DNA of 61,691 nt, counting the filler, from Syncephalis fuscata S228 (lineage: Eukaryota; Fungi; Zoopagomycota), in the NCBI GenBank assembly GCA_025786725.1. It is 5 parts of 5 records of this genome, joined end to end, with 100 filler letters (N's around TTAATTAATTAA, not from the genome) between each part and the next. Parts side by side here need not be neighbours in the genome. Positions count along the whole stretch, not along the records: positions 58,756 to 61,691 come from JAHLTZ010000350.1; 4 more parts are not named here. One strand, given 5' to 3'. Of the stretch, positions 1 through 61,691 are shown piece after piece. Each line of letters opens with the position of its first letter. The stretch's first letter is position 1. The notes below the pieces were generated by a model that saw only the letters and a program-made list of their open reading frames with translations, ran no database searches and was not told where the DNA came from. The position numbers and the translations under genes are program-made.

Positions 1-1190
1 TTATGGGTCAAGCATATGAAGATTTGAATAGTATGAAAGAGTGTCTTATTCCTATTGGTAATACATTAATTAGAATACTTAATTAACTTGATTAACTGAT
101 TATATTATATTATATATTATATATATTGTTGTTATTAGATCCAAGCCATACAGTTAATTTAAAATTATTTCCAGTTTTATCTCAGCCACCACTGATTAAA
201 GATTATGTGGTACCAATATTAACTGCACCAGTAGAACGATTAGATCTTGATAATTGGGATATTACAGCACGAAAGGTAAATGATTGCATCCGTTTATATA
301 TTATTAGTTAATATAGCTGTTTAATACAACCATTTAGATTTTTAGAACATATCGATGGTATAGCACCTATTCGGCGAGTTGCAGAAATGGCCGATGTTGA
401 TACAGATAAAGTTCGTCGACTAGTACGACATTTAATGTAATTGATTATTTTATTGTTATAAATTTATTTAAATAGCTAACATTTACTCGTTTTGCTATAT
501 AGCTATTATGGCAGCGCTGTTGTTGTCGATATATTTCAAGTAGGCGATGCTGTAGATGACAGTGTTATTTATGTAATGCTAACATTATATAGTATTCCAA
601 TAGCTATACTCTACTAGATGGCGCAACCGAACTAGTCGATGACCCACAACAACAACAAGAATGTATGGCATATGTTACAAAACCTGGTACGTTATTAGCA
701 TTAAATAGTAGTTAATAAATAGCTAAATAAATAGTAGGATTTACATCAATTGCATTTTCTCGTATATTTTCACTCTATTGTGCTCTTAGACCAGGTATTG
801 CACTAAAGGATTGGATACGTGACCATCAGGCCGATCTTAATAGCATTGATGTTCGGTATGTATTGTGTTTATGTAAAGCACCAACAATTAAGCATAGTAA
901 ATATAGACGCATGATGGCATTTGGTGTAATCCATCGTTTATTACGTCGTGTCCATTGTTATCCTTATTTACCCGAGGATAGAAGACGCCATGTACCAGTA
1001 GCACTACAACGGTAAGTATTTGTTAATAAATGAGCTTTAATCTATTTTTAATACAATAATAATAATAATAATTAGATATCTTGATGGCACACATCATTAT
1101 GATGAAATAGGTGTAGCACTAGGATACAATTCATTTGAATTACGTGAGATATTAACAAAAGATGCTGCATTTATTGAAATAAATCGTTAA
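1..1190 (+). CDS. NPR2: Nitrogen permease regulator 2 / NPRL2 (GATOR1-SEACIT subunit), 5'-partial, multi-exon
   Basis: Spliced exons read ..ECLIPI|DPSHTVNLKLFP..VPI..NWDITARK|ILEHIDGIAPIRRVAEMADVD..; IDVR|RMMAFGVIHRLLRRVHCYP; LDGTHHYDEI. These match the NPR2 family. Stop TAA at 1188-1190. Confidence 0.85.
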
Positions 1191-1376
1191 TTTTGATTGA
1201 CCCAGTGTTAGATTGCTAATGTGTAAATATAAAAATAATGTGACAAATACTTGGATGACGTGTTCAACCTCGCTTGTTCTTTCCTCGTATTTCTTCTACT
1301 TTACTGTTATCGTTGTCGTTGTTGCTGTGCTAAAACCTATCTATTCATCGTCTACTCGTGCTAAATTATAGGCAAT

Positions 1377-2454
1377 ATGAGTCGATCTTCCGGTTACGAT
1401 CGGCATATTACTATCTTCTCGCCTGAAGGTCGTCTCTATCAAGTCGGTGAGTTGCAAAGGTTGCGGCACTAGATGACGATAGATTAACAAGCCTGGCTTG
1501 GATGAATCATATAGAGTATGCATTCAAGGCTATTTCCAACTCAGGTATTACTTCAGTTGGTGTACGCGGCAAAGATTCAGTAGCTATTATTACACAGAAG
1601 AAAGTGCCAGTAAGTGATAGTGTAGACACAAGTCAATGGCTGTATTAACGTCTCTATTTTAAGGACACATTGTTGGATGCATCGTCAGTGACCAATCTAT
1701 TTGCACTTACGCCCTATGTAGGCTGTGTAATGACCGGTATGACCGGTAAGTTTAGAGCATAGCCACTATTATAAGAAGTAGTTTATTAATATACCACCGC
1801 CATTATTATCGCTATTAATGTTATTAGCGGATGCTCGTATACAAGTAACTCGTGCTCGTCAAGAGGCGGCTGAATATCGGTACAAATACGGATATGAAAT
1901 GCCTACTGATATGCTTGCTAAGCGTATGGCCAATATTAATCAACTATATACGCAACAAGCAGCCATGCGTCCATTGGGTGTATGTACGTAACTGTAACTA
2001 AATACAAACAACCATTCTAAATAAGCCATTCTAACTTTATTAAAGCTATGATTTTGATTGGTGTTGACGATGAAAATGGCCCCATGCTTTACAAGTGTGA
2101 TCCAGCTGGCTATTACGTTGGCTATAAGGCCACCGGTGCTGGAGCCAAACAACAAGAAGTCATTAGCTATCTGGAAAAGAAGCTAAAGCGTGAGCCAGAA
2201 TTGAATTTCGAAGAGACCATTGAGGTAAGTTACTATTAAGTTTATTGCACTACATTTTATTTATTGCCGTTTAATATATATATATATATATGCATATATA
2301 GTTGGCCATTAATACGTTAGCATCGGTGTTGTCGGCTGATTTCAAACCAACTGACGTTGAACTCGCCTATGTCACATCGGATGATCGTCAATTCCGAATC
2401 ATGCCAACCGATGAAATTGAGCGACATCTGCAACGCATTACAGAACGGGATTGA
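1377..2454 (+). CDS. SCL1: 20S proteasome subunit alpha type-6 (alpha1, Scl1), multi-exon
   Basis: N-terminus [23 protein letters not shown] (proteasome alpha signature); [14 protein letters not shown]; [11 protein letters not shown]; [18 protein letters not shown]; canonical introns; TGA at 2452-2454. Confidence 0.93.
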
Positions 2455-2575
2455 TTCATTTCTATTAAAGAAAGCTATGTTTATCACAATGCAATAAATC
2501 ACTCGTTTCAATTACTATAGAATGTTTATAAATAGTTAAATAGTTAAGGATGATGATAACAATATATAGTAGTTG

Positions 2576-2988
2576 TTATGGCGGTGATTGAGTCTCTGGT
2601 TGTTGTTGTTGTTGTTGTATTAGAATTACTTGCCATACAACAAATACTACCCATATTACAATAGTGGCAGCCATTAATATCTAGTGAATGAGCAGTTTAT
2701 AAGTTAATAAATGTTATTAAATACTCCACACTCTTTTACCTTTGTAAATAGACAACAATTAGGTGAAGGAGGACCACGATGTTGTTTGGTCAGCTTCTCA
2801 TTGGATATTAGGTAATGATGTGGTAGATTAAGTCGGACTTCTTTATTATCCACACTAGTAGTTGGTGTTGGATTCAATGGTAATAGTGGATAATGTACCT
2901 CTTGAGTTGTTGGAGTATATAAATGATCGACTACTAAATCGGTCGAGGCATCCACTAGACTATCTTCACTACTACGTGTTGATGTCAT
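2576..2988 (-). CDS. Small two-exon protein (~117 aa) with one C-terminal hydrophobic helix, possibly tail-anchored
   Basis: Exon 2988-2740 (83 codons) ends at AAG|GTAAAA. The intron ends CTAG| and exon 2680-2576 reads ILMAATIVIWVVFVVWQVILIQQQQQQPETQSPP* in frame. No family recognised. Confidence 0.55.
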
Positions 2989-3299
2989 TGACAATATACT
3001 AGCAATGGTATCAATGAATAAATAGTGTTTGGCTGACTAGTAGCTAGTTGGTAAAACGACGAAAAAAGTACGGAGAAGTAATAAGTGACAGAACAAGCCG
3101 CTGTTACAGCTCTGTGTATCATATGCAGCGTTATAACTACCACTAACTAGGCAGCTATACTCCTTGGCCGCATTCATGATTGGTTGTGAATTATTTGTGT
3201 GTTGCACAAAGCTGCAGTCTAAACTATAAGAAGTATACTGAGTTGTAATGCTAAATTGGTAATTAATTAATCAATCGATTAATAATTATAAACGCGTTA

Positions 3300-3604
3300 G
3301 GGGGAGGCGTGGTGGCCTAAACGGTCAACGCGTCTTCCCTAAAGTAGGAAAATGTTGGTTCGCCTAGTTCGAATCTTGTTTTCAGGAAATGCGTGATGGG
3401 ATCCTTCCGTAGAAGAAATGGTCGATATTCCAACACGTGAGGAGAGCCACCAACGGTTTCAGTTGTAGATGGCAGGTTCTGCGTTGCGCGCGGATAGGTT
3501 CGAAATGAACCGTCTATTCTCCTAGGGGTGGCAGACAAATGCTGCAAATGCGCGGTTAGGTCCTACGGACCGTTGTCTCACTTAAGCTAATAAATTCAAA
3601 TTCA
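3300..3604 (+). mobile_element. tRNA-derived SINE, copy 1
   Basis: A-box-like TGGCCTAAACGG and B-box GTTCGAATC in the 5' head; (AAATTC)n tail; 19-bp direct repeat AATAATTATAAACGCGTTA at 3281-3299 and 3605-3623; near-identical copy at 21228-21532. Confidence 0.88.
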
Positions 3605-3704
3605 AATAATTATAAACGCGTTATTTAACACTAATAAATAAATAAAGCAATAATACAACGGTAATTAACGGTATAATGTTTTATTCAACGTGCTAATAGG
3701 CCGA

Positions 3705-4894
3705 TTAGTTTTCGAGCACTAGACTGATACCAACTTTGTGGGCACTCTCGTTCAAACGAGTGGTGTCGAAGCTACCACCAAGTGATACCTTAACACCGGC
3801 ACGAAGGCGCTGCGTATAGCCAAGACCGAGACGGCCACCGTTATCAATCTTCGCCTTAACAAAAGCATCCTTATCCAAAAAGTATTTGGAACCAAGTTCA
3901 AGAGCTACTGGAGCATTCTTTGTCTTGGAGTCCCAGGTAGCCTTGGCACCGACTTCAACATCTGGATTGACGCGATGGAAGAACGAAGCGGAGTAGACGG
4001 TCAAACCGCTAGTGCTACAATAGCCAATGGCATATATGCATTATTAGTTTAGCGTAAATAATGATCAATAATCAACTTACGCATGAAGAGCCACTGCGTA
4101 TTGAGGTGCAGAATAGCCAACAGCCGAGCTGTAACGCGTAACATTGCCATTAAGCACATCGTAGCTAACATCGGCACCGAATAAAAATCCTTCGTGTCTA
4201 TTATATTATAGTTAGCATTCATATTCCATCTACTATCGCTATTAACGACTTGTACTTACCCAAATACAATATCGCCAGTAAAGCTAGGACCCTTGAATAG
4301 ATCGACAGTACCACGGGTGAACACACCTGGTTGCTTATAGTTAATGCCGACCTTGGCTGTCTTTTGACTAATACGTAGCAATATAAGTAAAGTATAGACA
4401 ACAACAAACCAAATAAATTACTTACCCAACAGCCGGCAACAATGAAGCATTAATATCCAACTTCAATCCCTTGGCTACTTTATTCTCCAATTCTACTTGG
4501 GCACTTAGAACGTTCTTGGTGTTCCAGGTATTGGTCACCGTCAAGCCTGTAAAGTATAGTATGGTATATTCGTTTATTGTCCCCAATAACTTGTTCTACT
4601 GCCTAATACGTACCGTTCTTATAGTCGGAGTATTTGGCCTTAAGCTCGCCATTAATAACTCCCGACTTGCTTTCTTGCGCGCCATTGACAGTGAAGCTCT
4701 ATAGTTGACGCGTAGTATGACATAGGATGGACGTTGATTAAAACCCACTTGTTTATCGCGCTCTATTTTCCACTTACCACGCCATTAGGTGTCTTGGTCG
4801 TCACTTCAAGCTTGACTGTGCCAACTGGGTAGTCGCGACCCAAAAGATCACCCACTGACTTGCCAATATCTCCGTATTTAACCGTGGTAGCCAT
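3705..4894 (-). CDS. POR1: Mitochondrial outer-membrane porin (VDAC), multi-exon
   Basis: MATTVKYGDIGK..KTPNGV; C-terminal exon ASFFHRVNPDVEVGAKATWDSK..KAKIDNGGRLGLGYTQRLRAGVKVSLGGSFD..HKVGISLVLEN*. Confidence 0.93.
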
Positions 4895-5452
4895 AATATA
4901 CTAGATGAATAGACTGTCAACAACAACAACAAGTAGCAACAGTAGTAGAAGTGGTAGAAGTAGAAGTAGAAGTAGCGCAACTGTGCAAACGAAAAAGAAG
5001 AGTAGCTGCAGTGGACATGTGGTGTCGGATGAGTTCGGAACATGTGTACCACTGTGTGTGTACACAAATGAGTCGATATTGAGAGGAAACAAAAAACTGG
5101 CATTCAAAACTTGTAATTTAATTCATTGACCAATCAAAGAAATGCCACGTCAACGACATAACAACACGATTTCATATCCGTTATTGTATACACTATTATA
5201 GTTCATCCAATGAACACTATAGTAATAGTCATAGTCATATTTATAGTTATATTATACAGCAATGTTAGTTACTATAACAGCTATATCGATAATGGTAATA
5301 TAATCATGGTTATATTTATTGAATAGTATAAAACTAAATGATAAGCAAGTATTGATGTCGTATAAACAGTAATACTAGATTGCTTTTATGGTTCGTGCTA
5401 CGAGAAAATATTCTGCGTTCTTAATAATACTAAACGTAATAGAGTAGTAAAA

Positions 5453-6012
5453 TTAAGCCTTGGTCAAAATAGATTCATCGTCGATGTCGCTAATATCGTT
5501 CGCTTGAATCTCTTTAATATCGCCTAGCTTATCTTTAAGCGCGCTCTTACTGCCGGCGTAAATCATCTTTTGCTTAACGCCCAAATTATCTGGCACCCTA
5601 TTAATGACCATCAGTTAATTACTATCAATGATACACGTATGGCTAAATAGTAGAATACTACTTACCAGGCGATAAAGCAAAGCTTGCTGCGCTTGCCTTC
5701 TCCAGCAATCTCATACTCGTGATCCACAATAACGTAGTAGGCCCTGTCCTCAGATAGATTTTTTACAAGGTCATCGTGAGTACCGCTGGCAATCGTTTTT
5801 TCGACTACAATCTCTTCATTTTTAATACCGAGAAAGATGTATTTATATTTGCGGTCCTTCTTCAATTCTTGGAATGTCGTAAGACACTCATCTGATACTT
5901 GTACACCGGTGGACTATAAACAATAGGATATATGCATGAGTTCATTAAACTGGCTTCATCATCTGGCGCATATAGTTGATAGCAACGACGATGCCTATTC
6001 TACACTTACCAT
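5453..6012 (-). CDS. COF1: Cofilin / actin-depolymerising factor
   Basis: The first coding exon is ATG alone (6010-6012) followed by GTAAGT. Then STGVQVSDECLTTFQELKKDRKYKYIF..GEGKRSKLCFIAW|VPDNLGVKQKMIYAGSKSALK..EIQAND. Confidence 0.9.
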
Positions 6013-7334
6013 GATGAAACGAACGGTTCAATGAACAGAAAGATGAAGAGAAACAAGTAATGGCGCGTAGGATGACGCAAGAGCCACAGATAAGATGAAA
6101 GAGTAGTGAAAGAGAGAAAGAGAAAGAAAAGGAATGAGTTGATAGCAATAAAGGTCAAAGTGAACCTCGTTGTGTTGAGAGGATACGATGGTCATTTTAT
6201 AGGTGACCAACCAACTGACGTGGACATGTTCCAAATGGCCAGATTGGCGCATATATCGTCATCATCAGTATTAACATCGTTAATACCTATAATAACCATA
6301 ATATTAATATTAGTAATTTCTAATAGATATTATCACAAGATATATCAGCTTGTACTGACTACACGTGATATGCACAAACATAAACACATGAACAATTGAC
6401 TCAATTCTTGGCAAAGTAATTTAGATTAAAAGTAGATTGATAGAATATTAAATAGAATAAATACAATTAGATTAGATTAGATAGATTTACACAATATAGT
6501 CATATTAATATGAGCATAAACACTGTTACTAATGCTACTGATAATTATATTGTATTATAGATGTAATTATATTGTATTTACGAAGTGTGTTTGTGTGTAG
6601 TAAAATAGTATCAACGATCTGTAGATTAATTGTATGGATACGCTCCAGACGAATAAAGCGACTGCTGATTAAACAGACACATAGAGTGAGTGAGTGGATG
6701 AGTGAGTAGGTTAAAGAAGCGAACTTGTAATAAAGACAATGAATATAAGCGTACGTCGCTATCCACAACAGAAATAGACTGCGCTGATATTAGACGAGAA
6801 GCGCAACTAGAGGGCGCAAACTATCCCATCTACGGTTTGTCGATGTGGATGAGACGGAAACGCCAATGAATGAGGATAAGGGAAAGTAGGAAAGATAACA
6901 CGTTGTATTGGCCGTATTATATATACGCAACCATCGTACATCTATCAAAGATGATACAATATATATGTATATATACTAACCAGATATACAAAATATGAAT
7001 TGTATGTATGTGTATGTGTGTCTGTATATTGTTATGGTTGTTGTTGTTGTCGTCATCGGCGCCAGATAGGGCGCGTCAGTGTACTATAGATTGTCATTAT
7101 AAACAATAGGCAAACTATTCATCTTATCAATAGAAATTGAAATATTGTGGCATCTGAACAAGCACAGGCAACAGCAGCAAAAGGGCGCACCCGCACAAAG
7201 ACGAACTAGCAAGCAGACAAACAAACAAACAAAAGGGTAGTGGAAATAGTGAGTAGGAGGCGGATGACGTGTAATAGCAATAGTGGTGTATATATAGGAA
7301 GGAAATGAAACAACAGATCAATTCATGGCCCATA

Positions 7335-8318
7335 TTACTTCGTACTAATAGAATTGCCATTTGTAGGCACTTCCATTTCGTAGAAGCGGCATAAATGACG
7401 TTCAGCTCTTCGGTATTCGCGTTTAAGCCGTGCCAATAGTTCAATACCACGAGCAAGTGCAGCATCATCGTCAATCTCGGGAAGACTTGCTTCATCGGCA
7501 CTGGCCCGACTATGCTGGATCTTTTCACAAGTATCCTCGACCTTTTGGAGACCAAGTGTTGCCGAGCTGCCCTTTAAGAAATGGCCAAGTTTGGCATAGC
7601 TTTCTAGGTTCTTATCCTCACTATATATATATATATATATATATGTGTATATAATATGATTAGTTTAATAATAACATTATTAATAACAAATAACAATAAT
7701 AACAATAATAAATAATAACAGTCATATGGCTATATACTAATGGTTATTGTCATTCTATTACTTACATTGCTTTATCCATTTCACCAAATGTTGTATGAGC
7801 TTGTTCAAAAAAGTTGATAACAATGGATTTTGAGAATTCATGCTCGTCATCGTCATCCATTTCAAGTAGCTGTCCAAATACTGCATCGTTGATAATATCA
7901 TCGCCATCATCGTCGTCTTCTTCTTCTTCGTCGTCTTCTTCTTCAATTTCCTTCTTTGCTAATGCCTCAGTTTGGGCATTTTTAGCCTTATCATCCTCCT
8001 TCTCATTTGCAACTACTGGCGCGGTCTCCTATTGGTTATTTACAAATATATGCGCATTGTTAGTCGATATGCAATCATGCAGCATAAGCAAGCAGTGGTC
8101 GAATCAATCTATCATAAAGTGCATACCTCGGTTAAAGAGTTAGCCGTATTAGCCACGTCTCCGCCTTTTGTTGCAGCCAACTTGCTGTTAGTTGCTTCTG
8201 CAGCACCATCCTTTGCAGATATATCTGCTGCTGTTGATGCTGCTGCCACTACTGCAGTTGCTGTCTCGCTTTGTGCATTCTGCGTAATAATAGTGGTGGT
8301 TAGCATACAGTGTTGCAT
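7335..8318 (-). CDS. YPD1: Histidine phosphotransfer (HPt) protein, Ypd1/Mpr1-like, with Ala/Thr- and acid-rich N-terminal extension
   Basis: Spliced exons give VFGQLLEMDDDEHEFSKSIVINFFEQAHTTFGEMDKA..LGHFLKGSSATLGLQKVEDTCEKIQH, containing the HPt phospho-His motif HFLKGSS. Start codon uncertain (8318 or 8306). Confidence 0.88.
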
Positions 8319-11300
8319 AAACAATGCCTTCCTTTCGCCACGCCATAGATTGGATAGACCCAGGAATGAACCAAGGCGACCCGGTCTATTCTATCACGCA
8401 AGCATGGCGAATAGAAGAAAAAGGTCTGATGATGACTAGTATACTTGCCTTGGTAGCCATTATCGCAGTATATAAATCTACGTATGATAATTTATCCTTG
8501 AAAAATGAAACCTGCGGCAATCTTGTGGCAAAAGCAAAGAAAACAAGAAACAAAGTTTAGTGAGTGAATACCAAGTAAAAAAGGAAGACAAGCACTATTT
8601 TATAGGCGAATGACGCAATACAATTCCAATACGATGAAATAGCGTCAAGCCCGATACAAAGATAGAAAGAGGTGGCGGTAGCTATGAAAGACAGACGTGG
8701 CACACCGACAGCTGTCTCTTGCTTTCTTCAAGCTGACGCTGACTTGCCCGTAAAATAAAGAACTAGATTGTTCGAAAATACAAAAGATACAATAGCAAAT
8801 AGAAAGTGCTACTGATTCGTAAAAAAAGCTTCCAAATCACGCGAACTTGCACAGTGATAGTGGGAAAGTAGGACAACAATCTGAAATGGTAAGAAGTAGT
8901 AGCTGCCCAGCCGTTACAGTGAGTATGGCAATTACACAAGTGGTTTGTTGACGCTAAGCCTAATCTGGTAACGTCAGAGTTAAAGATTGAGAAATAAAGA
9001 AGAATTGGACGGTGCACGAGGGGTCACTCGGTCGGTCAACAACGACAGTAATCGATGAATAGAAAGAAGATGCAGAAGAGTTGAAAGAACAAACGCGTCT
9101 GAGTTATGACTATTAGGTGGGGTATCATTTATAGATGTGTATTTATATGTGTATATGTACATATTTGTATTAACACCACCCATATTATATTATATGTATT
9201 ATACATAGTATACATTTTATACATATTATATATATATGATATCAATTAATAAATTAAAATTAAAAGTGTACTAATAACTATTCAAAACGCTTATAAATAT
9301 AATACAACTACTTTGATAAACAAGTAATAACCAACACCAGTATTAATGTATATATATATATATATACAGTAACTATACTAAAACACACACACGCACACTT
9401 CTAACTAACAAGTTATTTGAAAACATGACCCATCCATATTGATATTTACATTGTCATAAACAAGTATGGCTGGTTAGTCATAATGACACCTTATACTAAC
9501 AACACAAATTATGTCACAAGTGGAAAGACGCTTTGTTACATACATGGATATTCATAGATATTGATAAAAGAGGAATAATAACAATAACAATAAACATAAC
9601 AGCCGTCACCTTCAATTACTTACCCGTGACATCCACTCAATAACCGACATGGCTCAATAGCAAGTAGAAAAGGTAGGAAAAGCAGATTTAACGGATCATA
9701 ATGAGCACGAGCGTTGGAATAGTAAAGATGGCCGTTGTATCCAAAATACATCATGTCATATGGCGACGATGGCAATGATTGCGTATTTGTGGTCTGGACG
9801 GACGGCAAAGAAGTATAGGTCATCGATTCGCCCATATCTATTATCAGCTTACTTGATAGTTAAGTAATAAACAATGACCTTGTAATATAGTGGTAGTAGT
9901 CAATAATGGTTACTATCTAGGCAAAAAAAGGAAATCTAATTAGACTAATAATAAAATCAGTCCTGGGTGGGTGGTGGGGTTCAATGCAACTGGACAAAAG
10001 GCCAGAATAAAGATAGTACGGGTTTATAACAAAGGCGAGAGTAACGACGATCAATAGAAAATAGATTCGCGTTATATACGAAAATGGTTGTCAAAATAAA
10101 CAAGTGACTAGAATGGAGCAATATAAAAGTTTAAACGCAACGGTAAAAAACGAACGCAATAGTGTAGAAGGAGCAATAGTGAATCGATATAGTAGAGGCG
10201 ACAGTAGTGAAAATAATAATAATAGACGATATAGAAAACAGTATAAAAACGAAAGACTATGACGATGGACGGTATAGAATGATACTAGTTCGGAGGACGA
10301 GTCCAACGACTTTGCCAACAAATAGGAACTATTTATACATAATTAGAAAGCTTGAATTATGAGTTCCGGGTATTTGAATTGCAGGACAGACACGCATGCG
10401 CACACGCGACAGTATAATGGATTTAATAAGGAAAGCTTGTTTGTAATAATATGTTATTAATCAACAACATATTGCTTATATCATTCTAGTAATTAACTAA
10501 TTAACTAATTAAATTAAATTATTTATTAAATCTATGTATGTGTATATTTTATTGCTAATGGCACTTTTAATAATTAAATTGCCAATGTTAATAGATGAAA
10601 ACGTCAGCGGTTTAATTGAACGGCAGCAGCGGTAGACGCAGCAGCAAACGCAGACGCAAAAGCAAGTCGGATGAATATCATGCAATGCATTAACCATGAA
10701 TGCATCGACTAATGAATAGAAAAAGTCAATAGCCATTTTGTTGTTGTTGTTGTTGTTGTCGTAAATTGACTAATTGAGTGAATGAATGGAATTTGTAAAA
10801 TTGAACCTGCAGTTATCTGTCCTCACTCATTCAATCATTCAATTACACTCATACTTCGTATGCAGCCATTTTCTACTACCTTTTCTCCGCCTTATCCGAT
10901 GTATTTTCGTTTGTGTTCACCATCGCTTGTTCTTACTCGTTCCTGCCATCTGAATCTGACAAAATCGCCGAATCTCTGCAGCCTCCCTTGCTTCTATAGG
11001 ACGTAGACACCCAACCAACCACCACCCAGTCACAGAGAGAGAGAAAGACGGAGAGAGGGAGAAAGTAAGTGCGCGTGATTGGCCAACCGATACGCAGAGT
11101 GCCGTTGAGAAACAACAGAGCAACCTATACATACAGAGTGTGAGTGAGCGACATATACAGAGACAGAGACATATACAGAGAGAGAGAGTCAATGTACACG
11201 CGTGTACCCGAACCAAAGGCGTCATGTCCCTTTGTTGTGAACCCTTGTAGACTTATTGGCTACAAGTAGTAATATTCTACCGGTTAATCCCTGATACATG

Positions 11301-11659
11301 TTCAAAAACACGCATATTTAGTGTATTAACAAGTATTACAACCATATATATATACACGCGACTCATCAGTGTGCTTACGATTGCACTGCACTGTTTTGTA
11401 ACCAACCAAGTGGGTAGGTGTCATTTGCGCTGTAAAACGATCTTCATGACTTCATAGCGTGTACACGTATGCACGACCATGCGGCGCGCTACGAACAAGC
11501 CATCCATGCTGTTAGTTAAGGGGCGGGATATGACTGGTGGTGGTGACGGGCCGACCAGCCTAAATGCTATAACGAGTTACTTACACGTGTATGCTCTGTG
11601 ATGTAGAAATTCAATCATTATTGCCAAGCAGCAGCATTCATACTTAGTGTTTTAGCAGT

Positions 11660-14475
11660 ATGTCTGATGCAAAATACTTCCAGCGAGGTAAGTAGTCATT
11701 GTTATTATTGCTGCCGCTGCTGCTGCTGCCGCTGTTGCTCGTGCTGCTGCACTGTCGGTAGCTGCTTTAAAAACACATGGCCATACAGGAATAGCAGTCT
11801 TTAAAATTTACAAAGTTTATTGATAACCAACCAACGAATCAATTGCTGCTATTCTGCACACAGGTAAAATTCAAGAGCTTCGAAATGATCTTGTATCCGA
11901 TAAACGCGATAGTAAATATGCAAAAAAGAAGGCAGTCCTCAAGGTAAGGATGTTTATGAAGGCAGCCTCTACATACAAGCAATACACGAGTACAACAGCA
12001 TGTTAACTTGTTTATTGGTGCATTCTATAACAACAGCGTATTGTAGCCAACATGACGATGGGCAATGATATGTCGCCGTTATTTCCGGATGTAATTGCCT
12101 GTCTAAGTATTCCAAATTTAGAAGTAAAGAAAATGGTTTATCTTTACGTTACCAACTACTGCCGAAGCAAGCCGGACATGGCTCGAATGGCCGCACCCTA
12201 CTTCGAGAAGGTAACAAACACAAGCAATGGCTTCGTGTAACTTATTACTGACTTACCTGCTGTTTGTTTGGCCATTGCGATTGTCCTTATGACCATGGCG
12301 ATCATCCCATCTAGGATGTCAATGATAGTAATCCGTTGATTCGCGCCTTAGCCATTCGTTCCATGGGCTACATCCATATAGATCGTGTGGTGGATGGCTT
12401 TTGCGATCCACTACGCCACTGTCTGCGGGATCCAGATCCATATGTGCGTAAAACGGCTGCTGTCGGGGTTGCCAAACTGTTTATGCACGACCCAGCACTC
12501 GCCGAGAGTGAGGGGTTCCTTGAAATGTTACGCGGCATGCTTAGCGATTCCAATCCAGCTGTAAGTTCAGTATGCGCGGCATGAATGGTACGGCATATAG
12601 CTCATAATCGCTCTATATGGTGGCTGGTATAATTATAGGTCATATCAAATGCGGTAGCTGCATTAGTTGAAATATCAGAACGTTCACCCAACTACCAATT
12701 AGAGATGAACATGTCGACGGCCAATCGTCTAGCGAATACATTGAATGAATGCTCAGAGTAAGTGAAAAAACAAACGAAATTGATTAGCAATAGTCATAAT
12801 AATACAAACAATACTAATGTGGATATTAATAGATGGGGACAAGGATATATTCTAGAGGCACTTTTGTATACAGTCCCTCAAGAAGTGGGCGAGGCTGAAT
12901 TGCTTGCTGAACGTATTGTATCACGATTACAACACGCCAATTCATTCGTTGTATTGGCTACAGTTAAATTGCTTGTTTATCTGTTAAATTACATGTCACG
13001 AGAAGAGGATATCACTGGATTCTCTTCAAAACTAGGGCCACCTCTTGTTACATTACTGTCCCATGGACCAGAAGTGCAATATGTTGCACTGCGTAATATT
13101 CTATTGATCATTCAAAAGTATCCGGAAATGCTACAGGCTGATGTACGTACATTCTTCTGTAAATACGACGAACCAATCTATATCAAACTATCGAAATTGG
13201 AAATCATTTTCAGACTGACCACTGAGGACAATGCACGTGAAGTGCTATCAGAACTGCGAGAGTAAGTAGAAGGCCGGATGCACTGCATACATCCCTCGTA
13301 TAGATAGCAGTGCCATTAATACCATGACCATTAGATATGCATCAGAAATTGATGTTGATTTTGTTCGTCGCGCAGTACGATGCATTGGTCGACTAGGCAT
13401 TAAGCTAGAACAATCGTCGCAAATGTGCATTGCTCTATTATTGGAACTAATACAGACGCGTGTAAGCTATGTGGTTCAAGAAGCGGTTATTGTTATGAAG
13501 GTGATGTCACTGCCCCCAGTGTAGTACTATTTACTAAATAGCCTATTGATATGCATATAGGATGTATTCCGTCGCTATCCTAACAAATACGAAAGTGTCA
13601 TTCCTACACTATGTGAGAATCTCGATGATCTGGATCAACCCGAGGCAAAAGTTGCTATGATATGGATTATAGGCCAGTATGCCGAACGAGTAGAGAATGC
13701 CGAGGGTGTATTAGAAAGCTTTGTAGATACATTTAAAGAGGAACATACAGAGGCAAGTACAGTGATTGCTTATCATATATGGTATTCATTGGTTAATGGA
13801 AATAATAGGTTCAATTGGCTTTATTAACTGCTGTAGTTAAACTATTTCTTAAAAGGCCAGCAGCTGGACAAGAGCTTGTACCGAAAATACTTAAATGGGC
13901 CACCGAAGAAGTTGATAATCCCGATTTACGTGATCGTGGATTTATTTACTGGCGTTTACTTTCTACCAATCCTACGGTAGCCAAGGTATTGATATTATTG
14001 CTACAGTAATGTTAATAATAATATTGTGGTTATTACTTAGAGTATTATATTATCGGATAAACCAGAGATATCCACTGAAGCTGATCATATGGATCCAGTT
14101 ATGCTTGAAGAACTACTGCTACATATTGCCAATCTCTCTTCAATCTATCACAAGTCACCGGCCATGTTTATTAGTGGTGCCAAGATGCGCTCATTGCCGC
14201 CATCACAGGTACTAAATACCCACTCGGTTGTGCACCACTGTAAGTAGAATAGATGGCCATAAATACAACGCAATACTTATTAATACGATATCTATGGTAT
14301 TAATAGTGGTAGAATGACCTCTGTAACTCGATTCGACGATAACTTTTCTGGCAATGAGCTATACGGTGTGGCACAAGAGGATCATAATATGGCTGTAGCT
14401 CATACAAGAATACAGCGAGTCGATGATTTACTCGACCTTGACACGCCACTTGATGATCCAACCACTTTTATTTAA
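11660..14475 (+). CDS. APL1: Adaptor protein complex beta subunit (AP-2 beta / Apl1-like), multi-exon
   Basis: MSDAKYFQR|[28 protein letters not shown]; IRALAIRSM; [11 protein letters not shown]; [16 protein letters not shown] (adaptin N-terminal domain). Short C-terminus without an appendage domain. Confidence 0.85.
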
Positions 14476-14645
14476 TAATATATAATTGTTTGTTTGTTTG
14501 TTTATAATTACATTGAAGATCTATAACATAATACTAATAGATACATCTTTAAATAAGTAAATTAATTCATTATTAACACGTCTAAATAACTATTCATTGG
14601 TTCTAATACTTTAATATCATTAATATCATTACTATATCGTTTAAA

Positions 14646-17600
14646 TTAATCATCATCACGATTGGTTCGTGACTTTTTAGATCTAGATTCACCGCCACCT
14701 CTCGTTTTACGCTTTTCTGCCTTACTTTCCTCACGGAAGTAATCTTTACGATCGCGTTTAACACGAGCCATACGTTTTGATTCATCTTTTTCACGGCTTC
14801 GCTGGGTTTCTTCACGTTTTGTGGCCTTTTGTACTTTACGTTTACGATCCTTTTCTTTGCGTAATGTTTGTATTTGTTGTAACATACTAACAATATCACG
14901 TTCCTTTGGCTCCATAATTACTGCCAAACGTTTATCAAGTTTAGCCGATGCAGCCTTCTTCTTCATCAATTTGGGTTTTGAAGCAAATGGCAAATCAGAT
15001 TGTAATCCCTTTGGAATACGTAATGGATTGAATTTACGTGGTGCTCTTTCAATTGTCTAATAAAAATTAATATTAGAACTAGTCAATATGATCAAATGGC
15101 ATAATTACTTACTTTGTAGGATGAATCGGCTTTGTGCGGTACAGCTTGTCCAGCTTCATAACGAACCTGGGCAATAGGTCTTACACCTTGCCAGCTCTTC
15201 TTATCCGATAACAGTAGCGATGTTACAGGATTACAGTATTTCTTTGGTCGAACACCGTACCATGTACGTAGAAATACAATATCGCTCATAACGGCTTATC
15301 CTCGAATGTTGCCGGTAACAGCCTGGCTTATTATTGATCGCCTTCTTAATTTGACCACGAATACCACTGACCGTACGAATTTGTGCACCTTCAAACTTGG
15401 TCACTTCAAGAGGTGAATTAAACATGCCCTTGATAAATGCCGAGTTTTTGTAAATCTTGTAAGGCGTGCCTGTAAGTTTTAATTTCTTAACAATTTCTGT
15501 CGATTGATTAATATCAAGTACAACACCCGTGGCACTAATCCTAAACGATGCCTATAATGATATAAATAAATAATTAACTAATTAACTAACTAATTAATTA
15601 ATTAATTTAAATATACTTACTTTGTTTTGTGACATAGATTGTACAGCACAAAAACCAGTACTAGGTGCCGTCATTGGACCTGAATAAACAACAATATTAA
15701 TGTTAATTAACAAATCTCTATTGCTATATAGCTTACCATAGAAAGTGGCAAGACAATGCATATGTTCTGGTGTATATTTAAGCATACGATTACGTGTACC
15801 ATCATCAAGTGAATAAAGTGGAATCGATTGGAATCGACGCCAACCAATTGAAAAGATTAATGGATCATTGGTCTTTAAAATCTTGGGATGCCAACGATGC
15901 CGTTTAATACGAACCTATTCATTATTATAATATTTAATTAATATTATACCTAGCCAATTAACCAATCACCTACTTGTACAAATCCAAATGACTCCTCTGA
16001 TGGCAACAATCCACCCAGTACAACTGGATAGGATGGATTAAAATGTGTAACAAATTCACAAGGCATTGATTTAACCAGTACACGCACATATGTGCCTGGC
16101 ATATATCCTTGTACAGCAGCCCGTATTTCTGGGTCATCTTCTTCAAATTCTTGAATATTAAGGGCCAATTGTTTACTAATCTCATCTTTGGCTTGTTCAT
16201 ACAAATCTTGTTTCTCTTCTTCATCCCATGCATCATCGTATTCAGCATCAAATCGTCTCTTTAAATCTTCTTTCTTTTTCTCAAGTTTGGCACGGTCACG
16301 ATCTGCTTCGTCAACTTCTTCGCCCTCGTCTTCATCTTCATCGTCTTCATTGCTACTATTGTCTTCATCTTCATTTTCTTCATCTTCTTCGTCTTCATTA
16401 TCAATCTCTTCAGCCAAGAATCGACCACGTAATAAAGTAGATATCTAATAATAGTAATATATTTATTAATATATTTATTAATATATTATATATGAATTAC
16501 TTACATCATGTCGTTCTTTCCAACTGTCCAAATCATTAGTAGATGGTACAATCTTGCCCGTATCAGTTGAATATGGTGTTTGAGATGTTACTCTACAAAA
16601 GAATCCTTCTTCTTCATTTTGTTCATTATTATCTGTATCTAATAGTAAACAAGCGCGTGGCATCGACTCTTCTTCATCTTCATTATAAATCATTTGCATA
16701 ACAGATTTGGAGCGTTTTCTCTTTTGGAATAGTTGACCTGCTCGTTCTTCAATATTCTTCTTCCATCGAAGATTGCCTTCTAATGTATCCTCCTCTTCCT
16801 CCTCCTCCTCCTCCTCTTCGTCATCATCGTCCTCTTCTTCGTCTTCACTATTTAATGTTGCTAAATTCTCTTCATCATCTGAATCCATTTCCAATTCACT
16901 ATCTGTATCAGCATATGGAATAACTTCATCATTATCACTAGTATCAATATTCTCTTTGGACATGTTCATATCATCAGTACTACGAATACCACCAGAAATA
17001 TAACCTTCTTCATCGTCACTTTCCATTTCAATATCGTCTTCATCTTCTTCATTGATATCACCAGCTTTATCGTCATTATTAAACATAAGACGTCGTTCTC
17101 TTGTTTGTTTAATATCTGATGCTTTCATAGGTGCTGTATCAGCAAATACACGTAATTCTGCCCCTTCTAATTGTTCAGCCAATGTTGTCTGTGCTTCTTG
17201 TAAATCCACTACCATCTTTACACCAGGCGTTACTGTCTCTCCAGTATAGCCATCGGCATTACTGTCACCACTAATGTTAACTTTAGAGAATGTATTTGTA
17301 ACATCAATATAGACGGCATCTTTATCAACCATAATACCGCCAATATCTGACATGGGAGCATGAATAAGCTTTTGGCGTTCACTTAGACGCTTTCGCACTT
17401 TATCAGGCAATGGACATGGATCAGTTAAAGCGCTAATATCATCTAGAGAAAAGTCACCGGCGCCAGGAATATGGACCTATTATATATGTATATAATATAT
17501 ATCAATATGTACTAATACACTCCAATATAATGTATTATATCGTTACCTTTGTATTCTTTTTAAAATGAGTACCTCTTAAATAGCCATAGAGTGTAACAGT

Positions 17601-18681
17601 ACGATCACATTTAGGATTCTTACGAATTGCTTCAGGATCTGTTAAATCTTCTACTCGATCAGCTAAAAAGTATGGATGTGTATTACGCCAAATTAATGGA
17701 CGGAATTTCATAACTGAAATAAATCGACATAAATTCATGATTTCATTGTTGGGATAGCGTCCATTAATAACACCAGAAATAGAATAATTTGGCACCTTGA
17801 TAGATTTCGGTCCAGAATCGACGTTTCATGGTCTTTTTTACTACGCTTACTCGTTTAGCGGATTTAATTTCGTCTAAATGAGTAAGTACACCCATAATAC
17901 GTGGGAATCCATGTGTATGTAGAATATTAAGGAATTCAAATGTTTCCTATAATTAAATATGATTAATTACGCGTATATTAATAGGTTAACATATTCAATT
18001 ACCATCTCAAATCCAAAACTGGCATCAATAGTTAGTAGAACAAGGTCGGCTATTTTAGCCACATCAATCATAGCATTCATATCATTAACACATTCAATAA
18101 ATGTTAAACGGCGTTTTTTTCCTATTAATTACAAATAAATATTAATTAAATACTAATGTTGAATCGATTATGTAACACTTACCACTAACAACTGTAATAG
18201 GCCTTTGATTTCACCAACTGAATGTTTTGTATATTTCTTAACTAATGATCGAATAAGTGTCGTTTTACCCGACTATATACAATATAAATAGTATAATAAT
18301 GTATTGTAATATTGATTAGTAATAATTACTATATACAATTATAATATATAATACCTGAGGTGGTCCTACAATAGCAATAATAACTGGTGGTGGTTCAATA
18401 GGTGTTCGATCAACCAATGCAACGTGTAGCTTCTTTTCTGCCAAGTCTTGATTACGACGAGCAACTTTCTCAGCTGTATGGCCTGATCGCAAAGCAAACG
18501 CCTACTCCAACCCAGTATATTTATGTATTTACGTATTTACATACATTAGCTTTAGAGTATTTGTATCTATCTACCAGCTTTATACCTTAACATTCTTTGC
18601 ATTGGCGTGTGGTCTTTTAGCCTTCTCGGCCTTGGGACCGGCCATTTTGACCCGATGAGGCTTTTTTGCGCGATCTTCCAT
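14646..18681 (-). CDS. BMS1: Ribosome biogenesis GTPase Bms1, multi-exon, with apparent single-base indels near 15290-15315 and 17790
   Basis: P-loop [15 protein letters not shown]; [19 protein letters not shown]; [13 protein letters not shown]; [11 protein letters not shown]; [29 protein letters not shown]; long acidic middle region. Confidence 0.93.
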
Positions 18682-18942
18682 GTTGACCCTAATATATAAG
18701 TGTATATACGCGTATCACCAAATAAAAAAGACCGTTCACCGTTAACAAGTCTTACACAAAACGAAACGAAGCGATACGAGACGGAATGTGAAAGAAAAAG
18801 TTAGACGAGATGAGGAAAAAAAGAAAAAAAGAAAAATGAACCTAATAATTTAATTAAATCAAATCAAATCCATTCATATCCATACGTCATCTTATATTAC
18901 ACTTGTTTCCTACTTTTCTCTGTTCATCCAACGAATGTCAAT

Positions 18943-20523
18943 ATGTCAAGTTTACAACGCAAGATATTTAAAGCAGTTAATGCAATTCCAGAAAATGAAG
19001 AACCTGAAGTGTCTACTCAAGAAGATAAAGAGATAAACAAGTAAGTTGATAATTGAATAGAATAAATAGTATATTTATATATATATATAGTCAATTAACT
19101 GGTGAACAAGAACAAGAAACCTACATAAAAATCATAAAAACAACACTTTAGTTGAATGGCAAACCTTTTTGATAACAAACGACAAATCATTGCCAATGAT
19201 GGCAGTATATTTTGTATCTATGAGACACATGCTACTAATAACATTGATAACAACAGTACAACAAATCCATCACCACCACCACTATTTATATTCCATCATG
19301 GAGCAGGTCAATCAGCATTATCATTTGCTTTAACGGTAAAAGAGTTAAAGAAACGATTGAATAACCAGTGCTCAATTGTATGTTATGATTGTCGTGGACA
19401 TGGTAAGTAATATGATCTATTTAGACTTTTATCATAAATACCATTCATTAGGTGATACCTATACAAAGAATGACACTCTATTGAGTTTATCACAACTTAC
19501 AGAAGATTTAGCCTTAATTGTTCGTAATGTACATACAAATACAAAACAGTCTATGGTATTAATTGGACATAGGTAATTAATGAATACTGTAAATATTAAT
19601 CAATATTAATCAATATTAATCAATATATATATATATATGTATAATGGTTCATTAGTATGGGCGGTGCTGTAGTGGCTGATGCCGTATCGCGCAAACTAAT
19701 TACCAATCTGACTGGGGTTGTTGTACTTGATGTCGTTGAAGGTATTAATTACATAAATCTATAATACAATATATTTATATTTAATTCAAATAGGTAGTGC
19801 CATAGAATCACTTGCTTATATGTCGGCATTTATTCAATCACGTCCAACAATATTTGATACACTGAGGATGCTATTGTTGGAGGTAATGTCAACAACAATA
19901 CTAGTAACAGCAATACTAATAAATGCGTCATTTATAGTATACGTTCAGGCGGTGTACGTAATATTGGATCAGCTCGTATTTCTATACCTCCACTACTTTG
20001 TCCATCTAATAATAATGATACACAACACCCAAATAATACAACATGGCAATGGAGAACTGATCTGACGCCTACAAAGCCTTATTGGACAGGTATTTATGAT
20101 ATATATATATACTATATTTATATTTACAATAATTAGAATGGTTTAACGGATTATCTGAGAAATTCCTTAAATGTCCCACTGCTCGTCTATTAGTACTAGC
20201 AGGTATTTATTTATTTATTTATTATTCATATTAATAGATGCTAATATGTTATATGTTATAGGTGCGATCGTTTAGATAATACACTTATGATTGGACAGAT
20301 GCAAGGTAAACTAAATAGAGTGAATAATAGCTTTTATTAATAAAACGGTGAATTTATAGGCAAATTCCAACTATTGGTCTTTAATCAATCTGGCCATCAT
20401 ATACAAGAAGATGTACCGGATCGTTTAGCAGAGGCATTAGTGGAATTCCAACATCGATATCAACCATTGAACATGCCCATTAAACGATTCCCTATTCCAA
20501 TGCCTACAACTAATAAACCATAA
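18943..20523 (+). CDS. PPE1: Protein phosphatase 2A methylesterase (PME-1/Ppe1), alpha/beta hydrolase, multi-exon
   Basis: FHHGAGQSALSF; DCRGHG; nucleophile motif GHS|MGG split by an intron; LDVVE|GSA; DRLDNTLMIGQMQ|GKFQL..GHHIQED. Confidence 0.9.
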
Positions 20524-20642
20524 CTATGAATTGCTATTATTAATACACATAAATAAATAAATAATCAAATAAATAATCAAATAAATAATCAAATATTTTA
20601 ATTGAAACCATTCGTGTCACCACTTTTACTTACTTGTTCACC

Positions 20643-20710
20643 ATGAATCCATTATTACCTGTAGTAAAGAAGAAAGATGCCAGTAAGAAGAAGAATAAAA
20701 AGAAGGAAAA
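20643..20710 (+). CDS. Possible 5' fragment of a Lys-rich protein (MNPLLPVVKKKDASKKKNKKKE), cut off by the gap
   Basis: ATG after a pyrimidine-rich leader, open until the N-run. Too short to identify. Confidence 0.3.
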
Positions 20711-20810
20711 NNNNNNNNNNNNNNNNNNNNNNNNNNNNNNNNNNNNNNNNNNNNTTAATTAATTAANNNNNNNNNNNNNNNNNNNNNNNNNNNNNNNNNN
20801 NNNNNNNNNN
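20711..20810. other. Assembly gap / contig spacer
   Basis: 100-nt N-run with central TTAATTAATTAA. Confidence 0.97.
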
Positions 20811-21227
20811 GCCGTGGCGTTCTCATCGCTATTAGGCAGTATGAAACGATTGATAGGTAAGAACAGAAGCCATGCCAATGTTTGAAACCGGTTATCACTG
20901 TTGGCAAGCGACAACTATTTTATTAATATAAACGAAGTATATAGCAAACGCGACTAATTAAATAAATAGCAAAACAAGTTGAAATATCTAACAGGCACAA
21001 GAAATGATAGAATGCTAGAATAATTGTGTATTATTTTAGTAAAACACGGTATTTATCATTTAATTTGGATTACAACTCAATATATACTATAATCATAATA
21101 AGAAAAGGTAGAAATGCCAAGCGGAGCATTGTATAAATATTTAGATTAAGCGCCTGACTTATTAAAGTAGGTGCCTGATAGTCAGGCAATATGCACCTGA
21201 TGGGAATAAATGTAAACGAGGCTTATA

Positions 21228-21532
21228 GGGGAGGCGTGGTGGCCTAAACGGTCAACGCGTCTTCCCTAAAGTAGGAAAATGTTGGTTCGCCTAGTTCGAA
21301 TCTTGTTTTCAGGAAATGCGTGATGGGATCCTTCCGTAGAAGAAATGGTCGATATTCCAACACGTGAGGAGAGCCACCAACGGTTTTCAGTTGTAGATGG
21401 CAGGTTCTGCGTTGCGCGCGGATAGGTTCGAAATGAACCGTCTATTCTCCTAGGGGTGGCAGACAAATGCTGCAAATGCGCGGTTAGGTCCTACGGACCG
21501 TTGTCTCACTTAAGCTAATAAAATCCAAATCC
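21228..21532 (+). mobile_element. tRNA-derived SINE, copy 2
   Basis: Same ~305-nt body as 3300-3604, with one extra T and an (AAATCC)n tail. Flanked by a different 20-bp direct repeat, AAATGTAAACGAGGCTTATA, at 21208-21227 and 21533-21552. Confidence 0.88.
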
Positions 21533-21976
21533 AAATGTAAACGAGGCTTATATTACTATTAATTATACTTTTATATCCCTTGATGAGTAAGCTTTATAAT
21601 TACACAATATAACAAATTATATATATATATTCTTTTTAACCATCATAACAGTTTAATAGATACAATTAATTAATCGATGTATAAATAAGGTTTTATTATT
21701 AAACATTAGTGAAAACTTTGATAGTTTCAATGTATTAAAAATGCAGTTTATTATTTTAATTAATGCAACATTCATTACATTTCTACAGCATCAAAGATGA
21801 TTATTGTTTTAATTAATGTTTATAATAAAATTTTGCTTTTACATTTATTTATTTATTTACTACTACGCTTTTATGGCAGTTAAAAATATAATTAAATAAA
21901 TAGATATAATTTATTCGTGTTTAGTTCCAAAATGATATTGCTTATTATACTAAATAAAAACAACGCGTAATAATTA

Positions 21977-23437
21977 TTATCGGCCAACTGCTGCCAAACT
22001 TGGTTTCCGTAAGCGACGTTGTCCATTTAATGGAGAAGAATTCTGAGTTGCTCGGGAGATGTGATGGCGCGGCACAACAACCACTGATGAAACTGCCTCT
22101 TGCAGATCACGACTATCTTCATTACCGTCACCGTGGTTTAAACTGGGAAATACTGATAGTCTGCTCAAGTGTAGATTTGAATCAGAGTATTCTAAAGAAC
22201 TAGGCGGTGGATCGGCCAAAATTGAAGAATTTACCGGTGTGTAATAAAAACTTTCTCGTTCAGACATTGCAGGTGGTGGTAAAACTGATGTCTGTGAAAT
22301 GTTTACTGCCCATGACAAATTCTCTGTATTTGTTTCGATCGTACAGGGCGATGGATTGGTGTTTATTGCATATCGATACTCATTACTTTTACTGTTGTTT
22401 ATGGTATTAATACCGATACAGTTGCTTTCATTATTACTTGTTGTTATTGGATGGCCGATGACAGTTGCATGTAATACACTGGGTCTGGCCTTTTCAAATA
22501 TAGTTTCGGGTGCTTTGCCGCAGCAATGTTTAAATAAAATACGAAAACTATCACTATCGGTAGAAAAGGCGAAAAAGTCTAGAATGCCTAATAGTGAGCT
22601 TAAAATGTCGCCCATCATTTGACTATCTAATTCTTTTTGGCGTACTTCAGGCGACCAGTCGCTTGGATCGGGGCCAGCCGGTGCCCATGCATCTCCAGGA
22701 GCATTGGCATATTCGTGAAAGCTAAGGTAAACATGAAAGACACCGGCAACACCAATGTTAAGACACACGACCAAAAGCCGGATAATAACACTGATGGGCA
22801 GTAAACGCGCGTCCAAATAGCGTAACATGTGCCGCCATCGTAATAGAAATTGTAGAACACTTGCGAGTAGCATACCAAGACAGACAGCCGTTGGTAAAAT
22901 GCCCCATGCAGCGTCAGAACCAATTAATTGCCAGCGCACCGAGTACGCATACCGGCAATCGTAGATACCTGTTTTCCGCATGGCCGGCCATAATTGTAGT
23001 TGTGGCAGTACACCTAAAATGGCCGGAATTATTGGCACCAAGTAAGCAAGCCAGCTAGTCCATTTATCAATATGCTTCCAACTATCGGTCGCGTTAAACA
23101 TGCCGGTTTCTTGGCGGATAACCGCACGCCAAATACGACAAGCAAATCCAGCGGCAAATATTTGCATAGCCCGTGGTGCGTAAAGAGCAATCGATCGTCG
23201 GGTAAAACAGGCCGCGACGGGTGCGTCAATCATCATTACCCCGTAGAGTGTTAGATGAATTAACTGCGATAGATGATACAAGACCATAACAACCGAGTAC
23301 CGAGCAATGAACCAACGATGTAGCTTTGCCTGCGTATAGCAGACACACAATGCTCCAATCAATGAAAATATATGGAACACGATAATGACCACCTCTATCG
23401 ATGTTGGCGGTACCATCGAATCTATCATATCGTACAT
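21977..23437 (-). CDS. Intronless 7-transmembrane GPCR-like receptor with long Ser/Pro/Asn-rich C-tail
   Basis: About 486 aa from ATG 23437. Seven hydrophobic segments in the first ~300 aa, Cys at the start of TM3 and in ECL2, disordered tail. Subfamily (cAMP receptor/Git3-like) is inference. Confidence 0.65.
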   Translation of the reverse strand: MYDMIDSMVPPTSIEVVIIVFHIFSLIGALCVCYTQAKLHRWFIARYSVVMVLYHLSQLIHLTLYGVMMIDAPVAACFTRRSIALYAPRAMQIFAAGFACRIWRAVIRQETGMFNATDSWKHIDKWTSWLAYLVPIIPAILGVLPQLQLWPAMRKTGIYDCRYAYSVRWQLIGSDAAWGILPTAVCLGMLLASVLQFLLRWRHMLRYLDARLLPISVIIRLLVVCLNIGVAGVFHVYLSFHEYANAPGDAWAPAGPDPSDWSPEVRQKELDSQMMGDILSSLLGILDFFAFSTDSDSFRILFKHCCGKAPETIFEKARPSVLHATVIGHPITTSNNESNCIGINTINNSKSNEYRYAINTNPSPCTIETNTENLSWAVNISQTSVLPPPAMSERESFYYTPVNSSILADPPPSSLEYSDSNLHLSRLSVFPSLNHGDGNEDSRDLQEAVSSVVVVPRHHISRATQNSSPLNGQRRLRKPSLAAVGR

Positions 23438-23670
23438 GGTGAACAAGGATTACAATAGAATAAGGGGCAAGCCAAAAGTAAAGAAATCGACGGCAACACA
23501 ACTATTCTGAGGATGGATTTAAATTCGCGTCAAGCGTTGGCAGTTTGCAAAAAGGATCAACCTCCTTGCTTTTACAAATGTGATATGGTTAACAAAGTAA
23601 TGCTTAAGTACTGCGCTATTTAAAATAATGAGGTTTTTTCCCTGTAACACTAAAAATAGGCAGTCCAGTC

Positions 23671-23687
23671 GTGTGTGTTTGTGTGTT

Positions 23688-23745
<58 letters not shown>
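23671..23745. repeat. (GT)n microsatellite
   Basis: Direct inspection. Confidence 0.95.
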
Positions 23746-23748
<3 letters not shown>

Positions 23749-24981
23749 ATACGTGAATCAAAAAAGTAAACACTTTAATTTGAAAAAGCGTTTTTTTACT
23801 TATCGTAAAATAAAGCAAAGAAGCGTGCCAGAAGCGTTGGTAGTCGTTAAAATCGTTGAATCAAAAATGTCGTTTTGTTGTTTGCAGCTATCATACTATC
23901 ATTGAATAGTAGTTATACATTCATCAACAATCTGATGGTAATGATAGGCTGATAGACAGGTCAATGAATGGTGATAGCGCGGAAAGTACGAGCAACGGTG
24001 TAAAGGAAAGACTCAAACAATATGAGAAAAGGTATTTGTTGTTATGGACGGGTTTATTCAAAATTACGGGGTATAAAAAAGAAGGGCCGAAGTGAGGATG
24101 AGACAGTATAAAATAAAAGCCGACAAATAAATAAGGATATTTGCCAGATTGAGCGAATGTGCAGGAATATTGAACGGTAAATTGAGACGATAAATTGAAT
24201 GTTATCTCTGTAAAAAATCCAAATTCAACTATTTAGGGGTCATTGCATTCTACTCCGCTTGAGCGGGTCTTTAAGGATAAACACAAGTGAACAGTAAACT
24301 GCCATATCAGGAGAAAAACCATCATTATTCAAAACGACATGTGTCTCAGTAGCCCGACACTCATACAAGTTAGGCCATTCTCAATGAGGTAGTAAACACG
24401 TGCCATTATTTCTTTTGGTATGACCGATTATTATTTGACAAAAAGCTTAAGAATATAGATTGAGATAGAGGACTGATTTGATTGATTGGCCAAGGGCGTA
24501 TGGTTACCTATTACAGTCGATTATTAAGATAAAAAACCATACTTTATACTGGTAAACAACACGATCGTTGTATGACGTGTATGGTAAGTAGTAACAGGTT
24601 ATAGTTGATAGTCGATTTTGTTTAACAATTGATACAATAAGAGCATTTATAAGTGTGGGTGTCATCGATATTTATTGTTTTAAAAACCAACATGCGGAGT
24701 TGTAACTTTCGATACAAAAGTGGATCGCCATTTTGGTAATAGCTATTGTTATAGAATTTTATTAAATTCAATCACTTGTTAATATTTTGAAATAAACAAC
24801 AACTGAGTCTTTTTATACAGTTAAAATATATTATTGTTACATGTTATTATAATAGCTATAATTGCTGTTTATAAAGTACAGTCTCGTTTGTAGCAGTATT
24901 GCGTGACAGTCTTATCGGATCAATCGATATAATAGATAATTATTACCGATAGTCCAGCATATTTACTGCCAAAAAAAGCAA

Positions 24982-27398
24982 TTAAACACGTTGTGCCGAA
25001 GCACTTATAGGTTGTCGCTTCTTCATACTTTCCCAGGCCACAAAGCGTGGATAAGTGTGCTGATACATCAATTCGCAGATCTCAAGCAGTGCAGCATCTA
25101 AAATGCGTACATCCGTGCATGGTTGACCACTATCGATGATATGTCGGCGTAGTTTGGCGACGGTTAGTGCATCGAGGTGTATTTGTAGCGGGGCCGTAGG
25201 CTCAATAAATGTATGCCAAATATTTCTTAATTCACAATCTAATGTCGTTCGTCCTAGTGATGAAGCATTATTGCGTAGTCGACGACAGTGCTCGTAAAAA
25301 AGTGCATTCTCAATGCTGTAGTCACGTTTGGAGAATTGTTTAAATAGTTCAAATTGCACGGGATTTCCTAGCAGCAGTTCAAAAGTATCCCAGGTAAGCG
25401 CGTCGTGATGACGTTCTTGTAGTCGTTTTGCCCTACGTTCTTTAATGATGGGATAGATAACGGTGCAGAAATGAACATAAATGGAATAAGCGGCAATAGG
25501 CACTAAAAGGCAAAGAGTGCGCAAATGTTGTTTATACGATGGAATAATCAGCCAACTAACTAGGCCACCAGCCATAGCTATAATGCCGCCTATTATAATT
25601 AGCAGTAGTTCAAAACGTATACCAAATCCATCACGCGTTTTTGGTAAATTTTGGAACATTACTATTAATAATTAAAATAATGATTAATACAATTTTATAG
25701 GGAATAAAAAGTAATGAATATTGCAATTTACTTACTAGGCATAATAACGCAGTGAAGAATAGTGTATAATAGGCCAAATGGCCAAAGAGGCCATTGATAA
25801 AGGCAAATGACTGCTTCATTAACTATAGGCAATGAGTTTGTTTGCTGCGCAATTGCGTGAATAGTGCCTGTGATGATTATAACAATAAATACCAATATGA
25901 CGACCATAAGCGAGACTGCATTAAATGACTGGCGTTCTCGATGTCGCCAGTACCAACTGCCAAGTACAATACAAGGTGAGAACTCGTTAAAATTCTCGAT
26001 CTGCCTTTCAAATAACGTCGATACAAGCGACGACGAGATAACCGATATGACAGTGTTGTGTCGTGTGCGTTGTGGCACTACCACCATGGATGAATCTCTA
26101 CTGGCCACTGTTACTTCCGGACCACATAATGTATCCAATGAAATTGATTTTTGTCTAGTATTGACTTTTATTTTTTCTAGTGAATCTATATCGTCACAAA
26201 ATGGCGCTTCAGCTATCAAATGTTCAATGCTTTCTTGTTGAATTTCCTGGTCAACTATTGTTTGTGATCGGCCATATTTTCTCTGATGGCCTACCATTGT
26301 TTGAATGCTTGCACTATTGTATACTCGTTTGTTATTTGGCGGTCTTGCAGATTGGGATCGCAGATGACCGCGTTGTACTATCCGTGGCAATAACTCCTTG
26401 CCATTTAAGATTGATGCGGGCGCGCTATTAGCATTCTGGCTGATAATACTTGCATCATCGGCCTCTATACCAACTATAGATGCCGTGATATGGTTCAAAT
26501 CCATATTCTCGCCATCTAAACTGCGATTTCGCAAAAAGCTACTGTGTATTGATGGAAGTGCTGTGGCGGGTTTGTAACTAGTTGGCTCGGATGCGTTTGC
26601 AATTGTAATATTATCGATTGTTAATCTTGATGAGCTATCTTCTTTGTTACTTTTTAAAACATTTTGTCGACCAAGTAGTTTATAGCGCAAGCGATCATTC
26701 CAACGAATAATGACTACAAATATGTTGTATAGCCTATGGTTGTTAATAAATTCAATAGTCTCATTGGGTTGATCACGACCTGCCCAGTGGGCATTATGAT
26801 TATTCACTTCGACTGTATGTAGGTGTGCTTCACAACATATGAAAAATATTAATAATCGAGCATACCGACCCATGCTGATAAGCGTCAGTACTAAAAGCAT
26901 ACTCCCACCAAGCCATAATTCAACTGCACAGTGGAGTGGTCGATAGAATAGAATACGTATAACACACCACGATAACACAATACCCGTAGCAATAATTGAA
27001 GCCATAGTAAGTGGTATATTGCGATAATAAATACCCGGCAAGTGACGATGACCGATAAATACACCTAAACTTATGAATAGCACAAACTGCATTACAGCTA
27101 ATATGCCAGCTAGATGCCACCCATTATCGTTAAATAAATGAAGTTGCATCCAATAGTGGCTGTTGTTAGTGCTAAAATTAGTGGTGGTGGTAGTGGTGAT
27201 CGTAACCATATCGTCATGATTATCGGTGAAATCCGGCATTGTATTATTTGTGGATGGTACGTCAATACTAGCGGCATTTACAACAATTAAATATTCATTA
27301 TATAAATTAAGAATAGCAAATTTGTTTACGACAGCGTAAAGATAGAGAGAAGGAGAAAACACAACTTGGGCCGTGTTTGACCGGTACACGACAGTCAT
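24982..27398 (-). CDS. 7TM receptor fused to a C-terminal RGS domain (GprK/AtRGS1-like), two exons
   Basis: An intron at about 25662-25735 (GTAAGT..TTAATAG) joins the 556-aa and 225-aa ORFs in frame (..CVIMPIMFQNLPKTRDGFGIRFEL..). Seven hydrophobic helices. RGS motif FELLLGNPVQFELFKQFSKRDYSIENALFY..FIEPTAPLQIHL..LMYQHTYPRF. Confidence 0.82.
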
Positions 27399-30300
27399 TT
27401 GCTAAAATCTCACAGGATGTAGATTTAAGCAATAAGTATCAATACATAGACGCAATATTTAATCTGCAATGGTATAAATTAATGGCCGATCAATATTAAT
27501 AATGACACGACATTAAAATAAAGAATGAGCAATGATATCAGTAATATAAAATTGCACATGCACTAAAAATAATAATCAAAAGGAATAAAAGAAGCTGTGT
27601 GTCCAATAGAGTATCAATGAACTGAGATAGGGAATGAAAGAGATAAATGAAGTGAAAAATAAATTGAATAAGAGAGAAAGAAAGAAATATTGCGTAGATA
27701 TCGTCTACTGCATAGGTCATGCTTAAGGTGCATTGTTATAAGGCATGGTACTGCAGCTAACTGCAGCAACTTACATAGAATACTGCACGTATAGCTGTTA
27801 CTGGGAAAATTAATGCATACTGACAAGTACAATATGCCCGCAATCTATTGAATTTATAAGATTTGATATTCTTTTACATTTGAAATTGTTTCAAAACAAA
27901 ATTACAATTATTTATAGTCGATAAAGAATAAAACATATTGGTTAAAATACTTGTAATAACTTGGATGCTACTTGCTGGATAAATACAAAAGAGTGGATGT
28001 GTAATCAACTGCATTACAACTTGGCAATTGGCTGATTTCATGGCTGAATTCAATTCGACTTTTATCACTATTTCTTGATTTGTGTGTAAAAACATTGTGT
28101 ATATTTTTGGCGGCCATCGCACTGCGATTCCATATCGTCTTGCAAGATTGGCATTTGAGTACGACGCGCATTCTACACTTTGATTCAACAGTTGTCATAT
28201 TTTTCAATGTTTTTTATACTTTTTACAAAATTGACTTGCTAAATACTCATCAACATAAATAGACTTAATAGACCCATTATACTTATTGGCCAATCGCGTG
28301 ATAGCTTTGGTGCTTCTTTGTATAGAAGCAAATAACCTGTCTTTATAAACGCGCCAAATTTACTATCACCAAAGACAATGGTTGTTTTTTTGTGAGGTGT
28401 AGGAAGGTCTTTGGGCAATAAAAAACTTATTTATTTTCTTAGAATACAATTGATATAGTAAACGACATTTTACAAAAGCAATTAGTGATTTATGTTAAAA
28501 CACTTTGTCATTTGTATTCACTTTCTACCACATTTTACTATTTTTATTGGTTCATCACAAGTCACTCATACGAAAAATGACAATGTAAATGGTTATTTTT
28601 TATGTTATTAACATATTGACGTGATTACTACCAGTACTATTACATAAAATAAACAGCTTGTCGAAATCATATGTGAACATTCATAAGAATAATACATGTA
28701 TCAAACATCAACAATACCTACTAATAGTAAATAAATGTTAATTTTTAATGTTATAGCATAATGTTGGGATAAAGTATTTTTTGTTATCTAACTTGCAACT
28801 TTTAAAGTTGGTAATGTAATAGTATTATATTTATTTATAAGAAATAACATTACAGTTAATTTGATTACAAAATGTTTTACTTTTAATTAATTATGACCAT
28901 TATGCAAATAGCAACTTGTTCATTAATAGTCAAGATAATAGCATAAGCATTCTGCCATCACTGCTTAACATTCATAAATATTGTAAAATTGTTTTATTTA
29001 TTATTATATTACATAGGATCATTATAAAATGTTGCTAAATTTATTTATAGCTTTACATATGGTGAAATAAATTGCATGATATTTTGCACAAATGTGCATA
29101 TAACATATATGCAGCTATTGGAAAAGTATATTGTTATTATATTGCCTAATGGTGTAATAGTTACGATAATACGCTAATAAACGTGCAAAAATAACAGCTT
29201 TTACCGTTTATGACTTGTATAACTAAAAGATAGAAAAATGAGTGCCAGATTTGAGTTCTCCATGCATAGTTATACAGATTGGTATGAGAAATAGAACAAT
29301 AGTTTTTGCAAGAAAAGTTAGTCAAAAATGCAATTTACGCGTAAATCATTTAACAAAAAGCGATCAAAGTTTTATAATTTTAGAAAGTTTAATACTAAAA
29401 ATGAAATTTATTATAAAATAAACTCAAAGCGCTTTAAAGCACTAAAACAATTTGCACAAATTGATGGCTGACAGCATTATACATGATCGTAATACAAATG
29501 AGATGGATGTATAAATAATATTGTTGTTATTATTCTGCTACTACGATCATATCATTATAATAATATGACTAAGAAATGAGATTTGATATTAAATTACATT
29601 TATTTTACTATATTTATCATTTCATTAATAAAAATAAAAAGTATATTGTCCATTGATTGCTTATCATTAGTAAAAACCGTTTGTTTATTGCTAATTATAT
29701 TTATTATAAATAAAAACTATTTTGCTTTCATGTACATTGTAACTTCATTATTATTATTATTACTACTATCGTTAATATTGTTGTTATAACTAAATGAACA
29801 TGCATATAAATAAACATTTTTAAACTCAGTCATGTTACTTCAAAGTAATTTATTGATCAAATTCACACCATACTCAAACATAGTGACTTTGACGACACGC
29901 AGCCTTTCCTAATTTTAATGTAAAGCAAAAGCTGAGACTGTTATAGTGGCACAGCAAAAAGCAAAAGACGTTCGTAGTAACGATAAAAATTACATCGACG
30001 CGAGGAAAAGCAAGTAAGAAAGAGAAAGAGAAAAGAAGCAGGCAATTTGGCATCATCGATTGGCGGAGCAATGCTACAACGACCAATGGAGCGACAAATG
30101 GCGGCAAGTGGCGTACACGCAGAAGTCAAGTGAAGTTTGGGGCACACAGTATTGTGTTGCATAGAAGCAATAGTACACACAGATTGAGCCAGAAATAGCA
30201 GTGAGTGAGTGAGGTAGAGGTGAATACTAGAGAGAAAGTAAAAGCAAGTAAGCAGGTACAAGCAATAGATAAAAAAGCAGAAGAGGTGGTTGGAGAGAGA

Positions 30301-30997
30301 GCAGTGAAGCTGGTGTTATAACAAAAAAACTATTACGACATTGAAGAGACGGATCAGATGGTGTCAAACGAACCATCAATGAAGGTCTGTACAAACATAC
30401 ATACATGCACCTACTTATTCACTTATAAATAGGTGAAAGTAAGTAGAAAGTAAGTATGCAATAGGCATGTGAAACTGTGGCCAGGTGGTTGGTTGGTTGG
30501 TTAAAGAGAGGGAAAGATGGAGAAAAGAGGTAAGAGTGAACTGTTCTAGAAATCGTCAATAGGGATTTCACGAGACCGGCCCGGAAACAACAAAAGTACG
30601 TAGCGGACCGAGTAGAACAACAAACTACTCATCACAGTGGCTGAACTAAAAGGAAAGATAATGATGGATGTTGTAGCCGATAGTGAATCGTATATAGATA
30701 TAGCACATACAAATACACGTGCAAACATATCATAAATACAACCAAAGATGAAGTAGTAAATAAATGGTGATAATGGAAGTGTGTTAGGAAGGGTAGATAG
30801 TGTGCTTATACTAGTAGCTATATAATAAACTATTATATCAAACACTATTTAAAGTAAAAAAAATTAACAAGCAGTATCGGCCATAGAAAGAGAGAAGGCT
30901 GACGTATCATCAATGCTGAGAACATCAACCATCTCGTTAGCAGCACCGGTAGCTGTAACACCGAGGTTAAGATTGGCTACCATGCTGGCAGGTACAA

Positions 30998-32428
30998 CTA
31001 CGGCCTTAATACTGGCATTTGAAGGCGTTCTTGGGCCTGGGCAATTACAGTGGCAGCCGCTTTAACATGAGCTTTCTTGCCTAATGGTAATGCTACGGCA
31101 CCGGGATGGGCATGTTCCACATGATATTTAAGACCATTAAGATTCTTGTATGATTTACCGCATTCTGGAATAGTGCAGCGATATGGTTTCACCTGAACAC
31201 CGCGTGTAGCATTGGCCAATGCACCATCAGCGCCATTACCGTTGTGGGTCACTGGGTTAACGAGTGGCATACCGTTATGGCTGCCCGATGCAGCTGATGC
31301 AGTACCATTGCAGTGGCCGTGCAAGTTGTGGTACTTTAGACCATTGGCATTCTTGTAGGACTTTTCACATCCTGGTACGGCACAGCGGTAGGGACGATCC
31401 ACCAAAGTGGTGCAGGCAGCACCAGTGGTGGATGAAGAAGCGACCACGTTTGAACCGGCATTCACTCGAGCACTAATGCCAACTGGTGTGGCAATGGGAC
31501 GCGTAGCATGGCCAAGTAGATTGGCATTGACTGCCGTTGGTTGCATAGACATGGCCGATGACGCAGCAATGTTAGCATTTAACGATGCAGATTGGCCATT
31601 GGCCATCATGGCAGCCGAGGTAGCTGTGGCCAATGAAGTGCTACGGCCATTAAGAAGCAATTGCTGTTGGAGCAATAATGCATCCTGTAGCATCTCCTCA
31701 GTGCCAATGTTGCCACTGCCGATTTGCAATAAAGCGGCCAATAACAGCTCATCATCTACGAATGTTTGCTGTTGCATTGGTGGCGATTGTGGCACTGGAA
31801 TGGCACCCATAGCCATGCGCTTGTTGGTCATGCCATTGAATGCGTCAAGACTGGTCATAGATGATGCAGTACGTTTACGGCCCATCAAGTTAACATCCAT
31901 ATGATCCATAATGTCAAGTTCCATGGCTGCAGTTTGTTGGGATAAAACGTCATTCAAATTGACACCAGACATGGCAGCGGCAGCGGCAGTAGCCGACAAT
32001 GGCTGACGTTTTAATGCAGCAGCTGCATTGAACTGACGAGCCATTAAAGTGTCACGAACTGGAGATGGTGAGCCGGGACGGGACTCATCACTGCCAGTCT
32101 GCCAGTCATCCATAGCATGATGAGCATAGCCCATGGCAGCTGGGTCTTCTTCTTCAAAACGTACGTGGCACTCTTCGTAGTGCTGTAGCAAGTCGTGCAA
32201 ATCACGCAATACTAGTCCACAGCACGAAAAGTCACGGCAAAAGTTGGCTTCCAAGTCGTGAGGATAATAGTCGTCATCCGAGCTCGACTCGGAGGCATCA
32301 AGAAGGGTGGGCGTAAAATCGTAAAAGTCAAAAGCAGAATCGCGAGCCAATGAACCTTGCGACACTTGGCACAGCTCTTCTTGCTGTTGCTTCTTTTGGG
32401 AAAGGATGATATCGACTGGAGCAGGCAT
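30998..32428 (-). CDS. SFP1: Split zinc-finger C2H2 transcription factor Sfp1
   Basis: N-terminal finger FCRDFSCCGLVLRDLHDLLQHYEECH; C-terminal RPYRCAVPGCEKSYKNANGLKYHNLHGH and KPYRCTIPECGKSYKNLNGLKYHVEH. Confidence 0.9.
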   Translation of the reverse strand: MPAPVDIILSQKKQQQEELCQVSQGSLARDSAFDFYDFTPTLLDASESSSDDDYYPHDLEANFCRDFSCCGLVLRDLHDLLQHYEECHVRFEEEDPAAMGYAHHAMDDWQTGSDESRPGSPSPVRDTLMARQFNAAAALKRQPLSATAAAAAMSGVNLNDVLSQQTAAMELDIMDHMDVNLMGRKRTASSMTSLDAFNGMTNKRMAMGAIPVPQSPPMQQQTFVDDELLLAALLQIGSGNIGTEEMLQDALLLQQQLLLNGRSTSLATATSAAMMANGQSASLNANIAASSAMSMQPTAVNANLLGHATRPIATPVGISARVNAGSNVVASSSTTGAACTTLVDRPYRCAVPGCEKSYKNANGLKYHNLHGHCNGTASAASGSHNGMPLVNPVTHNGNGADGALANATRGVQVKPYRCTIPECGKSYKNLNGLKYHVEHAHPGAVALPLGKKAHVKAAATVIAQAQERLQMPVLRP

Positions 32429-33312
32429 GATGCAGATGATACTATAACAGGAGTGTTAAGCTAACGATAGGAAGGAAAGACGATAGAGCTGGAACGAGAA
32501 CGTAATACGTCAACGAATAGCAAATGCCAGCTATGTAATTGCTTGCTTGGTTGGTTGGCTAAGGTAGACGTGGGTGGATGGACACGGGTAATCAACAAGC
32601 CGTCGTAGATTGTTGATAGGCGATAGTCTTTTTGGATGCTTGTTCAAAGTTGTAATAACAAAATAAGCTACTAGCAACTTGGTTATTTCGGTCTAAATAG
32701 TACCAGACGCAAAAAATAAAGGTTAGTAAACAGTCTGTTTTCTTTTTCAAATGTATTATTAACAAAGAGATTGGAGATACGACAAGTACACGAATACAGG
32801 TCCTGGGGCGAAAAAAGAAGAAAGAGAAGAGCGGGGAAAAGGCCAGGACACGCCACTGCTGATCAATATCAAGAGAACACCGTCAACCTATCACTGATCA
32901 GTAAAGATAACAACAGGTGTAGGACAATGCTGCTCGTCTCGTAGTACATAGGCTATATACACAGCAACTTGTAACAGAAAGATAAGAATAGAGCGAAGGG
33001 GTACACTTCCACTTTTACTGATACATGACTATTTTAATTACGTATCCGCCAAAGAGGAGTGAAACACACAAAGAAAGAGTATAAGACGATAGTGAATAAG
33101 CAAGCCAAGAATTAAAACAGACTCTGGCTCAAACAGTACTTCAATCGCCGCCAGTCCATACACAGCTATATGACTGATACTGGTGTTGGTGTCAAAGATG
33201 ATCGGAGTGTCACACTGTCATAGAGTTGCCACATTGGTGTCAAGTGGATTTATCATACAAAATACAGATGAATATGCATTATAAAGAACAGAATAAATGT
33301 GGATGTGTGTCG

Positions 33313-33313
<1 letters not shown>

Positions 33314-33343
<30 letters not shown>

Positions 33344-33364
33344 TGTATGTACGTATGTACGTAT
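33314..33364. repeat. (TATG)n tetranucleotide microsatellite
   Basis: Direct inspection. Confidence 0.9.
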
Positions 33365-33687
33365 ACAGTAATATTATATTGCATAATGACCAGTAGCCAT
33401 AAATAAACATCGTTTATATGCTATTACATTATACATGCGCTATTACTCACCCCAGGTATAATGCTTTATCGGCAATACGTCGTTATCGTAGTAGTGTAAT
33501 AGAGTATAGCTGTGTCAATAACCAACTAGTATCACTATTTTTAAACTTCAATGACAAATTGTCGTCGATTCGTTGAAGAAAGAGCAAAGATGGGTAGAGA
33601 TAAAAGATAAAGATAGATTTGTATCAAAATTGTAACCACGAATGCAATCAAACTGATTGATGTGTATAAGCGAGTGTTGTAGGTGAC

Positions 33688-33746
33688 AAGAGAGAGAGAA
33701 AGAGAGAGAGAGTGTGTGTGTGTGTGTGTGGGTGAGTGAGTGAGTG
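33688..33746. repeat. Compound (GA)n(GT)n(GAGT)n microsatellite
   Basis: Direct inspection. Confidence 0.85.
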
Positions 33747-36003
33747 AATGTGAAGCTAGAGTTTGCGAAGCAATGGATAAGCAGATCAATTGAAGTAAAG
33801 AAGGATAGCAATATAATGTGTGCAATCTTGGGGATTTAATGCGATCACGCTTCGTTTTAAAATCGTGGATTTAATGCATTGGCAAGAGGACGACAGGTGG
33901 CACAACTGCCGATAATGGTCTGTATAAGGAAGACTGGCACGGGGGATATCTACTCAGACAGGTGGTAATGAGACGGCGCGTAGTGTAATAGATAGCCAAA
34001 TCCACCACGTTCCCCGTCTAAAACTAGGCAGCATCAACGAGATGGGAGACAAGGTCGCTCTATGGGTGTGAACCACTAAACCGGAAAAGGCCGATGGCGG
34101 TCATTGAATAGGAACCAACCAACTGTTGTGGTATTATGGAATAGAATAGGAGAGGAAGAGGCACACACACACAACTATTACACGCACCGAGGCAAGGATG
34201 TAGGAGGGAGAGAGATAGAGGAGAGGAGAGTGAATGTACACGCATACTCACACATACATACGCACAGGTTGGCGGCACGGCGGTTCAAAAGTAAAACAGT
34301 TGACCTCAGCACCAGCTAGTAAGAAACTTTCCTAGAGGCTAATACTGTTTATCATGGAGTACAACGCGTCGTACCATGTGGTATTTACTACTTTTATCGG
34401 GTAACTGAAGCAAATCAAAACGCCGATGATACAAATTATTGTTTTGTATGTATACACATTTGTGGTATATAGCAAATAAAGAAATACCAACCGCCATATT
34501 GAATAACTAGTTTCGTTCCTCCCCATATGTAAATAAATACATATAGGTCACAGTTATGTAGACAAAATAGACTCATTTGCCCTGTCTAGCATACGTTTCT
34601 TCCATCCACTATTCCCTTTCCCTCCCTCCCATTACAGATAAACGTAGCATGTGGAACCAACCATCAAGTAAATGAACGTGTCGATAAAGCATTGCCCAAC
34701 TGAGTCAACACTAAAGTTATTTTGAAATAAAAATAGATATGACCGCATGGTCTATACCCTACTGGACTCAATACCGTTTACTTTTCTCTCACTTTGGCAC
34801 TCTTGCTCTATCTCACTGGATGTTCCATTCGCCTATGCTCTACCATTTTGACCTCGCCCCCCCCCCCTGCATTCTGCATGCCTAGTTGCCTTTACATGCA
34901 TATAGCATATCGTGTGTGGCGGTTACTGATGTAATACTGCAGGGATGATAACAAATAAACTAATGACATAGTGACAATAGTGACAAATACTTGGCATATA
35001 TCATATATCACATAACATATATTACATAGCAACAATTATATAACAAATAACATGTAGCATACATTGCATTTAGAGTTTGGCATACATTGCATATAACATA
35101 TAACATACAACATAACAGCAAAACATGTAACAAGTATATTAAATGCCGGCCTAGCCCGGCCTAAAGAATGTACCTACCGTACAAGTGAGTCTGGAATGAC
35201 TTTCTTCGTTAATAGAGTCGAAAACAATGAAATGATAATTGCAAGGCGCAATAACAATGATATTGTCGGCGACGTGGTATTAAAAAGACAAGCGTGTAAA
35301 TGAGAGTTATGCGGTACACACCTTGTTAGAAGACGAAGAAGAGTAAAGGCCTGCATTAAAGGAAAACTTGGATCCTGTGCGACACGTGAAAGTTCCAAGC
35401 CACCTTTTTCACACGGCACGTTTTGCCTATTGATCTGGCATTCGTTGCTTTCTCTTCATATCTCTGTGTGGGCGTGTTGTCTTTACGTGTTGCTTCCGCA
35501 CTATTGCTTCCCCGTCTTTCCCCGTTCTGTCAAGGACGAGACTGGCGTGAGATTGGGCATTTCTCTGACAGATGCCGTTCAGTGTCACTACACAATATGC
35601 GAATCTAAAACAATGACGTAATAAATGGCCAATCATCCCAATATACTAGTATTTGTCCTACAAAAAGTATAGGTACACAGAGTTGGGCTGTTTAGCAATT
35701 GACTAATATGTAGAAATTGACCGGTTTGCTATCTTGTCAGAGTGAGCAGGCCTTTAGCCACTATCTCTCCCCCTCCTCTATCCATCTACATCTTAGGGCA
35801 AAACAAGTGTGTGAATAAGATAAGCTCGTTGCTAGAGTTCCGGTTTTAATCGCCGGTGATCTTATCATTGTTCTACATATGGCTAGTTTAAAAGTGATGA
35901 CTCGATGCTGTAATAAACAAATATTTTATATTGTTAATAAAATGTGTAATAAACATAAGCAATGTGCATAGGCAGGTAGAAATATAAATGAGAGAGGTAA
36001 GAG

Positions 36004-37191
36004 TTAACAGGAAACAGCCGCCACCAGTATTCGTGCCACCTGGTCCATTTGTAAGTAATCGATTGGAACTTGCGGCTTCTGCCATAGCTCAGGCGTGTCG
36101 ATAATCTAATATATAAAAATAAAGGTGTGTATTAGCGTGTGTTTTGGTGTTTGCAAGTACAAGCCTTGTATTAATTAAATAACCATAATTGTGATAGCGA
36201 TAGCCATAGCTGTAATAGCTATAGCGCTAGTCGTATCCACATAGGCATGCTGTCTTACCTGCTCTACCAATTGTTCCATAGCCGTACTAATATTCATTCG
36301 GTTTTGCACTACATTCCAAAATAATGTCCAAGTCGCTCTGCCAGCTGTTGCCTTCTTCTCGTATACCACGCGAGCTGCTTCCTACAATAGTTGTTATTAT
36401 ACAGAATTCTATGTTTATTTATTTATATACATACTACACCTACCTTATCTACTTTATGCCAACAATCATTTTAACAATATTGCCATTGCTAGCATAAACA
36501 TTTAATTCTTGAAGCCAATGCCCAACTCTTCAAAAGTATCTCGATTTGTAACATCGTATACTATGAATTATATTAGCAACACTATAGCACTATATCCACA
36601 TATTCACAGCTATTATTGCTGTTGTAGTCGTTGTTACTATTGTTGCTATGGCAATCATAGCTGTAATTACGGTAATTACAGTCAAAACAGCAATAACATA
36701 GCAATAACATAGCAATAACATAGCAATAGTATAACAATAAATGTTTATTTACTTACCAAGAATAACACCTTGAGCTCCACGGTAATACGAAGATGTTAGT
36801 GTTCGAACCGTTCTTGACCTGCCGTATCCTGAAATATAACACGTTGTTAGTCTTCTGTTGTACGTTTATATAGCAAGAAATAACTTACCCAGATTGTCAA
36901 CTTGTATCGCTTATCTTCGTAGTCAACCACTTTGACTTTGAAGTCAACACCTAGGTGCATTTATATTTGGTTAGTCATTCTATAGAATTGCAATACTTTT
37001 GTCATCACGCAGTGCAAATGACATAGTATCGCCTGTAGTTCTTATAGCACAGCTTACCAATAGTAGCGCTTACTTCCTCGGGCGGGTAGAAATGCGTCGT
37101 CGGTAAAACGAAGCAGAATCGACGACTTGCCTACATTGGTATTACCAATAAGCAACAGTTTAAAAGTGGCAGTTATATCAAAATCGGACAT
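36004..37191 (-). CDS. RAB18: Rab18-like small GTPase, multi-exon, with apparent single-base indels
   Basis: FKLLLIGNTNVGKSSILLRFTDDAF; VSATIG|VDFKVKVV..KLTIW|DTAGQER(F)RTLTSSYYRGAQGVIL|VYDVTNRDTF; MIVGIK; ECSAK. The C-terminus restores to GGGCSC* with one base removed near 36013. Confidence 0.85.
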
Positions 37192-38532
37192 ATTGGTTAC
37201 CAACAATAAGGCGAATGTAGAATAAAATGGCTCAAACAACAGTACCAAAGATGGCTGTATTTACGTGCTACTAAAGAAAGTAGGGAGGAGAGCTGCAAAG
37301 TAGAACAAAAAGGGGAAATGGTGAAAAGGAGAGGGGGGATATACTGGGCGGTGATGACACTATTGTTACGAATGAGATCTTCTTTATTGGAATTTATGAT
37401 ACTTGAGTAGTACAGTTCTACAATGCTTGAGGGAGTAGCATTTGTGACTTATCTAGAGGAGATGGATTAGCAGGAGGGTGCATAGATACGATTAGATAAC
37501 AAAAGCATAATTAATCGAACACGTAATTGATATTAGATGAATATTGATACTAGAATATTGTTATATGTTTAATATGATTAGCACAGTTTTGTTGTTGTAG
37601 ATTTGTATAACACTAAACGTCGATAGCACTTTAGCAATGCAACTATTATGCCATTGATCAATAGTCGACAATGCAAGATGTTGAGCCATTGATTCCGAGA
37701 ATCATATAGCTTGCATTGCTAGTGACGTAATTAACGTGTGACTACATCACCTGAACACCGTGTGACGCTAGAATTCCGTTTCAAAAGTCTAGAATCAAGT
37801 AAAAGTAGATGAGTGCTTCAACACTGTTTAGTCTTAGTAGCAAAATTGTGCGAATCAGTTGGACAACTAGTTTTATCCGATTTCAATCGATTGTGCCAAG
37901 TGTACATGTTAGTTGGCGGAGTTTATTCACTTTTATCGTAATAATTATTTATTGACAAGTCAACATACGTTCATTGTGACGTATATAACTATAATCAATA
38001 TTAATAATGCAAAATAAATAAATAAATAAAATGTTAGTAAAAATGTTAATAAATTAGGATAAATAATTTAGGTGATTGCTTGTATAGTCATTTTATTTTA
38101 TATAGATAAATAGATAGATAGATAGATGGACAAATACTATAGCTTACCTATTCGTTATTGCTTAATTAGCCGATACAAACTATTATATCGGCCAATAAAT
38201 AGATATAATTAGTTAATTTATTACCAATAGTGCTTAATAATCAATTGCTGTTACTGATTTATAACTTTAATATAAGTATTATATGCCAAGCCACTGGGTA
38301 ATATTAAATATTTATTGTCCATTAAATAACAATACTGTCCTATCGACATTTGGTAATAGTATACGATATCTAAAAGACTGAATAGCCGAATATATTAATG
38401 ACAGTTTAAACAAGTGTAGATTGTTGCATAGTCAAATCAGCGTGAGCTATTGCTCTAAGTAGTTGATACTACATTAGTGTAGCACTATCGTGCTAGCTAA
38501 GACAATATAGATATCAAACTGGTTATTGGTAA

Positions 38533-38632
38533 NNNNNNNNNNNNNNNNNNNNNNNNNNNNNNNNNNNNNNNNNNNNTTAATTAATTAANNNNNNNNNNNN
38601 NNNNNNNNNNNNNNNNNNNNNNNNNNNNNNNN
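38533..38632. other. Assembly gap / contig spacer
   Basis: 100-nt N-run with central TTAATTAATTAA. Confidence 0.97.
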
Positions 38633-39831
38633 ATATTGCTCTTGATAATTTTATTCATTTCTTGCTGTTATTAGCAATAAATGTAATTTTCTGCTAATTT
38701 ATTATCTGCTCATGCATAAAAGATATAATCATGCTCTGTTTATTTTGTATCCATGCTGACATCTTATTATAAATAACGCTAAGTCATATTTTTATAAATT
38801 TTTTGATGAATTGCAAAAAGTATATAATCAAGTTTGTGATCTGATTTGTGTTTAGTCAAGCAATAAAAGTAAGTGAATAACATAAAAAATTTTAGTTTAG
38901 TTATAACTACTATCAACAAATTGATACAATGTATTTTAGCTAAAGCAATCTTGAAATTAAGCTAATAATGTGAGTAAAAATAAACAATTATTATTATTTA
39001 TTGCATTATGGTTAATTTTACTTCGACTCTTACACCTTAAATCCCCAAAGGAAAATTCGTTCCAATTGAAGTCATGCCATTATTATGCACAACATAGCTA
39101 TATTCCCTATTAAAATATTGTTAATAAATTAATTTAAATAAACAATGTAACATACCATTTGATTTCATTGAAACATTTGAGGTCGATTATTATGTTGTTG
39201 GCCATGTGTAGAAAGATTGATTGAATATTAATAGAAGCCATATAATTGCAATTCCATGTCGTTCCGTATTGGTTGCTGTTGCATCTATGTACAGCATGGA
39301 TTATTGCATTTGAATAGCCTTTTCTATTTTCTAAATATTTTATATATTGCATTTTGAGCATATTTATGATGTAAGATCAGTATTAATATAATTAGTATAA
39401 AAGTCGTTTATTAAATAGCTACTTTCCCTATAGTCGATCTGATTAAATAATGACATTTTGAACAATAAATATCATAATAACAATATATATATTAAGACAA
39501 TAATAAAAATAACTAATTAATTATATTATTGTACTGATATATACATGAATCAATTAACTAATTCTAACGACTGTGGCAGTATTTAAATTCATATAGTAAT
39601 ATATACCAACATTACTTACTATACTATTAGAGATTGTACAACTTTAATAGCGCACACATATCAATAGCTGTATTTACACCACAATCTAATGCAGTTACTA
39701 AAACTAACATGTGTAAATACATGGCGATGCAGCTCAAGTTCTAAAGCTGAGAAAGTTATTTTAAAACTGTTTTTATTTAAAACCATGCAGTAATAGCATA
39801 GTTAGAGTCATTATAAAACAACCAATCCAAT

Positions 39832-41163
39832 TTAGACAATTAGACTAGCATAAGTAAACAGTTCACTATCAGCAATAAACTGCTCATAGTAATTTTTGTC
39901 AACACCAAGACAAATGTCAAATCCACTTTTACCTGTTTGAGGACAAGGTGGTGATTCAAATATGGTACCGACAAGTCCATTGGGATAGGTGAATCGCCGA
40001 CAACATGTCGGATTGCCATATCCAAAGTTCATGCCTGTATAATAATCAAATTTAGACCAGTCGGTAGTAAAAATGTCTATGCTACTTTTCCAGCTGCTCT
40101 CTCTGTTGATGGCCGATTCAGATTCGTCATCATTTGCCCACACAATCCATTCGTCTTTGCTGGTTTTTTGCGTCATTGCAATCGCTTTGCGGCGTGCCAT
40201 GGCTACACTGCCAAGTGAATTATTTACTATATCACTGGCAATCATTGGAAATAGCGATGTTTCAACCGCATTGCCAAAATAGTTGGACGGAAGTCCTTTC
40301 AAATATTTACGCATACTAAATGCCGCAACATCACGCAGCAGTGTTTCCCCTGGAACTTGCCGTGCTCTGATGGCCGCCCGCCAAACAACCACTAAAACAA
40401 CATCAAGCGTGGAGAACCATCCACTATTGCGTTCTTTTTCACTAAGCGAATCTATGGCCATCTGCTTTAGCTGTGTAAGCTTCTCCGGACTAAATCGAAA
40501 CAAAACTGTATCTCTAGGACTATCCCACATAGCATAATATTGTTGGGTGTCCGGACTAGATAATGGCTTCTTTAACAAATGTCTAAGATCAAGGCCTAAT
40601 TTTAGGAACTCTCGATTATGATTTGGTGGCAACGGGCTTTCTCCTCGTGTAAATGCCGCCCATGATTTCATAAACATTAGCCAGCCGTGTCCATCTGCAA
40701 CATTATGGTGTGTTGATAGACACATCACAACGCCCGAGTTATTTGCAAACCGTGTAACACGAATGGTAAGCGGTCGATCTTTCGCATCATTCCATGAAGC
40801 GGCTTGCCACTCTGGCCGGATACTGCTTTGTGGCCAGTCTGGATTAAACATAGAAATGTCATCTTCGCAGTAAGACTCCAAATAAAGAACGCCTTTGTCT
40901 GTACACTGGATTACGTAGTCGTGATTCTCAAGGCACACCAATCGACCGGCAGCCATAGGATATTGTTCAACTGCTTTTTGAAGTCCTTCGACTAGCGTAT
41001 TAGTTGACATGAAATCTGCCGCTTGCTCATGATTTTTATAAAAGAAAACTTGCTGTATATGTGTTGGAGGGGGGATATAGTCCGTATCGCTAAGATGATA
41101 CGTAGTATTGCTATGGTTATTGTTTGGCGCGACCAGAATTTCAATTTTATTAACAACAGTCAT
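39832..41163 (-). CDS. BAHD / Tri101-like acyl-CoA-dependent acyltransferase (paralog 1), intronless
   Basis: YPMAAGRL; catalytic HxxxD as HNVADG; NYFGNAV; DFGWG-like NFGYG. Likely start MTVVNK at 41163, by alignment to the paralogs. Confidence 0.88.
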   Translation of the reverse strand: MTVVNKIEILVAPNNNHSNTTYHLSDTDYIPPPTHIQQVFFYKNHEQAADFMSTNTLVEGLQKAVEQYPMAAGRLVCLENHDYVIQCTDKGVLYLESYCEDDISMFNPDWPQSSIRPEWQAASWNDAKDRPLTIRVTRFANNSGVVMCLSTHHNVADGHGWLMFMKSWAAFTRGESPLPPNHNREFLKLGLDLRHLLKKPLSSPDTQQYYAMWDSPRDTVLFRFSPEKLTQLKQMAIDSLSEKERNSGWFSTLDVVLVVVWRAAIRARQVPGETLLRDVAAFSMRKYLKGLPSNYFGNAVETSLFPMIASDIVNNSLGSVAMARRKAIAMTQKTSKDEWIVWANDDESESAINRESSWKSSIDIFTTDWSKFDYYTGMNFGYGNPTCCRRFTYPNGLVGTIFESPPCPQTGKSGFDICLGVDKNYYEQFIADSELFTYASLIV

Positions 41164-42658
41164 GGTGAAATGATAGAACGAATGAGTATGGGAAGCGACG
41201 ATGCTCGACAAGCTGGTGTTTTAATCATATGCACCTCAACAGGTTTATGCAATAGAGCAGGTTTTGTAACAAAAATGCAAAGTTGCAGTGCAAATAATTT
41301 GAAATACACACTTTTAACACAATTAAGTGGTGCTTTTATATATTACTAGCTTTATAAAATTGATTTATTGTTTATAATGATAATTTGAATTAGAAAGATA
41401 AAAAACATTGAAAGGTGCTTGTATTTAATGGTTGGCTAATAATAATATTTTGTTAAAATGTTGTACCGCGTGTTTTCTTCAATCATTTATAGTCTTCAAC
41501 ATAAATGATCCAGCTGGTAATGGCGTCATTGTAAATCACATAACAGCCACAACTATAAAGATAGACATGAAACGAACTATTTGGAAAAATCACGCGCTGA
41601 TAATAGCGAATTCTCAATTATCGACTGTCTTGATATGTTAAAAAGTATAAATTTGATTGATTCCAATTGACTCAAGTTTGGCTATTATATATTTGTATTT
41701 GGTAATGGCTATAATGAGCGTTGTTATCAATTCTTTACTATTATTTTTGGTTTATGGTTATTATATTCTTTTAGTATAAATAAATTCATACAAAAATAAG
41801 ATCGGCATCTGCATCGTCTTTAAAAACAAATCTTACGCAGTCTGTTAGCTAAAAAAATGATAGCATATTACTAAGTTTTGATGGATATCCAGCAATATTA
41901 TTAGTAACTAAGCAAGTAGTAGTATATAAGTTTTTATTCTGTATATATATTCAAATTTAATTATTATTCAGTAGATTCATTCAGTAAATTTAAATTTGAC
42001 ATGACTGATACATTTATTCCAATATTTACTTAAACTTTGAATAGAAATAGCAAAAGATTCTGCTTGTGTTGTGCCAAAAATTGCTATGAAAATATAGCTG
42101 ATTACACCAGCCAGTAGCTATAAATGCTTGGCATCAAAAGTCCAATTATGTGATATCTATCTTATAGGTCGTGCAATTCTGCGCGCAATCTCACATACGT
42201 TAAAAATAATGATAAAATGTATCAGCCTTGTATAAATTAGTCAATATTGCTAGCTGCGTGCACAATTTTTCCGTACCGTTTAGAGCCCAAGGCCTTAGCA
42301 GCAACACAAAGAAACATGACTGCTTCTAGTATTGAGTCATTCGGTCGGTAAATCTAATTTATTGTTAAATCAACGCAGCTATTAGATAAAACAATCATAA
42401 AAATAAATTCATTGTTTTAATAGTTATTTTATTCGGCTATTACGTGATTTTACTTGAGTCATATTATGTATTTTGCAATGGGTCTTATCAGCGTGTTCTC
42501 ATAGGTCAACGTGATGACACAGCAAGCATCAATCATGTGCATATTACAAATTTGGTTTTTTGGCTTAAAGGTAAATTATCTTTATAAGAAACCAAAAAAA
42601 ACAGTATGGTAGATATTGCTATTATACTCCACTGCCATCTTTATTCCATCGTTCGAAT

Positions 42659-43987
42659 ATGACCTTAAACGCTATCGTTGACACTTTGGTCAATTCAAGA
42701 AATGGCCACACACAAACCAAGTACGAATTAAGTGACACTGATTACATTGCTGGCCGATTTCACACGCAGCGAGTTTTTTTTTATAAAAACCATGAAAATA
42801 CAGCAGATTTCATGCCTACTGAAAAGTTGATTAGTGCGCTGCAGAAAACAATCGAGCAATATCCTATTGTTGCCGGCCGATTGGTATCCATTGGAAACGA
42901 CCAATACGAGGTGCAATCACTTGATGAAGGTGTGCCATACCGGGAATCATATTGTGAAAATGATATTTCAGCATATAATCAGAACTGGCCAGATAGCAGT
43001 ATTTCACCTGAATGGCAAGCTGTCTTTGCAAACGAAGCAGAAGCCATACCGACAGTTATACATGTCACACGATTTGCAAATAACTCGGGATTAGTAATTT
43101 GTCAGGCTGGAAATCATTACATTGCTGATGGTACTGGTTGGTCAATATTTTTAAAAACATGGGCGGCATTTGCACGAGGAGAGACACCGCCTCCACCAAA
43201 TAATAATCGAAAATTACTACAGCTTGAACCTGAATTAAAACATGTATTGAGGAAACCAAGACTAAATCAGTTTGAGGAATTATACAAGGCTATAACAAGT
43301 GTTTCTAGACAGCCAGCACTACTTCGATTTAGCCCGGAGAGCCTTACACAGTTGAAACAAGCGGCCATCGACTCACTCAGTGAGGATGAACGTGGTACTG
43401 GATGGTTTTCTACCCTGGATGTTGTTTTGAGCTTAATATGGCGCGCAAATACTAAAATTCAGCAAGTTCCACCAGAAAAATTACTGGCCGGATGTGGATC
43501 TTTTAATATGCGAACTTGTCTCGATACTATTCCGGATAACTATTTTGGCAACGTAATCGATGCAACAATGCTAGAGATAACAGCAGGTGATTTATTAAAT
43601 AAATCGCTTGGTAGTGTAGCTTTAGCACATCGTCAATCGCTTATTGTTAGGAAGAGAAGCGATGCCAAAGAATGGATCATATGGGCAAATACTGAAGATG
43701 CAGTTTCGTCAATTAATAGGGCATGTTGTAAAACAGACTTTAATTTTATTAGTTCAGATTTGTCCAAATGTAACTATTATGCTAAAATGGATTTTGGTAA
43801 TGGTGGTCCAGCCTGCTGTAGACGATATATACCGTCTAATGCATTTTTCACCATTATTTACGAGGCACCGCCTTGTTCAAAAACAGGAAAAAGTGGTCTT
43901 GATATAACCGTCATGGTTGAAACCAAATTCTATGAAGATTTTATTAAGAACAGCGAGCTATTTATCTATGCTCAATTACTTGAATAA
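42659..43987 (+). CDS. BAHD / Tri101-like acyltransferase (paralog 2), intronless
   Basis: YPIVAGRL; HYIADG; NYFGNVI; DFGNG. Confidence 0.88.
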   Translation: MTLNAIVDTLVNSRNGHTQTKYELSDTDYIAGRFHTQRVFFYKNHENTADFMPTEKLISALQKTIEQYPIVAGRLVSIGNDQYEVQSLDEGVPYRESYCENDISAYNQNWPDSSISPEWQAVFANEAEAIPTVIHVTRFANNSGLVICQAGNHYIADGTGWSIFLKTWAAFARGETPPPPNNNRKLLQLEPELKHVLRKPRLNQFEELYKAITSVSRQPALLRFSPESLTQLKQAAIDSLSEDERGTGWFSTLDVVLSLIWRANTKIQQVPPEKLLAGCGSFNMRTCLDTIPDNYFGNVIDATMLEITAGDLLNKSLGSVALAHRQSLIVRKRSDAKEWIIWANTEDAVSSINRACCKTDFNFISSDLSKCNYYAKMDFGNGGPACCRRYIPSNAFFTIIYEAPPCSKTGKSGLDITVMVETKFYEDFIKNSELFIYAQLLE

Positions 43988-45089
43988 ATAGTTTATAGCA
44001 AGTTTTGCCAACAAATATAAATTAACTAAAATCGTTGTAGCCCTAATGGATATCAATAATATTTTATACTCAATTGCTTATACGATACTGGCTTGATTAA
44101 GTATTACCTGCTTTCTTATTGAGCAGTTGTTTAATAAATGTGCACTCAGCTTGACACAATATACTTGATTTAATAAGTATTTATAATAAAAACTTTTTAT
44201 TAGCCAGCGATTACTACAGTTCTTGTCGACTTGTATGGTTTACGATGATTTATGTGATAAATAAATTATATAATGTGTTTGCGATATTTGCTTATTTTGT
44301 GGTCATACAATCTAATTAGTATAATTATTATTGCATTTATAATAATATGTTGAAAGTAAAAACTCGTTACTTTCAACCGACTTATACTTGATTACTGAAC
44401 AATGAGTTTATTTGGCTCAATTAAATTTAATATAGCTAATACATTTATTCCAATATTTACTTAAACTTTGAATAGAAATAGCAAAAGATTGTGCTTGTGT
44501 TGTGCCAAAAATTGCTATGAAAATATAGCTGATTACACCAGCCAGTAGCTATAAATGCTTGGCATCAAAAGTCCAATTATGTGATATCTATCTTATAGGT
44601 CGTGCAATTCTGCGCGCAATCTCACATACGTTAAAAATAATGATAAAATGTATCAGCCTTGTATAAATTAGTCAATATTGCTAGCTGCGTGCACAATTTT
44701 TCCGTACCGTTTAGAGCCCAAGGCCTTAGCAGCAACACAAAGAAACATGACTGCTTCTAGTATTGAGTCATTCGGTCGGTAAATCTAATTTATTGTTAAA
44801 TCAACGCAGCTATTAGATAAAACAATCATAAAAATAAATTCATTGTTTTAATAGTTATTTTATTCGGCTATTACGTGATTTTACTTGAGTCATATTATGT
44901 ATTTTGCAATGGGTCTTATCAGCGTGTTCTCATAGGTCAACGTGATGACACAGCAAGCATCAATCATGTGCATATTACAAATTTGGTTTTTTGGCTTAAA
45001 GGTAAATTATCTTTATAAGAAACCAAAAAAAACAGTATGGTAGATATTGCTATTATACTCCACTGCCATCTTTATTCCATCGTTCGAAT

Positions 45090-46418
45090 ATGACCTTAAA
45101 CGCTATCGTTGACACTTTGGTCAATTCAAGAAATGGCCACACACAAACCAAGTACGAATTAAGTGACACTGATTACATTGCTGGCCGATTTCACACGCAG
45201 CGAGTTTTTTTTTATAAAAACCATGAAAATACAGCAGATTTCATGCCTACTGAAAAGTTGATTAGTGCGCTGCAGAAAACAATCGAGCAATATCCTATTG
45301 TTGCCGGCCGATTGGTATCCATTGGAAACGACCAATACGAGGTGCAATCACTTGATGAAGGTGTGCCATACCGGGAATCATATTGTGAAAATGATATTTC
45401 AGCATATAATCAGAACTGGCCAGATAGCAGTATTTCACCTGAATGGCAAGCTGTCTTTGCAAACGAAGCAGAAGCCATACCGACAGTTATACATGTCACA
45501 CGATTTGCAAATAACTCGGGATTAGTAATTTGTCAGGCTGGAAATCATTACATTGCTGATGGTACTGGTTGGTCAATATTTTTAAAAACATGGGCGGCAT
45601 TTGCACGAGGAGAGACACCGCCTCCACCAAATAATAATCGAAAATTACTACAGCTTGAACCTGAATTAAAACATGTATTGAGGAAACCAAGACTAAATCA
45701 GTTTGAGGAATTATGCAAGGCTATAACAAGTGTTTCTAGACAGCCAGCACTACTTCGATTTAGCCCGGAGAGCCTTACACAGTTGAAACAAGCGGCCATC
45801 GACTCACTCAGTGAGGATGAACGTGGTACTGGATGGTTTTCTACCCTGGATGTTGTTTTGAGCTTAATATGGCGCGTAAATACTAAAATTCGGCAAATTC
45901 CACCAGAAAAATTGCTAAATGGATGTGATACTTTTAATATGCGAACTTGTCTCGATACTATTCCGGATAACTATTTTGGCAACGTAATCGATGCAACAAT
46001 GCTAGAGATAACAGCAGGTGATTTATTAAATAAATCGCTTGGTAGTGTAGCTTTAGCACATCGTCAATCGCTTATTGTTAGGGAGAGAAGCGATGCCAAA
46101 GAATGGATCATATGGGCAAATACTGAAGATGCAGTTTCACCAATTAATAGGGCATGTTGTAAAACAGACTCTGATTTTATTAGTTCAGATTTGTCCAAAT
46201 GTAACTATTATGCTAAAATGGATTTTGGTGATGGTAGTCTAACCTGCTGTAGACGATATATACCGTCCAATGCACTTATCACCATTATTCATGAGGCACC
46301 ACCTTGTCCAAAAACAGGAAAGAGCGGATTTGATATCACCGTCATGGTTGAAACCGAATTCTATGAAGATTTTGTCAAAAACAATCAATTGTTTACCTAT
46401 GCTCAATTACTTGAATAA
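45090..46418 (+). CDS. BAHD / Tri101-like acyltransferase (paralog 3), intronless
   Basis: Near-identical to paralog 2; HYIADG; DFGDG. Confidence 0.88.
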   Translation: MTLNAIVDTLVNSRNGHTQTKYELSDTDYIAGRFHTQRVFFYKNHENTADFMPTEKLISALQKTIEQYPIVAGRLVSIGNDQYEVQSLDEGVPYRESYCENDISAYNQNWPDSSISPEWQAVFANEAEAIPTVIHVTRFANNSGLVICQAGNHYIADGTGWSIFLKTWAAFARGETPPPPNNNRKLLQLEPELKHVLRKPRLNQFEELCKAITSVSRQPALLRFSPESLTQLKQAAIDSLSEDERGTGWFSTLDVVLSLIWRVNTKIRQIPPEKLLNGCDTFNMRTCLDTIPDNYFGNVIDATMLEITAGDLLNKSLGSVALAHRQSLIVRERSDAKEWIIWANTEDAVSPINRACCKTDSDFISSDLSKCNYYAKMDFGDGSLTCCRRYIPSNALITIIHEAPPCPKTGKSGFDITVMVETEFYEDFVKNNQLFTYAQLLE

Positions 46419-47261
46419 ATAGCGCACAGTAGATTTTATTAATACGTATAAATTAGTCAAAATGATTTCTTATTAAATACTTATTTTAAAACGACTTTAA
46501 TTGTAGTGGATATTAATGGAGCATTCAAATCTAGAAATACTAGATATAATAAACAAACATGTAATAAGTAAAGTGACAAAAATAATTGTTTAATTAATAG
46601 ATGGCATAATATGTGTATGATAAGCTTAATAGCACAAAGCAAATAGGATAAATATATCACAATTATTGAAAATGTAGAACCACTGATCTTATAGCTAAAG
46701 TGACGCATTAACACGTTTGTTTATTGTGTGTTATTCATAATGCTGTAGAATCAATTGAATTGATACATTATTGAATTATGTGTAGACTATGCTTCTTGAT
46801 CGATACTAAATGTTTTGTCAGATCCAAACTGAAGCTAACGATCAGCACACCATATGGCGCTTTTTTTAATACCTTAAAGAGTAGACACTATCATTAAGAC
46901 TATGCTTATTTTACTTTTGTGCATTGTTGAACACTGAGCAAATAGAACATTCTCTGGTGCTACATTATGCAGCAGCATGTAAAAAGTATAGGCGAGATTG
47001 CAGCAGAATACTATTTCATTACCTGTTTTTTTACTCCATTTCCGGTAATAATTGGTCGTTTACTCAAACACACTCGGGCAGCAAAGAATAATCAGTAAGT
47101 TAAACCATGTGCTACATGTGTATACCATACTATTTAAACTTGCTCGATTTCAAGTTGCCTACCTATATACAAATGTATTGGCCTTTTTATCATATTACTC
47201 AATAATTGAATTGGATATACCATTTATCTTATACGTTCTTTCATATTTTATTCTAATAGCT

Positions 47262-48542
47262 ATGCAGGTAGAAAATACGATTGAAGTCTACATTACTCCA
47301 AAAAGTGTTTCTGTGGATAGCAAATATCAATTTAGCGACGTAGAATATATTATCGGTGCTGTACATACACAGCGATTCTTCTTTTATAAAAATCATGAAC
47401 AAACAGTGGATTTTATGTCTACGGAGAAGCTGATTGATGGTTTGCAAAAACAGTTGAGCAATATCCTATGGTTGCCGGCCGATTGGTTTGTGTTGGAAAT
47501 GATGATTATGAAATTCACTCTCTTGGTAAGGGCGTACCATACAAAGAATCCCATTGCGAAAAGGACATATCAGCGTTTAATCAGAATTGGCCAGAAAGCA
47601 ACATACCACTTGAGTGCAGGCCGTGCCTTGGGGTGAAGGAGCTGATCTACCGGTTGCTATTCATGTTACAAGATTTGCAAACAATTCAGGACTTGTCATG
47701 TGCGTCTCAGGAAGCCATCTCGTATCAGACGGATCTGGATGGACGATGTTTATTAAAGCATGGGCGACATTCACACGAGGAGAGATACCATTGCCGCCAA
47801 ATCATAACCGACAACTCTTGCGGCTAGATTCTAAATTACGGCATCTATTGAAAACGCCATTACCAGATTTAGCTAATAAGCAATATGAAAGAATAGTTGG
47901 TATTTCTCGAAGGCCTATATTACTCAAATTTAAGCCAGAAAGTCTTGCACGACTAAAGCAACAAGCCATGGACTCACTTAGTGACGACGAGCGCAGTGCC
48001 GGATGGTTTTCCACGCTTGATGTCGTTACGGCACTAATCTGGCGAACAACAGTTAAAATTCGCCAACTTCCAGCAGACGAAATTCTAGGAATGCAAAGCT
48101 TAACTAATATGCGTAGCAAATTAAAGAATTTCCCAAATAACTTTTTTGGCAATTCGGTTGATGGGTCAATACTGGTAATGGCAGCGAGCGATATATTAAA
48201 TAGTTCACTTGGCACTATAGCTTTGGCGAATCGCCAAGTGCTCAAAGTAGTGGACCAAATGACTGCGGAAGAATGGATCTTATGGGGAAACTCTGATAAT
48301 GCCCGATCAATAATCAGCCGAGGACTTGAACAAAAGGATATTGATTTCCTTACCACTGACTGGAGCAAGTTTGGCTACTATACCGAAATGAACTTTGGCA
48401 ATGACAATCCTGTCTGCTATCGACGATATGCATATCCCAATGTAAAGCTCAGTACTATAATGGAAGGTTCATTATGCTTGAAAACAGGTAAACGTGAAAT
48501 TTTAGTTTCATTATGGTCGAGGACAGCTGGTATGAAAGCTTT
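47262..48542 (+). pseudogene. BAHD acyltransferase paralog 4, frameshifted (pseudogene or sequencing error), runs into the gap
   Basis: Homology runs across three frames, with single-base deletions near 47446-47450 (A run) and 47615 (EWQA codons). HLVSDG, NFFGNSV and NFGND motifs are retained. Confidence 0.7.
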
Positions 48543-48642
48543 NNNNNNNNNNNNNNNNNNNNNNNNNNNNNNNNNNNNNNNNNNNNTTAATTAATTAANN
48601 NNNNNNNNNNNNNNNNNNNNNNNNNNNNNNNNNNNNNNNNNN
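48543..48642. other. Assembly gap / contig spacer
   Basis: 100-nt N-run with central TTAATTAATTAA. Confidence 0.97.
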
Positions 48643-48818
48643 ATATAATGATTTTATTGATTAAAAGGCGAATAAACCGAAAGACTGGCTGAAACTTGAT
48701 GTATGAAAGAACTGGACAGCAGATGTAGAATGGTCTTGTTCTCCACTTAACGTATACCTAAAGTATGTTGAACTAGCAGTCAATCATACTGCCAATGCCA
48801 ATGTCTTGAATGTAACGG

Positions 48819-50703
48819 TTATTCTATATTTACAAACAATATAACATGTATCCTATAATTAGCGTGTAAAGCATAGTATGCAATACTACTTACCTTCTAT
48901 TAATATTAATTATGGATGCACATATTATGTGTAAGTAATTGATGTATAATAAAGCAGTATACAATACTACTTACAGACAATTAGTATTAAATCATTGATG
49001 TATAAGCTATATAATTAGTACATATCTAGCTAGAATACAATATTACTTACGACCTATTAATATTAATTTGTTGAGGGACACATTACATGGTATATAATTA
49101 GCGCATTAATAAGTAATATAAAATATTATTTACCACCTATCAGTGTTAAATTGTTAATATACATAGTGATTAATATACGATACAACCTACATGCTATTAA
49201 CATCAAGTTGTTGATATAAATTTAATTAATGTATAGTCGATTAATATACAATAGCACTTACGAACTATTAGTATCAAGTCGTTGATTCACACAATGCATA
49301 GCAATTTGTTAATATATAGTCAATTGATATACAGTACCACTTACGACCTTTGATATTGGTTCGATGATACACACAATGCATAATCTATAGTTAGTGCATA
49401 GTTAATTGTCATACAGTATCACTTACAAACTAATGATATTAAATTATTGATATACAGAATATATAGCATGCGATTAATGCATAGTCGATTAATACACATT
49501 GTCACTCACCATCTATTAGCATCAATTTGTTGATAAACACAATGAGCATGCAATCAGTGTATGTTTATTTAACGGATAATGTGACTTACTACCTAATATT
49601 ATTAAATTGTCAATAGAGACGATGGATAGCATTTAATCAGCACAAATTCTATTAGTATACAGTATCACTTACGAGCTATTAATGTTAAGTTATTGAAGCA
49701 CACCGAATGTAGCATATAATTAATGCATAAGCAATTAATGCACAACACCACTTACATCTTATTAGAATTAAGGCATTGGCATACAGAATATTTAGTTGAA
49801 GCATATTCAATTAATATAAAGTATTACTTACCACCTATTGATATTAAAATAGCAATACACACAGCGCATAGAGTTTGGTTAGTATATAACCAGTCGATAC
49901 GCAGTATTACTTACTACCTATTGATATTAGAAGATCAATACACACAACGCATAGAATTTGATTAGTGTATAGCCAGTCAATATGTAGTTTCACTTACGGC
50001 CTATTAACATCAGTTTATTGATACAAGTGGCACACATTATGCGATTAATGTATAGCTAATTAATATTCAATACTACTTACCACCTAGTGGCATAGAATTG
50101 TTTATACAAAATAAAACATCATTAGCAAGCAGCTAACTAAACATAATATGACTTACATGCTGTTGATATTAAATTATTGATGCGCATAATACATGGTATG
50201 TAATTAGTGTATAGTCAATTAATATTAAGCAAGTGGTATATACAGAAAATATCATGTAAGCAATGTATATTCAATCAATATACAGTACAACTTACGGCCT
50301 ATTGATATCAAACCATTGATACACACAGTACATATCGTTTAAGCGGTGTATAACTAATTGATATAAAATACCACTTACATGCTATTAAATCATTTATACA
50401 CGACATGATTATATAATTAGTGCGTATCCAGCCAGTATGCAATGCTACTTACGATTTATTCATATTGATTTATTGATACATACAGCAAGTAATATAGTAA
50501 GTATTGTAACAACAATCCACAATTCCTACTAGCCATCTAACATCACAATCAATTAAACATACTGTTAGCAAGTATATCGATTGGTATATTAATCTTAATT
50601 GCAACATACTACGACGGACCAGAGATGGCTTAGCCTCAACCATGGCTGTAGTAGCTACAAAAGCCACGAGAAGAGTGCAAACAACGGCAATAGAGAGCTT
50701 CAT
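48819..50703 (-). CDS. Secreted prepropeptide encoded by an array of 3-nt microexons (locus A); predicted MKLSIAVVCTLLVAFVATTAMVEAKPSLVRR-NACPCGRSARNVCLPCGQE*
   Basis: Exon 1 (50703-50610) ends CGT CGT A|GTATGT (phase 1). Then 21 periodic NNN slots follow, 17 with canonical AG and GT. Lowest plus coordinate and minus-strand triplet: 50534 ATG (GC donor), 50453 ATC (TAA acceptor), 50379 CAT, 50296 GCC, 50157 CAT, 50081 GTG, 49998 GCC, 49915 GTA, 49832 GTG, 49756 GAT (TAA acceptor), 49673 CTC, 49590 GTA, 49510 ATG, 49427 TTT, 49345 GTC, 49262 TTC, 49191 CAT, 49134 GTG, 49051 GTC, 48975 TCT (TTG acceptor), 48894 AAG. The terminal exon AATAA (48823-48819) supplies an in-frame stop. Confidence 0.78.
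48824..50609 (-). repeat. Degenerate tandem array, modal unit 83 bp (intron plus 3-nt exon)
   Basis: Plus-strand motif ACTTAC-NNN-CTA recurs, mostly every 71-83 bp (one 57-bp and one 139-bp spacing), with weakly similar spacers. Confidence 0.88.
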
Positions 50704-52872
50704 GGTGATATTGATTTGTTGAAACAAAAAAGGTAGAACAAAAGTAGAATGTGGTGATAGTGAGTATTGGTAGAAAGCAGATTGTGATGATGATACTAAT
50801 GGTTAGTTATGTATATTATGCCTTCTATTTAAGTCCATGATTATTTTGAAATACCAATATACTGTGTTGTATAGGCTATGTCAGTGAGATGAAAATAAGC
50901 CAATGGACTATGTCTAAATAATACTTCAAAGCACACGTGTAACATTGGAGTAACGCTATGATGAAGCTCAATCCAGCTTTTCGTTCTAGCTTGTTTGGCA
51001 ACACCATGAAAAGGGATGCACCAGCTCTATAAAGCAGTTGTAATACCAGCTTTTCTCTGTCTTTATTCCCTGAAAGCTGTAATAACTAGTATTAATGTTT
51101 GCCCGAATAAAGCACACCAATTATGTTGCAATAACTTCAATACAAGGAATTGGCATTGCTAAATAGGCCTTTATTGTTTTGCATAAACAGGTTACAATTT
51201 CTCAAGTCGTAAGAATATGCCGCTTTAATGCTGTGGATATTGTTACAAAAAAAGAAGTGTGTTATATCCAAACATATGGACGTCACACAATGTGTAATCT
51301 TCGGCATTTAAGATGACTGTTGATTGAAATTTACCAAGAATTGGCTGTGCAATAAGGACTGCTGTGGTTTGCTGTATTACCACGTCTTTAGCAATAATTA
51401 TTTTACTTAATCATTTATATAATCGAATGTTCGACTGTGAAATAGCCTGTATTCATTACACACATGCAATACGATTTTTAAAACTAAAATACACACATCA
51501 TACAATACCAAACAGATAATGCCAGTGTTGAATGCACAATGGCAGTGTGCCGCATATTAATCAATAATCACTCAAGATTTAGTCGATAATATATGCTTCT
51601 GGGCGGGATTCTGATAATAGATTAAGCAAAGTTGCTTATAAAGTAACAAACCAAAACAGAGATTAATGGAAAGCAAGTTGCACTCCAAATATTAATTGAT
51701 TTTATATTATCATCGGTTTAAGGAACAAGAAATAAACTATTGCAATCAAACTAAATTAAATACAGTTTAACAAACATTTAACAATTTGACTATTCTTCTA
51801 AATTGAATTGGCAAACATTTATACTCAATGAAAATTTAATATTTGTAATATTTCCTTCTAAATGATGCAATATTTGCATTGTGATGATTTATGAACGAAA
51901 GGAATAGTAGTGTGGTACCATATACTACCCATAGAAATTACAGCATATAGGCAAGGCATCTTATTATATTATTCCAGATATTTGCACAATTATATTAAAA
52001 CATAAGAAAAAGACTATAGAAAGTATGTTAGCTAATAAATACTGATTACTACCACACCGCTCATTTATTCTAATGGCATTCGATGCTTATTCTAACTTAT
52101 CTTGCTTCATTTTCTCTACTCGCTCATTTCTGAATTATAATCCTTTTTTGTCTTCTCTTGCGTTATTATTGATTAGTACGCACACATCCAGCTTTTTGAT
52201 AAATATTTAATTGTTTAAAATAGATATCACTATTTTCAGCAGTAGTTTCCATTTTATTGTAATGATGTTATTATGCTGTCTAGTTGGCTCAACAGCAATA
52301 CAAGTAAAAAAACATACTCTTCAATTGGTGATTGCTGTAATTGTTATTATAATAATGCTAAAATAATACATACCAACTATATAGTAGTGATGTCTTTGGT
52401 AATATCAATGCTATACTTGCAAATGAATATCATTGATCGCATTACTGACATATATTGCTACAATTGCTACAATTTTCACATACATAAATGTTGTTTGAGT
52501 GACAACATAATGTTATAAGCACACTAATTTATGCTTATGGTTAATACAGTGCATTTTTACAAGTTTTTGTGTTAATATCTCTACTCGTTTAATGTTTGTC
52601 AATTGCCGAATCTAAATAAGTGCAGACATAAATATAATAACTTAATCAAAGACAATTAAAATAAAACCATATGTTTATTACTATAAGTTTGCACAACTGA
52701 ATAGACACAGCTATGCGCATACTTGTTAATAATATAATGATTTCATAGATTAAAGAGTGGAGAAGCTGGGGCATTGGATGAAACTTGATATATAAATGTG
52801 CTGGCCAACAGCTGTCTAATAGCTTTGTTTTCACAAAATATATATTTAAAGCATATTGAAGTAGTAATTCAA

Positions 52873-53136
52873 TTACATTACTTTTAAATGACCGGAGCCA
52901 TTCCCGCTAGTGCCAACGTGAGCATAGATGCCTTCGTAGGCAGGAGCGCAACTAGTGCAATAGCCATCATCATCTCGACATTTGCAAGCGCCAAAAGGAG
53001 GAATGGGGCCTCTGTCTTCGTTAGAATCTTTGTCTTTTGGCACGCGACGAATTAGAGCTGGCTTAGCATCCACCATGGCTGTAGTAGATATGAAAGCCAC
53101 CGCGATGGTGCAAACAATGGCAATGGAAAGCTTCAT
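52873..53136 (-). CDS. Intronless secreted prepropeptide (87 aa), paralog of the microexon genes
   Basis: MKLSIAIVCTIAVAFISTTAMVDAKPALIRR-VPKDKDSNEDRGPIPPFGACKCRDDDGYCTSCAPAY..; signal and pro region homologous to exon 1 of locus A; CxC-x6-CxxC. Confidence 0.8.
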   Translation of the reverse strand: MKLSIAIVCTIAVAFISTTAMVDAKPALIRRVPKDKDSNEDRGPIPPFGACKCRDDDGYCTSCAPAYEGIYAHVGTSGNGSGHLKVM

Positions 53137-56008
53137 GATGATGTTGACTTGTTGAAACAAAGTAGAGCAAGTAGAAAGTGGTAGTTTAAAGTAGGTAGTT
53201 GCAAGTACTTGCCAGCAAGTAAAATGATAACCTAGTGTATGTGGTCTCCTAGAGTAAAATGTAGTGAGTACTTGGTAGAAAGTAGAGTGTGATGATGATA
53301 GTACCGGTCAGTTGTGTGGATTTGTGGGCTATTTAACGTGTATTGTGTTGTGAAAGCATCCAATCAATGTATAGAGCAGCGGACTTATTAATTTGCTACT
53401 CAATGTAGTAACATAATTGCTAAATAATTAATGATGGGAAAAAATATTAATAGTATACCTATAAATGTATGTATTGCATTATAAGGAAATACTAAATAAG
53501 GCATATTTCTGATATTGCCCTAGTTAGTTGTGTGAATTTGTGAGCTATTCAACTTTGTAACTACGCTAAAGCGCCAAGAAATGCATTGTATTAACTATTC
53601 CATTGACGTTCAATGGAAATTAATAATAACACTTACATGACGATTTTAATTGTGCGTATACTGATATACCAATAGCGTGTTATTATACAGATAATTCATC
53701 AACTCAGCCTACTCAGACATCTGAAATAGCAATACGGGCGATTCAATACGTATACGCTACAGGGGTATGCACATTAACCTGTATTTATTACGCAGTTTGG
53801 ACATTTAACAATATAAATTTTAATTTACAAAAAAAATAATGACTACTTTGCAGTCCCTTTCGTCACGTTAAATTACAATATATATATATATGCACACCAA
53901 ACCATACACAATATTAATGTATCAAGTTTTATACAATATATTAATATTTTTATACAATATATACTATTGCGCATAAATCAAACATATTTTTTTGAAACAT
54001 AAAATGTGCCGTATTTAAACATATGAATGCCAAGCGCTGCACAATTTGCGACATTTCAGACAGCTGAGAATCAAATTAGCTGAGAATCGACTATATAATA
54101 AAGACTTTTGTAGTATAATGCATTACAGTATCTTCAGAAACAAACTATTACATCCAATCATCCATACAACTAAATTATCGACTGTAAAGTGATTTATATT
54201 CGTCAAGTTAAATGCAACGCAGTTTGTGTACAATAAAATACGCACATCATGCAGATCCAGATAGATATTTTCAGTTCTAAATCTATAATGGTAGCAGACT
54301 GAACATTAGCTAGTAATCATTTATGAATTATTTAATAGCCTATGCTTTTATAAATCAATTTACATAACAAACTAAGGCAGAGATCAATGCAAAACAATTT
54401 GCGACTCAAATATTAATTGGTTTAGTCTTATTACCAAGTTATTAAACAAAAATTAAAAGCATTGCAACTATAATAAACTAAATTAAGTTTATTATAAATT
54501 TAACTGATGTTGGTGCAACTAGAAAAATAACGCTATGCAGAATTGAAGTACAAAAAACAGAAAAAATGTACATAGCATCCAATAGCTTAGTTAATCTTTT
54601 AAAATTGAATTAGCAATTTTATACTTAGATGGCACTTTAGTATTCGTAGTATTTCCTTCTATACGTAACGACATTTGCGTTATTTAAAGGCTTATGTTTA
54701 GTGTTAGCTATGCAAATAAATACAATATTCATATTGCACATAATATAATGTTGCTGTTTTAAAAACTAGAGACAATAACAAGTTGACTAAGTAAAATGCT
54801 AGAATACTTGATTCATAACTATCCAGTGTATTGGCACAGTTTAGACAATAAAATAAACTGAAACAAATTTCGAAATATAAACTAAACATTGAAAGCAAAA
54901 TAAATGATGCTACTTATGTACAATAAATGTACGCGTATTTATATTGACATGCTGAATGGATATTGGATATGAATAAGTGATAGAACTTGAACACTTTTCT
55001 TGTTCTTCTTTCTTCGCGTGGTTCCTATTAGCTCATAAGACTAGTCGTGTGAATTGAATACCAATTTAGTCCAAAAACTGCTTGTATTATTGATGATATA
55101 GAATATACTTAATAATAGCATTTGTGTTACTATATACTTGCGGTTGTTTGCATGTATGTTAATAGCATTGGACCTTGTATGCTGATCAGGCCATATGATC
55201 AATATTCATGTGGTGAAATAGTTAATCACGTGATCTACAGATTATATTATCCATTAATTTAATCACGTGACATAATTAGTAGAATTAAGAATATACTGCA
55301 ATTATGGAACAGTAGCGACTGCTTAAATATTATTGTAACGAAGATACCATTAGTTTAAGTAATATTAATTCTTTAAAATTTATACAATAAATTTATATTT
55401 AGTATACAAATATGGTATGCGCATAGCTACCTATATTTAATAGAATGTCAGTATTCAAGATTGGTATTATTGTATTTCTAGTTATTAGCTAAACCTTAGC
55501 AATAAGCCATGTTTCTTAGAATTTTCACTTTTTGATATTAAGACAGCAGCAAATTTGTAGGGTACCCGTTTTTTAAATGCATATCAACAACACAACTGTG
55601 GTAATCATATTAAACGGCAACAGGCCTTATGTATCGCGAATATTCCAACCATGTAATACAGCAATGTCGTTGATGGCCAACCATACAAAATAAAAGCGAT
55701 ATTTCTTAATTAGTATTATTTTTATTAAAAATGGTCGTGTTAACTGAATTTTTAACATTGATATAGATTAGATTTATAATAAAATTTCAAATAATGAAAA
55801 GCAGCTAATCAAAAAATTAAAAATGTGGGTTCCAAGGTATGTGTAGTAATCGGCACGTATATATGCCGACCACTTGACGGAACGCTCACAGCAAAGCGGG
55901 CCGTAAGTTTCCCGCTTTGTTACACTTGTGCATTATAAATATATATATAAATTATTACTGCAATACACCAACACCTCTTTTCTTATTACGTTTTACTTGT
56001 TTATTACT

Positions 56009-58264
56009 ATGTCGTCACTACCACCGTCGTCTTCTTCTGGTTCCAATGCCTCCAAAGCTGGCACAACACCAGTCTCTGGCTCATTACCTACGCCAAATAT
56101 TATATCTTCCAACGCTGCTAGCTATGCACCACCACTAACACGCACTTGGCAGCAACACCCTGACCTGGCCCGTGAGCGTTCGCTAGCATCGTTTACGCCA
56201 CGCCAACTTACGCATATTCTTAACGGTGGCGCTGAACAAACCGAGCGCATTGAAACCATTCGCCAACAGCTAAATCAAGAGCCGATATTTGACAAAACAC
56301 ATGGCTACCATCTTAATCACGAAGGTCTTTATCTTCGTGGATTGCAGATGATGGAGAGATTTAGAAAATTACGCGTGGAACATCGTTGGTCTACTGACGA
56401 TGTAGCCATTGCTTATAAAGAAATATCTGAAGGCTTGCCGGTACTACTTAATGATGATTTATTTATTAAAACATTGAAGGAGCAGGCTACGGACGAGCAG
56501 CAAGCGATATGGGTTCCATTGGCTGAGAACTGGGGCATCCTAGGATGTTATGCACAGACCGAAATGGCTCATGGATCTAATGTTCGTGGAGTTGAAACAA
56601 CAGCCATCTTTTTGCCCAACACTGATGAAATCGAACTTAATACGCCAACGCTATCCAGTGTCAAATGGTGGCCTGGCGCATTAGGAAAAACAGCCAATGT
56701 TGCTGTTGTCATGGCTCAGCTGATTCTTCCTGGCAATCGCCGTGCTGGTGTACTACCGTTTATGGTTCAACTTCGCTCATTCAAAGATCATACATTGCTT
56801 CCTGGTGTGGAAACAGGCGATATTGGACCAAAGATTGGATTTAACGCCATTGATAATGGCTATCTTTCGTTAAAGAAAGTACGCATACCTCGGATTAATA
56901 TGCTGATGCGTCATGTAGAATTAACACGCGAAGGAGAGCTAAGACGTCGTGGCCAACACGATCAGCGACACGTTTATGGAACTTTGCTATACGCTCGTGT
57001 AAACATTATATCGGACGCTAGTTTGGGGATAGCCCAAGGTGCTACTATTGCTACACGCTATTCATTAGTACGCCGACAATTTAGTCACTCAGAAACTGAT
57101 AAGAATGCCGCTGAAGTAGTAGTTTTAGATCATCAAAGTCAACAACAACGTGTTATCACTCCAATCAGTGAAGCATATGCAGTCCATTTTACTGGCCAAA
57201 GAATGAAGCAGCTGTATCACCGCCTTATATCACCAGGTCTATCGCCTGAAGTAGCATCAGCTTTATTATCTGAATCTCATGGATCGGCATCCGCTTTAAA
57301 ATCCTATGTTACAGACATGACTGCAGAATCACTTGAGACACTTCGTCGTGCATGTGGCGGCCATGGCTACAGCCAATTTAGTGGCTTGCCTGACTTGTTA
57401 ACTTTATATTTGCAATTTAATACAGTAGAAGGAGAAAATCATGTAATGGCCCAACAAGCAGCTCGTATCTTACTTCGACGCTACAACCATTTGCAATCTG
57501 CTGCTGATGCTACCCATACTGCTAGTGTTGACGAGCGCTACATGTTATCTGTGTCAGCGCAACAACTTGAAAATGACCGTTGCACGGTAGTTATTGCAGA
57601 AGACTTGCGCAATCCAAAGCTTTATTTACACGCATTTGAACGCCGCGCAGCTCATCACTTGTCATGCTTGCATCGCCGCCGCACACAAGGTTCACCATTT
57701 GCAGAATGCCATGTCGATGTTGAACGAGTTGTCCGTGCACATGCTGAGCTGTATGTGGTGCGCAGCTTTGTAGAGGCGCTTTATCCAGAGTTTAGACTTG
57801 ATGAGCATACATCAGCTGGAGAAGCAGCACCGATCGATATACCGCAGCCAATCCATAGCGTACTAAGCCGTCTATGTGATTTGTTTGCGCTAACTCGCAT
57901 ATCGAGGGAGCTAGGGGACCATTTGGAAGCCGGCTACCTCCAGTCGACACATGGACCATTGGTTAGAGCAGCTATCCGCCGACTATTGCAAGAAATAAGA
58001 CCAGATGCATTGGCACTTGTTGATGCATTTAATATTTCAGATAGTCGTCTAGGAAGCGCAATTGGTCGATGGGACGGCCGAGTCTACGAAGCATTGGCGG
58101 CAATGGCACAATCCAATCCAATGAATCGCACCGATGTCACACCAGGCTATGAGCCACCCACAGGAGCACTAGCCATCGACGGTCACTCCTACCGAGGACT
58201 GAAAGGCATATTTGAAGATGGCTGGCATCGTGTTGGCCACACTCGCATTCCGGCCAAACTTTAA
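56009..58264 (+). CDS. POX1: Peroxisomal acyl-CoA oxidase, intronless
   Basis: GCYAQTEMAHGSNVRGVETTA; KWWPGALGKTAN; GDIGPKIGFNAIDNG; ATRYSLVRRQF; RRACGGHGYS; TVEGEN; C-terminal PTS1 AKL*. First ATG at 56009. Confidence 0.93.
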   Translation: MSSLPPSSSSGSNASKAGTTPVSGSLPTPNIISSNAASYAPPLTRTWQQHPDLARERSLASFTPRQLTHILNGGAEQTERIETIRQQLNQEPIFDKTHGYHLNHEGLYLRGLQMMERFRKLRVEHRWSTDDVAIAYKEISEGLPVLLNDDLFIKTLKEQATDEQQAIWVPLAENWGILGCYAQTEMAHGSNVRGVETTAIFLPNTDEIELNTPTLSSVKWWPGALGKTANVAVVMAQLILPGNRRAGVLPFMVQLRSFKDHTLLPGVETGDIGPKIGFNAIDNGYLSLKKVRIPRINMLMRHVELTREGELRRRGQHDQRHVYGTLLYARVNIISDASLGIAQGATIATRYSLVRRQFSHSETDKNAAEVVVLDHQSQQQRVITPISEAYAVHFTGQRMKQLYHRLISPGLSPEVASALLSESHGSASALKSYVTDMTAESLETLRRACGGHGYSQFSGLPDLLTLYLQFNTVEGENHVMAQQAARILLRRYNHLQSAADATHTASVDERYMLSVSAQQLENDRCTVVIAEDLRNPKLYLHAFERRAAHHLSCLHRRRTQGSPFAECHVDVERVVRAHAELYVVRSFVEALYPEFRLDEHTSAGEAAPIDIPQPIHSVLSRLCDLFALTRISRELGDHLEAGYLQSTHGPLVRAAIRRLLQEIRPDALALVDAFNISDSRLGSAIGRWDGRVYEALAAMAQSNPMNRTDVTPGYEPPTGALAIDGHSYRGLKGIFEDGWHRVGHTRIPAKL

Positions 58265-58655
58265 ACGATAACAATTACAAACTTTAATGAATATTACAAT
58301 AAAGCTACGATAACTTATAAATATCGATGATAAATGTTTATTGCTCTACTAGTTTTTTTAAAGCTGCTTTATGTTGTGTGCTGTTTAACATTATTATTTA
58401 ATTAATTTTTATTAATAATTTAGTATACTTTAAAGGTCAAATGACTAACATCTAATAACGTCCAATTTATTGAACATGATGTTGGGTGGTGAATGACATC
58501 AATCATCAAATACTCGTCATCATAGATTCGTTATCCAATACACATATATCCTTCATTTATCCATATTATCATTATTGCATAGTCATATCATTGTATATCA
58601 TTATATCGTATACTAAACACCTTTTATTTAATTGTTATTTGTTTGGCACTAGCTA

Positions 58656-58755
58656 NNNNNNNNNNNNNNNNNNNNNNNNNNNNNNNNNNNNNNNNNNNNT
58701 TAATTAATTAANNNNNNNNNNNNNNNNNNNNNNNNNNNNNNNNNNNNNNNNNNNN
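58656..58755. other. Assembly gap / contig spacer
   Basis: 100-nt N-run with central TTAATTAATTAA. Confidence 0.97.
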
Positions 58756-59418
58756 TTGTATATTGATTGACTATGCACTAAATATATATCGCGCATTTTG
58801 TGGTTTATAACTTGTATTAATAGCTCGTAAGTGGCATTGTATATTGATTGACTATGCACTAAATACATATCACGCATTTTGTGTGTTTGATAACTTGTAT
58901 TAATAGCTGGTAAGTATTATATATTGATTGACTATGCACTAAATATATATCACGCATTTTGTTTGTTTGATGACTTGTATTAATAGGTCGTGAGTAGTAT
59001 TATATATTGATTGACTATGCACTAAATACATATCACGCACTTTGTGTGTTTGATGACTTGTATTAATAGCTGGTAAGTGACATTGTATATTGATTGACTA
59101 TGCACTAAATATATATCACGCACTTTGTGTGTTTATAACTTGTATTAACAGCTAGTAAGTGGCATTTTATATTGATTGACTATGCACTAAATACATATCA
59201 CGCACTTTGTGTGTTTATAACTTGTATTAATAGCTCGTAAGTGGCACTATATGTTGATTGACTATGCACTAAATATATATCACACACTTTGTGTGTTTGA
59301 TGACTTGCATTAATAGCTGGTAAGTGACATTGTATATTGATTGACTATGCACTAAATACATATCACGCACTTTGTGTGTTTATAACTTGTATTAACAGCT
59401 AGTAAGTAGTATTATATA
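58756..59418 (+). repeat. Homogeneous 80-83 bp tandem array (intron plus 3-nt exon), with a 247-bp higher-order period
   Basis: Unit TATATTGATTGACTATGCACTAAATAYATATCACGCAYTTTGTGTGTTT(G)ATRACTTGTATTAAYAG-NNN-GTAAGT repeated 8 times. Confidence 0.95.
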
Positions 59419-59477
59419 ATGCTAACTTATATGTTAACACATAATATTTTATATATTTATGCATGATTATAGACTAA
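58756..59477 (+). CDS. 3' part of a second 3-nt microexon gene (locus B); predicted ..xPGPATPAN*; 5' end lost in the gap
   Basis: Eight YAG-NNN-GTRAGT units: CTC 58824, CTG 58907, GTC 58987, CTG 59070, CTA 59152, CTC 59234, CTG 59317, CTA 59399. Terminal exon TAG|AC TAA at 59473-59477. The terminal exon and 3' UTR are homologous to those of locus A. Confidence 0.78.
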
Positions 59478-60162
59478 CCGGTGCATTCAAGACATTAGCA
59501 TTGATAGTATAATTAAACTGCAAGTTACATATATTTTAGGTATATATTTGGCAAGAATCAAGATCATTTGGCAACTACGCCATTCGGTCCATTCATCTAC
59601 CAAGTCCCAGCCAATGCCCCCGTTTATTCAACCTTTAATCAATGGACACATTATATTATCAACAAGTCTGTATTTGTCTGCACATACTCAGCTATGCAAA
59701 CTTGTAGTAATAAACATATGGTTCCAGCTTAATTATGCTTCATTAAGCTCTTATAGCTATGTTTACATTCTATTCGCTTACAAAGACTAGCAAACATTAA
59801 TTAATTAATATATCGACAATAGATTTATTCAAGTGCGTTATGCTAGTGAACAATGTAAACTAAAGTAACTGTAATGCTATTATCATTCAAATAACAATTT
59901 AGTGTTTGATTATTTACAAATTTACTATAAGTACTAAAATTAAAATATCAATATTTATCAATATATCTTAGTTCATGAGAATGTAATTAAATTATTTGAA
60001 ATATATATTTTCCTTATTTTTGTTTGTGCTATTAAACAAATAATGTATAAACAGACTAATAGTCAACATATTGCGTAAATAATGTTGTATTAAGTTATCA
60101 AATTCACGATATAGCTAGCAATATAGTTTATTAATTTAACAGTTCAGCTGCCATTTGTGCTA

Positions 60163-60749
60163 TTATTTTTGGTTTTCTTGTAGATGTTTCTGAAATAACT
60201 CCAATAAATGTTTAATGCCATCTTTAGCTATAATTGTTGCTGCTTTGCTAGCAGCTTTAGTGACAATAGGCACAACAAGCGTGCTGACAACAGATCCTGC
60301 GGCAAAACCAACAGGGCCAGATAATGCAGTGATACCTGTTGTAACTCCCATGCCAGCTGCGGCACCTATTGTAGAGCTTGTCGCAGGCGAAGCTAGCTCA
60401 CCCTTGAACTGAATGGTCTTTTCCTTGATTTTTTTACCAATGCGGCGAAATGTCTCGTAAGCCTTTCTTTTGAACGATGCCATGTCATTGGCATTTGGGT
60501 CATGAAAAGTATTGGCAGTAGGTAGATGTGACTTGCTGCGCAGCTGACTAGACTCTTCTTCAGCTTTATGACCAATAGTCTTGAACATTTGATCCAACTC
60601 GTTTCCAATCGAGCTAACAGCATTGAATAGCTGGGGAATTGTTTGAATTTCAAAACCCTTTGTGAAATAGGAGTTGCTCCTATGATGGCAATTGAAGAAT
60701 GGGTAACGAGCAAAACTGCCAGCAACAAAAGACAATTAAAGGGAAGCAT
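60163..60749 (-). CDS. Putative secreted protein with a C-terminal Gly/Ala-rich hydrophobic (glycine-zipper-like) segment; one frameshift near 60655-60665
   Basis: Signal peptide MLPFNCLLLLAVLLVTHSSIAIIGA-TPISQ lies in one frame. The body GFEIQTIPQLFNAVSSIGNELDQMFK..GAAAGMGVTTGITALSGPVGFAAGSVVSTLVVPIV.. lies in the next. One added base at the AAAGGGTTTT run joins them. Confidence 0.55.
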
Positions 60750-61691
60750 ATTAGAAGAATGATAGCAGAATAATTATAATTATAATTATCTAATATTTGT
60801 TTGTCAAAAATATTGGAAATTATTATATCACAAGCCTAGTGTAAATGTTGTAAAAGAAGTTAAATAATAAAGAAAAATTGAATGGTGGAGTCGTCACAGT
60901 TAATTCAATAGGCAATAATTAAAGTAGAATATAATAATTGAACCCGAAGCAATTACAGGCATTAATTTATAGTCTTTCAGTTTCATATTCAATTTTCTAT
61001 TTAGTTCCAATCCACTAATAACAAATTTCGGTAAAATGAATAGACGGTTTGAATATACAGCCATAAAATCAAATATTGGCCTATAGCGGCTATTATTTGA
61101 TTAAAATGAAATAAAAACATGATATTATTCAATAATATATGCTGTACACTCTCATAGCTTGCCTTAGAGATGCCTTTTGCTGACCTTACTCGTTTCTTTA
61201 AAATCATAAAGCAAATATTAAGGCCTATAATAATCAAACAATCAACAGCAATCATGTGCTGTAATTCTCTATTTCATAACTCGACACAAATATTTTATTA
61301 TTGCAAATAAGCAATCAGTTGCGTTCATATAGCAATTAATTAGCCCATTATTATGTAGATAGAATACTGCGTTAAAGTTTTAGCCATGTCTATTGACAAA
61401 CGAATAATTGTAGGTTTAATTCCAACACATGCCAGGCGTAACATACCAACTATTTGCCATGAAATAAACCGGTGACCTAAGCCGTATTGATACAGTCGTT
61501 TAATACTAATAGTACACTGCTTCATCTTTATTGTAACACAATCATTGAATAACCAAAATTGATCTATTATTAGTAGTGTTACAAGCAAAAATGTAGGTGT
61601 CATTAGCTATGCTTGTAATTTAGTCAATTATTGGACACGATTGACACTATATCGATGCAATTACCATTAGTATGCATTATATAGTCTACGC

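Follow-up and report, generated by a model that had tools for sequence, protein, structure and literature searches.

In the truffle Tuber melanosporum, the NACHT-ANK ("nank") genes contain tens of alternatively spliced 3-bp mini-exons, for which the available text of the sources gives cDNA evidence (Iotti 2012, Fungal Biol 116:261; PMC4986451, PMC9815663, PMC10197012). The same mini-exons are also cited in the accessible part of a further article (PMC3689799), and the excerpted text of another terms the design lineage-specific to truffles (PMC13449251). The microexon-array design is therefore not new, being already known from these truffle NLR genes; beyond Tuber, we found no other description of tandem 3-nt exons in the literature searched.

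More distant parallels come from animals. The ratchet points of long Drosophila introns are zero-length exons, which leave nothing in the mRNA. Exons of schistosome MEGs and of bicycle genes measure approximately 6–36 nt or more and do not come as tandem repeats of a single intron unit. Schistosome MEGs and aphid bicycle genes code for secreted proteins through many symmetric microexons of a single phase, the skipping of which gives variants, as described in the available text of the sources (PMC5825161, PMC9168663).

The locus described here belongs to the fungus Syncephalis fuscata S228 (GCA_025786725.1) and lies in the last piece (58756–61691, from JAHLTZ010000350.1; 31% GC) of the window, by which we mean the whole 61,691-nucleotide stretch of DNA that was analyzed, filler included. 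Tandem Repeats Finder reported a tandem array at 58759–59418 with a period of 83, 8.0 copies, and 89–91% matches, together with higher-order periods of 165 and 247, the latter (247 bp) corresponding to a block of three units. An earlier note on this DNA had claimed that every unit of the 82-bp minisatellite contains the motif YAG-NNN-GTRAGT, and this was borne out by a regular-expression scan, which found exactly one such motif in each of the eight units. Runs of three successive motifs spaced 60–90 nt apart numbered three in the window, compared with 0.00 in 100 shuffles. Read as introns and exons, the array (58756–59401, plus strand) comprises eight units, each consisting of an intron of approximately 79 nt and a 3-nt slot; it is cut by the edge of the piece at 58756, upstream of which lies an assembly gap, so the number of units is at least eight.

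All slots are on the plus strand, and their series agrees exactly with the one given earlier. It begins with CTC at 58824–58826 (TAG / CTC / GTAAGT), CTG at 58907–58909 (TAG / CTG / GTAAGT), and GTC at 58987–58989 (TAG / GTC / GTGAGT), continues with CTG at 59070–59072 (CCG in a DNA-run variant, 59071 T>C), CTA at 59152–59154 (CAG / CTA / GTAAGT), CTC at 59234–59236, and CTG at 59317–59319, and closes with CTA at 59399–59401 (CAG / CTA / GTAAGT). Indels vary the length of the unit introns between 77 and 80 nt, and the slot is constantly 3 nt. AG is absent from the interiors of the unit introns over 72–75 nt and from that of the last intron over 63 nt; among the AG-to-AG gaps in the flanking sequence, only about 5% reach 60 nt or more. 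Judged from the sequence, both the constant slot and the AG-free interiors favor real introns, the support from the latter being modest.

Downstream of the eighth slot, a candidate last intron of 71 nt (59402–59472, plus strand) starts with GTAAGT and ends in TATAG. Its likeness to the repeat is limited to the first 20 nt or so; it carries a branch-like GCTAAC at approximately 59421–59426 and contains no AG from 59410 until the terminal TATAG. This candidate is a non-repeat link between the array and non-repeat sequence, a layout seen also at real arrays described below, such as those of L037 and L007. As had been proposed, the segment that follows TATAG starts at 59473 and has the sequence ACTAACCGG; it marks the start of a candidate downstream, or "terminal," exon, and is low-copy over 59473–59539 (plus strand). 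The terminal-exon pattern gave 0 matches in the metagenome contigs searched, and Rfam, tRNA, and repeat scans of 58756–61691 showed nothing notable. We rejected three other explanations of the piece: coding by the minus strand of the repeat, in which stops close every unit; a SINE, tRNA-derived element, or known noncoding RNA, for none of which there was a match; and recursive splicing, since all units have 3 nt between AG and GT.

From this anatomy, and by analogy with the systems above, we consider on balance that the array is probably a genuine, young array of codon-sized microexons, spliced and expressed in a single phase. Each unit would then be one spliceosomal intron of approximately 79 nt plus one exon of 3 nt, while being physically a minisatellite. 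Short introns of this kind would be recognized singly, by intron definition, and spliced out in succession, because 3′ and 5′ splice sites lying 3 nt apart cannot be occupied at the same time. The triplets would thereby be stitched into a short peptide segment of low complexity. As a unit contributes exactly 3 nt and the phase is common to all introns, the gain or loss of units, or the skipping of exons, would keep the reading frame. Units would be gained and lost by unequal crossing-over, making the segment cheaply variable in both length and sequence. The microexons, at least eight in number, would make up the 3′ portion of a gene that starts past the assembly gap.

How much weight the repeated splice sites can bear depends on the kinship of the units. 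Pairwise identity between units is approximately 84–99%, and amplification has proceeded partly as three-unit blocks; the units are thus recent copies with a higher-order repeat, and the eight splice-site pairs do not count as independent events. For the same reason, the retention of splice sites in all eight says little about selection. Twenty of 83 aligned columns are variable (two of three in the slot and 18 of 80 in the intron). Within the slot, there is one change at position 1 and none at position 2, and position 3 has C in three units, G in three, and A in two; as position 3 is tied with one intron column for the highest variability, this array does not show the slot to be hypervariable. 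Slot diversity is low, with four types of triplet and CTN in seven of the eight units.

Another explanation is that the locus is an ordinary minisatellite whose resemblance to splice sites arose by chance and has nothing to do with splicing. The units do lie head to tail and have a higher-order period, as in a plain minisatellite, an arrangement that is equally compatible with microexons. A 12-nt motif in one unit would suffice, since amplification spreads it to all; from base composition, approximately 0.2% of 82-nt units drawn at random are estimated to contain YAGNNNGTRAGT, and minisatellites are numerous in a genome. Trivial satellites whose slots do not vary (TAA, for example) were likewise among the results of our scan for the same architecture elsewhere (see below). 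Chance resemblance nonetheless accounts poorly for the last intron, which is independent of the repeat and brings a GTAAGT, a branch-like site, an AG-free interior, and a YAG of its own. Nor does it account for the sharing of only the slot-centered module (58807–58872) with other contigs of the DNA run X1, or for the demonstrated coding use of the design in many other genomes and in the literature. We regard this explanation as quite improbable.

X1, a small, low-coverage DNA run, was the sole match when sequencing runs were searched for this stretch, with no RNA run among the results; its contigs cover only 58756–59735 of the window. Some of these contigs match just the slot-centered module, at approximately 58807–58872, and then diverge, from which it follows that other arrays share the junction with this one and not the intron interior. 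The earlier note had gone further, proposing a gene family in which one chassis carries unrelated peptide cargo, a proposal that rests on a claimed homology to a locus A outside 58756–61691; the sharing of the slot-centered module alone among other X1 arrays fits the family part of that proposal, and the "peptide cargo" reading of the array is in our view doubtful.

Metagenome contigs were scanned for the bare architecture, by a pattern that contains no family sequence (GTAAGT, 60–90 nt, YAG NNN GTAAGT, 60–90 nt, YAG NNN GTAAGT). At least 120 contigs matched, and the matches listed fall into two groups. One consists of short-period or (TAAG)n-like satellites, in which the slots are constant and often TAA; the other consists of clean arrays with a spacing of 50–125 nt and varied slots. 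From the matches listed we assembled a clean set of 54 arrays with at least three slot types each, on 29 contigs and with 538 slots. Stop triplets occupy none of the 538 slots, against approximately 7% expected from composition; when the slots are concatenated, stops fall at 22 of 484 and 64 of 484 positions in the two remaining frames. These clean arrays are read one codon per exon, in phase 0.

L121 has 48 consecutive units that retain GTAAGT, a CTGAC branch site, a pyrimidine tract, and CAG, with an interior identity of approximately 83%; the intron varies between 54 and 77 nt (unit 57–80), and the slot is constantly 3 nt. Conservation within the unit is lowest at the slot in six arrays (0.36–0.7, with one column at 0.94), whose intron interiors have values of 0.77–0.93. 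The outer microexons of L037 are flanked by unrelated introns and so are not a by-product of satellite amplification. Arrays stand directly downstream of NACHT open reading frames (ORFs) in L049 and L029 and of P-loop GTPase ORFs in L037, L047, and L100; among the matches listed, varied-slot arrays in phase 0 occur in L084, L080, and L050 as well, and the contigs have 33–57% GC. These five NACHT- or GTPase-linked arrays look like the Tuber nank class. A separate case is L017 (14–3177), with 45 consecutive units of 70–80 nt and a slot that is always GGA; if spliced, it would give a 45-residue polyglycine with one exon per residue.

A second class of arrays, lying before protein-kinase genes of Glomeromycotina (Rhizophagus) type, came to light among the AT-rich contigs, of which there are nine (17–22% GC) among the matches listed. 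One of these (L003) is doubtful; the other eight have intron units of approximately 91 nt that are mutually homologous. In L007 (minus strand), an exon with ATG ends one base into a codon and is followed by 18 microexons, as traced by a script that moved to the next YAG-NNN-GT; phase 1 is stop-free from there into the N-terminal exon of a kinase (..NFSNWTSKNKFIDKF..LEWIPYNKF..GGFSTIY..), the whole forming one ORF. In L021 and L081 no phase but phase 1 reaches the kinase, the other two running into stops. In L085 and L122 the ATG exon and the next normal exons all have phase-1 ends, and the reading goes on through the microexons. The kinase domain of L081 matches Pfam Pkinase (2e-25), and its best named relatives are kinases of Rhizophagus irregularis and R. 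clarus, at 56–60% identity. Contig L122 is itself R. clarus (GCA_003203555.1, BEXD01004059.1; array region 8040–10340), and there the annotated gene model (P0120) begins within the last intron of the array, so that the array was missed. We found no description of such phase-1, kinase-linked microexon arrays in the literature searched.

Two features of the R. clarus contig are recorded here in their own right. A 41-nt minisatellite occupies 9680–9950 of L122, in a long intron after the microexon array. The array comes into frame with the annotated kinase exon only via an extra tiny exon, for which there is a 1-nt candidate at approximately 10205.

Broken or complicated arrays do therefore occur, as the R. 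clarus array has no clean in-frame link to its annotated kinase exon, and this bears on a further possibility for the S. fuscata locus. The array could be a decayed or inert copy, that is, a descendant of real units that was recently amplified and is unexpressed or pseudogenized, or else one that is skipped as a whole, with no peptide made. Its youth, seen in the three-unit higher-order repeat and the low slot diversity, would suit such a history, as would the dispersed repeat that lies directly downstream and the failure to find an RNA run with this stretch; the latter is no evidence of silence, the search having yielded one small DNA run. Decay is harder to reconcile with consensus signals that are perfect, and interiors that are free of AG, in all eight units and the last intron; we consider an inert copy unlikely, though far from negligible.

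The three phases give quite different products. In phase 1 the slots read x-P-G-P-A-T-P-A-N with a stop, TAA, at 59475–59477, and the reading xPGPATPAN* put forward in the earlier note (x|CT C|CT G|GT ... A|AC TAA) is arithmetically correct. In phase 2 the product is S-W-S-C-Y-S-C, ended by a TAA that straddles the last slot and 59473. Phase 0 yields L-L-V-L-L-L-L-L before entering an open frame of 105 codons at 59473–59787, closed by TAG at 59788–59790 (59473–59790 with the stop, plus strand). There is no stop triplet across the eight slots in any of the three phases, and counting stops in the slots is thus uninformative on phase here; in older arrays elsewhere, the freedom from stops and the greater variability of the slots are both plain.

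Should the array be spliced, we would give phase 1, with a tail ..P-G-P-A-T-P-A-N and the rest as 3′ untranslated region, about an even chance of being right; phase 0, with a leucine run into the open frame at 59473–59787, is a serious but more tentative candidate, and phase 2 is improbable. Our lean toward phase 1 is slight. In its favor, every codon in phase 1 ends in T, as expected at 31% GC; the variant 59071 T>C (CCG) is synonymous in phase 1 and changes Leu to Pro in phase 0; and the AT-rich, kinase-linked class of fungal arrays reads in phase 1. The immediate TAA 2 nt past 59473 is compatible with a terminal exon and proves nothing.

If the microexons were instead read in phase 0, their Leu and Val codons would form a hydrophobic run, membrane- or signal-like, leading into a terminal exon of 105 residues (59473–59787). 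The 105-codon frame opens exactly at the 3′ splice site and is open in a proportion of just 0.0016 of dinucleotide shuffles, and the remaining five frames contain 7–11 stops each. Variation of the slots at the wobble position, synonymous for Leu, is the classic phase-0 pattern; phase 0 is also the phase of the large NACHT/GTPase-linked class of arrays, and the frame of the ORF stays open in a paralogue. Several observations weigh on the other side. The Leu codons CTC and CTG are unusual at 31% GC, and searches with the predicted product found neither a homologue nor a Pfam family nor an Atlas match. Approximately 200 nt of the ORF, or two thirds, lie within a separate dispersed repeat that is joined to other sequence at 59535. 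Compared with the paralogue, the ORF has 11 non-synonymous and four synonymous codons, and its substitutions are spread 6:6:6 over the codon positions, a pattern that looks neutral; that another frame there also stays open, for 71 codons, suggests an effect of composition. On this evidence we regard a hydrophobic phase-0 product with a long terminal exon as unlikely.

The dispersed repeat was delimited with X1. Depth in this run is 31.6 in the bin 59540–59637, versus 3.6 in the bin 59442–59539; a paralogue contig, 88% identical, spans 59545–59734; and one contig switches to foreign sequence at 59535. The jump in depth, the paralogue, and the junction at this loose end together indicate that 59540–59735 (plus strand) is a separate dispersed repeat of higher copy number.

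With the phases set out, the comparison with the described systems can be made closely. Like the Tuber nank genes, as far as the available text on these describes them, the locus would have many 3-nt exons between short canonical introns, and its frame neutrality would likewise let alternative splicing and unit turnover diversify a peptide segment. It differs from them in its genome of 31% GC, in that no NACHT or ANK sequence is seen within the piece (the upstream part lying beyond the gap), in what lies downstream (a short exon or stop, then a dispersed repeat, then a convergent orphan gene), and possibly in its phase (1 instead of 0). With the Glomeromycotina kinase arrays it shares AT-richness, 3-nt exons, introns of approximately 80–110 nt, GTAAGT, a CTAA-type branch site, and ..TTAATAG. 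Those arrays lie 5′ of the kinase and are read into it, whereas the array in the window, in phase 1, ends the ORF; neither a kinase nor any other Pfam match was found downstream of it in 59473–61691. An nhmmer profile of 51 units of the shared ~91-nt Glomeromycotina type scored 0–2 bits against this array, below the shuffled 95th percentile of 3.2, and its unit had no significant similarity to any metagenome array fetched. A 16-mer resemblance noticed by eye was dropped, the similarity not being significant.

The animal systems are more remote. Relative to schistosome MEGs and bicycle genes, which are found in animal lineages, the exons here are 3 nt long and there is no sequence relation, and the signal-peptide exon of the MEGs is not visible within the piece. 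With ratchet points the array has in common juxtaposed 3′ and 5′ splice sites that would need sequential use; it differs in the 3 nt that separate AG from GT in every unit.

What had been proposed for the locus is supported in part. That a minisatellite of this build can be a coding, microexon-bearing design holds in Tuber and in the metagenome arrays. The kinase-linked arrays are read in phase 1, and the phase that was proposed for the window is thus one used by a real class of arrays; at the S. fuscata locus itself it is a proposed phase, to which phase 0 is a serious alternative.

Wider distribution of the design, in Glomeromycotina kinases and many metagenome contigs, is a more interesting by-product of this analysis than the locus in the window. 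Here it recurs across many contigs unrelated to one another and is read in two phases, against the truffle-specific view in the literature. Gene predictors do not see arrays of 3-nt exons, and whole protein segments are consequently missing from fungal annotations. Should the locus in the window be expressed, the design would reach as far as a short terminal peptide of an AT-rich genome, and there would be a simple model in which unequal crossing-over and splicing vary a peptide residue by residue. A broader and speculative reading, which we think unlikely to hold as a whole, is that the minisatellite of intron plus one codon is a general fungal device for short, frame-neutral, variable peptides, used in phase 0 after NACHT or GTPase domains, ahead of Glomeromycotina kinases in phase 1, and here, likewise in phase 1, for the mature portion of a small secreted peptide rich in Pro, Ala, and Thr. 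Were this so, stochastic exon skipping would allow one gene to give a family of peptides.

The remainder of the piece carries candidate genes on the minus strand. Five ORFs of the window had no exact counterpart in the gene-position index. At 60163–60749 lies a convergent orphan gene, apart from the array gene, with a signal-peptide-like start (ATG at 60749) in one frame and, in another, an ORF of 190 codons with a Gly-zipper-like C-terminus. We found no convincing intron to join the two frames, the best candidate being 26 nt long (GTTTTG..CCCCAG), and the break is possibly a frameshift caused by an assembly indel, or the mark of a pseudogene. Searches with the orphan gene gave no word-based homologue, no Atlas match, and in Pfam only a marginal EMC6; its sole relative, detected with HMMER, is P0001 (37% identity), from a JGI metagenome contig (L001) that carries fungal-type TACTAAC introns. 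Beyond it, at 60900–61603 (minus strand), are three hydrophobic ORFs of 54–87 codons in two frames; they had no Pfam match, and they are possibly exons encoding a multi-pass membrane protein.
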